Shown here one piece after another: positions 1 through 64,000 of a stretch of DNA of 64,000 bases. The notes beneath the pieces were generated by a model that was given only the letters and a program-made list of their open reading frames with translations, was not told the origin of the DNA and did no database searches. A program made the translations under genes and the position numbers. Source of the DNA: Camelus dromedarius (taxonomy: Eukaryota); assembly GCF_036321535.1 (NCBI RefSeq), contig NC_087436.1, positions 119,722,001 to 119,786,000 of the forward strand. The letters are read 5' to 3'. How positions within the stretch are numbered: position 1 is the first letter of the stretch; each line of letters starts with the position of its first letter.

Positions 1-1005
1 ATTGATATGCAATTCACGCTGCATATTTAAAGTGTGCGACTGGGTAAGTTTGGACGTATGTACACACCTGCAAAACCATCGCCACAAGGAGGATATTCAT
101 CGCCTCCAAGGTTTCCTCGTGACCCCTTATGATCCCCCGCCTGCTCCCGAGATGACCACTGCTCTGCCACTGTCCACCAGCTTGCCATTCTCCACCGTTA
201 TGTAAGCAGAATCACATAGCACATGACGTCCTTTCTGCCTCTCACTTTGCATAGTTTTTTTTGAGTTTCATCAGTCACTGGTCTGTTCCTTTCACCCCAC
301 TCTGTGGACGTCCCACAATGTGTTGATCCACTAGCCTGTTGATGGCCATTTGGTTCGTTTCTGGTTCTGGCTGTTGGAGATACAGCTGCTGTGAGCACTC
401 CTGTGCGAGTCTTCACAGGGACACACGCCTTCATTTCTTTTGAGTAAATTCCTAGGTGTGGCTAGGATGGCTGAGTCATGTTTAACTTCTGAAAAAACTG
501 ACAAACTGTATCATTTTACATTTCCACCAGCGAGGGAAGTGCACCGGGTTCCGTTTCCTCCCCACCCCCGTCGACACTTGGTGTGGTCTGTCTTTTTGAT
601 TTTAGCCTTTCTAGCAGGTGCATGGTGGTCTCTCTCTACGGCTTAAATGTGCATTTCCTCCATGACCCACGATGTCCACATCTCTTTGCAGGCTTAGTTG
701 CCATCTTTCTCTCTGTCTTCTTTGGTGAAGTGTTGACCAGAATCCTTTGTTCATCTTTTAGGCTGTTCGTTTTGTCATTATTATGTTTTGAGAGTTCTCT
801 ACGCGTGCAGGGTGTGTGTCCTTTCTAATACGTGATTTGCAAATATTTTCTCCCGGCCAGTGGCTTGTCTTTCCTCTTGTCTTCTTCTGAAGAGAACAGC
901 GTCCTTTGCGGGGCAGGAGTATTCGGTTTTGATGGAGTGCAGTCTGTCGGTTTGCTCTTTCTGCTTCGTGCTCTTGGTGGCATAACTAAGAAATCGCATC
1001 TTTGC
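1..1005 (-). mobile_element. L1 (L1MB-like) 3' UTR plus end of ORF2, degraded; runs off the window start
   Basis: Antisense L1M 3' motifs: tgttgatggccatttggttcgtttctgg, gagtaaattcctagg, tttccaccagc, gtgatttgcaaatattttctcc, ttttgatggagtgcagtctgtc. Confidence 0.85.
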
Positions 1006-1995
1006 ACTCGGGCTCTGATCAGTGCTGGGCTGGATACTGGAGAAGTTCCCCCTCTGGCCTGTTAACTTTGGTCTTGTGCCCCATAAGAGCTGGCTTTTCC
1101 CTGGGATGGGGAGGACGAACCCTCTACTCCTCTCTCCCTTGGCCTGTCTGTCCTCTTCCCCGTCCTGCCTCCTCCTCCCATCTGTAGCTGCCTCAGCTGT
1201 CTACAGGCTGTACCTGCCTTGGGTGTTAGCAAGACCCAAGCCTTCTTCCCTGGGTCTCACAGCCCCCCACCATCTCCGGAGGATGTGCCGCAGCCTGCTG
1301 CTATGGTAGTGGGGGTGTGTGGGGCCAGGTTGTGAAGAGGGGGTCCCCACCTCCTGCCCCAGGGAGCCCCTCCTGAGCCCCTTGCCGCAGCCCATGGCCC
1401 TGTGGGTAGGCTTTTCCCATTTCCAGGCAGCATCTGCCTTCAGTCTTTCGCAGGAAGAACTTGTTGAAACTGAGCTTATGGGTAGAGGGGCTCCTGAATT
1501 CCCCTGGGCTCACTTGGGAGACTACCAAAAACTTCACGTCTGCAGGGCCATGGGAAGTTCAGCCAGAGGCCACAGCTTGGATCCCACGTGGCCTTAGCGA
1601 GTTGGCCTGGCCACAGCAGTGAGGTGCCGCTCCCCCGAGGAGAGTGATGGACGTGGACGGCTGCCTCCTCACCAGGAGCCTTCCCTCCAGATGTCCCGGA
1701 AAGTTCCAGATGTGTGGGGACCCCAGTGGAGTTGGATGCCACCGAGAGTCACCAGCTTCCCATGTGAGCCCATCGGACCTCCGGAAAGGAGGCCTTTGGA
1801 GCTCTGAGCTCTGGGAGGGGAGGGACGGAAAGTCTTTGTGGGGAGGCTGTCAGGTGTGGCCGAGATGAGCTCACCAGACGTGGCAAAGCCTCTGTTTCCC
1901 ACGTGAACAGAGCGGGGTGGGCTCCGCCCGGCTTGCGAGGAGGTGATACAGCAGTGTTTGTCCAGAGAAGCACTGTGTAGGGGGAGGAAGCACAG

Positions 1996-2388
1996 TGTGG
2001 ACTGGGGTGAATGGTGTCCCGCCGAGTCCACGTCCACCCGGAACACGGGAATGGGACCTTTGCAGATGGAATCTAGTTAAGAGGAGGTGATGCTGGAGGA
2101 GGTGGGCCCCAATCCGATGACTGGGGGTCTCTGTAAGAAGAGGGCGATCTGGATACAGAGGGAGTCTGTGTGAAGATGGGAGGGACGCGGCCACAAGTCC
2201 AGGGACGCCTGGAGCCCCCAGAAGCTGGAAGAGGCAGGAAGGAGCCTCCCTAGAGGCTCCGGTGGGAGCCCAGCCCTGCCAGCACCTTGATCTGGGACTT
2301 CTGGCCTCCACACTATGAGAGAATACAGCCGGCTGTTTTAAGCCACCCAGTCTGCGGTGTTGGGTACATCAGTTCCAGGAACTCAGAT
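1996..2388 (+). mobile_element. MLT1 (MLT1B/C-like) ERVL-MaLR solo LTR
   Basis: Start tgtggactggggtgaatggtgtccc; core cagaagctggaagaggcaggaagg, cagccctgccagcaccttgatctgggacttctggcctcc, ttttaagccacccagtctgcgg. Confidence 0.85.
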
Positions 2389-3194
2389 GGTGCCTAAAGC
2401 TAGGTGTGCAGCACCCACTTCCTGGTTGTCTGTCCCTGGGCAGGTGGCTTCCAGATGCCTAAAGCTAGGATCATGCTACCAACCCCATGCAGACGTTGGA
2501 AGAATCAAATGAACTACATAGATGGAAGATACAGTGGGTGCTCAGCCCGTGCTGGGGGCCTGCCCTTGGGCTTTCCTGAGCTGGTGGGGGATGAACAGAT
2601 AGCTGTGGAACAGGTGTCCTACTGTGCGCCGGGCACTGTGCTGAGTACCTGGGGCCGTGGTGGGGCAGAGTCGCGCCCCGCACCTGGCTCTTGCACAGTC
2701 CCGGCAGAAGCCTAGGCCTTTGAGCTGGCCGTTCTGCCCATCGGGGGCCTTTTCTCTGCAACGTGAAACGTGTTCTGCTTAAGTGGACATTGTGAGACTC
2801 CAGTGCCAGCGCCAGGTCCCTGTGGCCTCCAGGCCTCCAGGCTGAGCGGGAGCCAGCTGAGCAGTAAATGTCTTGCACAGCTGGGTCCCGGGGCAGTTGA
2901 CCTCCCCAGGCCTCGTGAGCGGGTTGTGCAGCTGGGCAGAGGCCTGCCGGGGCTGGAGGGGCCCCAGTGTGGCTTTTTAGGGTGCTGCAGCCAGCAGGCC
3001 ACCCTGTGTTTGTGGATCCCTACTGTGCGCAGTGCCTGGGCTATGGAAGACAGGATGGTTAACCTCGCTCCAGCAAATGAGTGGCCTTGATGATGGAGCC
3101 AATTTCCAGTACACTGGTTGAGCACCAGTGTGTGGGGACGCAGTGGGGCAGAGATGTGGCTGGTTCAGGTAAACGCACCACGCGGCACCGTCTG

Positions 3195-3330
3195 GGTGGG
3201 ACTCTCATATGCCATCCATTCAGTTGTTAGAAAATTGTGGGGTTCCTGCCATGTGCTGGGCCTCGGGAGTGTAAAGGCAGAGGACATAGCCTTCCCTCTG
3301 CAGGAGGAGACAGTACAGGAGAGGGAAATG
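3195..3330 (-). mobile_element. L2 3' end fragment
   Basis: ccattcagtt...cctgccatgtgctgggc...ccttccctctgcaggag resembles the antisense L2 terminus. Confidence 0.5.
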
Positions 3331-4020
3331 CAGACGCTGGCTGCCTGTTTCGAGCTGCATAAGAGAAGCATCTGAGGATGAAGAGCAGAGGGTCTGGGCC
3401 CTGGGGTGGGCATGGAGGGGGCCGAGGCTGCCCGGCAGGGGGATGGCTGGGCTAAGACAGGGAGGAAGAGGGAAGGGGTGAACCTTGGGGACAGACAGAA
3501 AGCCCTCTTTGGCCCAAGTCAGGTCACTAAGGGCAGCAGATGAAACTGGCCTGCACGTGATCTTTTTTCTGGAAACTTGCATGTTCTTGTCTGTTCGTTT
3601 GAACAGTCTCATCGCCTGCTTTGCTGCCTCCAGGCTCCCTGACGTTCACGCCATCCTGGGGGATGTTTCCAAAGATGGATCTGACGGTGTCACTCCTTTG
3701 CTCCAAAGCCTCCCAGTGCTGTGCGATCGAGTCTGGGCCCTGTCCTGCTTTCAGGACATCTCCCCCTCAGCCCCTCTGAGGCACTGAGGTCCCCCAGCTG
3801 TTCCCCACAAGCCTGCCTTTGATGCACTCTTCCCTTTGCCTGGAGGGCCCTTCTCCTCCTCCTCCATGCAGCAAACTCCAGCATCGCCTCCTCTGTGGGG
3901 TGTCCTGGGCCCTCCCATCAGGGTCCTCTCCCTGGTTCCCAGTGATGAGTCCATGTGACTGTCTCCACCCCCATCACCGGGGCCACCTGAATTCTCATCT
4001 GTCCCACCACTCTGGACCTC

Positions 4021-4363
4021 TGCCACTGACTCAGTGTTTGTGTCCCCCAAATTCATGTGCAGAAACCCCAGCACTCGATGTGATGGTGCTACGAGGTGGA
4101 ATCTTTGGAGGTGATTAGGTCAGGAGGGTGGAGTCCTCATGAAGGGGATTAGTGCCCTTAGAAAAGAGACCTGTGAGAGCTCCCTCGCCCCTACCACCTG
4201 GGAGGACATGCGAACAGCAGGAAGCAGGTCCTAACCAGATGCTGGGTCTGCGGGCACCTTGATTATGGACTTCAGCCTCTAGAACTGTGCGAAATGAGTG
4301 TTTGTTCTTTAAGCCTCGCAGCAATGGTTTTTTTAATTGTAGCAGCTCAAATGGTCTAAGACA
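4021..4363 (+). mobile_element. MLT1A-like solo LTR
   Basis: tgtttgtgtcccccaaattcatgtg, ggaggtgattaggtcaggagggtggagtcctcatgaagggattagtgccctt, ggacttcagcctctagaactgtg; ends ggtctaagaca. Confidence 0.85.
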
Positions 4364-5616
4364 TCCCCTCGAGGGCAGGAACGGCAGCATCCTCACCTCC
4401 TCCAGACCCCAGAGCGGGCTCTCTGCGGATGCAGGAGTGACGTGTGGGCGACACACATGGGTGGGGCTGGGACTTTGTGCAGGAAGATTCCAGAGCCCCG
4501 TCCTCTTCTCACCCCGCAGAAGTGGTCCTTTCCGCCCCAGCCACCTTCTCTTTTTAACCTGGAGTCTGACTTCTTCACGCGACCGCACTGTGTTGTGCTC
4601 GGGGCAACAGGGGCCGAGCCAGCCCGCTGGGTGAGAGGAGAGGCCGGGCAGGCTGGCCTCCCCCAGGGACCTGCACAGATGCAGGCTGGGGCAGCAGAAC
4701 GGGATGTGGGGCTCCATGTTTCCACGACTCTTCCTCCAGCGTTCCTAAGGAAATTATGAATTTTCTTACCGAGTCCTGATTAATTGTCAGGAAACCCTAA
4801 GTGGAGTGTGAGCAGGGCCCTGGAGATCTTGTGAACTGACTCTGCGGCGCTGCACGGGGACGGGCGTGAGGGCCGGTGTGCCTCACTTGCCTCATTCCTC
4901 TCCTGCTGCAGTTGTAGAGGGTCGGGGGCTTCCAGCTGGCCGCCCAAGGCTCAAGCCCGGCCTCTGCCAGTCCCCGGCTGTGTGACCCCGGGCAGGCCAG
5001 TGTCCCCATTATAACCAGGACCAGGTCTTTTTGAGGGCCACTGAGATCGAGCGTGTCAGGCACCTGGCGTGCCGCAGGTGCTCCGTACACACTTGTTCCT
5101 GTGTTCGCTCCTGACGTCACATCCTGGGCTCCGGCCAGCTGGACACGCAGCATGAGCTGCATCAAGAAGTACTCACCACCTGGCAGCTCCCCACCCGGGT
5201 CAGGCCAGCTCTGATGCTGCGGTGGGTGGGGGGGACGTACCTGGACCTTGACCTCCAGGAGGTCAGGGCCTGGGCGGCAGCCAGATGAGGAGGCTGGCGA
5301 CTCCAAGGTGCACCTCGCCTCTCTCACCCTGTCACCTTGCCCGCGCTCTGCTTCCTTCCAGGAGGACCCTGCCCCTAGATCTCTCGTGGTGGTGTTTGCA
5401 GGTGCCGCCCAAAGGCCGCCTCTCCCAGGAAGACTGTCTTCCCCTCAGGGAGGAGGACTCACTCTCACCTCTGAAGGCCCTTGGCTCTTCATCTCCCCCA
5501 CGTCCCTCAGCTGCTTCTGCCCTCTTTTCCTGTGAGTCACGCCCACAGCTTCCCAGCAGGCTCTGTGTCTCCATATTGCTGTCCTCCCCACCACTGAGGA
5601 GGGGCTAGGCTAGGGA

Positions 5617-5958
5617 TCCAGCCACCCGCCCTTCCACCTATCCATCCTTTCACTTATCCATTCAGCCATCTACCTGTCCATCTAGACACTCATCCTTCCA
5701 TCCATCTGCCCATCTATCCAACAATCCACCCATCCCCCATCTATCCATCCATCCATCATCCATCTGTCCATTGTCCATTCATCCCACCATCCATCCTTCC
5801 ACTCACGTATTTGTCTGTCACCTCATCCATCCTTCCTTCCATCCACTTTTCCACCATCCACCCATTTTAACTTCCATCCATCCATCCACCCACCCATCCT
5901 CCTACTCTTCCTCTCTTCCTCCTTTCCTTCATTCCTTCCTTCTTCCATCTACCCAAGC
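5617..5958. repeat. Degenerate (CCAT)n tetranucleotide array
   Basis: Repeated ccat/ccac/cctt units, read directly. Confidence 0.95.
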
Positions 5959-5959
5959 A

Positions 5960-6260
5960 ATAATGATTTATTGAGCATCTCCAGGGCTAAGTGTCTTGGA
6001 TACAGGAAAAGATACAGAAAGACCATTCAATCAGCTTTTGTTGAACACCTACTATAATGCCAGTGTAGCCCCAGCCCCCAAGCACAGTGTCCGGAATAAA
6101 CATGTGAATATAAGCTAAAGGCTTAGGACAGTACCTGGTAATTGGTCTGGAAGAGTCGGTCTCATTAGTACTTGCATCACGACCCTGGACAACTTATCAG
6201 ACCTTCCTGAGCCTTTACACGGATTAAATGAGATAATGACAATCAAGTGCTTAGCTTAGA
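5960..6260. mobile_element. L2 3' tips (antisense) followed by a MIR fragment
   Basis: atttattgagcatctccaggg; ttgttgaacacctactataatgccag; ggattaaatgagataatgac...gtgcttagc. Confidence 0.5.
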
Positions 6261-6714
6261 AAATGTTAACTCTTGTGATTAGCTATTAAGGATGACAAGG
6301 TGAATGATGAGAGTGTATCGAAATGTTCTGTTCATACAAGAGACAGATGGGGACCAACGGCAGTGTTCCTGAATAGTTCCCAGCCATCCTGAGCCTGGTA
6401 CCAAAGTCCCAGCCCCGGCCCCCCATGCTGGAGGCATGGCTGGGTAAGAGGGAGGTGAGACCGCAGGGGCTGGGGCTGGGGCTGGTAAGCCTTTGAATGA
6501 GGGAACTTGGGTGTCTTCTGGCTTCCATTTTCATCACTGGAGCTGGCTCCCCCTGAAGTAGACAGACTTCCACAAGCCCTTCACAGGAGCCCCTGGGATC
6601 AGGAGTTTTCAGAGAGGATCCTTGTCACTCTCCCCAAGCAGCCACAGAGTCAGAGACCCCTAAGGGCACCAGAGCAAAGCTTCAAGGGTCCCCAGTGCCC
6701 TGAGGAGATGGCAT

Positions 6715-7060
6715 TTACAGATAAACATCTTACTCATTGCACAGATACTTGCACACCTACTGTGTGCTTGGCCCAGTGCTGAGGACTGAGTCAAAACTGC
6801 TTGTGGCAGTGGTAACACATGGAACGGTGGATGCATGATGGCTGTGGGAGCCCGGAGGAGGGACCCAGCCTGAGGGCCAGGGAGAGGCTTCTAAACCGAG
6901 ATCTGATGGATGAATAAGGAGTCGGCAGGGGGTGGGCTGGAGCAGGAGAGGGCTCCTGGGGGTGCTGGAGGCGGGCCAGCATGAACCCCGGCAGGATGGG
7001 CTCATGTAGGGCCTAAGAACCGGGTGGGGAGCCTGGGGCCAGTTGACTAAATGCTGAGCA
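6715..7060 (-). mobile_element. L2 fragment
   Basis: gcacacctactgtgtgcttggcccagtgctgagg followed by the L2-type gggagaggcttc...gagatctgatggatgaataaggag. Confidence 0.6.
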
Positions 7061-7070
7061 TGTGCCCAGG

Positions 7071-7400
7071 TGTATGGACTGAAGTGTGTCCCCCCGAATC
7101 CATATGGTGAGGCCCTAACCCCCAGCCCCTCCGAATGTGACTGCACTTGGAGGTGGGGCCTTTACAGGGGCCATTAAGGCAAAATGAAGTCACTAGGGTG
7201 GGCCCCTAGCCAGGGTGACTGGTGAGGAGGTGAGGACACAGACACACACAGGGGGAGGACCACATGAGGACGGGGGAGGGGGTCATTTACAAGCAGAAAG
7301 AGAGGCCTTGCCTGCCCACACTTTGATCTCGGGCTTTCAGACTACAGAATTGAAGGGGTAACTTCCTGCTGTGGGCGCCCCGGGCAGAGTGGGTCTCCAG
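7071..7400 (+). mobile_element. MLT1A/B-like solo LTR
   Basis: tgtatggactgaagtgtgtccccc, ggtgaggccctaacccc, cctgcccacactttgatctcgggctttcag. Confidence 0.85.
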
Positions 7401-7454
7401 GGCCCCAAGCCATGTTCTCTGATGACAGCTGGGCCGGAAGCGGCCCTGCTGGAG

Positions 7455-7620
7455 CCACTACATTTAATGCTTTCTAATCTACACCAGCCTCTCTTCTAAG
7501 AGCTTTGCTGCGATTCTCTCCACCTTCCACTGGAGAGACAGAGAGGCTGAGCCACTGGCCCCAGGCTACCCAGCCAGTGGACAGGGGATCCAGGATTGGA
7601 GCCCCCTACCCTGTCCACAT
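7455..7620 (-). mobile_element. MIR
   Basis: ctggagagacagagaggctgagccactggccccaggctacccagccagtg...ccaggattggagccc. Confidence 0.55.
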
Positions 7621-8334
7621 TCCTGAGTCCAAGACGGCCTGGCCCTCGGGGTGGCCCACCGGATGGACGGCACCTTCCTTTGAGGCCTGGGGCCTCTCCC
7701 CTGTGCTGGGGCTCCGTGATGGGAATGTGGGTCAGCAGAAGGCCCCTGGCACCTGGCTCCCAGCTCGGGTGCTACAGGTGGGCACTCCGTGGAGCTGCTC
7801 CAGTGAAGAAGAGCCCTCTTGCCCTCAGGAGTGGGCTTCTGGAGGCCTGTTCATGGCACGGGTGGAATTTGCACAGCTGGTTCCGACCAGCTCTGGGCGG
7901 AGGTACCTGGTGGGGGAGGGGTTCTCGGGCACACCTGGTGAGGATCCCACATCCGCCCACCAGCCCTACATGAGCCGTCTTGTGGGAGCCTCAGCCCTCT
8001 GGGCTCGGGGTGTGGAGTGGGGCCAAGTTGTTATTTCTGAGTTTTCCAGCACGCAAGGCTGCACGCGGCTCGCCTGTCTGGGGTAATTGATGCAGGCGGT
8101 GGTGGTGCTCAGGATGAAAGGTCAGGGCCGCCTAGTGTGACTGGCTGTCCGCTGTGGATTCTCTCCTGCTTCAGCCCTTATGGGAAATTAACCCCTCTGT
8201 CCCTGCCCGGGTCTTTGGTGTTGTAGGGTCTCGGGTTTCAGTGCTCTGGAATTTTTTGTCTGTACAAAGCTCAGGAGGCTAGGTTGGCATAAACATCCAA
8301 TGAATCCAAATAACAAACGTTGGAGGACCAGCCG

Positions 8335-8540
8335 TGTCTTCAGTAAGTAGGTACAGAGCACATACTGTGTGCCAGTCACTGCTAGGCTCTGGGGACATAG
8401 CAATGAATTGATCAGAAAAGGCCCTGCGCTCACAGGGCTGGTACCCTGGGGTGGGGGGCAGGCAGTAAACAGATAAGCATGATAAATACATAGTTTGTTA
8501 CATGACAGGGGCTTAGGAAGGGAACTCTGGAAAGAGTCGG
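8335..8540 (-). mobile_element. L2 3' end
   Basis: gagcacatactgtgtgccagtcactgctaggctctggggacatagcaatgaa...ccctgcgctcacagggct. Confidence 0.7.
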
Positions 8541-8669
8541 GTGGACAGGAATGGGCAGGACATGAGGACAGGTCAGGTGGGAGGTGGAGGGCCAGGCTGG
8601 TGGTCAGGAAAGAGGTCAGGTAGTGTTGTGAACTGTTCCTTTTCCTTCTGAACATCTTAATTCTGGAAG

Positions 8670-8790
8670 CATCTGCACCACTTTGCACATGAGGGAAAAA
8701 CATCCCAGAGAGGGCTCAGCAGGCCAGCTGAGCGGTGGCAGAGGCAGGATTCAAACCCAGATCGCTGGAACCCAGTCCAGCTCCTCCTCT
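8670..8790 (-). mobile_element. MIR fragment
   Basis: ctttgcacatgagggaaaa...cagagagg...ggcagaggcaggattcaaacccag. Confidence 0.6.
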
Positions 8791-9254
8791 CTTACACCAG
8801 GGGATTGGGGTGGGGTGTTTCCTACAAGCATCTTGTCTTACTGGCTTATTCTCCCTCCTCGACCTGCCTCCCAAGGCTGGTACCCAGGATGGGAGAGAGT
8901 TTCATGCTGTAGTCTGCTTGGGGTTTAAGAGTTCGCTGGGAGTCTAAGTGTGTGTGCGGGAGCCTGGCAGTCTCCTGAAGGCAGCACAGAGCTCTTCCGC
9001 CCTCTCTCAGCCTTGTTCGTGGGGATGAACTCCAGCCGGGAGAGAAGGCTTTGTTTGCGCTGGCCCTGAAGCCAGCAGCTGAAAGTTGAGAAGGCTGGTG
9101 GGATGACGTGCTGCATAGAAGACACTTCTAGCCCAGACCTGGAGGCAGGAACAACGAATGCGTGTTCAGAAAGGCGTCCAGGCGGTTTGGTGTGAAGGAT
9201 GCAGGCAGGAAGGAGTCTGGTCCCGTGAGACACGTGACAGCAGCAGCAACCGTA

Positions 9255-9460
9255 ACCCCGTTTGCTGAGCACCTACTAAGCGCCACGCACTGGCTGGTCA
9301 CTGTGCATGTGGGTTTTATTTTGCCCTCAGGTGATCCTGCTGGGAGGTATTATCTACATCTTATAGACGGGGAAACTGAGGGTCAGGGAGGTGGGTCATT
9401 GAGGGTCATCCGACTAGGAGGTGGCTGAGCTGGGTTCTGTCCCCTGGTCACCTGGTTCCC
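9255..9460 (-). mobile_element. MIR, near full length
   Basis: tttgctgagcacctactaagcgcc...atcttatagacggggaaactgagggtcagggagg. Confidence 0.75.
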
Positions 9461-9887
9461 AGGTGCAAGTGTCACACGGGGCTGTTTGGTGTACGGCCCC
9501 TAATAGGATCAAGGCACTGTGCTGGGCGCCAGAGACTCAGTGGGGAGCCCCACCTGCCCTCGGGCCCGCAGACCTCACCCTGCAAGCTCTAGGGCCTGGC
9601 GCTGGTTCACCACAAGCACACACGGGGGAGTCAGACACGCCTGGAACAGCCCCAGCCCTCCCGCTCACTGCTGTGAGCGTGGGCAGCTCGCTCTGCCTCT
9701 TTGATACCTGGTTTTGTTTGTAAAATGTTGATAGAATCTACTCCTTGGGTGGTAAGAGGGGGTCAAGTGAGATAAACCATTAATTCAGTAACTGCTGTGT
9801 AACTAGTATTTGCTCAGTGGGTGTGATTGTTAAGCCGGTCCCCACAGAGCCCTTCACCGGGCGCTGACCATTCTCTCTTCCCTCCAG

Positions 9888-10255
9888 GTTGCTGAGGTAG
9901 TATTCACACAGTGTACAGCAGCCCCTTGCAGGATTACAATATGACGGATTTTGACAAACTTAGTGGTCGTATCAACAGCGCTGCAGTCAAGATACAGAAC
10001 TTTTCTCCTGCCTCCTCAAGTTCTCTCGTGGCCCTTTGCAATCAGTCTCTGTCCCCCGCCGACTGCTGCAGGTTTGGTGTCGTCCTGTAGTTTTGCCTTT
10101 TCTGGATGCCCTGTGAGTGGAGTCACGTGGCAGGCGGCCTTCGAGTCTGGCATCTCTCACTTAGGACTGCATGTTTGTGATGCATCCGTCTCAGTTGTCT
10201 TCCCCTTTTATGTCTGAGCAGTGTTCTGTTGCCCTGAGAAACCACCCTTTGTGCT
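9888..10255 (-). mobile_element. Old L1 (L1MB/MC-like) 3' end
   Basis: tgaggtagtattcacac, gattttgacaaac, cagtcaagatacagaac, agttttgccttttctggatg, tctcacttagg. Confidence 0.8.
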
Positions 10256-10284
10256 TTTCCTTCACCATTTGGGTTCTTCTTCTT

Positions 10285-10450
10285 CTTTTTTAAATGTGTC
10301 TTGTAATTTTTGATTGCTTGCTAGACATTGTTTGTAGACTGGAGGCAAATGGTATCAGGCCTGGAAATGGGCCTGCCTCCTCCTTTATCAGGCTGCTGGC
10401 TTGGGGAGTCAAGTCCTAGTTAGGAGTTGAGCTGGGTTTGGGTTCTGTTG
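10285..10450 (-). mobile_element. Old L1M internal fragment
   Basis: tgtgtcttgtaatttttgattgcttgctagacattg resembles antisense L1MC/ME sequence. Confidence 0.45.
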
Positions 10451-10454
10451 CTTA

Positions 10455-10810
10455 ATGATCAAACTGGGCCTTCTGACTTGTCCTATCTGGCCTGTATGGC
10501 ATTTTCCAGCATTTAAAAAGCATGAACTTTAACATAAAAATCTGGAATTCTGGCTTCTCCTGCAAAATCAAGAGATTGGTAACTCAAGTGTTTGGTGACA
10601 CTAGTCCTTTGTTACCCCATGTCAACATTCAGCTCGTGCAGAGTAGATGCTGCCCCACTGTGCTCTCCACTTTTCTGCAGCCCCCCCCCCACTGTGTGCT
10701 CCCCACTCTCCTCCTTTATGTTGTCTTCCTGGTTCCTGCAGATGTTTGAGTTTGTGATGTCAGACACTGAATGATATTCAGTGTACTCTTTTCAAAAAGA
10801 TAGGGAAATA
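10455..10810. mobile_element. hAT-Charlie (Charlie4-like) DNA transposon relic
   Basis: cagcatttaaaaagcatgaactttaacataaaaatctggaattctggcttctcctgcaaaatcaagagattggtaac matches my recollection of the Charlie4a/4z consensus. Confidence 0.55.
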
Positions 10811-11469
10811 TATGCATCACTTAAAAATAGATTTCCACCCCAGTGGTTGGAATGAAAGCAGTAATCAAAGAGTTTTATGCTGGAGGTTAGAAAACGCAAC
10901 TTCAGGGGGCCCTTGAGCGACAGCTTAAGGGAAGGCTCACCTTCCTCAGTTCCCGTTGGGCCAGCTCGGTGCCGAGCACAGGTGAGCACGCCCCCTCTGC
11001 TGCAGGTTTAGGGGTGGATGCTGGATCACCCCAGGAGAGAAGGCATTTTACTGATGTCTGGAAACAACGAGCATGGAAAAGGGTAGGTTTTTCCCCTCCA
11101 CTTGAGTCGTGTGTATTACCTGCTGGGAAGACTCACATTTGACAGTTTGTTTAGAGGACACAGCTTTCTGAGCCTGCTGCCAGATGGCTGGAGAGACAGC
11201 TGATATACGCCAGACGGCCAGTCACAGGGGATTTAGAAAGGCAAACACATCCACACGTTCGGATGAGCCGCTGTTTCCGGAAGGAAGGGCAGAGCCTGGG
11301 ACTCTTTGATGATGTTGGCCAGAGTTGCCCCGCACACCACGGGGTTGGGGCCCCTGTGCCACTGTCACTTGCCCGTGGAAGGCTGGAAAAGGTCAGGGGT
11401 GGGCCGGGGAGAGTGATGTGAGCTCCAGGCTACTGTGCTGTTCAGTCCCTCCCAACATTCCTTCCCAAA

Positions 11470-12150
11470 AAGAAAGTGCCTGGTACTTGGGCTCTCATGT
11501 GATGGTTGGTGAACGAAACAAGGTCCCTGCTCTCACAGAGCTGACGTTCCAGCAGAGGCGGCAGACAAGCCAGTGACCAGGTAATTTCAGAAGGATGTAC
11601 ATGTCACAGAGACCAAGGAGCAGACTAGGCGCTGAAGAGTGGCTGGCAGGGTCGGAGGAGGGGGCGTGTGAGCCCGGACCTCACCCGGGTCAGACGCGGC
11701 CGGGGAGAGGCACGTGATTTATCCCAGGGGCAGGAGGCCACGGGGCAGTGGCGGGACTTACGTGCCAGTCATGCGGGCAGCTCTGTAGGCCTTTGCTCTC
11801 GGGTGAAAATGACAAAGCAGTCGGAGCCACCTGGCTCGTTCCCGGTGAGATCCCACCCAGAAACGAGCCGTTTCCCCGGAGCGTGTGATGGTGCCCCCGC
11901 CGTCAGACAGGCTATTGAGTGGTGGGCTGATCAGACCCGAGGCTGCTTGGCCAGAGGGGCTGAGATCTGATGGCCACGTGAGTGACCTGACGTTTGTCTT
12001 CAGGGGCAGGTAGGATGTGGGCACCGAGGCTTGGGAGCAGGAGCAGAGGATGATGAGGACGAAGAAATGATGGACATTGAGCTGAAAATGCAGCAGGAAG
12101 TGGGGGAGCATGGAGCTGAGAGGGTCTGGGGAGCACATCGAGGCAGCCCT
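11470..12150 (-). mobile_element. L2 fragment
   Basis: ggtccctgctctcacagagctgacgttccagc...tggacattgagctgaaaatg...ggagctgagagggtctgggg. Confidence 0.65.
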
Positions 12151-13059
12151 GGGAGGCGAGCCCGCAAGGCTGGGCCTTCTCTAACTGGACATGGCTGGGA
12201 GTGATTCTGGCCGCATCATTTATTTGCCTGAAGTGTGGCTCTCTCACTTACAGAATCAAGTTCCCGTTCCGCGGTGCAGTCCCCCCAGGCCCCGTGCCAG
12301 CACTCTCCCTTTCCCTGCTGCGCGGTCCCTGTGCCCCATCGCATCTTCCCCTGTCCTTGGCCCTGGAACCTGCTGTTCCCTCTGGACCAAACGTGCTCCC
12401 TCACCCCTCTCTCCGCCTGGCTGCACCTGGCTCTGCGTGGCCCCAACTCCTGTCTCCTGCCGGCCCTGCGCCTCATGGAGTTGGAGCCTGTGATGTGCCC
12501 GGCTCCCCACAGCCTGTTGGCTTCCTCCTGGGAAGCCGATGCCTGGTTCAGCTCAGCTTTGCCAGAGTCTCAGGAGTTGTGCCCACAGGGGCTGCTAGAT
12601 AGATGCCATTGAACGACTGACTTGGAAAGAAAGTTAGAAATGCAGTGAGAGAAGGGGTAGGGATGTCTTGGGAGAGGCCGTGACACCTGACTCCCGCTTG
12701 CCGAGCCCCTGAAAAGTTGGAGCCCCAGGCCCTTCCCAGTCTGCACGTCCTCCACTGAGCTTTGCAAAGAGGTTTTTTTTCTTGGGAAACTTGTCCTTTG
12801 GGTTCAGATGAGGAGGACCTGTTTTGACTTTAAAATGAGGTACTGAAAGGAAGGCTGGAATGCCAGTGCCCTCTACAGAGTGCCAAGGATTTGAGGGCAC
12901 CAAGCAGTCCCCGCCTGCCTCATGCCTGCCTCCCACCCCCACCCTACCCTGAGGCCAAGGGCTCCATTGCTCCTGAAATCTGCCATGTCCTTGAGGACCC
13001 TCTGGCCGTTTTTTCCCCTCACAGTGATTGGGTAGATCTGGTTCCCATAAGTGTGCATG

Positions 13060-13460
13060 TGCTGGGTGTTGTAACACGTAGGAAAATTCTTCATAAATTT
13101 TGCATCATGACACAATTAGTCATGACGTTGGATATTATTCATGTGTTCATACTGCCTAGTTGCACACATGGCTTTAGGTGGCTTCCTTAAAATATATATT
13201 TATACTTGAAAATAACAAATAGTTGAGGGAATTTTTATGAAGTGCACATAATGGTAGGAAAAGAACAAAACCACATATAAAATGAGCATCCTAGCAGCCA
13301 AAGCAAAAACGGAAATGGGATTGGTTACCAAGTCCTGGGGACCATAGACAAAGCAAACTGACTGTCCAGGACAATCAGCTTCTTTTGATACTAGGACAGA
13401 GTGAAATGCAGCCTGCGGGCCTTCTGATGGGGCCCAGCGTGAAACTGCCCAGTGAGGCAC
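13060..13460. other. Unassigned AT-rich block (old DNA-transposon relic or conserved element)
   Basis: Abrupt AT-rich segment in GC-rich surroundings; short hairpin tcatgac-acaatta-gtcatga; no family recognised. Confidence 0.3.
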
Positions 13461-15599
13461 TGTTGGCCTAAGGGGTTAAGAGGGAGTCCTTGACTTGGAG
13501 GAAGTGGGTTCAGGCTCCCACACATGTGACTCTAAAACTGAAGGCAGGTGAGAAGGGCAGACTGTCAGGGTGGCTGGGAGGATCTGGGAAGGCTCCTGTG
13601 CAGGGGTGGTTGTGCCACAGCCCATCAAAGAGGGGCAGGCATGGTAACAGCTCAGTCTTGGGGGGAGTAGCTGGATTCCTGCCTCGGAATCCCATCACTC
13701 ACAAGAAGCCCACCGCCGGGGGCCCGGGGAGTGAGCCCTGTCCCTCCCGGTGTCCGGTCCTGGTCTGCTAGTTCCTATTTAATTCTCCCCCGAAGCCCCT
13801 TCTCCTCTCAGGATCGGATGATGTCCTTGAAGGTTGAAGAGACTGGAAAGCATCATTCAGCTTAAGTGCTTGTTGTTTGAAGGACGAGTGCCCGGGCACC
13901 AGGCTGGGTGGCTGGCTGGTGCCAGGAGATCCCGTCCTTGCCCCACAAAACAAACCCGTCTTGAGTTCCACTTGCCTTTTGGGGGGAAGGGATTAGGTTT
14001 ACTCCATCCCTGAGTTCCATTTGCTTTTAGAGGCAGCCTCAAAGTGAGGGCATGGGTGGGGGCACCAGGGCTTCAAAAGACACAGACTTGCCGTAGGTGA
14101 GTGTCAGCTACAAGAGCTGTCACCTTCCTCCCGAGCAGAGGAGTGGCCTTGTCCTTCCCTGGGCGTCGGCCTTTGTCCCCATTTGGTGACAGCGCAGTGC
14201 GATGGCTGAGCTTGAGACGTTACTGCTGTGAAGCAGACGCGTACGCTGGCCTCGGTGCAGGTCCTTCTCCTGGTCAAATTTGTCACCTGAGCTGCATCTC
14301 TGTCTGGGTCCATGTAGAACTGCTGTCAGTCACCTGAGAAGCACTGAGGCTCAGAGGCCCTGCTGCCCTGAGCTGGGTGCCGACATGGACCTCCCAGCTG
14401 GGCCCCAGGACCCCCGGCTGTGGGACGCAGTGCATGAGCTTGACCGGTACATCTGTCTGCTCTGCCTGTCATTGTGGGGCTGGGATCAGGGCGCAGACCG
14501 CAAGCTGGGCTGCAGGGCTCCCAGAACAGGCTGGTTTGGCATCAGAGGCTGCAGAGTCAGGTACCCACAGTCACCCCGTGCCTCCTCCCCAGGGCGTGAG
14601 ACACACGGACTCCTGTGTCTTCTGCCAGACACAAGGCCCAGCCCCCAGGAGAGTCACGTGCTGAGTGGCCGGGATTGGGGCTCTTGTGGTGGACGTGTCT
14701 TCCCAAACACGGAAGTCATGGTTCTCAGCAAAGGGTCTCCACTTTCTGGACAGGGAAGATCGGCTCCATGCAGCATGTGAGCTTGTGTCCTGTGGAGCTG
14801 AAAGCTGGACGGGAGCTCGGGGCTGTCCTCCAGGCCCCTCCACTTGGGTGTCACAAATGAACTGAGGCTCACGGAGGCCTCCTGGGCATGGGGCTCAGGA
14901 GGCCCCGAATGTGTGCGTCCTCTTCTGATCCTGGAAACCCCGGAGAGAGAAGTTAGCCCCCCATTCCACAGGGAGGAAACTGAGGCCTGGGAATCACCAC
15001 ACTCCCTATGCCGAGGCCTGACCCCAGCCACATTGACTTTTCCCCACCAGGCCCCTCTAGACCCTCCTGGCCGTGGCACCCGGGCAGACTGGTGATGACA
15101 GCGATGACAGACCAATGTCCTTGGCACTCTCTTGTCACCCTCCCAGCCTGGGACAGGAGGAGGCTGAAGTGTGGTCTCACTGGGCCTGGCCAGAGGCCAG
15201 CCGAGCTTCCGCGGGCCAGCGTCGGGCAGGAAGCGCCAGCCTGCGGAGGTGGAAGGGCAGGGCGGCGGGGCCGGAGGGTCTGGCACGGGGCCAGCTCGCT
15301 GCTCGTGAAGGGCCCCATTGATGGGTGGGCAGCGGGCGTCAGGATGCAGTGGCCTTCCTGCTGTCCCCTGGATCTCCGTGGTCGAGGGGCCTCCAGGCCT
15401 CCGCCCTGCTCACAGCTGCTTGGCAAGCATTCCCGGGGCTGCGTCACCCGACGTGGAGCCAGCAGTTCCCTGCTCCCGCTCCGATCGGGTTCACGGGAGA
15501 GCCGGCGGCCTGTGGGGCTGGGGGCTGCTCCGGTGTCCTGGGGCTGCGTTAGCAGCACCACCACTGTGGGTCAGGGTAACGGGGAGTCCATTCTCCATG

Positions 15600-15860
15600 G
15601 CCTGGGGGCTCTGGGAAGAACCCCTGCCTCCTCTGTCTGGCTTCCGTGGCCCTGGGCCGTCCTGGGCTTCCTCCCTGCATCTGTGTCCGAATGTCCTCTC
15701 CCTTCTCTGATAAGATGCCAGTCACAGGATTTAGGGCCCACCCTAACCGTGGCCTTATCTTAACTTGGTCACCTCTGCAAAGACCCCATTTACGAACAAG
15801 CTCATGTTCTGAGGTCCCGGGTGGACATGAACTTGGGGGCGCTGTTCAGCCCCTCACTCA
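15600..15860 (-). mobile_element. MLT1B/C-like LTR, partial
   Basis: cagtcacaggatttagggcccaccctaa...tctgcaaagaccccattt...gtggacatgaacttggggg. Confidence 0.75.
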
Positions 15861-16239
15861 CTCAGCTTCCAGGCGCAGCCGTGCTGCGGCTGCTCCCCCC
15901 ACCCCCAGAGCACTTTCTATTCCTGAACCACCCGTGGGCTCTCGCCTCCTCCCTCCTGTTGGCCCTTCGAGGCTCCGTCTTCAAGTGGCTTCCTCCTCAA
16001 ACCTGCTTTCTTTCCCAGGTGTGTGAGTGTTCCACTGTGTGAAGGCCCCTGGATCGCACTCTGGCCTCTCTGGGGCTGCTGACCACTCTGCTCTGTCGAA
16101 GGCGTGTGAGGGCTTCTTGTGTCTCCCTCTGGATCATGGGGTCCTGAGGGTGGGACTCCACCGTGACATTCTCCGTATCTTCCTTCTCCTCCCCATCCTC
16201 GGCGGCCCAGCACCTACTCTGTGCTGGGCATCGCAGCAG

Positions 16240-16400
16240 GCTTTTCACGCATGTTCCTTGTTGAATCCTCATGGCCACCCTAGGAGGCAGCTCTATTATC
16301 ATTCCCATTTTACAGATGAAGAAATTGAGGCTCTGAGAGGGTAAGTTACTTGCACAGAGGGATTGAAGCTACCTGGGTTTGACACTCAGATCTGTTCAAG
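16240..16400 (-). mobile_element. MIR
   Basis: gaatcctcatggccaccctaggagg...cccattttacagatgaagaaattgaggctctgagagggtaagttacttgc. Confidence 0.8.
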
Positions 16401-16464
16401 TCCATCAGAGGGTGATCCCTGTGGGCTGTCCTAGGACTGGCCCCAGGCAGACAGCCTGGAGTTG

Positions 16465-16720
16465 GTTCATTCCTTCAAAAATAGTTTTTCAAGTTCCTTC
16501 TATGTGCTCTGCGTTAGGGACCTAACAGGCTGCCAGCAGCCTCTATCCTAGCCTCATGGGCTTACAATCTGGGAAGACGGAAAGACAGACACCTTATCAT
16601 TAACCACAATGTGAAGGGCCCTGGTTTTACCACTGACCTCTCCTGTGACCTTGGCCAGGGGGTGGCCCCTCTGGGGACCTCAGTTTCCCCACATGTAGAC
16701 AAATGACCCCAACAGGCCCT
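16465..16720. mobile_element. L2 tip (antisense) followed by a MIR core (sense)
   Basis: ttcattccttcaaaaatagtttttc...; tgtgaccttggccag...cctcagtttcccc. Confidence 0.55.
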
Positions 16721-17436
16721 TCCAGCCTGAGAATGAGCCCTGCACGCCCAGCAGTCCTTTGCTCAGGGCAGGACCAGAGTCCTGCGTCCTGAGAGGCCCA
16801 GACAGACCACCGCTGGCCAGTGACAGCCGTCAGGTGGGGCGCGTTCTCCCCGCGTCCCTGGTGGACTTGGAAGGCCTCATGCCCAAAGGCCGAGGTGGAG
16901 CAGAACTGGCTTTTGAATCCCTCCGGGCCTGTGTCCCGGCTCTGGGAAAGAATCCGGAGGCCTTTCCAAGCCCTGTGACTCAGAGCTCCCCAGCGAGGCC
17001 GCCGGGTCCCACTCCAGCGAGACTCAGTGGGGACTTTGAGAGCCCTCCCTGCAGAGCTTGCCGGCAGTGTGGCTCGGCTGCAAAATAGGCCGTCTGTCCG
17101 CTGGAGCTAACGCTCGGCTCACCTGCGGAGACCCACGGGGGTCTGGGAGGCGAGGAAGTGGGATGAGTTTCGGGCAAAGCCAAATGTCAAAAGGAAAGCC
17201 TGCCACTCACCGAGGACAGCTCCTGCCAGCCACACGGAGCCATGTGGGGAATGGTTAGTGCCTGCACTGCTGGTCATGTGTGCAGCTGAGGGGCCATCTG
17301 GACACGGGGCCCCACCCTGAACATGGAATTTTAGCCTGCGGGAGAGCTCAGCTCACAGCCAGTTTTCTTTTGTGAAAAGCTCCCACCCAAATTCTTGTGC
17401 CAAACTCATTTCAGGAGGGAAGCAGGAAGAGGAGGA

Positions 17437-17918
17437 TATACGACTCCTGCGGCCGCTGTAACAAGTGACCATGCGTGCTGTAGCTGAAGACACCACAGAT
17501 CCCTCACAGTCTGGAGGCCAGGAGTCTGTGGGGAGGCTTCAGAGCCGAGGCCAAGGGGGTGCAGGGCCTGTTTCTCCTGAAGGGTCCAGGGCAGAGCCCG
17601 TTCCCTGGCCTTGTCCAGCCTTGGGCAACGCCTGCACTCGTTGGCTCACGGCCCCTTCCTCACAGCTCTCCAACCCCTGGCGTCCACCCCAAATGTCCGG
17701 TTTCTTCCATGGTATCAAATCTCCCACGGCCTTACTCTTGCAAGGACACCTGTGACTGCATTTAGAGCCCGCCTGAATCATCCAGGAGAATCCCCCCACC
17801 TCAAGATTCCAAACCTAATCCTGCCTGCAAGACCCCTTTTGCCCCGGGAGGTGACACATTCCAGGTTTAGGGGATTAGGACGTGGTCATCTTTGGGATCC
17901 ATTCGTTGGCCGACTGCA
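17437..17918 (-). mobile_element. MLT1D-like solo LTR
   Basis: gctgtaacaagtgacc, cacagtctggaggccaggagtc, aatcatccaggagaatcc, cctaatcctgcctgcaagaccccttttgcc. Confidence 0.85.
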
Positions 17919-18969
17919 AAGAGCCTCTTGGCTGATTCCAGGTCAGGGCAGCTGTGCCAAAAGTGTCACCTTCTCCCGGGAGGACAGGACTCTGACTCCA
18001 CCACCGCTCACACCCCCGGCCCCTGGGGCATCCGTGCTGGAAACAGCCAGTCCAGCGCCGTCTCACCAGCGAGCAAGCAGTGAGTCGTGTCCCAGCCAGA
18101 CCTTGTGCTTGGGTCTCCAGCTCCTTCTACTTGATTTAGTGCCCCCAGAGTTTAGAAATGAAATGAGACTTTAGACATCAAATGTAGAATTTGGAAGTGA
18201 AAACCAGTGCCGCCGTGGGCAGCCCTCCGCTCCCCAAGGTGCTGTTCGCAGCCACGCCTGCTTGGGAACCTTGCCCGGCCCTGGGAAGCAGGTTTCATTT
18301 TGCTCAGATTATTGAGGAAACAGCTTCCAAGGGAAGGAACATTCTCCGGGCCTCCTGGGGAGCCCGTGCCAGCTGGGTTTCTCCCGCCACATTTAGGACT
18401 GAGAGGGGACAGCAGGTCAAAGGCCCAGGATCATCCGTGTTTCGTGTGTTCCAGGGACAGAGGGCGGCTGGGGGCTGGATGCTGGGGGACAGGGTAGGGG
18501 AGGCGGTGGTGAGGGGCTGGTCACATGGTGGGGGTGTCACTCACATGGAGGAGTCTGGTTTCATCCCCCTTGATCTAGAAACTGCTAGGGGGGAGGGGAG
18601 GGCAGTGTGGGACTCGTGTGACCCAAGTGCAGCCACACCCCCGGCTTCGGGCTTGAGAAGGTTCTTTGGCACGGGTGGGGCAGGGTCTTGCCCCTCGAGC
18701 CCAGGGCTGGCGGCATGAAGCTTGGTCAAGGTATCTGGGCGCTGGGGCCGGGGTCCTGGTGGGTGGCAGTGTCTGTCTTTGTGAAGCCGGGGAGTGGCAG
18801 GATCCTCCGGCGAGAGAGGTGGGGACCGAGGGCTCTTGACAGAAGCTGCTAGGGCGAGGCCCAGGCCAGCCAGTGGTGGGAGGAAAGGGCTTTGAGCTGG
18901 AGCAAGTCAGGGATGGGTTTAAAAACCGAACGAGGTGTGGGAGGGAAAGGGCCACCCTTCAAGAGCCTG

Positions 18970-19125
18970 GAGCGGCACTTCTCAGATTTTCATTCGCCCA
19001 CGGTCCCCTGGGATCTTGTTAAAATGCAGGTTCTGATTCAGTGGTTCTGGGTGAAGCCAGAGACTATTTCTAATGAGCTCCCAGGTGACTGACAAAGCTG
19101 CTCTGTGGGGCTCTGGGATAGGCAA
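18970..19125. mobile_element. MER5A-like hAT-Charlie MITE
   Basis: ctgggatcttgttaaaatgcaggttctgattcagtgg...tttctaatgagctcccaggtga. Confidence 0.75.
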
Positions 19126-21479
19126 AGGGTCAAGGGCCTCCATCCTTCATCTGCTGTACACCTCCAGACCCTGCTGAGTGGACAGCAGGAGCCACACGTG
19201 ACATGGGGACACTGAGGCTCCAAAAGGGCAAGTGAGTTGCCAGAGATCTCACAGGAAGGGATGGGGTAGGGGCTGGAATGCGGGCTGGTTTCCAGTGTCC
19301 ACCCTCCAGCAGGCCGTCCCGAGAGTGGGTGCCCACCCAAGTCACCAGCGAGTCCGGGGGAGATGGGCAGCTGGGAGGCCCAGCTAAGGCTTTTCCCAGG
19401 GGAGAGCTGGGGGGAGGGGTTGAGGCTTCTTAATGAACGAACAGCCACAGGCTGGCTCAGGAAAAGCAGGAAGACAACCGTGTTTAATGAGCACCTACTG
19501 TGTGCCAGGCCCCTTGGGTATTACTTTGTTCATCCTTGTAACAGGAGCAGTATCTTTCTCTTGGCTCCTGCAGCGTTCAGCACACAGTAGGTGCTCAGGA
19601 AAGGTCACACTGACTTGGGGCATCTCTCAGCTGGGCCCAGGATGGCCAGAAGCACCTGCCGGATGTGGCCACAGCCCCAGAGACTCTCAGACGCTACATG
19701 TGCCTCTTGGCTTCTCTGAGGCTGTTTGCTCCCCAAGTACTGCCCCGGCACTCGCAGGCTCCCGCAGACAGAGGCTGTTTTCCCGATGAAATGTTGGTGT
19801 CTGCAGGAGAGCGGGTCGGCCGGCTCTCTCACTAACCTGCCTCCACTTGGGCTCAAGATGGGCTCAGAGGAGTTACATGGAGCCTTGAGAAATTGGCTTC
19901 CCCACCTGTCCCTGGCCCGGGCCCAGGGGATTTGAGTATGCACCTCGGTGATGTTGCATTGGCTCCCCAGGCTGGTACTTCCTCGAGGACCAGTTTCAGT
20001 CCTGAAAAGCGTCTGGAAGGACGTAGGGAGAGCCCACTGTGAAGGACTTAATCCTGACCCCTCCCACCAGGCCCAGCTGGACAGAGGCAGGTGGAAAAGT
20101 TGCACACTGTGGGCGGGGCCAGAACCTCCAACCAAGCACGCCGTCGTGAACAAACCTCATTGCCTAGCCCTTAGCCTCCTGGTTGCCAGTGGCCATCGTA
20201 GCCTCTGCCCTTGGCAGAGCGCGGGGGCAGGACCACCGGGAACGGGAGAGCTGGGGGAGTGGGGCCGGGAGGCAAGACGAGAAGGGGCTCTGGGCTCTGA
20301 TGTCCCTGGTTCAAGTCCCAGCATGGCCTGTCTCTCTATGCGGCCCTTGGACCAGACTCAGCGGCTCCATCAGTAAGACGGGGAGAGGGTCAGACTCAGG
20401 TGGCAGCCTGGCGCCGAGGGCAGGCGTGATGTGCTCCTGCGGAACGCGCCCCGGGCCGGGTAGTCCTGCGAGCTGTCGTCTTTCCCCCAGTGCGCTGTCC
20501 TGACTGTGGTCCTCACACCAGGACAGGAGGCTGGGGGACTGAGGTGGGCGAGGCCGTGCAGGCAGGAGGGCAGCTTGTCCCACGCCCCCCAGCCCAGGAC
20601 CCCCACCAGGGCTCCCGTTTCCGACTTGTGCTGGGTTTGGAAGGAGCAGCCGTGCAGGACCCTGCGCCCGTACCTGCTTCTGGCTGGCCTGTCAGCCTTC
20701 TCTGCCCATAACGGGGTGGAGCTAATTTAATGTCCGGGTCCCCCACCGCCCTCTGCTTAGTCTTTAATCTGACACGAAAGGAGGTCACCTGGCTGGCTGG
20801 CCTGCAGGGCCTGCTCGTTACCAATTCAGTTGCTGAAGGTGGAAAGTGAGTTCCGACACTCATTGCCAGCTTTCCTGAGTTGCAGGGCCTCTAACAGCCA
20901 GGTGCTGCTCCAGCCCAGGCAGGAAGTCCTCCTCTGCGCTGCTGGGGGCTGCTGGGACACCCGGGGGCCTGGGTGGGAGGCACTTCCTGGCCTGTGCAGG
21001 GCCTGGCACATGGTAGGGGCTGATCCTGGTCCTGGCCCAGCCTCCTCTTTCAAGATGGGGACCCCGAGGCCCAGGGTCGCACATGCACCCCCCACCCTGG
21101 GACTGAGGCAGGGCCGCCAACCCGTGTGCCTGTTTTTGCCTGAGACCCGCCTCCAGGGGGATCCAGTCTCCGCCTCTTAGCCCCCACCCTGCAGCCCTGG
21201 TTTCCCCACCAAAGACTCCAAGCCGGTTATTTCAAACCATCTGAAAGCAATAAGGAAGCAGCTTATGGATGAAATACCTTTAACATGAAGTTGTATCTTG
21301 CGGTCAGTGTTTCTTTCTGTCTAAACATTTCTCCTTGCTGAGCTGGGCTGGGGAAGGGGGCCTAGGAAACTGTTTCTCCGGCCTGAAAAACTCTCAGAGA
21401 GAAGCCAGCTCTGCGCCTCGTTGGGTGGGAAGCAGCAGGGTTGGTCTTGGAGCTGACAAGTTCCCCATCTCTGCCCCTT

Positions 21480-22102
21480 CCATCCGGCCTCCACACGGCC
21501 AAGGGGAGCTTCCTAAAACCAGAGCTGACCGGACACGGTCCAGGCTTCTCGGCTCCCTGCTGTTCTTGGATTGCTGTCTAAGGCCCCCCTCATCTTATTC
21601 CTACTGACAACTTGCCCCAGACCCGCCCCCCACTTGAGCAGGGTGACGCATCTGGGGCACAGGATGTAAGGAGGTCCTCACTCAGGGATGGTGCCTGAGA
21701 GCGAGGCTCTTCTCAGAGATTTCACCCTCACTTTCCTTGCCCCAGTCCCAGCCCTGTTCTTTCTCACCATCCTTCCCTCCCCACCCCTCCACTGCCCCTC
21801 CACTACAGGCATCCTAGGGTTCCTTTCACGCCCAGCCCTTTTCTGTGCTGGCTCCTTCACCTGGGATCCCTCCCCCCCTTTCCCTTAGCCAGTCATGACT
21901 CCTGTTCCTGATCCCCCAGACTCCACCCGGGGCCCACAGCCCCTAGGGGGCCCTGCCAGGCCCTCATCACACCCTCTAATTCTTTGTTGTCTGTCAAACC
22001 CTTGAGACTAAATTCTTTGAAGGCCCTGGCCATTGTGTTTATTGCTGTGTCCCCAGACCTGGAACAGGGCCTGGCACATAGTAGTTGCTCAAGAAATGTG
22101 TG
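21480..22102 (+). mobile_element. L2 3' region, fragmented
   Basis: cctccacacggcc...cttcctaaaaccagagctgacc; ends cctggcacatagtagttgctcaagaaatgtgtgttgga. Confidence 0.7.
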
Positions 22103-22305
22103 TTGGATGGATGGGTGGGTAAGTGGATAGACAGATGAATGGAAGGATGGTTGGATAGATGGATGGGGTTGGATGTGTGGATGGATGGATGAAGGGGTGG
22201 GTAGGTGGACAGATGGATGAATGGATGGATGGATGGTTGGATGTGTGGATGGTGGATGGATGGAAGGGTGGATAGATGGTTGGACGGGTGGGTGAGTGAT
22301 TGGAC
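22103..22305. repeat. Degenerate (GGAT)n array
   Basis: Repeated ggat/gggt/agat units, read directly. Confidence 0.95.
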
Positions 22306-22449
22306 AGTCTCATGACTAGGCTTTTATTTGTGAGTAATTTGAAGTCCTTCATAGATTCAAATGACTCCTAGGCTTAGCCAGGTAGGGCGACCTGGACCTC
22401 ACTGGTTCTTGTAGGAGGCCACATGGCCCAGGGCCACAAACAAAGGATC

Positions 22450-22930
22450 AGAGCTGAGGAGATGTGTCTATGGCACTGGGAATACAGAGCACAGCTGGAC
22501 ACAGTGCCTGCCCTCTTGGAGCTCACTGTCCATTGTGGGAGGTGGGGCAGAGGCCCAATCGTGGTGGCCCACTGTGATTGGGTGCTAATGGTGGTATAGA
22601 TAAAGCATCCTGGGAGGGACCTATTCTTCAGGCCACGTGGAGGAAGTCTTCGTGGAAGAGGTGACATTTAAACAGGCTTTGTGGGATGAGTAAGTGTTGG
22701 CTGGTGAAGCTGGTGGGTGTCGGAATTCTTGGCAGAGAGAACAGTGTGTGTCAGAGTACCAGGTACTTCCTGGGGGCAGAGAGAAGTGCACTGTGGCTGG
22801 TGGTTAAGAGGAAATAAAGCTAAGATGATGAATTGAGACAGTCTGCCACCTTGAGGACTTTGAACGTGATCTTAGTGGCAGTGGGGAGCCACGGAAGGTT
22901 TTACACAGAGGGCAGCTACATTCCTTCACC
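22450..22930 (-). mobile_element. L2 fragment
   Basis: cctgccctcttggagctcactgtcc, ggaagaggtgacatttaaac, ggcagagagaacagtgtgtg, gtggggagccacggaaggtttta. Confidence 0.7.
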
Positions 22931-23359
22931 CAGCCTGGAGCTGGTAAGCTGTGCCAAGGTGAGATCCAAGTTTGTGCTTGAAATTCCAAAATCTCTGGAA
23001 ATTCTTGTCCAGGACACCCTCACCTCTTAGCTCTCATCTCCACGCTCTTTGAGTTTTAGCTCCTGGGTTCCAACCACAGGACAAGAGATGTCTTGTTTTT
23101 AGTGGTTTTTATACAGGTCTCCACTTAGTCTGGGAAAGGTGAAAAAAAAAAGAAACCTGATTTTGTTCTGCACCCTGCCTTAGGAGTGAAGGGAATTTTA
23201 AAGGAAGGGAAGATTCTTTGATAACCCAAACATTTTGCAGAGAACCAAAACACGTGAGAGAAATTCCACGTCCAGGCTCCATCAGACCCCAGCCCTGCTG
23301 AGAGCTGCCCACCGGCGCCTGGCCACCCTGCTTCCCTCTTGCTGGCGCTCCTTTCTCCT

Positions 23360-23515
23360 CTTCCTGCACAGTTTATCAGCAACCCTCATCCTTAAATGCG
23401 CACAGCCCCTTTGGCTTTCTGAGCTTCCCTCACTCTGGGCTGTGTTCGCCCATTTCCCCTGTGAGGAGGTTGAGGCTCAGCAGGTGGGAAGACCGCCCAG
23501 GTTCCCAGCTGGGTG
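23360..23515 (-). mobile_element. MIR fragment
   Basis: cccatttcccctgtgaggaggttgaggctcagcagg...cccaggttcccagctg. Confidence 0.55.
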
Positions 23516-24649
23516 GGCGTGGCCAGCGGCTCTTCTGCGGTGATAGGGGGGTGCCTGGTGTGGGCGCGGCGCAGAGGAGGCTGGGAGCCAGGCCAGGCCT
23601 GCACTGGGACCTCAGCGGCTGGGTTTAGAGGCTGGCCTGGCTCATGTCTCAGCTCTGCCCCCTTCTGGCTGGGGTTGGTGGGCGCTCCTGCCTTTCTCAT
23701 GTGTCTTTCGAGGGATGGTAACTTCTAACCCACATCTACCCCACCGCCGGCTGTGCGCCTGGGTCCACTTTTTAACCCGGAGTGTCAGACAGGTGACAAT
23801 TGCCTTGTTCTGTGCCCTGATTTGCGCTGTCATCCAAGGGTGTGGACAGTGGCCTCTGGAGCTAACGGCCCTCTGCCCTGGAGGGATGGACTCCCCTACC
23901 TGCCCAGGGAAGAAACTACAAAGCTGAAGGAGGCCCCGCCCACCTTTCTGTGAACCCCTGCTCTGCTGACGGGAGGGCGGTGACCGTGTATCTGGCGGGT
24001 AGTTCTGTGATGCTTGTTGGTGCCCATGCTGACATCCAGGTCAGGGGTCCTGGGGGGAGATGTGGCACAGGGGTCCTGGCCTCCCAGGGTGGTGGGGGAG
24101 AAGACCCTAACCTCCTGTAGTCCCCCGTCGGGGTGGGGCGGAGAGAGGGGCTGCAGGGCCTTGGCCTGGGCCAAGAGGAGCCAGGCGAGCAGACAGGTGA
24201 AGGGCTCTTGCCTTGGGTCCAGGACCTCCTTCCAGATCTTTGTGGAAGCTCCCAGAGCAGCCTGAGTGAGCCGTGCCCCAGATGCTGTTCCGAAACCCCA
24301 GGTGTGAGGCAGGTTCCAGAGTTCCGAGGAAATTTCAGGTCAGGGCCGAGATGGCTGGGTCAGAAAAAGCACAGAGCTGGGAGCAGATGGCCCTGGATCT
24401 GGACCCATTCCCTTCTGAGAAACAGGCATCATCACTGTTACAGCCAGCATGGTTGTAGGGATTATTGAGATGTTTCCAAGGGCTGGGCATACACTAGGAA
24501 TTTAATAAATGCTCATGGCTAAAGAGAGAGGAAGGCTTAGTTAGACAAGTGCCAGTTCTAGACATCAGAGTCCTGTTGAGCCTCCCTGCAAGCCTGAGGA
24601 CTGTAGGACAGATAGTTCGTAGAAGAATCTCAGAAGTTGGGGCCAGAGG

Positions 24650-25200
24650 ATCTTCATTCTTTGATTCTCTCATTCATGCATTCACTCACTTACAAAGATT
24701 TGTTAGATACCTGCTCTGTGCTGGGCCTGGTGGGAAGGGCCAGTAAACAGCCCTGGTGGGGAGTGGTGTGTCCCTGCCTGTCTGGAATGGTGGGGAGAGA
24801 CCCTGAGCAAACAGCTGCACAGGTCATTGGTGACAGTAGTGGTTGTGCTCGGAGGGAGGAGAAGATGCGAGAGCGGGCGGGAGCTGGACAGGGAGGGCTT
24901 TCCTGGGAAGGTGACCTTTGGACTGATCTGTGATAGAAGTTCAAGCAGAGTCAGAAGGGGGGCGTTCTAGGCAGTAGGACCACAAGTGCAAAGGCCCTGT
25001 GGTGGGAGGAAACCTGGCTTGTTGAAGGAGCTAGCAGGAGGCCAGGTGGTTGACCAGGGGAGTGGCAGGCCTTCCACAGTAAGGGGCTTGGACTTTGAAG
25101 ATGACGGGAAGTCTCTGAAGGGCTCCCCACTAAAGTGACAGTGGCTTTACACCCTGGCTGCAGTTGGGGAATGGTTGCTAGGGTCTAAAGCCTGATGGAA
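24650..25200 (-). mobile_element. L2 3' region
   Basis: cattcatgcattcactc, ggagggctttcctgggaaggtgacc, ctaggcagtaggaccacaagtgcaaaggccctgtggtggga. Confidence 0.75.
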
Positions 25201-25399
25201 GATCAGGATCTGAGTACTCTCAGCCCACGTGTGTAGTGAGGTCCACGCGCCTTAGCAGGGTTTGCGTGGTCACCTGTGAGCTGATCACCCAGGGCTCCTT
25301 CGAGTTTCTGGAGCAAGAGTGTTCTCTGTGCGTCTGCACTTGTGCATGCTGTTCCTCTGCTGCAAACACCCTTCCCTGATCTGTGGGCTCTCTGTGGGG

Positions 25400-25545
25400 T
25401 CGGGTGGGTGGGTCCCTGCAGATGTTGTGCAGCTGCCTTTGTACCCCACCTTGTAATTGGGTCCCTGCGAGGGTGTGAGCTCCCTGACTATAGCATGGAG
25501 CCTGGCACTGTGCCTATTGGTTGAATGAGTGAATGAATTCATTCA
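25400..25545 (+). mobile_element. L2 3' tip
   Basis: ggagcctggcactgtgcctattggttgaatgagtgaatgaa. Confidence 0.55.
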
Positions 25546-26679
25546 AGCTGACCTGTCTAACCCGTGCTGAACAGGGACTATGAGGCCACCTGGTCCAGGT
25601 GCCTCTGAACTGGTGTGGAAGCTGAGGCCTAGGGTCACCCAGGGGGCTGAGGGGGAGCCAGATGGGAGGCTCTGGGGCTCCCCGTCCAGTGTTCTTTCTG
25701 TAACACTTTCCTGCCACCCCCCCCCCCCGCGCTTCTGTCCCCATCCCTCAGTTAGCACATGAAACGTTCATGCCCTCACTTATTCTTTAAAAATTCATTT
25801 GGAAATATTTTATGCAGCGCCTCAATCGCAGTTGGAAACCATTTATTTAATCCCAGGCGGCAGGACACCAGACAGCGGAGGTGATTGGTTACAACGCCTG
25901 GGGCTGCGCAGCCTGTTCCGGAGCTGCTGCCCGGGGGCGGGCAAGGCTCCCGTGAGGGGTTGGAGATGTGGGGTCTGCCGTTCCTGTGAAGGCACGTGGC
26001 CCCTGTGGCCCCTGTGGCCCCGCAGCCGGTCCCACAGCAGGAGCTGTTGCCTCCACGGTAAATACACGGGGACCCACGAGGCTGGATGCGCTTCTGCAGG
26101 GCAGAGTCTGCAGGGCAGAGTCTGCCGGGGGCACCGAAACCCCCCTGCCCCACCCCACGCCAGGATGCGCTCGTCCTTCTGTCCTGTCCAGAAATTCATG
26201 AAGATCCTGCCTGAGAGGGGCCTCCCGGCTCCCCTCTTCCCAGCAGGTTGGACTTTGTGACTTCTGCCTCGAGGCTGGGCGGCAGATCTACACTCCTGGG
26301 ACCCCATAGTCCGTAAGAATCCAGGCCAGGACTCGAACTTGGGCCTGTGTGAGCGCTAAGCCTCCATAGCTCTGCCTCCTTGGGCCTGTGAACATGCCGC
26401 CCGATGTCGTGGAGGTCGGGGAGGCTGGGCTGGGGTGGTTTGCCTGGACTGCGTGGTTCTCAGGATGTGGAGCATCCGGTACTAAAGCCGGAGTGGTCCC
26501 AGGCGGCAGGGGCAGGGGCAGGGGCAGGGCTCCTGCACCTCCTCGTGTCTGTGGGGGAAGCCCGGAGCTCAGCCTGCACCTGCCCTGAGAGACGCCGGGC
26601 TCCTCCCTTCGGGACCTTTCTCGCACCGGGTTTCCTGAATCCGCTCGGTCTCCGCTGGGCCCCTCCCTTGCTGCTGGTC

Positions 26680-26959
26680 TGAAGGTGAATCTTTTTTTTT
26701 CTTCTTCATTGTCCCACTTTATTTCTCAGTTAAGCCCGACTCAACGGGAGCATTTTGAGGACAGGAACTGTTCTACATTTGAATCATTGGTGCAGAAAAA
26801 TAATTTCTTTTTATTTTTTTATTGAGTTATAGTCAGTTTACAATGTTGTGTCAGTTTCTGGTGCACAGCACAATTCTTCAGTCACACATGAACATACACA
26901 TATTTGTTTTCAGATTCTTTTCTGCCATGAGCTACTACAAGATATTGAAGGTGAATCTT
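26680..26959 (-). mobile_element. 5'-truncated lineage-specific L1 (camelid-like 3' end) with 3'-transduced flank and 14-bp TSD
   Basis: TGAAGGTGAATCTT at 26680-26693 and 26946-26959; T-tract 26692-26700; antisense AATAAA 26718-26723; internal tail 26804-26820; L1 3' UTR attgagttatagtcagtttacaatgttgtg...caagatattgaa. Confidence 0.85.
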
Positions 26960-28299
26960 CTGATGAGACAGATGTGCTTGTTCCTCTGCAGCCTGGTGCT
27001 CAGACACGTGGTATCCCACACCGTTCCCCTCCAGCACCAAGGGTGCAACTCCCCGGGACCTGGGTGCAGGTCCAACTCAGAGCCAGAAATGAGGCCAGAA
27101 GCAAGGTGAGGGAGAGGTGGATGTGTCCCTCAGCAGGAAACATGGGGTCCCATGGGCATTCAGTGACACTCCCTGGTCCCATCATGAGCTCAGGACCAGC
27201 TGTGAAATAAGACACAGGAGGCAAACATCAGAGATCACGTGACTGCTTTATTGTTGTCTTGGGAGACTGGGACGATGCAGTTTTAGGGCTGTAGCCAAGA
27301 GGAAGAGCTCAGTCTCTCAGCCCTGTCACTGTTCAAGCACGGCCCTTCTCCCTCCGGCACTGCCAGAGCAGCTGGAACAAACCCAGCCTGCAGGCCACAG
27401 CCACAAGCAGCAAAGGAAGCATGAGGAGCAAGGAGGAAGTGGTCCCACCTCTCAGAAAGGAACGTTATGCAAAGCCTGGGAGGATGGTCCTGTTGACTAC
27501 TGGGTCACAGTCCCTGGCTCCTTGCCTGACCCAGCATCTCTGTGCAGGAGTGCTTGCTGAATGGAGGCACTGTGAGTGTCCCTCCCCCTCTGCCTGTCCA
27601 AGGCCCAGCTCCAAGAAGGCCCTTCCTCCAGGAAGCCTTTCTGGTCCTGCAGAGAGTTCTGTGTTTGGGCATGGCTCACTATGACTTTGAGAAAGCTTTC
27701 TCTGGGTTGAGAATGGGGGAGCCAAGTCGTCTGTGGCCAAAGCATTATGATCCAAAGCTTGTTGTTCCAGGGGGGTCTCTCGGGGGTGCCTCCTGTTCAG
27801 TTGTCCAGGCTGCTCCACCTGCAGACTGGGCTGTTTCAACAGGTCCCTGAACTCAGAAGGGCTCTGCACTTGGGGGGCCACACTTGGGATGGCCTTGCTT
27901 TTAGTTTACACTGCTGTTTCTCATCTTGACTTTCTTAATTGTTTTTTTTATCAGGAGGCCCTGCATTTTCATTGTGCACTTGGCCTCATGAATTGTGCAG
28001 CCGGCCCTAGATGGCTCCGATGGGGACGGATAACTGCCTTCATTTCTTGGCCTTCACTCAATGAACAAGAGTTGTTCGGTGCAGTGTGCGGTGGGGACAC
28101 ATGGAGGGGGCCGTCTTGCAGACCAGGATGTGACCTTGTGTCCTTGGAGATGCAGCTCTGAAGTGGAGGTGTGGGGTGCCCTGCAGGGACCCCGGCCCAG
28201 CCAGCTTGGGGTTCCTGAGCTCAGGATTTGGAGCAGGTCTTGCGAGACTTTTCTCATTCTCCCTCCCCCAGACTTCCCTCTCTGCAGGATTTCCAAAGC

Positions 28300-28520
28300 C
28301 AGGGTAATGAAGTGTCCCCTATAAAGTTTCAGGTAAAGTAATCTGCCTTAAAGAATGGCCTGAGTGCAGTAATTGGCCGCTGAGGCGGGCAGTGATTATA
28401 AGGTTAATTATTATTAACCCTCAGAGATGTGAGCAGGGGGGTGGAGCCAATGTGATATCTTCAGTTGTAAATTTCAGTTGCCAAGGCAGAGAGACGATGC
28501 AGTTACCTTGAAGATGGAGA
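28300..28520. promoter_or_regulatory. Enhancer-like AT-rich island (putative conserved non-coding element)
   Basis: Repeat-free; TAATTG; inverted repeat GGTTAAT-tatt-ATTAACC at 28402-28419. Confidence 0.35.
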
Positions 28521-29189
28521 CACCAAGGTCTCCCCCTAGCAGAGGGGCCGGGGTTGTGGGTTCTCAGAACTGAGGGATGAGGGGTGGAAAAGCAACGGTG
28601 GTGATGGGAGGGGAATGATGCTTGACCGTCCCTGTGTGCATGACCCTCTGCTGAGCCTTTTTCCATCTGTGACTCTACTGTTAGGACAACGTGACACTGA
28701 ACCTGAGAAAGCCAAGGGTGTGGTCCATGACTGCCCAGCTAAAACCGTAGCACCGGGCGTGAGCCTGGTCTGACCGTGCCATTTGCAGATGTGCCCAAGT
28801 GCTTGCAGGGACTCTGCGTGCCGGTCTAGAGTGCAGGTTTCAGGGGGATTCAGATGGTCGCAGCAGTCCTGAGTGATGGTGGGCAGTGTGACGCTGGAGA
28901 AGTCACCTGGGACTTTGCAAACAGAGGGTCTCGGTTTGCCTCCTGGCACGTCCACTCGCTGGGCTAAGTGCCACAAGGTGCAGCAGGTGACATGTCTGAG
29001 CCTCAGCCCCTGCATGTCTAGGGTAGACATAGCAGTCCCAATGCCTGGGACACGGCAGGTGTAATTCGGAGTGGCCTGCACGGCCCTGTGCCTGGCACCT
29101 GAAGGGTGTCCATGAGTCTGTTTTCCTTGCTCCTCTGCAGAGACTTGACTTACATAAGTGGCAGGTGGTCAGACACAGACTGAGGCTTC

Positions 29190-29400
29190 TAGCTCCAGCT
29201 GCAAAGCCCAGTGTGGCCACTTCTACCTGGGTGACTCTGGGCAGGGTTCCTAACCTGCCTGCCTCAGTTTTCCCATCTGGAAAATAGGGCTAATAATAAT
29301 AGTACCTATGTGACTGGATTGTTTGGAGGGCTCAGTGAGCTAACGCACAGAAGCTGCTCTCTGCTTAGAAAGCACCTTGCCTTGTCATACCTGTGTCCCA
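29190..29400 (+). mobile_element. MIR
   Basis: gggtgactctgggcagggttcctaacc...cctcagttttcccatctggaaaatagggctaataataatagtacct. Confidence 0.8.
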
Positions 29401-31129
29401 GGGTGGAGAGGGGCGCAGGGGGATCCCAAGGCCCCAGGTTTAGTGGCTGGTCCAAGGCCTGCAGCTGGGAAGTGGCAGTGTCAGGAACCTCCTGGTGGCC
29501 CTGTGTGAAGTACGCTGGGAGGACTGGCTGAGCCTCCGGGACAGCCGCCCACAGGAGTTAACTTCCCCAGGGCTGCGAGTGAGGACGGCCGAGGAGGGTT
29601 GGGGTGCTGGGTCCTGACACCCCTGCGCTGCGCTGTCCCTGCAAAGACAGCTGCTCCTGTGTAGTCACTACCTCGTCCACCATCAAGCAAGTGCAGTTGC
29701 TCCCACCCCACCCCCAGCTCTCGCTGCTGAGTCCCGAGTCATCAGACCCTTAGAGGGGACACTGAGCGTCCTCTGGGGGACACTGGGCCCCTAGGAGGCT
29801 GGGCCTTGCTTATCCCATGGAACCTCCTAGAAGTGGAAGAAAACCAGGTGACTTGCGAACACCCCCAGGCCTTTGCTGCTGCTTCTGTCTGGAAGGGAGA
29901 AGGTTAGGCTCGGTGAGGATTAGCGTGCCGTTCTGCTACAGCCGGGCTCTGCCCCAGCTGGCCGGGGGCCAGGACCTCTCTAGTAGACACACCCGCTCCC
30001 GTGGGGCAGGGGTGGGAAGAAGGGGGGGACGACTGAGGCAGGTGCCCTCCAACTCTCCTTGCACCGGGAGAAGGTGGAGCAGTTTGGGTGGTCCCCGCCA
30101 CCCGATGGGCTGAGGGGGAAGTATGAACTGAGAGATAAAAATGTGCCCCTGACCAGTGAGCCCTTTCTGAACGGGGGCAGGAGGTAAGGAGGGGGCACCG
30201 TGTTGGAGGGGAAGTTGGGAGAATGGGTTCAGGTTTGGAAATGGGACCGACATTGCAAAGCTGATAAAAGCCCATCCCTGCAGCCCGACTCATTTATCCT
30301 CACGAACAGTATTGAGAATTCTTTCTGTGAGATGCCCAGCTGAATCCAGGAGGGGCCCAGAATTCTTGGGGGTTGGCAGTGGGGTTGGAAACTGCCTTCC
30401 AGCTCTGGGGGCTACCCAGACCCCCCAATATGCTGATGCTGGGAGGTGGACAACGTGGCTACCCTCCTTCTTGAGGGGGCCTGCCCCTCTTTGTGTTACT
30501 AGTGGGAGAGCGGGCTGTGTGCTGTGGCTTTCCTCCAGGATTCGGGTGGATTCGGTGGGGATGGTATGGACTTACCCTGTGATAAGATGGTGCTCATGCT
30601 GTGTCGGGGCCTGGTTTCAGAGGGGAGCTTGGGGGCCGCAGAGGCCGGTCCCAGTGGGCGGAGACAATGGTGTTTATTTCTGCTTGGTGTCGGTTTGAAC
30701 CTGAACCCTTCACAGTGTGTGGCCTAGGAAAGGTGGAATTGAGCTGTGCTGGCAAGACCAATAGGAAGTCTAAAAACCATGGATTAGATGTGATTTCAGG
30801 ACAGCAAAACCTAACTTGTCTCTATTTTGACTCATACATGTCATTGTTGGAAGGAACGGTGGGGCTTTGCCAGTAGCCCCGTCGGTTTACAGCGGCCCCC
30901 CAGGGTTGGGCGGTGACTTGGGGGGCTCTCTGACTGCCCCTCCAGTGCTCTGTCCAGGATGGTTTGATGGAAATCGGTGCGCATGAGCTCTGGTGACGTC
31001 CCTGGCTAGCCATGTGACTTCAGGCAAGTCTCAAGACCTCTCTGAGTCCAGTTTCCCATCTTTGAGATGCAGTGACCGTGAAACCCTCTATGTCTCTTTC
31101 TACTTAAAACCTTCAAGTGATGTCTTATT

Positions 31130-32400
31130 GCCCTTGCGGCGACTCTGAGCACACTGACGATGCCTCAGGACTCAGCTGTCTCCCCCACCCCACACTTCAG
31201 TTCCTGGAGTGTCACTGTGTCCCCATCCTCTCTTGTCTCTGGGTTTCTACTACTGCTGGTTCCTCTGCCTGGAACACCTTTCTCCCCCTTATTCCTTCAT
31301 CTTCTTCCTATCTTTTCTCTGGCTGATTCCTTCTTTTTCTTCAAGGTCAGTCTAGCTAAAGGTTTATTATTTCTATTTATTTTCTCCAAGAACCATTTTT
31401 TTTGGTTTCACTGATTCCTTTCTGTTGCTTTTCTGTCATCTATTCCATTTATTTCTGCCCTGGTTTTTATTATTTCCTTCCTTCTGCTCACTTTGGGTTT
31501 AGTTTTCTCTTCTTTTTCTAGCTTCTTGAGGTGGAGCTTAGATGGTTGATTTTAGATTTTTTTCCTTTCTAAGCATTTAAAGCTGCAAATTTTCCTCCTC
31601 ACACCACTCTGGCTGCGTCCCGTGTATTATGATACATTGTGTTTCATTTTCATTCACCTTTCTAATTTCCTGTGTGATTTCCATTTTGATCTCCAGGTAA
31701 TGTGTAAATGTGCTGTTTATTTTTCAGTGTTTGAAGGTTTCTTAAATTTCCTTCTGTTGTGATCTCACTGTGGCCAGAGAACATATTTGGTATGATTTTG
31801 ACCCTTTTATACTTACTGGGCTTGCTTTAGAGACTAACATGTTATCTCTCCTGGAGCGTGTTCCCTGTGCCCTGGAAAAGCGTGTGCTTTCTGCTGCTGT
31901 CGGTTCTGGAAATGCCACTTAGGTCAAGTCGGTTGACAGTGCTGCTCAGGTCTTCTGTATCCATACTGATCTTCTGTCTAGTTGGATTAACCATTACTGA
32001 AAGTGGAGTATTGAAATCTCCAACTGTGATCATTGAGTCTTCTTTTTCTCCTTTTGATTCTGTCAGTTTTGCTTTATGTGTATTAGGGCTGTGTTGTTAG
32101 GTGCGTAGACATTTGCACTTGTTTTATCTTCCCAAAGGACAGACCCTTCTTTTCTTTCAGCCTCACTTCAATGGCCCTTTTCCAGGCAGACCTTCCCAGA
32201 TCTCAGATGGTACCAGTTTCCCCTGCCGTGAGTCCCCTTCATAACATTCATCAAACTGTGCTATCACTGCTGGAAAGATCCGGGAGGCCAGGGAGCAAGT
32301 CAGACCTGCTCAGCAATTCATGCCCAGCACCTAACATAGACTCGCACGTGGCCGTGGGTGCTCTGTAAGTATTTGTTGATCAAATGAGTAAGATCATGTC
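31130..32400 (+). mobile_element. L2 split by the L1 insertion (31130-31320 and 32160-32400)
   Basis: ggttcctctgcctggaacacctttctcc on the left; tttccaggcagaccttccc...gcccagcacctaac...gtatttgttga on the right. Confidence 0.6.
31320..32155 (-). mobile_element. L1 ORF2 endonuclease-region fragment, non-functional
   Basis: ORF 31842-32033 translates to ITVGDFNTPLSVM...RQKISMDTEDLSSTVNRLDL, the L1 APE-domain GDFNTPLS motif; gtcagtctagctaaaggttt is antisense ORF2. Confidence 0.92.
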
Positions 32401-32839
32401 CATGAGGAATATTTCATTAATATTGGTTATTATTATTTTATTGTTTCTGTCATGCAGCACTATCTTCACCCACAAACATGTGAAAAAAATTAGTGCTTGA
32501 GGACAGCTATGACCCAGCCCATCTTGGTGCCACGTAAATGCTTCTTGAACAGAATTGAGTCAGGCTAAAGCCTTTGCCCCGAGGGAAGCTGTCAGGGCAG
32601 CTCCTCCAGGTCTCCTGTGTTTGGGATCACTCTGGGTCACCTGTCTGAGGTGGGGCACCTGCCCTTGTCTCCCCCACCCTCTCTTTCAATTTGACTTGTC
32701 ACTAGCATGTGCGTTGATTCACCCATCTGTCTCTTTGCATGTGGTGTCCTTGGCAACCGTGGGTCCATTTACAGTGGACTTCCCATGTGCCCGCCTTATA
32801 CTGGCTGTTGAGGATGTGATGGTGAATGAGAATAAAATG

Positions 32840-33035
32840 CACCTCTATGTGCCAGGCTTTCTGCTGGGCCTTCTATGCACCTCTTTCAGCCTCACAAGAG
32901 TCCCATGTAATGGGGATTCCTGCAGCCCTTTGCAGATGAGGAGCTCAAGGCCCAGGGAGGGTCAGCATTTTGCCCAAGGTCACACAGCACCTACGGGACG
33001 AACTGACAGACTTACCTGAATGGTTCCAAATCCCA
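32840..33035. mobile_element. MIR (antisense) with an adjoining MIR head
   Basis: ctatgtgccaggc...ttgcagatgaggagctcaaggcccagggagg...tgcccaaggtcacacagc; gacagact...ttccaaatccc. Confidence 0.7.
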
Positions 33036-33149
33036 TGCTTATTTCCCCTCTTCCCTTCTCCCCTGAAAGGTGAGTGTGCCACTCTGATTCTGTTGGTATG
33101 CGTGGATACCTTCCTCCCAGATCAAAGCCCCACATGTTTAAACCACAGC

Positions 33150-33720
33150 ATCTAAAATGGAGATGAAAAATTATGTAGTAACTACGTTTTAAGGCAAATT
33201 AACCTTGATAAGATCTTTAATGTCATGTATTAGACTATTTTCCCTTAGTAATGCATTAAACTGTCAAACCCGATATGATCGTGCAATTAATGAGATTACA
33301 CACGATGTAAATTTCAATTCATTATTACAGTGTCTGCGCTAATAGACTTGCGATGAATACCCAGAAACCAGGCTAGTTCAGAGGGGCAACTTTTTGCAAA
33401 TTGTGTGAAATGAACAGGCAGAGACAACCAGTTTCGATGAACTGGAGTGAGGATGATTTCTGCAACCGTCTGATGTACCAAGATGAGCTGTAAAGGTGGA
33501 ATTAATTGAGAGAGTCCTGCATGTAAGGCCAAGGAGCTGACATGAGATAAGCTTGCTTCCCGGGTGGCCCTTTCGGAATTCCTGGGGAAATTACTTATCA
33601 TTAATGGCATCTTCAGGTACCTCATTCTTCCAGCGCTGCTGGCTTTCTCACAGGAGTGACGGAATTGGAGTTCATTCAGAGAAAGCAAATCCTGTGAGGA
33701 AGTTTTTCTATGAACTTGAG
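33150..33720. promoter_or_regulatory. Putative conserved non-coding element / developmental enhancer
   Basis: About 570 bp, repeat-free and AT-rich; TAATGCATTA 33249, CTGTCA 33261, TAAT-GAG-ATTA 33288, AATTAATT 33500; several retained CpGs. Confidence 0.55.
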
Positions 33721-34979
33721 GAATAACGGGGGTAACTTGTATTTCTTGAGTTCTGATGGTACATCAGGCACTGGAATCAGGTGTTCGCGATGTGTTCGCG
33801 TGCTTAGCCCTCCCGCTAGCCTGGTTCCTTTATCCACCCCTACTTTGCAAGTGATGAAACCAAGGTTTCCAGATGCTAAGTAACCTGGCCTTGCGGGAAC
33901 ATCCCCCGTGGTCCTAGCACGCGGGCCCCGATGGAGGCCTCTGAAGGGCAGCCTGGCTGGTCTTTGATCCTGGTGCCAGCTCAGTGCTGGGTGTGCAGCT
34001 GGGCTTCGTGAAAGCGTGCTGAGCCGAGGTGGGCACCCAGGCTGTCAGCGAGGGGTGTTTCAAAGGAGCGGACTGGCTTCTGGGTGGACCCGGCAGATTG
34101 CTGGTGGTGGGGAGCCCGAAGGCCAGACACCCACGGGCAGGCAGGTGGGGTGGGGCCTGTGCCCGGAGTGGCCAGGCCCCCGGGAGGGCTGGGCTGTGCA
34201 GATGTTCACCACGGCCATGTGCTCCCCTTCTCTCCTGCCTTACTAATAAAACCCTACTGGCCACAAGTGCTTTTTAAACTGGCTCTGAAAAATTCACTGC
34301 TTTTAATTATTCCCATAATCACTAATCTCCCAGTTAGAGCCGGGCCCACTTTGGAACGCGTCCCAGGGGTCGACATCCTTCATCTGTGTTTGCTCCGCAC
34401 AACTTCTGTTCCGTGCACCCCTCTGAATACTGGGGCCCAGGTGGGCACGTCTTCCCTGGCTGTGTGGTCTGGGGGAGGGGGTTGGGGAGCACTGATGAGG
34501 GCTGGGCAGGGCCAGGAAGTGGGGCGGGAGTGCTCGGTTGGCCTAAGGCCACCTGTGGTCTGAGTCTGGGGTTTACAAATCGGGAAGCCCACATTGTCTC
34601 ACTGTGTTCACATTTACATACAGCCCGCCCCTTGGGCCACGTGGCCAGCAGGGGCGGTGGGGGGACCAGGACCATGCCCTCGTGGCTCACGTGCAATGCC
34701 CCCACCTGCCCTCAGTGACCCCAGCCTCTTGCCCATCGCCTGGTGGGAGCCACCGGCCCTCAGCTGCCTAGGTCACTCTCACCCGCAGTGTGGCTGTGTG
34801 CACTGGACGATGCATTTGCTGTTTCCTGACAAATCTTCAGAAAACAACCCAGCAGCACCTGCTTAGAATGCAACCTGGTGATAAGCGCGGCGTTCTGGGT
34901 TATTACTGTGTTAATCCTGCGGACAGTGGACTGCTGTCCCCTCCCCAGCGCCTGCCCCGCACACGCAGCGGGCTCGTCC

Positions 34980-35150
34980 CGCCCTCTGCCTCACATCTGT
35001 CTCTGATCTGCCCCCGCCGTGTTCTCCAGCTCTGCCTCTCTTTGTTGCTTCTCCATCTCTGTCTCTCACAGTCTCTCTGCTTCCCTTCCATATCTGGCTT
35101 TTCTGTTTATTCTCCCTTTGTCTGTCTGTCTGTCTTGTTAAATGGGTTCT
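34980..35150 (+). repeat. Pyrimidine-rich (TC/TG) low-complexity tract
   Basis: ctctgcctctctttg...tctgtctctcacagtctctctg...tgtctgtctgtctgtc. Confidence 0.6.
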
Positions 35151-37240
35151 GGGTGACCATTCTTGCTGAGTGAGTGTCTGCGGGGCCACAGAGGAAGGGA
35201 CGGCTCGTGCTCCTCCGAAATGTCACAGAGTCCCCTGTCCCTCCGCCTGGCTTCTCACCTGTCCTCTCCCCCACCTGCCCGCCTGTCCACCCGGTGTTTC
35301 CTGAGCTCCCTCTGTGCCGGGCGCTGGGGACACAGTGACTTTGGACAAGTCAGGTGGAGTTAGCTGCTGCTGCTTCTTGGTTCCCAGAAGCCTTCAGTGT
35401 ATCCATGTCTCACAATCCTGATCACTTTGAACTTGGGAAATACTGTGTGCCGCTTGGCCTCCCTCACCAGACTTTGGGAACTTGCAGAGCTCAGGGCCGA
35501 GTCTTTCTTATGCCCTCGCCCCGAGCACCGAGCACCGATCACAGAGGGCCTGGCGCGGCGCAGGCTTTCCGGGAGCTCTGCTCTGCATGGGTGAGTGAGG
35601 CCGCTCTGTCCAGCTGCTCACTTTCACGAGTGAGGATGCGAGCCAGGGCCTCACGGCAGGTTTGGGTGGGACCAGGGCGCACCCCAGCCCCTGAATCCCA
35701 TTCTGGTGCCTTCCCTGCATCCTACTGTCCCTTATGTTGTGAGCTGGGGCTGTGTGTTTTGGGGTGTCTTTGCTTGGGTTTAGTCTCCGGGGAGACATCC
35801 AGGGGGCTGGGCTCCCAGCAGGTGGGTGGGTCTGCAGGGTGAGCAGGAAGGTGACGGCGGCACATCCGGGTCAGCACCTGGCTTGGCACGGCGTGTGCTT
35901 TAGTGATGCTGGGGCAGGTGAGCTCGCGTGATGCCACCTCCTGGCCGGACGCCTCGCGGACTCACACCCGCCCCGATCTGAGGGCGGGGTAGGAAGTCTT
36001 AGGGGTCTGTTCACGAGGGAGGGCCGGGACGAACATCCTCGCTGGCCAGGGAGTCTGTGTTTCAGAAATGGAACTTTGGTGACGTTGGGGCCTTTGTCAT
36101 CCTGGGGTGAGCAGGGGACTTGTAACCGCAGCTCCTTGGAGACAGGCTCGGGGCAGGGAAGGAATCCCTGTGCGTGTCCTTTTCCAGATTAGCGAACTGA
36201 GGCCCCATGAGGCAAGGTCTCTTCTCCAGCAGTTGCGTCTGAAGCCACGCCACCCTGACTCTAGAGCTCATTACCCGGCATGTGGTGGAGGGGCTGTTCC
36301 TGGGAACTGAAGCCCTTGTCTAGAGTGGGGTGGAGGGCGCAGAGACACTGTGAGAGGTGAGAGGGAGAGCCAGGGACCAGGGGTGCCACAGCCAGCAAGG
36401 TGGCCATCTGGTCACCTGAGCAGGGCAGTTCCCGCAGGTGTGATGGAGCAGGGCGGGAGGGGCCGGGGTGCCCTGTGGTCAAGACGGCAAGGTGGGAGGG
36501 CGCCACGGCAGGTGCCCCGCTGCACGGGCGCTGGAACTCCCGGGGCTGACAGGGCTTTGCGCGGGGCCGGGGGTGGGGGATGTCTGGGCGGGGCCTCCAC
36601 ACCTCCAAGCTGGCTGTTAGGAGGGCCTGGTGTCTGGGCCCAGGGCTGGCCCCCGAGAGGCAGCTGTGTGGGGTGCAGTCTGGTGTGGAGATGCCTGTGC
36701 TCAGGACCTGGAGGGTCTGGGTGTGGGGCAGCTGGGAATCTCCATGCTGACAGCTTTTCAAGAGCACACGCGCCTCACCCAGACGCCAGCCCTCTCTGTC
36801 CACTTCTGGAGTCTCCAGCTTCGAGTGTCTACCTCTGCTTTGGGTGAAAACACGGTTCTATGCCGTGTGAGGAGTGTGAGCCCGAAGCCCCTCATTCTGC
36901 TTTATTCTCTGCACGGCCTGCACTGTGGCTCTCGGTGGCCTTCGGAAGAGCCCCCATCCCCTCATGGCTCTCTGGGGGCAGAGGCCCTACAGCTGCAGGG
37001 CTGGATGGGGCTGGGAGCAGCCAGGGGACAGCCCGCCGCCTGGGGCAAGGGAGGCAGCCGAGGACACGCCCACCTCCAGATTGGAAGGCAGACCTCGAAC
37101 ACATCAACCCACCATAAACAAGACCAGTTTCTCTTCGTGTGACCTCCACAGGGGCATCGAGGGCATCTTACAAGCCAGAGCAGGAAGGAACCATGCACCA
37201 GTTAAATAAGAAAACATGCCTAAGGTGGGCTGACAGTCAA

Positions 37241-37284
37241 GGGAGGGGGTGGGGGAGGGACCGGGGAGGGAAGGGCCATGGGGA
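37241..37284 (+). other. G-quadruplex-forming motif
   Basis: Eight G3-G5 runs, mostly with 1-3 nt loops: gggagggggtgggggagggaccggggagggaagggccatgggg. Confidence 0.7.
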
Positions 37285-37439
37285 GACACCCCCGGGAACG
37301 TGGGGCGTCCCCGCAGCCCGTGCAGCCCAGAGCTCGGTGTGGAAGATCTGGACTCCAAAGTGCGTGAAAGCCACATTCAACCTCAGTAATCGGCCAAAAC
37401 ACTGATTTACTCTTTTTAACATGATGGGGAGTTTTATCG

Positions 37440-37590
37440 ACGAGGATATTTGGTGCATCCGTATAAAATACTACGTGGCTTTATTCAATGTTTTGTTTAT
37501 CCCAATCTCATCTTTTGTTTCCAAACAATATCAAGTGATAGAAAAACACAAACATGCATAGGAAAAACCCCACGTTTTACTGACAACAGT
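37440..37590 (+). mobile_element. Very old L1ME-like fragment
   Basis: ttggtgcatccgtataaaatactac and atgcataggaaaaa resemble L1ME 3' UTR motifs. Confidence 0.4.
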
Positions 37591-37889
37591 CTGTTCTGTT
37601 TATCTGTCCAGCTAGTGATGGCTTTATTGGTTTGCATAATTCTGGAACTGTGTGAGGAAGCTGGGGCTCACTTGGAGGGACCCCGAGCTGGGTCCCAGGA
37701 GCCACGCTGAAGAGAGGCGCCTCTCCCCTCCTCCCTCTCCCCTCTCTGCCCCAGACAGACCTTTCCAGTTGATCCCTTCATGCCCCTCTGGCTTTGCGGT
37801 GTACTTAGCCCTCCCCTGCCTCAGGACTCATCCCTTTGGCTTAGGACAATCTTAAAACATCTTTGGACAAATAACTCTGCTACACGGTC

Positions 37890-38270
37890 TGTATCAGTTA
37901 GGGGAGGCTCACCACTGTAACAAAAATCCCTCCAAATTAACAGCTTCATACTCTAAGTGCTTGCTTTTCTGTTCATGCAACAACAAAACTGCGTGGTCCT
38001 GGTGAACTGGGTCTCCTGCCGGAGGTGATCCGGGAACCCAGGCCCTTCACCCTGCGGCTCTGCTGTGTCCTCTGGCCTGGAGTCCTCCGTTTCCCCTGTG
38101 TGGGTGGGAAAGAGGGGGCCCCAGGGCTGTGGGGGTTCTTAACAAGGGAGTGAAGATGGGTGGGGGCGGCTATGACACCCAGGGATGTGCCCTCCTAGGT
38201 CAGGGAGACTTCGGGCTCAGCTGACTTCAAGGGAGACAGGATGTGATCTTGTTGTGAGTCCAGGGGAGCA
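37890..38270 (-). mobile_element. Old MLT1 (J/K/L-like) solo LTR
   Basis: tgtatcagttagg...ctgtaacaaaaatccc; gatccgggaacccaggcccttcaccctgcggctctgc. Confidence 0.6.
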
Positions 38271-38389
38271 GGAAAGGGCCCCTTGAGAACACCTAGCGTT
38301 TCTTTATTCCCAGTCAGTCTTTTTTGCCAAGTAAGATCAGGAAGTCAAGGGGCCAAGGCTAGCCAGTGGAAGGTGATGCTTCCTTCTCT

Positions 38390-39210
38390 GGGGTCCCTCC
38401 AAGCCCCACACACTTCTGACCTCCTTTCTTCTACCCTCCCCTGGGTCTCGTGGCCCCAGACGTCCTGGCTTTCCTTCTACCCACTGGGCTGCCTAAGCTT
38501 GTTGCTGCCCCAGGGCCTTTGCACTGAATTCCTCTGCTTGGACTGTGTTCACATGGCCGGCTCCTTCCTGCAAGTCTCTACGATCGCTTGTTCAGAGAGT
38601 TTCTTGTCAGACACCCCAGGGTAGGGCTGTCCCCCGGCCCTCGGGGCCACTCACTCTGCAGGGCCCTCTCCTTCCCTGTGGCCCCTCACCGAAGCTCATC
38701 ATCATCTGACGTGGTATCTGTCCTGCTTGTTTGCTTGGCTTGCTTTGGCCCCTGTCTCAGTCTGCTCAGGCTGCTGTAACAAACAGAGTGGCTGCAGCAG
38801 CAGGTACTTACTTCTCCCGGTTCTGGAGGCTGGAAGGCTGGGACCGTGTGTCGGCAGACTTGGGTCTAGGGGAGGACCCTCTTCCTGGCGTGGTACCAGC
38901 TGCCGTCCTGCTTGTGTCTGCAAGCCTTTCCTCATTGCATGGAGAGGGCTGTCTCTGTCTTCCTCTTCCTCGAAGGACACTGACCCCAGTGTGAGGGTCC
39001 CACCTTTGTCACCTCATCTAAACCTAATCACCCAAAGGCCCCGCACCCAGTACATCACACTGGGGGTTAGGGCTTCAACGGATACATTTTCAGGGGATGA
39101 AAACATTCAGTCCACAGCAGACCCCGTCTGTGCATGCTGCAGTGTAGACTTCTTGAGGGGAGGGATGGTCCCTAGTGAATGTTCGCTGAATGAGCCAATG
39201 CAACAGTGGA
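38390..39210 (+). mobile_element. L2 3' region split by an MLT1A
   Basis: cagggcctttgcactgaattcctctgcttgg on the left; gacttcttgagggg...gtgaatgttcgctgaatga on the right. Confidence 0.6.
38753..39119 (-). mobile_element. MLT1A-like solo LTR with probable 5-bp TSD
   Basis: tgtctcagtctgctcaggctgctgtaac...aaacattcagtccacagca; flanks gcccc / gaccc. Confidence 0.88.
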
Positions 39211-39589
39211 TGATCCCGGGATTTCTGAAGACGCCTCCAGTCCTGTCCTCTGGTTGGTCCCAGGTTCAGCCACTGGCCAGCCACCTGCTTTGCCCCAACA
39301 CGAACCAGACATTTTATATCCATTATCTCATCTAATCTTTCCAATGAACTGAGAAGAGGGTGCTCTGAGCCCTGTTGTAGAGATGAGAGATCTGGGGGAG
39401 GGCTGGACCTTGCCTCCCTCCCTTTGCCCCAGGGCCTGGCGGGAGCGCTGGCTGCTCTGCCCGTGACCTTGGGCACACTTCTGTTCCCTTCTTGGACATC
39501 TCCAGCCTTTTGTCTCTGACCACCCGCCCCTGGGACTTGAGAAGATTCCAGGGAAAATCTGCCTTCAGGGCTCTGTCTTTGCTCTTTTC

Positions 39590-40060
39590 GTTAAAAATTA
39601 ATTAAAAGCTATAAAACGTGACCATATTGGCATGACTCTTGGCTCCTAATACCAGGTGCAACAATTTGGACGGTTGAAGGAGGGGAGAGAGCAGATAACA
39701 GACGCCCATGTCCTGAAAGTTTGTCTAAAATGTCTGCCGATGGTGAGGCTGTGGGCGGTGAGGTCCCTGGGTTGGCTGTCAGCACGGCCTGGCGCCGGCC
39801 AGGCTCTGGGGGATGGGACAATTAGCTAATGAACTGGATTGAAGGAGGTGCTAATTCCACACTTGAAGTGTTAGTAATTGCTAACCATCAGGACTTCTAA
39901 TTGAGTGATAATTTTGTTCTTTCAAGGTGACAACCTTCCAGAGGCGAGGGTTTTTAAGAAGATACGTGAGATAATATGAGCTCTGTTGGGGGGCAAACAA
40001 AGTAATAAAAATCCTTTCTTGGTTTGGAAGGAGAAGTTTAATTTTGGCATGATGCCTGCA
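39590..40060. promoter_or_regulatory. Enhancer-like island
   Basis: AATTAATT 39596, palindrome ATTAGCTAAT 39821-39830, repeated TAATT cores, TCAAGGTGA 39922. Confidence 0.4.
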
Positions 40061-40509
40061 TTCAGTTCCTTGGCTCCAGGCCGGGCGGGGGCGGGGGCTG
40101 GGGAGAGCCCCTGGCCGCCTCTACATCTGGGGGTGGGGATGGGGCGTCTGCGTACCTGCCCTCTGCCAGCATCGGCTGGGATGTGACTGAGGGAGGAATG
40201 CGGTTCATCTGGTTAGGGACCACGTCAAGTTGGGCCCCTTGGGATTCCATCTGCTTCCACACAAGGTGCCTCCCCGAGACATTTGTGTGTCTCCTGCTCC
40301 CAAGGAGGGGAGCGAGCAGGCTTGGGTTTCCTGAGCAGGTCGGAGAGGAAACGCTGCCGAGGTGGAACCTGTTCTCTCAGGAGGGGTCCTGGAGACGGTT
40401 TTGTTAACATCAGCACAATTGCAGATCCGCCGGGAGTGTGTGGTGACAGCGTGGGTGAGAAGTCCTCTTGGTGTGACCTGGTTAAGAACAGGGGTCACTG
40501 GTGGACGTT

Positions 40510-40810
40510 TCTGGAGCGTCTGCTGCGTTCCAGGCACCTGGTTTACTTTCTCTCTGATCCTTGCAATGTTAGTATATCCATGAACCCCATTTTACAGATG
40601 ACACAGAGGCTCAGAGAGGTTACCTTTCCCAAGTCACAATCCTGAGAGCCTCGTGATACTGTCATTATGATTATCTTCTCACTATTCCCATTTCACAGCA
40701 GAGGAGATTGAGACCCAGAGAGGCCACAGTCTTGAGGGCTGGCCCTTCCGTTTTTATGGTTTTAATTACTCCCTTTTCACGGGAGAGGAGACGGAGGCAC
40801 GGAGATGCTT
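40510..40810 (-). mobile_element. Tandem cluster of about three MIR cores
   Basis: ccccattttacagatgacacagaggctcagagagg; cccatttcacagcagaggagattgagacccagagagg; cccttttcacgggagaggagacggaggcac. Confidence 0.75.
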
Positions 40811-41039
40811 GGATTTGCCAGATCTGCCCCTCGTAAGCTCCTGAGGCTGCGTCGTTTCCTCTTTATGAGGTTGACTTTCAATTTAATTTTGAACTATTTG
40901 CTTTTATGTATTAAGCCTTTAAACCAGCGCACACTGATCCATGCCCTCTAAGAGGCACCTAGATTTTGTTAAGCTACGGATGGAGATCTCAGTCTGACTG
41001 TCTGCTGAGTGGAGGGGTGAGCTTGAATTTTTCTAAAAG

Positions 41040-41200
41040 GAAGTTTTGGGCTGTAATGAGGTTTTCTTCATGGCCCAATATGAGGTCAATTTTTGTGACT
41101 GTCTGATGGGCAATAGAAAAGACAGCTTGTTTTCTCTAAGTTGGCCATTAACACTGTGTTTTCAATTATATCATTGAGGTCTTTGGGGTTCGTCTTTATT
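41040..41200 (-). mobile_element. Old L1 ORF2 fragment
   Basis: tcatggcccaatatgaggtcaatttttgtgactgtc resembles antisense L1 EN-region sequence. Confidence 0.5.
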
Positions 41201-41908
41201 ACTTCTTTTCTCCATCGGCCCGGAACTGAGAGCAGGGAGTTAAAGGCCCCACACGAGTCCTACCGTCTCCTTGCTCCTCTTTCTCCTGCCCCGTAGCGTT
41301 TCTGCTGCGTGCATGTTGATGCCGTGTGATTTGGTGACAGAACATTCATACCCGTTGTACCTTCCTCCTGCAGCACAGCGTCTGCGTCGCGCAGCGCGTC
41401 TCCCAGGTCCCCACGGCCGGCCGGACGCTGGGCCGGGTGCTTGTTTCCTGGGTACAGAAGCAGTGCACTCACTGCAGAACAGCTAGAAAATGTAGAAAGG
41501 TCACGGAATAAAATAACAGAGATGCCTCTCTGTCTTGGGATGGTGGTCACAATCCTACAAGGCTGTCGGTGTCTGCCCTGGTCGTAAAGGAGGAGAACGC
41601 CTCTGGGACTCAGAGAGGTTAAGTGGTCCTTCCCGCTCCGGGGCCGCAAGTGGCAGTGTGGGCGCCGCCGGGAGCTCGGGAGGGCCTTGGACTCGGGACT
41701 GCGGGTTTAAGCATCGGCGGTCTGGGACTGGTGAGGCCAGCTCTCTGAAAGTCCTAATCATGCAGTGAAGGTGACCTCGCTCACTATGCCAGGACCCGAC
41801 GCAAGTCAGCACAGGACAGAGGCTGCCCGCCGTAGCCTGTGGGCCGAGTCCATACCGTGGTCTGCCGTCTGTCACCCACGGTGCTTCAAACATTTGAGAA
41901 CGAGAGAC

Positions 41909-42303
41909 TTCATCAGTTTGCCAGGGCTGCCGGGACAAAGACCCCCAGACCAAGAGCTTAAACAGCGAAACTTATTCTCTCGCAGTTCTGAGGCTGGAGG
42001 TCCAAGACCAAGGTGTTGGCAGGGCTGGTTCCCTCTGTTCCTGGCTGGAGATGGTGTCTTCTGTCTCTGTCTCCTCAGGGTCCTCCCTCTGTGCTTGTCT
42101 CCCTCTCTTCACGCCGCGTACGTTTTTCTGAGGACATCAGTCAGATTGGATTTGGGCTGCCCTACTGGTACGACCTCATCTCATCTAATTACATCTGCAA
42201 CAATCTTATTTCCAAATACGGTCACATGCTGAGGTGCTGGGAGTTAGAACATCAACATGTGAACATTTCTGGGGGGTTAGGGGGCACGATTCAATTCATA
42301 ATA
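41909..42303 (-). mobile_element. MLT1B/C-like solo LTR
   Basis: cagtttgccagggctgcc, cagttctgaggctggaggtccaagaccaaggtgttggcagggctggttcc, taattacatctgcaac. Confidence 0.88.
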
Positions 42304-42879
42304 GTTACCAGCCTCTAAAAAGTGGGAGCTGCTGCTTCAGGGTCTGGACTTTAAGATTCTCTGAAAAACTGGAGGGTCCAGCCACGTTGGGGATCATCTC
42401 AGAGCTAGCTATCACTGGCCATGTGTCCTGGCCACCTCGCCTGTGGGGTTTTCTTGTCCTCCGTTCGTCACCGTGTGACCTGGGGGGGCCTGGTTGCAGG
42501 CAGAGGCTCTGGTCGGACAGATCTTGACTTGAAGCCCAGCTGCCCACGTCACAGGCGGGTGACCTTAAGTGAGTCATAGAACCTTCTGGAGGCTCCGTGC
42601 TGCCTCCATGTGGTTCACAGGCCCTGCTCATGGGGCTGTGGTGGGAGCACCGGGCTGATGATGGGGAGCGAGGAGTCGTACGTGTGGTCGGCCCTGGACG
42701 GGCCATCCTGGTAATAGTATGTCCAGTCCCAGGTGGGGCCGGAGGATCAGGGGTCAAGCTCAGACTCCAGACACCCCACCAATGGGTCCCCGTTTGCAGA
42801 CACAGACATTGACGCTTCTCCACCAAGACGTTTTAGCTCACGGTTTCCAGCACTCACGGACGGCAGGCTCTGCAACGCC

Positions 42880-43250
42880 GGGTAATTTATTTTTAGGAGC
42901 AACCACTCAGGAGATGTGCTCAGGGAGCCCGCTGTTTGTTTAATTGGTTTTGTGTAAGCAGGGGCCATGGCAGGATCTAAAAATATCCCGGCTGAGTTCC
43001 TCGTCCATGCTTGCGCTTTGAAAGGACCCCTCGAGTTTCTAAAGACCCGCGCTGGAGATTTGGACGGCGGCAGAAGATGTGTTCCGTCTCTGACCTTTGC
43101 CGGCAGCTGTTCGAGCATCACTCTGTGAGAATGAATTTATTTCACCACTGAATGTATTCCATTCGACGGCTGTAGACATTAATGTAGCTGGGATTAAAAT
43201 CAGGTCAACAGGATTGAGAATAAATAGCACTTTAAGCTGCAGAATACAGA
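42880..43250. promoter_or_regulatory. Enhancer-like island
   Basis: TGTTTGT+TTAATTG 42933-42945, CTTTGAA 43016, GGATTA 43191; no repeat recognised. Confidence 0.4.
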
Positions 43251-43439
43251 TGGGCCACCAAGGGGCCAGCCTCAGCCGAGGGGCAGCTCCTCTGAGGTCA
43301 AGACGGTCAAGCCCCCAAGTGACTCCTGCTGCAAGAGGTGACGGAGGGACAGCGAGGAGGGCAACCTGGGGCAAAGAAGGTCTGCTGTTACAGCGACCCC
43401 TGGGAAAGGAGCCGGCGACGGCAATTGCACAGAGCAGTA

Positions 43440-43800
43440 GTAATAGTAGCTATCGGTTTGAGAGCATGCCCTGTAGCAGCCTGTGTGCTAAAACGATCAT
43501 GGGCGTTATTTTAATTAATCCTCACAGTATTTTATTGTTTTAACGTGTGCCCCATGAGGTGGACAATGAGCTATTTAACATTCCTGCCACCGATCAATGT
43601 TAAATACCATTGATCTGCCCACCATTTGCCCGACAGAACCCACAGCATGGTTTCTGCCTTAATACAGTCTTCGTAGAATTATTATAGTATTGCTTTATTT
43701 CCGTTTTACGGATGAGGAATTCGAGGCTCAGAGAGGCGAGGTGACATGGCCCAGGTGTCACAGCAGGACAGTGGCAGAGAAGGGATCCAGCCCTGTGACA
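43440..43800 (-). mobile_element. MIR interrupted by about 110 bp of unrelated sequence
   Basis: ttaatcctcacag...ccccatgagg | insert | ccgttttacggatgaggaattcgaggctcagagagg...cccaggtgtcacagc. Confidence 0.7.
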
Positions 43801-44724
43801 TCAGCCCCCGCCCTTTTGGCTGGGTGGTCCTGTGTGGCCCCTCCCCTCCCTAGTTCTGGCCCAGGGCCCGTGGGGTCCTGCGGAGCCATCATGTCCGTTT
43901 TTCCAGGACAGCATTGACGTGTGCTGCCCTTGGTTGCCCCTCCCTGGCCCCCTTCGGGCTTCCCTTCACTGTCCTGGCACCCTCCCCTGGACACCTGCAG
44001 AGGGTAAGCCCTGCTCTGAGGGCCCTGAGGGTGGTCTGAGCAGGTCTGGCTTCAGAGCCCCCCCTCCTGAGTCACAGATGCTGTGTTGATTTTGGGTCCT
44101 GCCTCTGACTCCCAAGCGGTAGATACAGGGTCCCGCGGGCCGACGTGGACAGGAATCCCTAGTGACTCGAGAGCTCTGTCCTGTTACACTGCTGTGCATC
44201 TTTCTGCTTATTCCCTCGCAGGAAGGCAGCACGTGGTTTAAGGGACTTTCTGGGACACTTGTGTTGGGTAAAAGTCCATGAGATAGAGATGGTGGAGCTG
44301 TGGTGGCAGAGCTGTCCCTAAGTGGCCACAGCTCGGGCCACGTGCAGGTCTTGTGGGCGTGATCCCTGGGCCCGTGGCACCTGGGAGTCTGCAGATGCTG
44401 ACCACTCAGCCCGTGGCCCCCCAGCTCACTCCCGAGGGCACGGTATGTTCCTGGTGAGTCCATGTTGGTGTCTACCAACGGTCTCTCTCTTTGTGAGAGC
44501 CCGAAACTATCTGTTTTACCTTGATTCCATCACTGCTGGGATTGACGCTAAGCTCACTAGGTTATTCTTTCTGGATTCAGACATTTCCTCTCTTTTTGAA
44601 AAAATGGCGATATTTACCTCTCTCTGGGCCTCTGGCAGCCCCCTGGTCTCACTGGGAGCAGGTGATTCAGCCCAAAGAGTCAACCAGACCCAGTGGGAGT
44701 CCCAGATCAGCGGCCATTCGTCTG

Positions 44725-44830
44725 ATTTTGGACTGCGAGCCTGAGGCTCAGTGTCCCCATCTGTGAAATGGGTACAACTGCACCTACCATAGAGAGTGGG
44801 TGGTGAGGTTCAGTGAGTCCTATGGGAGAG
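44725..44830 (+). mobile_element. MIR fragment
   Basis: gctcagtgtccccatctgtgaaatgggtac...cctaccatagag...gtgaggttcagtgag. Confidence 0.65.
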
Positions 44831-45299
44831 TGTTTGGGGAAGGGAGCGCTCCCCCCACTGTCTCCCTCTTCCTGATGTGGGCTCCTGGTGGCTCCTCTGT
44901 GTTCTCTCAGCCTGTGAGGCGAGTCCCGATTCCCGGAGGCTAACGGTCTTGACAGTCATGGCTTCCTCTTCCAGCTGGAAGACCCGGGTGCCGGGCTGAC
45001 GGAGCTGCGCTGGCTCCCCAGTCCCTGTCCTGGTCCCTTCTTCTTGCATCTTTCTACTCTTGGGGATGTCACACGTCCTCTAGTTTGGAGAATAGAGCAC
45101 ACCTTGGGTCCCTGGTTTCTGTTTCCCTGTCCCCTGTCCGTGTCCCAGCCGAGGGCTCCGTGCCATCCTCCTACCCTCTCGGCTTCCTCGCAGCCACACA
45201 GCATTTATGAAACCTCTTCCTTTCCTTCTCCTTTGCGTTTTCATCAAACTGTTCGAGGTGGCCCCACCCCTTCCCCATCCGCCCCCCCCATGCCCATCA

Positions 45300-45830
45300 G
45301 CAGCGTTGTTATTTCAGTGAATAAAATACATAATTTGGAGGTAACGTCATTATGCCTAATTGTACCACGTAGATGCCAAGCAGATTTAAAACTGATGATC
45401 TCTTATGAGCTCCCTCGTGGAGATACTGTCAACACAATGACTTTGGAAATGAGCCTGTGTCTCCGGTGACTGCTTCCCCCATTAACGTCACCCCTCACCA
45501 GGGAGCAGAGAGGCAAGACGGTGGGATCTGATTTGGTGTTAGCGCACTCGTTTGAACGTGAACGCCTACAGCTGGTGCTCAAATTAGCAGCTCCTCCTCG
45601 GGAGCACGGCCTGGCAGCCAGGCCCTTGGTGCCGCCGCAGGGAGAGCTCGGGGACCGCTGCTGCCCACACTCAGCCGTCTCGTGCAGGCTGGACCGCGTC
45701 GTCACAGCATCAGCCCCCCACCTCTGTCATTATAATCCTGGGGAGTCAGGGATTATGAGTAACATTATTTTAGAAAGAAAAACACAGAGAACCTACTGCC
45801 TGACTCTTTAACAAGAGATATCCCCATGTG
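45300..45830. promoter_or_regulatory. Enhancer-like AT-rich islands
   Basis: CTAATTG, CAAATTAG; inverted TAATCC/GGATTA pair at 45733-45755. Confidence 0.3.
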
Positions 45831-47034
45831 GGGAGCGGGGGGCCCTGCTGCTGGCGGTTGTAAGGCTTTTATTAACCTGACCTTCACACCATGGCTCAGG
45901 AGGGAGAGAAGGGACAAGATGCTGCAGGGTGAATGCTAATGCCTGGAGCCCTGGCTTTAATGCTGAGGCTGACACGGGCTCCAGGGCCCTCCAGGAGCCC
46001 CGTACTCCCCGGAGGCAGCCCCAAGGGGCAGGCGTGGAGCATGGCCAGCGGGGCTTGGCCCTACCGGAGGGGCACACACGTCTTCCCTCGGTGCTGACCT
46101 GGTCTATGACACGAGCTGCCCATCGTCACCTGTCTGAGAGATGGAGGGGGGTGGGGCTAAAAGGGCACCAGACTTGGAGTCAGGAAGCCTGGGTCTGGGT
46201 CCTCACCCTGGGACCCACTGGGTGATCTTGGCCCAGGGGACAGGACGTGGAAGGGCAGAGGGAACAGCCCACGCAAAGGCAGGGGGCTCTGAGAGAACTG
46301 GAGGGCAAGATGGAGCTTGAGGTGAACAAACTCGTATCCCAGATATCAGAACCTGCTGGCCTGATAGCGGTGCCCTCGGAACGCCCTTCTCAGCCAGGTG
46401 TGGGAAGGAGTCCTGGCAATGCTAGCAGATGAGCACACGGCTTGCTAAGGAATGGGCCCTTACGCCGGATCCCACTTCACCTCACTCCTCTTCCAGGTGG
46501 ATCATTTTACCTGCCAAGTGGAAGATCAGGGACCTGGCCCCAGGCCCTGGGAACGCCACCACTGGTGTGTTTTTTTGCTTTACTTGACTTTTCATGATGG
46601 ATATATTAGTAGTACTCACTGAGCTGGTTCTACGTGCTCCAGTCACTGGACCGGCTCCTGGGCTTCTGGGCAAGCTTGTCTCTGTGGGGGGCTGAGGGCC
46701 ATGCCCTGAGGAGCTGCGGCTCCAGGTAGAGGCTGGCCATGGGGGCCCACGTCGCCATGGCAGGGTGTGGGCAGTGCCGACTGCTGCCCTCCTCTGCTGA
46801 CGCCCCCTGCCTAGCCGTGACGTCTGAGCCCCTGGCCTGGCCTTTAAGGCTCTCTTGGCCGACTCTAGCCACACCGTCTGCCCCGGAAGCCCCCACACTA
46901 ACCCCCAGCTCAGGGACCTTCCTGAAGTTCTCCTAACACATTGGGACCTCTCATGACTCCTGGGAAATGTACTTGTCCCTCTGTCCCAGCTCGCCAGCCT
47001 GCCTCTTCAACTGGCAGACCCCATGGTCATATTC

Positions 47035-47258
47035 AGGTAGGCTCTGGGCTCAGATGGATCTGAACAAATGTCGACTCTGCCCATGAATAGAGATGTGACC
47101 TTGAGAAATACACCTAGTCCTTTGGGGCATGTGTCTCCATCTGTGAAATGAGAATAATGATAGTATCTGCTCCTTCACAGGGTTGTTGTGAGAGGTAAAC
47201 GGGACAAAGCATTTACAGCACTTTGTACAGTGCAGAGGGCTCAGTGATTGTTAGTGGT
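47035..47258 (+). mobile_element. MIR, near full length
   Basis: gtgaccttgag...ccatctgtgaaatgagaataatgatagta...cacagggttgttgtgagagg. Confidence 0.85.
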
Positions 47259-47735
47259 CACCATCATCCCCACCACCACCGTCATCCCCACCATCACAAT
47301 CACCGCCGTTATCAACATCAGCACAATCATCACCACCATCCTCATCACATCTTAATCACCACCATCATCACCATCTATATCACCATCCTCAGCCTCATCA
47401 CCATTAACATCACCACCAATATCACAGTCACCACCACCATCATCACCATCAGCATCACCCTCATCATCACCCCCACCACTACTGTCATTACCATCCTCAT
47501 CNNNNNNNNNNNNNNNNNNNNNNNNNNNNNNNNNNNNNNNNNNNNNNNNNNNNNNNNNNNNNNNNNNNNNNNNNNNNNNNNNNNNNNNNNNNNNNNNNNN
47601 NNNNNNNNNNNNNNNNNNNNNNNNNNNNNNNNNNNNNNNNNNNNNNNNNNNNCCTCATCGTCATCACTGTCACCGTCTTAATCACCCCCACCCCCCAAAT
47701 CTTCATAATCACCCCCACCACCACCTGCATAACTT
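47259..47735. repeat. Degenerate (CAC/CAT)n trinucleotide array containing the gap
   Basis: Repeated cac/cat units on both sides of the N run. Confidence 0.95.
47502..47652. other. Assembly gap (151 N)
   Basis: Run of N characters. Confidence 1.
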
Positions 47736-48259
47736 GTGAAGCCTTACGCACAGGCTGTGGAGTGGAATCCGGGTGGAGCATGGCCTTGTTAGCAGTAGGT
47801 GCCTCGTACACCCTGGCTAACCGTAGATCAGCTGGGTTTAATTGTGGGTGTCTTTCTTTCCACGTGGGAATATTCTGGGGTTTATTTGGACAGGGAAATG
47901 CACCTGTCTTCATGGGGACATTTGGTTCTTGTTTCTTTCAGTGTGATAAAAGCAATGGGACGGACTTTTCTATGGGCTGGATCCGGAGTCCCTGGAGATC
48001 ATAACTTGTCAACATGGTGTGCTGTCAGGTGGCGGCCAGCTGCTGCCAGGCTGGGGAGGACCTCTGGTGGTGTCTCTCACTGCAGGTGCTCCATTTCTGG
48101 ACTGTCTCTGTCTCTTGCTCAGGTCAACGCACAAGGATTTAGCAAAGGGTCAGGCCAAGAAGGAATTGCTGCAGTAACATTTTCTCGCCCTTTGAGAATG
48201 GATTTTGCTTAATTCTGTCTACAAAACAGAATGAAAGTCAGGGGTGGTGAACTTACCTT

Positions 48260-48650
48260 GGCTGGAGCACCTGCTACATGCCCGACCTTGATTTCTTGGG
48301 CCTGGCAGTGACCATTAGGGCCAGTGTTGTCAGCTCCATTTTACAGAAGAGAAACCTTAGGTCACCGGGCTCGGGAACCTTACCCGATGGTACGCAGTGA
48401 GTACGAGACGGAGCCTGGGTTCACAAGCGTTCTCACGAACGACACTTCTGTCTCCTGCTGCACTCAAGGTCCCGGGCAGAAGGGGTAGGTGAACCCTGCT
48501 CCGGAGCCAGCCCACCTGCATTCAAATTCCAGCTCTGCAGTGTCCGAGCTGCACGCTTCATAGTCTTTCTGTGCCTCTGAAATCTCATCGCGGGAGTGGG
48601 CTGGGGCTTGCCCCGCCTGGTAGGTTGCTGAAGGGCTTTGACGAGTAATT
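48260..48650. mobile_element. Two MIR fragments (antisense, then sense)
   Basis: ccattttacagaagagaaacc; attcaaattccagctctgc...tttctgtgcctc. Confidence 0.6.
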
Positions 48651-48699
48651 CACTAACTCAGGGACGTCTGCTGCAATTCGTGCCACCACCACAGAGGTG

Positions 48700-49140
48700 A
48701 GAGCTGCATGGAACCAAGGCAGGCAGAGTTTTTGAGCCGTGATGAAAGCAGTGAGGGGCCACGGATGGGACCCTGATCATATTGGCATTCTGGAAACATG
48801 GCCCTGGCTGCTGTGTGGGGGAGGGGGAAGGAGGAGGCCCAGGTGTCCCCTTGAGGACCGCAGAGAGCTGCAGTGGTCCAGAGGAGGATGGAGGCTCCCT
48901 CTGGAGTGACGTCTGCAGAGCGGGAGGGAAGCGGAGGGTGTGGGGGAGATGAGAATGGATGGGAATTGGTGGTAACTTGGGCATGGGGCGGGGGGAGGGG
49001 GAGGACCCTAGGCTTTTGTTTGGGGCGCCTGGATGGATGGTACTGCAGCCTGAGATGGGGGCCTGGACAGGGCTGGGCTTGGGACATCTGATGAGGTCAG
49101 GAGTTCCATTTTGGATGTGGTGGTCAGTGGCTTTCAAATG
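48700..49140 (-). mobile_element. L2 internal fragment
   Basis: ggaaacatggccctggctgctgtgtggg; ctaggcttttgtttggggcgcctggatggatggtac; ggagttccattttggatgtg. Confidence 0.65.
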
Positions 49141-50559
49141 TTTTTAAGATCCAGAACCATTTCCTCGAAAAGGATCTCAAATGGAGCCTAAAAGGTAAAA
49201 CAGGGACAGCTGGGATCACTTTGTTTGACGCGGTGTGAGGGCTGTTGTCCCCACCCGCTGGCCCCGCGCATGGGCGTGGTGGAGCCCCAGGCCCCTGGGG
49301 CGGGGCTTGGGACCCCAGGTGTGTGGGCAGTTTGTGGCCCTGGGAACCTGACAGACCTGCTATTCGCTGTCATGCTTGCGGCAGCCAGGGCTCCGTTACT
49401 GATAATAGACGACGTGGACGGCTTTGCCGGTGCTCCACGGAGGAGAGAACCAGTCACCTTCTCAGCAGGTGTCACATACGTCCACAGCCACCCCTGTCTG
49501 CCTTACTTGGCAGGGACACGGATGCGGCTGCCAGGGTTGGCCTCTCCCCTGCCATCAGACAAAGCACGCCCGGGGCTGTCGGTGTGGTTTGCGGTCGACA
49601 GGTACAGGAAGTGGGCTCTCTGTCCCTGGGTCTCGTTTGTCACCGTGACGTCCATCAGCACAGGCACGCAAGTCTCTGCCCGAGGCAAACGCAGAGGGTC
49701 GGGCTTGGGTGAGGCCCGTCTGAGCATCCCTGCTCCCTTGTCCTCAGCATCTCCTGTCCTGCTGTGGACGGGTGGGAAAGGCGGGCAGCCTCCCTTCAAC
49801 CTTGCTCTTCTTATCTTCCTGCCCTTCCCTCCTCCGCTTCCTTGTCTCTGAGACGTCGTCCATGCCCCTCACCCTGGCAGCTCCAGCCTTTGTCACCATC
49901 GGTGGGCTGTGTGCTCCCTCGTCTGGGCTGGTTGTCCACCTCCCCCGAGATGGTCTGTTCTGCGGGGCCCGGGGTCTGGTCCCCTGCTGTGTCCCCAGCA
50001 CAGAGCCGGGCGCATGGCAGGTCCTCAGTCTTACTTCATTCGTTTGTTCACTTATTCTCTGAAGCATTTATTGAGGTCACAGTTGGGGAGCCACTGGGTT
50101 GAGCCTGCCAATCCCTTTTTATAGTTTGGGAAGCTGTGGCCCAGGCCACTGGGAGATGAGGGGAGACCTTGGCTCAAGTCCATGAGCAGGTTAATGGCAG
50201 AGCTTGACCCAGCTGCAGGGACTTAAAGTCACAGAAGCAATCTTCTAGGGAGGATGTAATTTGTGCATCCAGGTTCCCAATCCAGCTGCCCCAGAGTAGG
50301 TGGTAATCCTTTCCAAGCTGCAGCGGATGTTAGAAGAGCCCCAAGATCTCCACGGAGTGTCAGCTCCCTGGACACTTCTACCTCAGGCTGCATTAATAGA
50401 AGCATAGGGGCTAAGGCAAGGGAGGTGATAGTCTATTGTACTTTGCAATGACCTGACTACACCGTGAATACTGTTCAGGTGAGAGGGGTGGTGACAGTTT
50501 TCTGGGTGTCCAGAACCCAGTGGCCGGAATGGAGAACCAGCAAATTCGTAAACACAGCT

Positions 50560-50700
50560 GTGAGGCACAGACCACTGGGCTCTGATAGCCTGGGCTTGAG
50601 TTTCTTTTCTGCGACTTGCTAGCTATGTGACCTTGGGCAAGTTCCTTAACCTCTCTGAGCCACAAGTTCCTCTTCTGTAAAATAGGAAAGATTTTATCTA
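50560..50700 (+). mobile_element. MIR
   Basis: ctagctatgtgaccttgggcaagttccttaacctctctgagcc...ttctgtaaaatagga. Confidence 0.85.
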
Positions 50701-51569
50701 TGCTGCAGAGTCATTGGAGAATGAAAAAATAATGTCTTTGTGGAGGTGGCTAACACAGTAACAGGGTTCAGGGCACAACAGAACACGGTGGTTGCTGGGT
50801 GCATTGTGTACCCCTGCCGCCCTTCTGGCCTTGGGATTTGGTTGTTCAGGCCAAGTGTCTGCAAACCGCTGACAGACCCCGGTGCATGTGCGCTCGGGAG
50901 GCAGCGTTGGCTCTGACACTTGCTAGGAAATTGCTTATTATGGGCCTGTGAAAGCGTGCATTGACTTCACGCAGCTTATTTTTAAATAAATTTGGGGGAG
51001 TGGGAAAACAAAAAGAGACAATTTAAAAAGAACACTCTCCAAGCATAATGAAGGCTTTGGCAGGGCCCCAAACCTGCCCCCGAATCCCAGCTCCAGAGCG
51101 CAAGCCGGTGATAGACACCTCTGCCCGCCTGCCTTCCCACGCCACCCGGGGCTGTGTGTCAGCTGCGTGTGCCGCTTTGCCTCTGAACGGTGGAGCGTCC
51201 TACGGCCCTAAATGCTCCACTCTGGGCTGCGTGAAGGTTTACGGGGCACTGGAGAGCAGCTAAAGTACTGAAGGACCCCTCTGTTTGCAAAGGGCCTGTG
51301 AGCCGTCACTGCCCACCCTGGATTACGTGTCCCCTGTTCACAAGGCGGCGGTGGGGGGGGGGGGGCGGGGGCGTGTAGGGGACCTGGCCTCCTGGGGGAG
51401 ATGTCAGACTCACCTTCAGGGCCGGGTCCTGACCCGGCCTGGGTGCAGCCCCTGAAAAGTCTCCCCCACTGAGGACCACCCCTTGGTTCTTAACGTCAGG
51501 CCAGATCGTATCCCCTAGATGGTTTGCAAGAGGTGACTCTTGGTCCCCGAAGCAGCTTTTAAGGATGAA

Positions 51570-51700
51570 ATTGGCCAAGTGCAAGTGAATCTCCCTCTCT
51601 TGGCCCTGGTTTCCTCATCTATAAAATTGGTATAGTGATGACAATAATAAAAACCGAAGTGCTGGGATAATGCAGGGAAGCCTCAGTACAGCCAGCGTGA
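51570..51700 (+). mobile_element. MIR fragment
   Basis: ctggtttcctcatctataaaattggtatagtgatgac. Confidence 0.6.
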
Positions 51701-52240
51701 GCAGGCCACGCGGGGGGGTGCCTGCTGGGTGCCCGGCCCAGACAGGCAGGCTGCGCCTTCCTTTCAGATCAACCCCTTCGGTGCCCAGGAAGGGCCTGGG
51801 GGAGGCTGTGCCCAAAGGGCATACACCTCGCTCGAGGTCGCCAGCTTCTAATGTCTGAGCTGGAATAGGAGCCCTGACCTCCAGCCAGAGCTGTGTTCAT
51901 GGCGCCAGAAGGGCCCAGAAACACTTAGGGCGGCTGCAGGGTCTTTCTTCTATTTTGATGTGTGAGCCTGGGCAGAGGGCAGGGGCGCTGTGCCCCCAAG
52001 GTGCCTGCTCTGAGTGTGCAGCTTGGCGCCAGCAAGGAGGAGGCAGGGGGAAGTCTGGGTTCAGAGGCCAGACTGGTCTGTCTGGGAGCTTTGTCATTGC
52101 TGTCCTCGATAATGGCTCGTAACGAGGCTGAGATAGAATTAACGACCCGAGTAAAACTATTTAAAGTTAGGGTCCTTGGCAGCTTGGTGGACTCATTTTT
52201 TTATTGAAAAATTATACATCAACACTATCGAAGCTTTCCC

Positions 52241-52453
52241 TATAAGGAAACAAGGTCACCCCGCGCCACCAGGCGGCTGCACTCCTCTTCGAGTGGCCCG
52301 TTCGGGTCTCGCAGGCGCGGCTGGTGTGGCCGGGCTGCGGCCGCGTGCCCGGGCTGTCTCCTGCCTGTTCGTTGCTTACCCGACCCCCGTGCTGTCCCGC
52401 AGCCCCCGTGACCGTCCTCGTGCGCGTCCTCTGTGGTGTATCTCTGGGTAAGT
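52241..52453 (+). promoter_or_regulatory. Candidate TATA promoter, micro CpG island and non-coding first exon ending at donor 52447/52448
   Basis: TATAAG 52241; CCA about 30 nt downstream (52271); 23 CpG counted in 52261-52430; TGG|GTAAGT donor. Confidence 0.45.
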
Positions 52454-54804
52454 CATCTGAGTTCTGTTTGCCCAGTGCCTTCTGGCTGGAGACTGCGGCT
52501 GCTCGCTTTTGTCCTGCCTTATCCAGGGCCAAGTCCTGCTGCGGTGCACACGGCCTGTCACTTCCTCTGCTCATCACCAGGGTCTCTGTCCCTCCTTTCT
52601 CTGTCCGCCTACCTGGTGCAGGCCACCCTGTCTCCCCTCCCTGGCGTCTCCACTCCAGGCACCTGCTTGGGGCTTTGTTCTGACTTGGGGGCCTCTGCTG
52701 GGTCTTGTGGCATCCTCCTCCTCCTCTTTCTCCCAGCTCTGGGGACTCCTGGAGGCAAGAACAGGGCTTCCCTGCACCGAGCAGTGCCAGGTGTTTGCCG
52801 AACATTCTTGGTGCCTCCTGCTGAGAATCGGGCTTTTTGTCCCGAGGTCCACGGCATCCTCTGGACCCTTCTGCTGTGCCCACCTGTGTACCGACTACAG
52901 ATTCTGAGGGCACAGGGCCCGCATTCCCACCACCACCACATTCTGAGACCGGCAGGGCCCCGTCCTGCAGGCTGATGGCTCACTCCTTTGAACCTGGAGC
53001 ATCTCTGAAGTTCCCTCCTCTGTCCTCCTTGAGAACCTCATGACACATTCCTGGTTTCCATGGCGATGTCATTTTCCATTCTGACAGCTCTCAAGAGAGA
53101 TTATAAATTCATTATTTCACACTTAAGTCTTGAACTCCGCCTTCTTCAGCCTCCAGGTTTCGGTGTCTTGGTAGGACTCTATTCATGTATTATCTGAGGG
53201 GAAAAAAACGGGTTGAGTCGGAGGCTGGGTTATTCCTTCTCCCTGGGGCCCTAGGATCTCTGTGTGCACAGAGGAGCCTGGACCCCGTGAAAGGCCGGTG
53301 TTGGCAATTTGAAATTCCCTGTGTGCGGCACGGGCTCGGGAGCTGTGGGTTGTAATCACGTGCAGATGAGCTGAGCTGCCGTGAAGCCACCTGTACACAG
53401 GCCCTGGGAGTCTCGGAGGTGGGGGTGCCATCAGCTCGCATTGGGTCCCCATCCCCGCTGGTCACTCAGTAGCTTGTTTTCCCTGAATTTCTCCCATTGC
53501 AGTGGAAACTGGCTGCAGCAACAGGATGCCTCCCAGACCCCTGGGTACTGGTTCCCAGTGACGTGGCCTGACCCACCCGTCTTCTGCTTCTTTCTGCATG
53601 CTTCCTGGCCCAGTTCACCTCGGACCCTGTATGGCCTAGCGCCTGCTGAGGCCAGGGCTGGCGTCGCGGTGGCCATTGAGGCCCAAGGTCCCTAATCACT
53701 GAGCAACCCGCGCTTTGCAGTTTGCGTTCAGCAGCAGTCCCTGCAGTGCTGCGTCCCCTCCCTGACAGGGACACAGGCTTGGGTCTCTGTTGTCACCCTG
53801 ACTGTGCAGTGGCCTGTGCTCCTGCCCGCGTCTCTGACTGGAGGAAGGGCCTTGAGCCGGGACACCCTGACCCCAGCTCCCCTTACGGTGGGATGTCATC
53901 CTTGGGTTGGAGCTTTATTGCAGACATACCGAAAGATCCCAAATCCGGACTGGGATGGGAGGGACCCTCAGAGGGAAATGTCAGACCAAGTCCATCTGTC
54001 GCCAGGCTCCTGGCGTGGCAGTGAGGAACGACAGTGTGTGGGGTGGGTCCTGGCACACGGGAGGGGGAAGGGCCTGAGAGGCCGCCCGGTCCAGCTCCGG
54101 CTCTCGCGAACCCCCTGCACACCTTGTCCAGGCGTCTGCTTGCTTGTCCCCAGAGGGGAGGAGCTCACTCCTCTGCTCACGGGGAAACTCGGCCTCAGGT
54201 GGGGCGTCTGTGTTTTTTCCTACCTCTGAGTCAAGCGTGGGGATGTGGAATCATCACATGGGGGTGCTGGGTGTTTGTATCAGTGTCTCATTCAGATGAT
54301 AAATGGAAAAGTTCCGGAAGCATCGAGGCCAGCTCCATGGGCTTCTGTCTTAGTTCATGAAAACTCCCATGTTTTCACTGGCGGGGCACTGCTGTGTGAT
54401 TTTGGATGTGAGGGCTTGCCAGGGCCAGCCTTTGGGGATTGGGTCCAGTTCTGGTGAACAGTGGTGGTGAGCACGAGGGGACCCCAAGCTCCACCACCTC
54501 GGTTTGCACAGAGGAGCGTCACAGTTCTGGCCAGCCTGCCCAGAACAGCCTGGGCCAGCCTAGTGGAAATGGCATAGCAGCCACAACAAAAACACTAACA
54601 AGGCAGCCCACAGCATCGCACATTTCAACCACACTGCCATTTAAACCACCCACCCGCCCAAGAATCGTTAGAGGCAACTGAGGCTCTGGGACGGCCAGAA
54701 CACTGTGAGAGCCCACAGGGTGGGTGGGGGCAGCAAGACGTGTCCAATTTCGTGCGGGTGGACCTGGCCGGCCCGTTGGTCTCATTCAAGCCCCTTTCTC
54801 ATCA

Positions 54805-54960
54805 GTTGCTTGGTGTCTGTGTGCCAGTTACTTAACTTCTCTGAGCACCAGCTGTAACTGGGGATAATAGTACCTCATCACAGGGTTGTTATGAAGATCA
54901 GTTTAGGCAAACGCTTATAACTTAGAGATCTCCGGATAAATGTTTGTGATGTAAACACAA
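54805..54960 (+). mobile_element. MIR
   Basis: cagttacttaacttctctgagc...ggggataatagtacctcatcacagggttgttatgaagatc. Confidence 0.75.
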
Positions 54961-55499
54961 GAGTCAGGTGATTGTGAGAATTCAATGCGAGAAGATTCAA
55001 AGCAATTGGAGGCAATCCTCTGCACATAGTAGGAGCGCAGTTGGATAGCTGAGTCTGCGTCTCTGGCCATCTCATGCCCATCTGCACACAGCTCTGTAAC
55101 TGTGCGCAGCTGTACCAAACATGACCCCTTGGGGCATAGAATTTCCCCCCAGGTTGTAAATACAAAGCATGCTTATTACAGAAAAACCTGCAAGTGTGAG
55201 GAAGAGAAAACAGTTCCCTGACAAGCACCCTTACCCTCGGACACCCTTCTGTCTGGTTCGCTTTCTGCGCGTGTCTGTGTGTCTGTGCCCATGTCTCTGT
55301 GGGTTCGTATGTAGGTATGTGGGCATGATGTTTTTGACAGTTACACGGAGCGACATTCCCAGATAGTTTATCAGGAGTTTGCTGCTCCTCCACTGGGTCC
55401 TGGCCCTGCACCAGGGCTGGGATCGGAACATGGGTACGGGTCATGGTTGTTGCCTTCAAAGAGTTCGCAGTGTCGTGGAGGAAACAGACACGCAGATTT

Positions 55500-56000
55500 T
55501 CAGTGTGCTTGTGAAAGTGCAGGGAGGACCTGCTGTGTGTAGAATTTCAAATAATTTTTATAATTTTGCGTCATATTATCTCGAATCGCTGTTTGTCTCT
55601 ATTCCCGTGATTTGTTTGCTGATTGAGTTAAATGGTTAAGCTACAGTTTATTCACCCAATAGCTGCTGCTTCTGCTTGCTGTTTGAAGTAAATAGTGCCG
55701 AGATGACACACGGATACAGATTTGAATGCTGACAAGCAGACATGTTAGTCCAGCCCCAAAGCTGGAGACAGTGATGGGCTGACAGATCAGACCTTCTGCC
55801 AAGGGTCTGAACCTCGTGGAAGGAAGGCACTCACAAAGCCACATGGCCATGGTCTCAGCTGGATCTCTACTGACATTTATCACTTCAGTTTCCCATCTGA
55901 CAGCCGAGACCGCATCTTGACGCATGTTGAAATCGTTCTGCCAAATTTGCCCCGTCATTAACTTTCAATCACTGTTAATTTTAGCCAGGGCTCTTAATTT
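55500..56000. promoter_or_regulatory. Putative conserved non-coding element with a TALE (PBX/MEIS) motif cluster
   Basis: TGATTGA 55620, TGACAG 55780 and 55898, TCAATCA 55965; AT-rich and repeat-free. Confidence 0.45.
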
Positions 56001-56406
56001 AAGTTTTTTGTCTTTGTCAAGTTGATGGAGATGGGTCTGCTTTTGGCCCTGGTGTGATGGTGGCAGGGCACTCCTTCACCCAGGACGGTAGAACGCCCTC
56101 CGACACAGCTGGCGATGAAATGCCAAGCTGGTGATTTAACTAAATCGGCTCAGGAAGTTTACATGTGGAGCCTGATTTGACAGGTCTGTTCTGTAACAAG
56201 TCACCCCTGTGAGTGGCAGCATCCTGTCTCGTGTACATAAGGGACAATCCTGCCAGATGTTCCCATCCTCACCCTTAGGAGGAAGACACAGTGACTCCAC
56301 CCTGGGGAGCGCTTGTAAATTAGATTTCGAAAATAGAACCCAACCCTTCCGCCATCTTCCCCTCTCCAAACAGGTTGCCAATATATGCGTTTCCACAATG
56401 AAGGAT

Positions 56407-56444
56407 ACACACACACACACGCACACGTGTATATATATATATAT
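56407..56444. repeat. Compound (AC)n/(TA)n microsatellite
   Basis: acacacacacacac gcacac gtg tatatatatatatat. Confidence 0.9.
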
Positions 56445-56956
56445 TTCCCTCTGCTTTTAGCTAAAATTCCTTAGACTGACCTGAAATTTTTAGAGAAGCA
56501 GGCTCATGTTTATTTATTACAGGTATATTTATGTTAAATACAAGTGTGGGAAGCTGGTGGCTCTTCTTGGCCGTGAAAATGAAACCAATTTGGTTGATGA
56601 AAATGACCTTGAAGGAAACTAACATCTCTGTTGAAATTGATTTGATTGCTTCTCTCCTGGCTGATGTTTATTATTGGGGAGTCCATTGAGGTAACTTAAA
56701 GCACCTATGGGGGGCGCCTTCCCTTCCCCACTCCTCAGAGAACTCCATGTGCCAGGCTTTGCGCATGGTGTCCCTGGGTTACTCCCAGTCTCCACCACCC
56801 TCTCCAGGCCCACTCCCTACCCAAACAATCCCGGACAGCTAAGAATTAACCCGGGTCTGTCTCACCCAAGCTTAGGCCCATTCTGTGACCATCTCATTGA
56901 GGGGAAAGGTCACGTTTCTTTTCTGGCCCTACTGTCCAGCATGGATGCAGATGGAT

Positions 56957-57001
56957 TCTTGGCATTTATAATTGATCTTGGCATTTATAATTGATCTTGG
57001 C
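56957..57001. repeat. Perfect 19-bp tandem duplication (2.4 copies)
   Basis: TCTTGGCATTTATAATTGA x2 + TCTTGGC. Confidence 0.95.
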
Positions 57002-57639
57002 TGAGACAGTCAGCAAAAGAGAGCCTCTTATCTGATCCCTCTCAATTTCCCAGTATCATACATAGACCGTCTTTGTCTGATCTGGTGTGATCAGTAGATT
57101 GCTCACATTTAAAGCAGGAGTGTGCAGTCATTGTGGAAGTCTGTTGCCCTGGGTCCCTGTGCCTGGGAGGGTGGCTGAGGCTGCCAGGTTGGAGGGAGGC
57201 AGATTGGAGAATGGACCAGCTCTCCACGTGGACTTGCTTTGAAAATAAGGACTCTCTGAGAAATCACATGCAGTCTGTGAGTTGCCCCCCAGTTTGTTGG
57301 TTTGCAGTGAGTTCGTGGGAGCTGGACAGCTTGAGTCCTGGGCAGGGAAGAGGGAGGACAGGACGGCTGTTGAGTGTCTCTAGGGTGACTCCGGGAGCAG
57401 ATGCAGCCTGTGTGGGCCCATGAGGCAGAGCTGGGACCGATGGGAGACAAGTTCAGCTAAAGATGAGGGGGGCTTTGGGAGGTGGGGAGCGCCCCATCCT
57501 ACGAGGTGTGCAAGCTAAAAGGCAGCTTGGCTGGGAAGCTGCAGCTATAGAGACATACATCCGCAGTGAGGCTTCATCCGCAGATGAGAGTTACAGGGTA
57601 TTAGCCTCCCCACTAAACAGTCTTCTCACAGCAGGTATG

Positions 57640-57740
57640 CAGAAATTACCGGAGTCCATTTTACAGATGGGATGCTGGAGGCTCGAGAGATGGGCAACTT
57701 GCCAGAGACTCGTAGCTAGAGCGGGACAGAACCTTGTAGA
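57640..57740 (-). mobile_element. MIR core
   Basis: ccattttacagatgggatgctggaggctcgagagatgggcaacttgccagag. Confidence 0.7.
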
Positions 57741-60700
57741 CCCTGACGATTTGTGGACTCTTCTAAGCAGAGGCAGGGGACTCACTAGAAAGACGTCACT
57801 TTGTTTGCAGGATTTATACTAAGACCTCTGTGAATGTCCTACATTCATTTAGGCTGTGGCATGCTTAGAAAACATGGTGAAGACAGCTGGAGAAATTTGC
57901 TTTTTAGAAACCACCAAATGTTATTTTAAAAATGCTTTTCTTAAAATACTTAGTCTCAGACGTTCAAAGCACGACTGTGATGATTTGCCTCTTCCTGGGC
58001 CCGGTCCCCCTCCCCAGTCTGCTGGCAACCTTTCCCCCTCCAGCTGCCCAGAGCCCGGCTGGGGACAGGATTGGAGATGTGGGACATTGCCAGTCCCAGG
58101 CCCCCGAAGGTTTCTCAGCAGCAGCGACTTCCAAAGTGTGAGTGTCCAGGACTGCCCAGGGAAGCAGTTTCTGGCGACGTCACCAGGAGAATCTCCTTCC
58201 AAGGGGCATAGTCTTCCAGAGGCCGCCCCGGTTATGAGTTCTTGGGTGCCAGATAAGGGCCGACGAGGCCAGGGTCACTGTTCTCAAAGACATGCTCAAC
58301 ACCAGCCGGAGATTTGGGACTTAACCTGAGCCTCCACGCAAGCCCGGCTCCATTTGAAGAGAGTCATTGCCCACGAATACAAATCTCGCCTGTGAGCTCC
58401 CCCAGCTTTTTGGCTTCACAGAAATAGCACTCACAGAGGATGGGCTTTTGTTGTCAGTCTGGTTTTACAGAAGCTGAAGCTGCTGAGGCCTGTCAGCAGT
58501 CTCACTGGTGTTTCCTGTCCTGCTGGAGTTGCGTTGGTGAGGTAGTGAGCTCCCCGGGGCTGTGGTGAGGATGCTGAGTGGGGCAGGGATTCTGCACTTG
58601 GAGAAGCTGGGTGTCTTCCAAAGTGTGGAATTTCTGCTGCCGAGGAGGGACGAGGACAGGTGTGCCGAGTGACCCTGGAGGCCTGGAAGGGGATGGCAGG
58701 CCTCTTTCTGTCTTCCCCATCCTGATCGTAGGGGAGTGGCTTGGCTTCTGGCGAGCACGCCCCTGACAGCTGAAGCGAGGGCAGGCCCAGGGCCCTGGCT
58801 TATCTTGGGTAAACCACACGCAGAAGGAGAGAACGCATCATTTGCGTTGTTTGTGCTGCGGTTAGCGTCCGCTGACTTCCACATCAGTCATGCTCACTTT
58901 TCTGTTTATGGAAGTGGTGTCAAAGTTTCCTGATGACGTCACAGAAGTGGGGTGGTTTAAGACAATTTACTAAGGTGCCCCGAGTGGGCGGTTCCGGTAC
59001 TGCCGTTGCACGTGGCCCCTGAATGGTCAGACGTGGGTTTCTTGAACCGCGTGGCTGCCTGATGCTGATGGGGATTCCTGGCCCTGTTTGGATGGGACAG
59101 GGTGGCCACCTTGACCTGAGGCCCAGCTGAGAGAGTGTTGGCACAGGGACTCTGAGAGAGACACGGAGCCCGGAGCCGGGACGTGAGCCCCGAGGGAGCA
59201 GGCGATGCTCAAAGCCATCGGGCGCTAGGGGCAGCCTCTCCACGGAGGATGCCAAAGGCCTCCCCACGGCAGCTGCACCTGAAAGATCCCCTTTTAGCAG
59301 AAGGCCCACTTGCCCACAGCCATCTTCCTCGTCCTCCTCCCTGGTGAAGGCTGATTCCCCCACAAGAGTGGCAGCTCTGGCGGAGGGTGGGTGAGTGAGA
59401 GGGGTCTGGATGCAAAAGGAAGCCAGCCTCCGGCTGCCCCCACCCTTTCTTAGGCAAAGTGTGATTTAAACCATCTTTGAAAGCGTGCCCCAGTACAGGG
59501 ACACTCGTAGCTCTAAGTCTCCCGAGATGTCCTGATGGGCGGCACAGGGTCATCCCCGCCCTCTTCTGCCGCGACAGCACCAGCTCTGGCCTGCAGCCAC
59601 CTGCAGCTGGAGGACCTACTGTGTGCCAAGCGCCGGGGCGGCAGGATGGGCAAACCCTTGGTCCCGGTTCCCCAGGAGGGACGGCCCCCGCAGGGACCTG
59701 TCGGAGGAGGCAGGATGCCACGCAGTCAGCAGTGATGATGAGGAACAGACTGCCTTCACAGCACCGGCCCCTCCCGATGCCAGAGCTGTGGGCACCACGC
59801 CCACCCGGGGGGAGGAAGCATGCTGGGGAACGAGGGTAGGATGCGAGGGTGAAAGTGACTCAGGTCACAAGACTCGGCATCACCGGGAAAGCCTGAGACA
59901 GGAGAGGCCCCGAGGCCTCTGGAGGACCCTGAAGGGTGGGTGGCGTCATGTGGGTTGGAAGAAGCATTTCAGGGCCAGGAGTGGGGTGAGCCAGGCCCCC
60001 AAAGCAGGGCAAAGCTGGTGCCTGGAGCTGAGTGCAGGAGTGATGGGGGTCTTGGTCCCGCAGACCTTGTCTGCCAGGAAGGGGTCCAGGCAGTGGGAGG
60101 CTGGGGGGAGGAAGGGGTGCCCATGCCTGGGAGTGGGCCTCACCATCCTCATTTGCATTCATGTAGCATCACTGGTTGTGAAGTGAGTTCCCCAGTGACA
60201 TCTCCAGGCTGTGCCCACATCTGTTGGCCCAGTGAGGCAGAGACCAGGCCCCTCAGATAGGGCCCCGAGACTGGTCAAGGCCACGAGAGGAGCTTGAAAC
60301 CGATCTCCTGTCCACCCCGCCGGGCAAATGGAAAGGGCTTATTGGTCCCGTAGACTGACTGGGTCTCAGACTGGTCTGTAGATCCTGAAATAGGGTGGAA
60401 AACTGTGCCCATGTGCCTGGATGTTTATAGCTGTCCTGAGCTCTTTAACAGGGGCCTCCTCCAGAGGAGATGTCAAAGTCACCGTCCTTTAGGTGAGAGG
60501 GCAGGTATCACTGACCGTTTGCACTTGGGACCCAGTGTGCAGTCACTGCGGGGGGTCAGACTGCAGGTCTGGAGGGTGGGCTGGGGTGCTGCCCAGGGGT
60601 CCAGGGAGGGAGGAGGGAGGGGGCTGGGCTCTGGTGGGCAGGTGGGAGTCTCCTGCAGACATAGGGCTCTGTGCCAGAGACATTTAAAGACCCACAAAAA

Positions 60701-61379
60701 TGTTTTAATTTCCTTTAAATTCAGAAGACGAGAAATAAATTTTTAAGTCAGGGAAATGTTTTGATATATAATATGAATATATTCTTTTTTATACCACTGC
60801 AGCTGTAAAATGGAATTGTTAATATGTTTTTATGGAGGAAGTGGCCCACGAGGGCCCAGTGCCTCAGGCCCCCCGAAGTCATTTTGGACCCCAGATGGCT
60901 AAGAGGAGTGGATTCCAGGAACAGGGACAGAATGGTCCCTCCCCCCGGCTTTCTCAGAAGATAAATTAGTCTTCACACAGCTCAGATGGTCCCTGGTGGC
61001 TTCCTCCCAAGCTGGTATCTGATCCACCAGCCCCCTTCCTTCCTGGCAATTCTGAGGGACGGGCCTTGGTGGGCGACCGGCCTGCCTGGACTCCTTAAGG
61101 CCAAGCGACCTTGTTTAGGGGCTGCTGTGGCCAGAATCTGGGCCTTCCCTGTCAGATGCAGCCAAAGGCTCTCTCTTTCATCACCTGCTTTCCCTTTGCT
61201 CCCGGCTCCCCTGTTCTGATGTGACAGCATCGCTTCCAAAGAGAAATTCCTGGAAGGAGTGAACACGTGCTTTTCTGACTGGGAACTGGTGGGGGGGGGG
61301 CACTGGAGCCTGGGGAGGCATTTTTGTTTCAAAAACAGGATCAGCAACTTCCACCCACCTCCAGGAGACACCCCGGTGC

Positions 61380-61800
61380 ACGTTTTATGTCTTGAGAAGT
61401 GCGGCCCCGCAGCATCACGGCTCATCCAATTACCTTTTATTACCATAAACAGATCTGAAAAACGCCAACTCTTCCAGGTTGACACACAAGCATTGTTTTG
61501 AACAGCAAAGGCTAAAAGAAAAAAATCCCACAATTTCATTAAAATTTTTACTTACAGTGATTATTAAAAAGGAGTGAAAAGTGAAATTAAAATTCAGTCA
61601 TGTCAGGTCATGAGAAATGGAGAGTAAACGATATTTTTAAAGGACAGCCGAGGTGGAGAAGTCTACCAGGACCCACCTATTAAAATTCACATTATCTCTT
61701 AAACAGATTTGATGTAAAAATGCCGTTTTCCATAGATCAGTAATGTTCCTACATTTATTTCCTGCCGACTGATTTTGATTTATAGGGGTCCTTTCAAACT
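61380..61800. promoter_or_regulatory. Putative conserved non-coding element / enhancer
   Basis: About 420 bp, strongly AT-rich; CAATTA 61427, CCATAAA 61443, AGGTCA 61605, TGATTTAT 61776. Confidence 0.5.
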
Positions 61801-62170
61801 TGGTTCTCAGCTCTCTTCTCTTTGGGACACTGGGCTTCGTGCCTGTGAAGGGCGGCTGGCTGGCGGGGGCGCCGGGCTTTCTCCCTCTAGCTCTCTGTTC
61901 AGGCACCAGCCACGGTGGGGAACCTGCCATTAACCTGGGGGGACCCTGGGGAGGGGGTGAGTAGGGACCCCTGGGGGCTGAGCTGCTGTGTGGAGCCTCC
62001 CAATTCCTCCTCCTGGCTGAGGCCCCTCTGAAGGGGCGCCTGGGGCGGTGGGACGAATGCCTAACTGTGGAGTCAGGCAGCCCCCGGTGGAGACCCCAGC
62101 CCGGCCTGTTCGCAGCTGTCACCTCCAACAAGCTGAGCCTCAGTGGCCTCGTCTGGAAAATGCCTGTGCC

Positions 62171-62609
62171 TGCGTCAGTGTCCTAGGGCCACCGTACAGA
62201 TGACTGCACACTGAGTGGTTGGACAACCGGAATGTATTCTCTCCCCGTGCCGGGGGCCAGACGTCCAAGATCGCAGGGTCGGCAGGGCTAGTTCCCTCTG
62301 AGGCTGAGGGGGAGGCTCTGTTCCAGGCCCCTCTCCCAGCTCTAGGGGGGTGTGCCGGCCATCTTTGGGGTTCCTTGGCTGGTAGACGTGTCACCCTGAT
62401 CTCTGCCTCCATCTTCCCTTGGCCTTCTCCCTGAGTCAGCTCTCCTTTTCTTCATAAGGACACTTGTCACAGGGTTTCAGGCCCTCACATAATCCAGGAA
62501 GATCTCATCTCGATCTTCAGTTACATCCTCAAAGGCCCTTTTCCCAAAAACGGTCACATACACAGGCTCCAGGTGGACATACTTTGGGGGCAGCATTCAG
62601 TCCATCACA
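62171..62609 (-). mobile_element. MLT1C-like solo LTR
   Basis: cagtgtcctagggcc, atctctgcctccatcttcccttggccttctcc, ataatccaggaagatctcatctc, gggcagcattcagtccatcaca. Confidence 0.9.
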
Positions 62610-62835
62610 TCCAGGGTCTGTCGGGGCCCAGCGGGGGCACCAGCCTTCACTGGAGGTGGGCAGAGGGCTCCAGAAGTCTTCCCAGATGGACAGGCCTGCG
62701 GGGCGTCCCTGGGAGGAGCGGAAGTGTGCCTGCCCGGTTAGGGGAGGAGGACGGGGGAGGCCAGGGATGTTACAGGAACAGGAAGCTGAAGGCCAAGACA
62801 AGAAGAGTGGGATAAACCTGCAGGCCAGGTGTGAA

Positions 62836-62903
62836 GGGGCGGGGCCAGTTCAAGGTGGGTGGGTCCTCCCTGATTGGCAGGTCCTGCCTGATTGGCACGT
62901 CCT
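62836..62903. promoter_or_regulatory. GC box plus a tandemly duplicated CCAAT box
   Basis: GGGGCGGGGC 62836; 18-bp unit gtcct(c/g)cctgattggca(g/c) x2, each copy containing CTGATTGGC. Confidence 0.35.
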
Positions 62904-63494
62904 CTGCCTGGCCAGCACTAGTTCATTCGTCCCCTCATTCATTCCCCAACCCCTGACATGTGCTGACACAAAGGCGAGGCTGGAGACCGGGCTCCGGATG
63001 CTCCTGGAGTCAGTCTGTGCAGTCGTTTTGAGGCCTTGGGAATAAATCAACCTTCATGTAGCTTTTTGTTTGGACGAGGGCTTTCAGAGGAGTGGCGAGA
63101 CTGGAACTGTAAAACATCCAGTGCAAAGCTCGTGGGCCGAGTGTCTACTGGGGACCTGGCTGGGTCATGGCAAGCTGGGACGGGAGGGGTGCTACGGCTA
63201 CCCTGGCAGCCCCCAGCCCAGCCTGGCTCCCGGCCCGACCCACCAAGGCCAGGGAGAGCCTGTCAGCACGGAGCATACAGCGCTGAGCCAGGGAGAGCAT
63301 CGCCCTTGGGCAGCACTGGGGGCCGTGAGCCCCGGGCGTCCACTGCAGAGGGGGAAGCTCTGCACGCATTGGATTGGGCACCTCCGAGGCCAAAGCTGGG
63401 GATGGGCATTTGGTCACAGAGGGATGCCCGGGGCGAAGGGCCTCCTTTCTCCCAGCCAGTCCCCCGGGGGCCTTGGGGCCACATTGTGGAATCA

Positions 63495-63670
63495 CAGTAC
63501 TGGGCTTGGGGCAAGCAGACCCCTGCTCCGTGTGCCTCAACTTCCACACCTGCAAAATGGGGACAAAGCGGTTCCCAGCCACCAGGGCTATGAGGAGGAT
63601 TAAATCAGATGATGCCTGTCAAGTGCTTAGCACAGGGCCCAGGACAGAGTAAATCAATATTATTTCAATG
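63495..63670 (+). mobile_element. MIR
   Basis: cctcaacttccacacctgcaaaatgggg...gaggaggattaaatcagatgatgcctgtcaagtgcttagcacag. Confidence 0.8.
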
Positions 63671-64000
63671 ACCAGTGAGGATAAAGAGGAGGTTTTCTTG
63701 GCTCAGGCACGCAGGGGATGCACACGGCTGCTGCCCATGTGCTGTGGACTCTGTGGGCCAGATGTTGGTCTCAAAGCCACACCTGCCTCCCCAGGAGGCT
63801 GGGCAGCTGCGTAAGGAAATGGGGTTAGGGGACTTTAGGGGCCACACGTGCCTTTGCGGATGACGGCACTTCCGCTGCTCTGGGTGATGAGTGTCCCGCC
63901 AGCATGGACACCACAGGGGCCAGGAGAGCCCCCGAGGACCCTGCTTTGGGGGACCCTGCATCTTACTGTCTCTCCCAGGGACAAGGGGTCGTGGCCACTA

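Follow-up and report, generated by a model that had tools for sequence, protein, structure and literature searches.

We have found that a window of 64,000 nt from the genome of Camelus dromedarius (NC_087436.1), which is the whole stretch of DNA analysed here, contains a retrotransposon insert made up of the last ~140 bases of an L1 followed by ~100 bases of unrelated single-copy DNA. The most probable explanation of its anatomy, to which we give a probability of about 0.78, is that the insert arose in one target-primed reverse transcription event from a read-through L1 transcript, that is, by a partnered 3' transduction. An L1 terminus with its signal and A tract lies directly upstream of the unique DNA and the whole is enclosed by one target-site duplication (TSD), which is the arrangement by which a partnered 3' transduction is defined structurally. 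The repeat, the signals, the tails and the boundaries between the parts can be seen directly, as can the fact that the non-L1 piece (the tag) is single-copy and that every run examined carries the insertion.

Layout of the insert

The insert measures 252 bp between the two repeat copies and has a GC content of 0.34, and the flanks have 0.68 and 0.55. Read on the minus strand, which is the sense of the element, the flank ending ...catcag is followed by AAGATTCACCTTCA (26959–26946), the L1 end, the A tract, the 103-nt tag, the A run, AAGATTCACCTTCA again (26693–26680) and the flank beginning gaccag... (Table 1). All of the features listed in the preliminary description of this DNA were found, on inspection of the sequence, at the positions that it had given them. 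BLAST searches of the 64-kb window located two exact copies of TGAAGGTGAATCTT and no more, and detected neither the L1 part nor the tag at any other place.

Table 1 Features of the insert and MIR/L2-type 3' ends in the window (positions are those of the 64,000-nt window)
Feature	Position	Strand	Basis or remark
TSD, element 3' side	26680..26693		TGAAGGTGAATCTT on the + strand; repeat search, 100% identity
Terminal poly(A) remnant	26694..26700	-	A7 outside the TSD; A9 with the first two A of the TSD
Non-L1, non-repeated piece (tag), putative transduced 3' flank of the source L1	26701..26803	-	103 bp, GC 0.40; contig depth
Second AATAAA, separated by 17 nt from the terminal A run	26718..26723	-	Sequence
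Internal A-rich tract AAAATAAAAAGAAA, read as the genomic A-tail of the source L1 within the read-through RNA	26804..26817	-	Sequence and contig ends
The L1's own AATAAA, read as bypassed by the read-through transcript	26818..26823	-	Sequence
5'-truncated end of the L1 3' UTR, ~122 nt upstream of its AATAAA, ending ...ACAACATTGTAAACTGACTATAACTC	26824..26945	-	Contig copy number; L1 name from the conserved laurasiatherian terminus
TSD, element 5' side; 26946–26949 (TGAA on +) probably common to the L1 sequence	26946..26959		Sequence, repeat search
MIR/L2-type 3' ends	19440-19575, 32789-32926, 8324-8444, 9248-9358, 6721-6844, 16175-16297, 2572-2698, 59576-59694	-	GCCTGGCACAnAGTAGG core
MIR/L2-type 3' ends	22005-22105, 20949-21052	+	GCCTGGCACAnAGTAGG core

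Target-site duplication and junctions

The direct repeat is identical at 14 of 14 positions in its two copies and encloses the L1 part, the tag and the tail. An exact direct repeat of at least 14 nt occurred in one of 1000 dinucleotide-preserving shuffles of 26500–27150, a figure that leaves aside the further circumstance that the two copies abut the A run and the 5' end of the L1. The nick site reconstructed on the + strand is ...AATCTT/CTGATG; compared with the L1 endonuclease consensus TTTT/AA, the pyrimidine half of TCTT/CT matches and the purine half is absent.

Of the pieces from other L1 copies that were listed, these being the longest ones, about half extend their alignment over the 5' junction to 26948–26949, which is 3–4 nt inside the repeat. 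Thus, the microhomology of TGAA proposed earlier for this junction is plausible and has moderate support, the pieces from other copies among these longest ones reaching 26947–26949, and the four bases 26946–26949 are probably common to the TSD and the L1 sequence.

Presence of the insertion in public read contigs

An index search with 26380–27260 as the query returned 20 runs from 7 studies under two organism labels, and every one of the 20 holds 0.99 of the sampled words of the query. Fourteen of these runs are marked as possible sources of the assembly; studies P6 and P7 are not so marked. The Logan contigs of four runs, X1, X9, X14 (organism B) and X17 (independent study), amounting to ~1.9–2.1 Gb each, were aligned to the stretch at a likeness of at least 80%. 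In all four, one contig spans 26380–26833 and another spans 26866/26869–27260, each with 0 differences, and the gap between the two locus contigs falls within the most repeated core of the element.

The insertion had been described as possibly polymorphic. This is not borne out by the 20 runs of 7 studies, all at 0.99 of the words, or by the Logan contigs of the four runs, in which no empty allele was seen and no contig joins across the insert. Contigs are apparently cut at 26496–26540 in one of the runs. GC-rich short tandem repeats are found near the insertion at 25996–26021 (9 bp × 2.9), 26093–26129 (14 bp × 2.6) and 26500–26529 (CAGGGG × 4.8).

The L1 part

Contigs matching the stretch at 80% or more number 13,680–17,409 per run and all of them fall within ~26800–26949 in the four runs. 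The summed word depth over 26800–26949 lies between 1e4 and 2e6 and falls with distance from the 3' end, as expected for 5'-truncated LINE copies. The best-supported loose ends of the contigs are at 26808–26815, where hundreds of other copies leave the sequence of the insert and run on as T runs on the + strand, that is, as A-tails. These ends place the boundary between L1 and non-L1 sequence where it had been put in the preliminary description.

At ~7 of 140 places the L1 part has a letter other than the commonest one of its family. We take this abundant family to be L1, an identification based on its copy number, its 3' anchoring and the conserved 3' terminus of laurasiatherian L1. At 26853 and 26870, hundreds of other L1 copies diverge from the copy in the insert into sequence containing TA repeats, indicating that the 3' UTR in the insert is of one of the less common types within the family. 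A degenerate pattern of the L1 core had 0 matches in viral_contigs and a 16-mer of the core had 0 matches in paper texts; PMC5203782 contains nothing on camelids.

The tag

The depth in the bin 26740–26769 is that of the locus's own contig alone in all four runs (8.1, 39.4, 11.4 and 10.6), which means that the tag belongs to no repeat family. Nearer the terminal A run there is a small excess of depth over the own contig, again in all four runs, of ~1–1.6 single-copy equivalents in 26680–26709 and ~0.1–0.5 in 26710–26739. This excess probably comes from low-complexity matches to polypyrimidine sequence.

The tag had been said to contain an L2-like piece, and a derivation from L2 or MIR was therefore tested. 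Eleven MIR/L2-type 3' ends were picked from the window by short motifs, and the insert was also searched alone with all filters off. A profile of these 11 ends recovers its own copies with E values of 1e-7 to 1e-17 and misses the tag, and the best local alignment of the tag to them has a score of 16 against a shuffle mean of 18.8. The label is thus not supported by any similarity to the 11 ends above that of shuffled controls, a very decayed relation lying beyond the reach of the test.

About ten decayed MIR/L2-type 3' ends with the GCCTGGCACAnAGTAGG core are present in the window, 8 of the 10 on the minus strand (Table 1). An old L2-type terminus is found at 25454–25536 on the + strand (25430–25545 as used in the comparisons), 1.1 kb from the insertion, and ends GAATGAGTGAATGAA. 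An nhmmer search seeded with this terminus recovered the terminus itself alone, with no detectable likeness to the tag.

Poly(A) signals and A tails

The pure A run at the end of the insert extends from 26700 to 26692 (9 A), its last two A overlapping the repeat as drawn, and is the only run of at least 9 A on the minus strand of the window. The terminal A9 reported earlier is thus present as a run; outside the TSD the tail amounts to A7, or to 13 nt if the preceding AAGAAG is included. The second AATAAA (26723–26718) is followed by 17 nt (26717–26701) and then by the A run. In shuffled sequence, an AATAAA 10–30 nt before an A run has a chance of ~0.018. The second AATAAA, so placed, marks the genuine 3' end of a polyadenylated pol II transcript, and is the putative poly(A) signal used by the retrotransposed RNA.

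The AATAAA of the L1 itself (26823–26818) is followed by AAAATAAAAAGAAA (26817–26804). This internal A tract has two interruptions (T and G) and the terminal A run is pure, which, the numbers being small, would fit an older genomic tail copied from the source.

Search for a second copy of the tag

Even where an L1 allele at a source has been lost, its flank should persist, and the tag is therefore expected to occur a second time under every RNA-mediated model. The preliminary description had gone further, in that the tag was to point to the source L1 at another place in the genome. Among the Logan contigs of the four runs, none but the locus's own matched the middle of the tag at 80% identity or more, and a second copy was not found at this level. 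The negative is a weak one, since contigs resembling human DNA had been filtered from these sets, but it leaves standing the refuting condition of the preliminary description, the lack of a donor copy beside an L1. Two exact 24–25-mers of the tag had 0 matches in JGI metagenome contigs, as expected.

Great age is an unlikely excuse for the unseen donor, given that the TSD is intact and that the L1 part lies so close to its family; a perfect 14-bp TSD is compatible with a pairwise divergence of up to ~20%. Most likely the donor is unseen for a technical reason, the dropping of contigs that resemble human DNA. It is unlikely that camel genomes truly have only this one copy of the tag, the L1 at the source and its flank having been deleted or never fixed, and still less likely that the tag was derived from a non-genomic polyadenylated RNA. 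If the source has been lost, the insertion, itself dead, would preserve in an "orphaned" transduction tag ~100 bp of DNA that survive nowhere else; a tag for which no source can be detected would be a hint that the donor region disappeared later. The missing donor weighs equally on all of the RNA-mediated explanations considered below and so lowers our confidence in the transduction only modestly.

Genomic context

The whole window has, on the + strand, a GC skew of + 0.037 (G > C) and an AT skew of − 0.088 (T > A), and AATAAA occurs 13 times on the + strand and 38 times on the minus strand. This composition suggests a transcription unit on the + strand, and would fit a single long one from whose sense strand poly(A) signals have been purged; the element would lie antisense to the unit. 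Antisense is the usual tolerated orientation for such elements. The two AATAAA of the insert are on the strand opposite the probable host unit and no effect on the host is therefore expected; a function of the element itself is not evident. In searches for the gene context of the window, Rfam gave 0 matches and the 10 longest ORFs were without a Pfam family. The stretch 47502–47652 consists of 151 N and is an assembly gap or a masked stretch.

Origin of the insert

We infer a read-through origin and a source locus from the arrangement of the parts. Transcription of a source L1 would have run on beyond the weak AATAAA of that L1 and its A-tail in the genome and taken in ~100 nt of the host DNA further downstream, and the RNA would have been cleaved and polyadenylated ~17 nt beyond the second AATAAA. 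The L1 ORF2p would then have nicked the + strand after ...AATCTT, the T-rich 3'-OH priming on the poly(A). Reverse transcription would have copied the tag, then the old A-tail and then the last ~125–140 nt of the L1 before it stopped, giving the 5' truncation. The end of the cDNA may have joined the target via a microhomology of 4 nt (TTCA in the sense of the element), and a staggered second nick would have produced a target-site duplication of 10–14 bp.

In a published survey (PMC13009371), ~25% of L1 insertions carry transductions, two poly(A) tails are typical of partnered ones, a poly(A) signal lies 10–30 bp before 79% of the transduction endpoints and 71% of the transductions are shorter than 100 bp. 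Against a transduction count the half-canonical nick site TCTT/CT, the unseen donor, which is weak evidence, and the possibility that the repeated part belongs to a poly(A) retroposon family other than L1. The central proposal of the preliminary description, an L1 read-through 3' transduction, fits the anatomy and is retained as the best reading, without the predicted source, the L2-like label and the polymorphism, which were not upheld.

L1 proteins prefer their own mRNA in cis, so that an L1-derived transcript is the likeliest RNA with an L1 3' end, and trans-mobilised cellular RNAs are far rarer than the transcripts of L1 itself. This makes it very unlikely that the insert is a 5'-truncated retrocopy, trans-mobilised by L1, of a polyadenylated host transcript whose poly(A) site lay ~100 nt beyond an old 3' fragment of L1 within it, even though such a retrocopy is predicted to have an identical structure of TSD, poly(A) signal and A run. 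An L1 3' end would, moreover, have to be present by chance in the final 250 nt of such a transcript, and a parent copy is likewise not found in the contigs of the four runs. We include in the same small probability an orphan transduction, in which the L1 piece would have been supplied by a truncated L1 situated 3' of the true source; orphan transductions ending at the poly(A) signal of such a truncated L1 are described in PMC13009371.

The presence of two RNA-derived parts in the same orientation within one TSD pair, each with an AATAAA and an A tract, would also be expected if reverse transcription had started on the poly(A) of an unrelated cellular RNA, copied ~103 nt, then switched to an L1 RNA at its poly(A) end and gone on for another ~140 nt. 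Chimeric retrocopies of this kind are a known class, but one much rarer than transductions, and the enzyme would have had to land exactly where the L1 tail ends on its 3' side. Being short and interrupted, the internal A tract resembles an aged genomic tail rather than one newly added to an RNA. The parent 3' UTR would be expected to provide a second copy of the tag and none was seen in the contigs of the four runs, though the filter for likeness to human DNA could remove a conserved UTR. On these grounds a template switch appears less probable still than the copying of a host transcript.

Least probable of all are two successive insertions, in which a 5'-truncated L1 would have arrived alone, its tail very short and its TSD that of 14 bp, and a 103-nt retrocopy would later have entered this tail. 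The 7-nt AAAAAGA on both sides of the tag (26812–26806 and 26696–26690) is a candidate inner duplication and the implied inner nick TTTT/AT is a good endonuclease site. However, AAAAAGA, the only word found on both sides, is A-run sequence that is expected by chance, two events would be needed, the second a rare retrocopy of unique sequence into a target of ~10 nt, and the second insert would be left with only ~4 A of tail.

Comparison with known systems

Partnered L1 3' transduction by read-through of the L1 poly(A) signal has been described for human L1 from 1999–2000 onwards. It is a textbook by-product of the weakness of this signal and accompanies roughly a tenth to a quarter of L1 insertions. 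The camel insert resembles these events in having an L1 3' end with AATAAA and an A tract, then unique DNA with a second AATAAA 10–30 nt before a second A tail, a single TSD enclosing the whole, a 5' truncation and a tag of the typical length of ~100 bp. It differs from them in the half-canonical nick (TCTT/CT) and in that a search of the four contig sets did not reveal the source locus, by which such events are normally confirmed.

A close parallel to a tag without a visible source is provided by the "proxy elements" of PMC13009371, truncated L1s of the reference that carry a transduced tag while their source L1 is absent from it. The camel insert likewise combines a truncated L1 and a tag with no source L1 in view. 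The human sources, however, are non-reference, polymorphic L1s, whereas in camel the flank that gave the tag was itself not seen a second time, perhaps as an artefact of the filtering.

The insert is also like the template-switch chimeras of the U6/L1 type, in which two RNA-derived segments are fused head to tail with one TSD pair and a 3' poly(A). In those chimeras, however, the segment on the 5' side is usually derived from a small RNA, with no poly(A) signal and tail between the two segments, whereas the insert has in this place an entire L1 3' terminus that brings its own signal and an A tract of aged appearance. We therefore regard the insert as a real, cleanly delimited and ordinary example of the well-known L1 3' transduction, whose tag is useful as a lineage marker, both for scoring presence and absence among camelids and for tracing active L1 loci.
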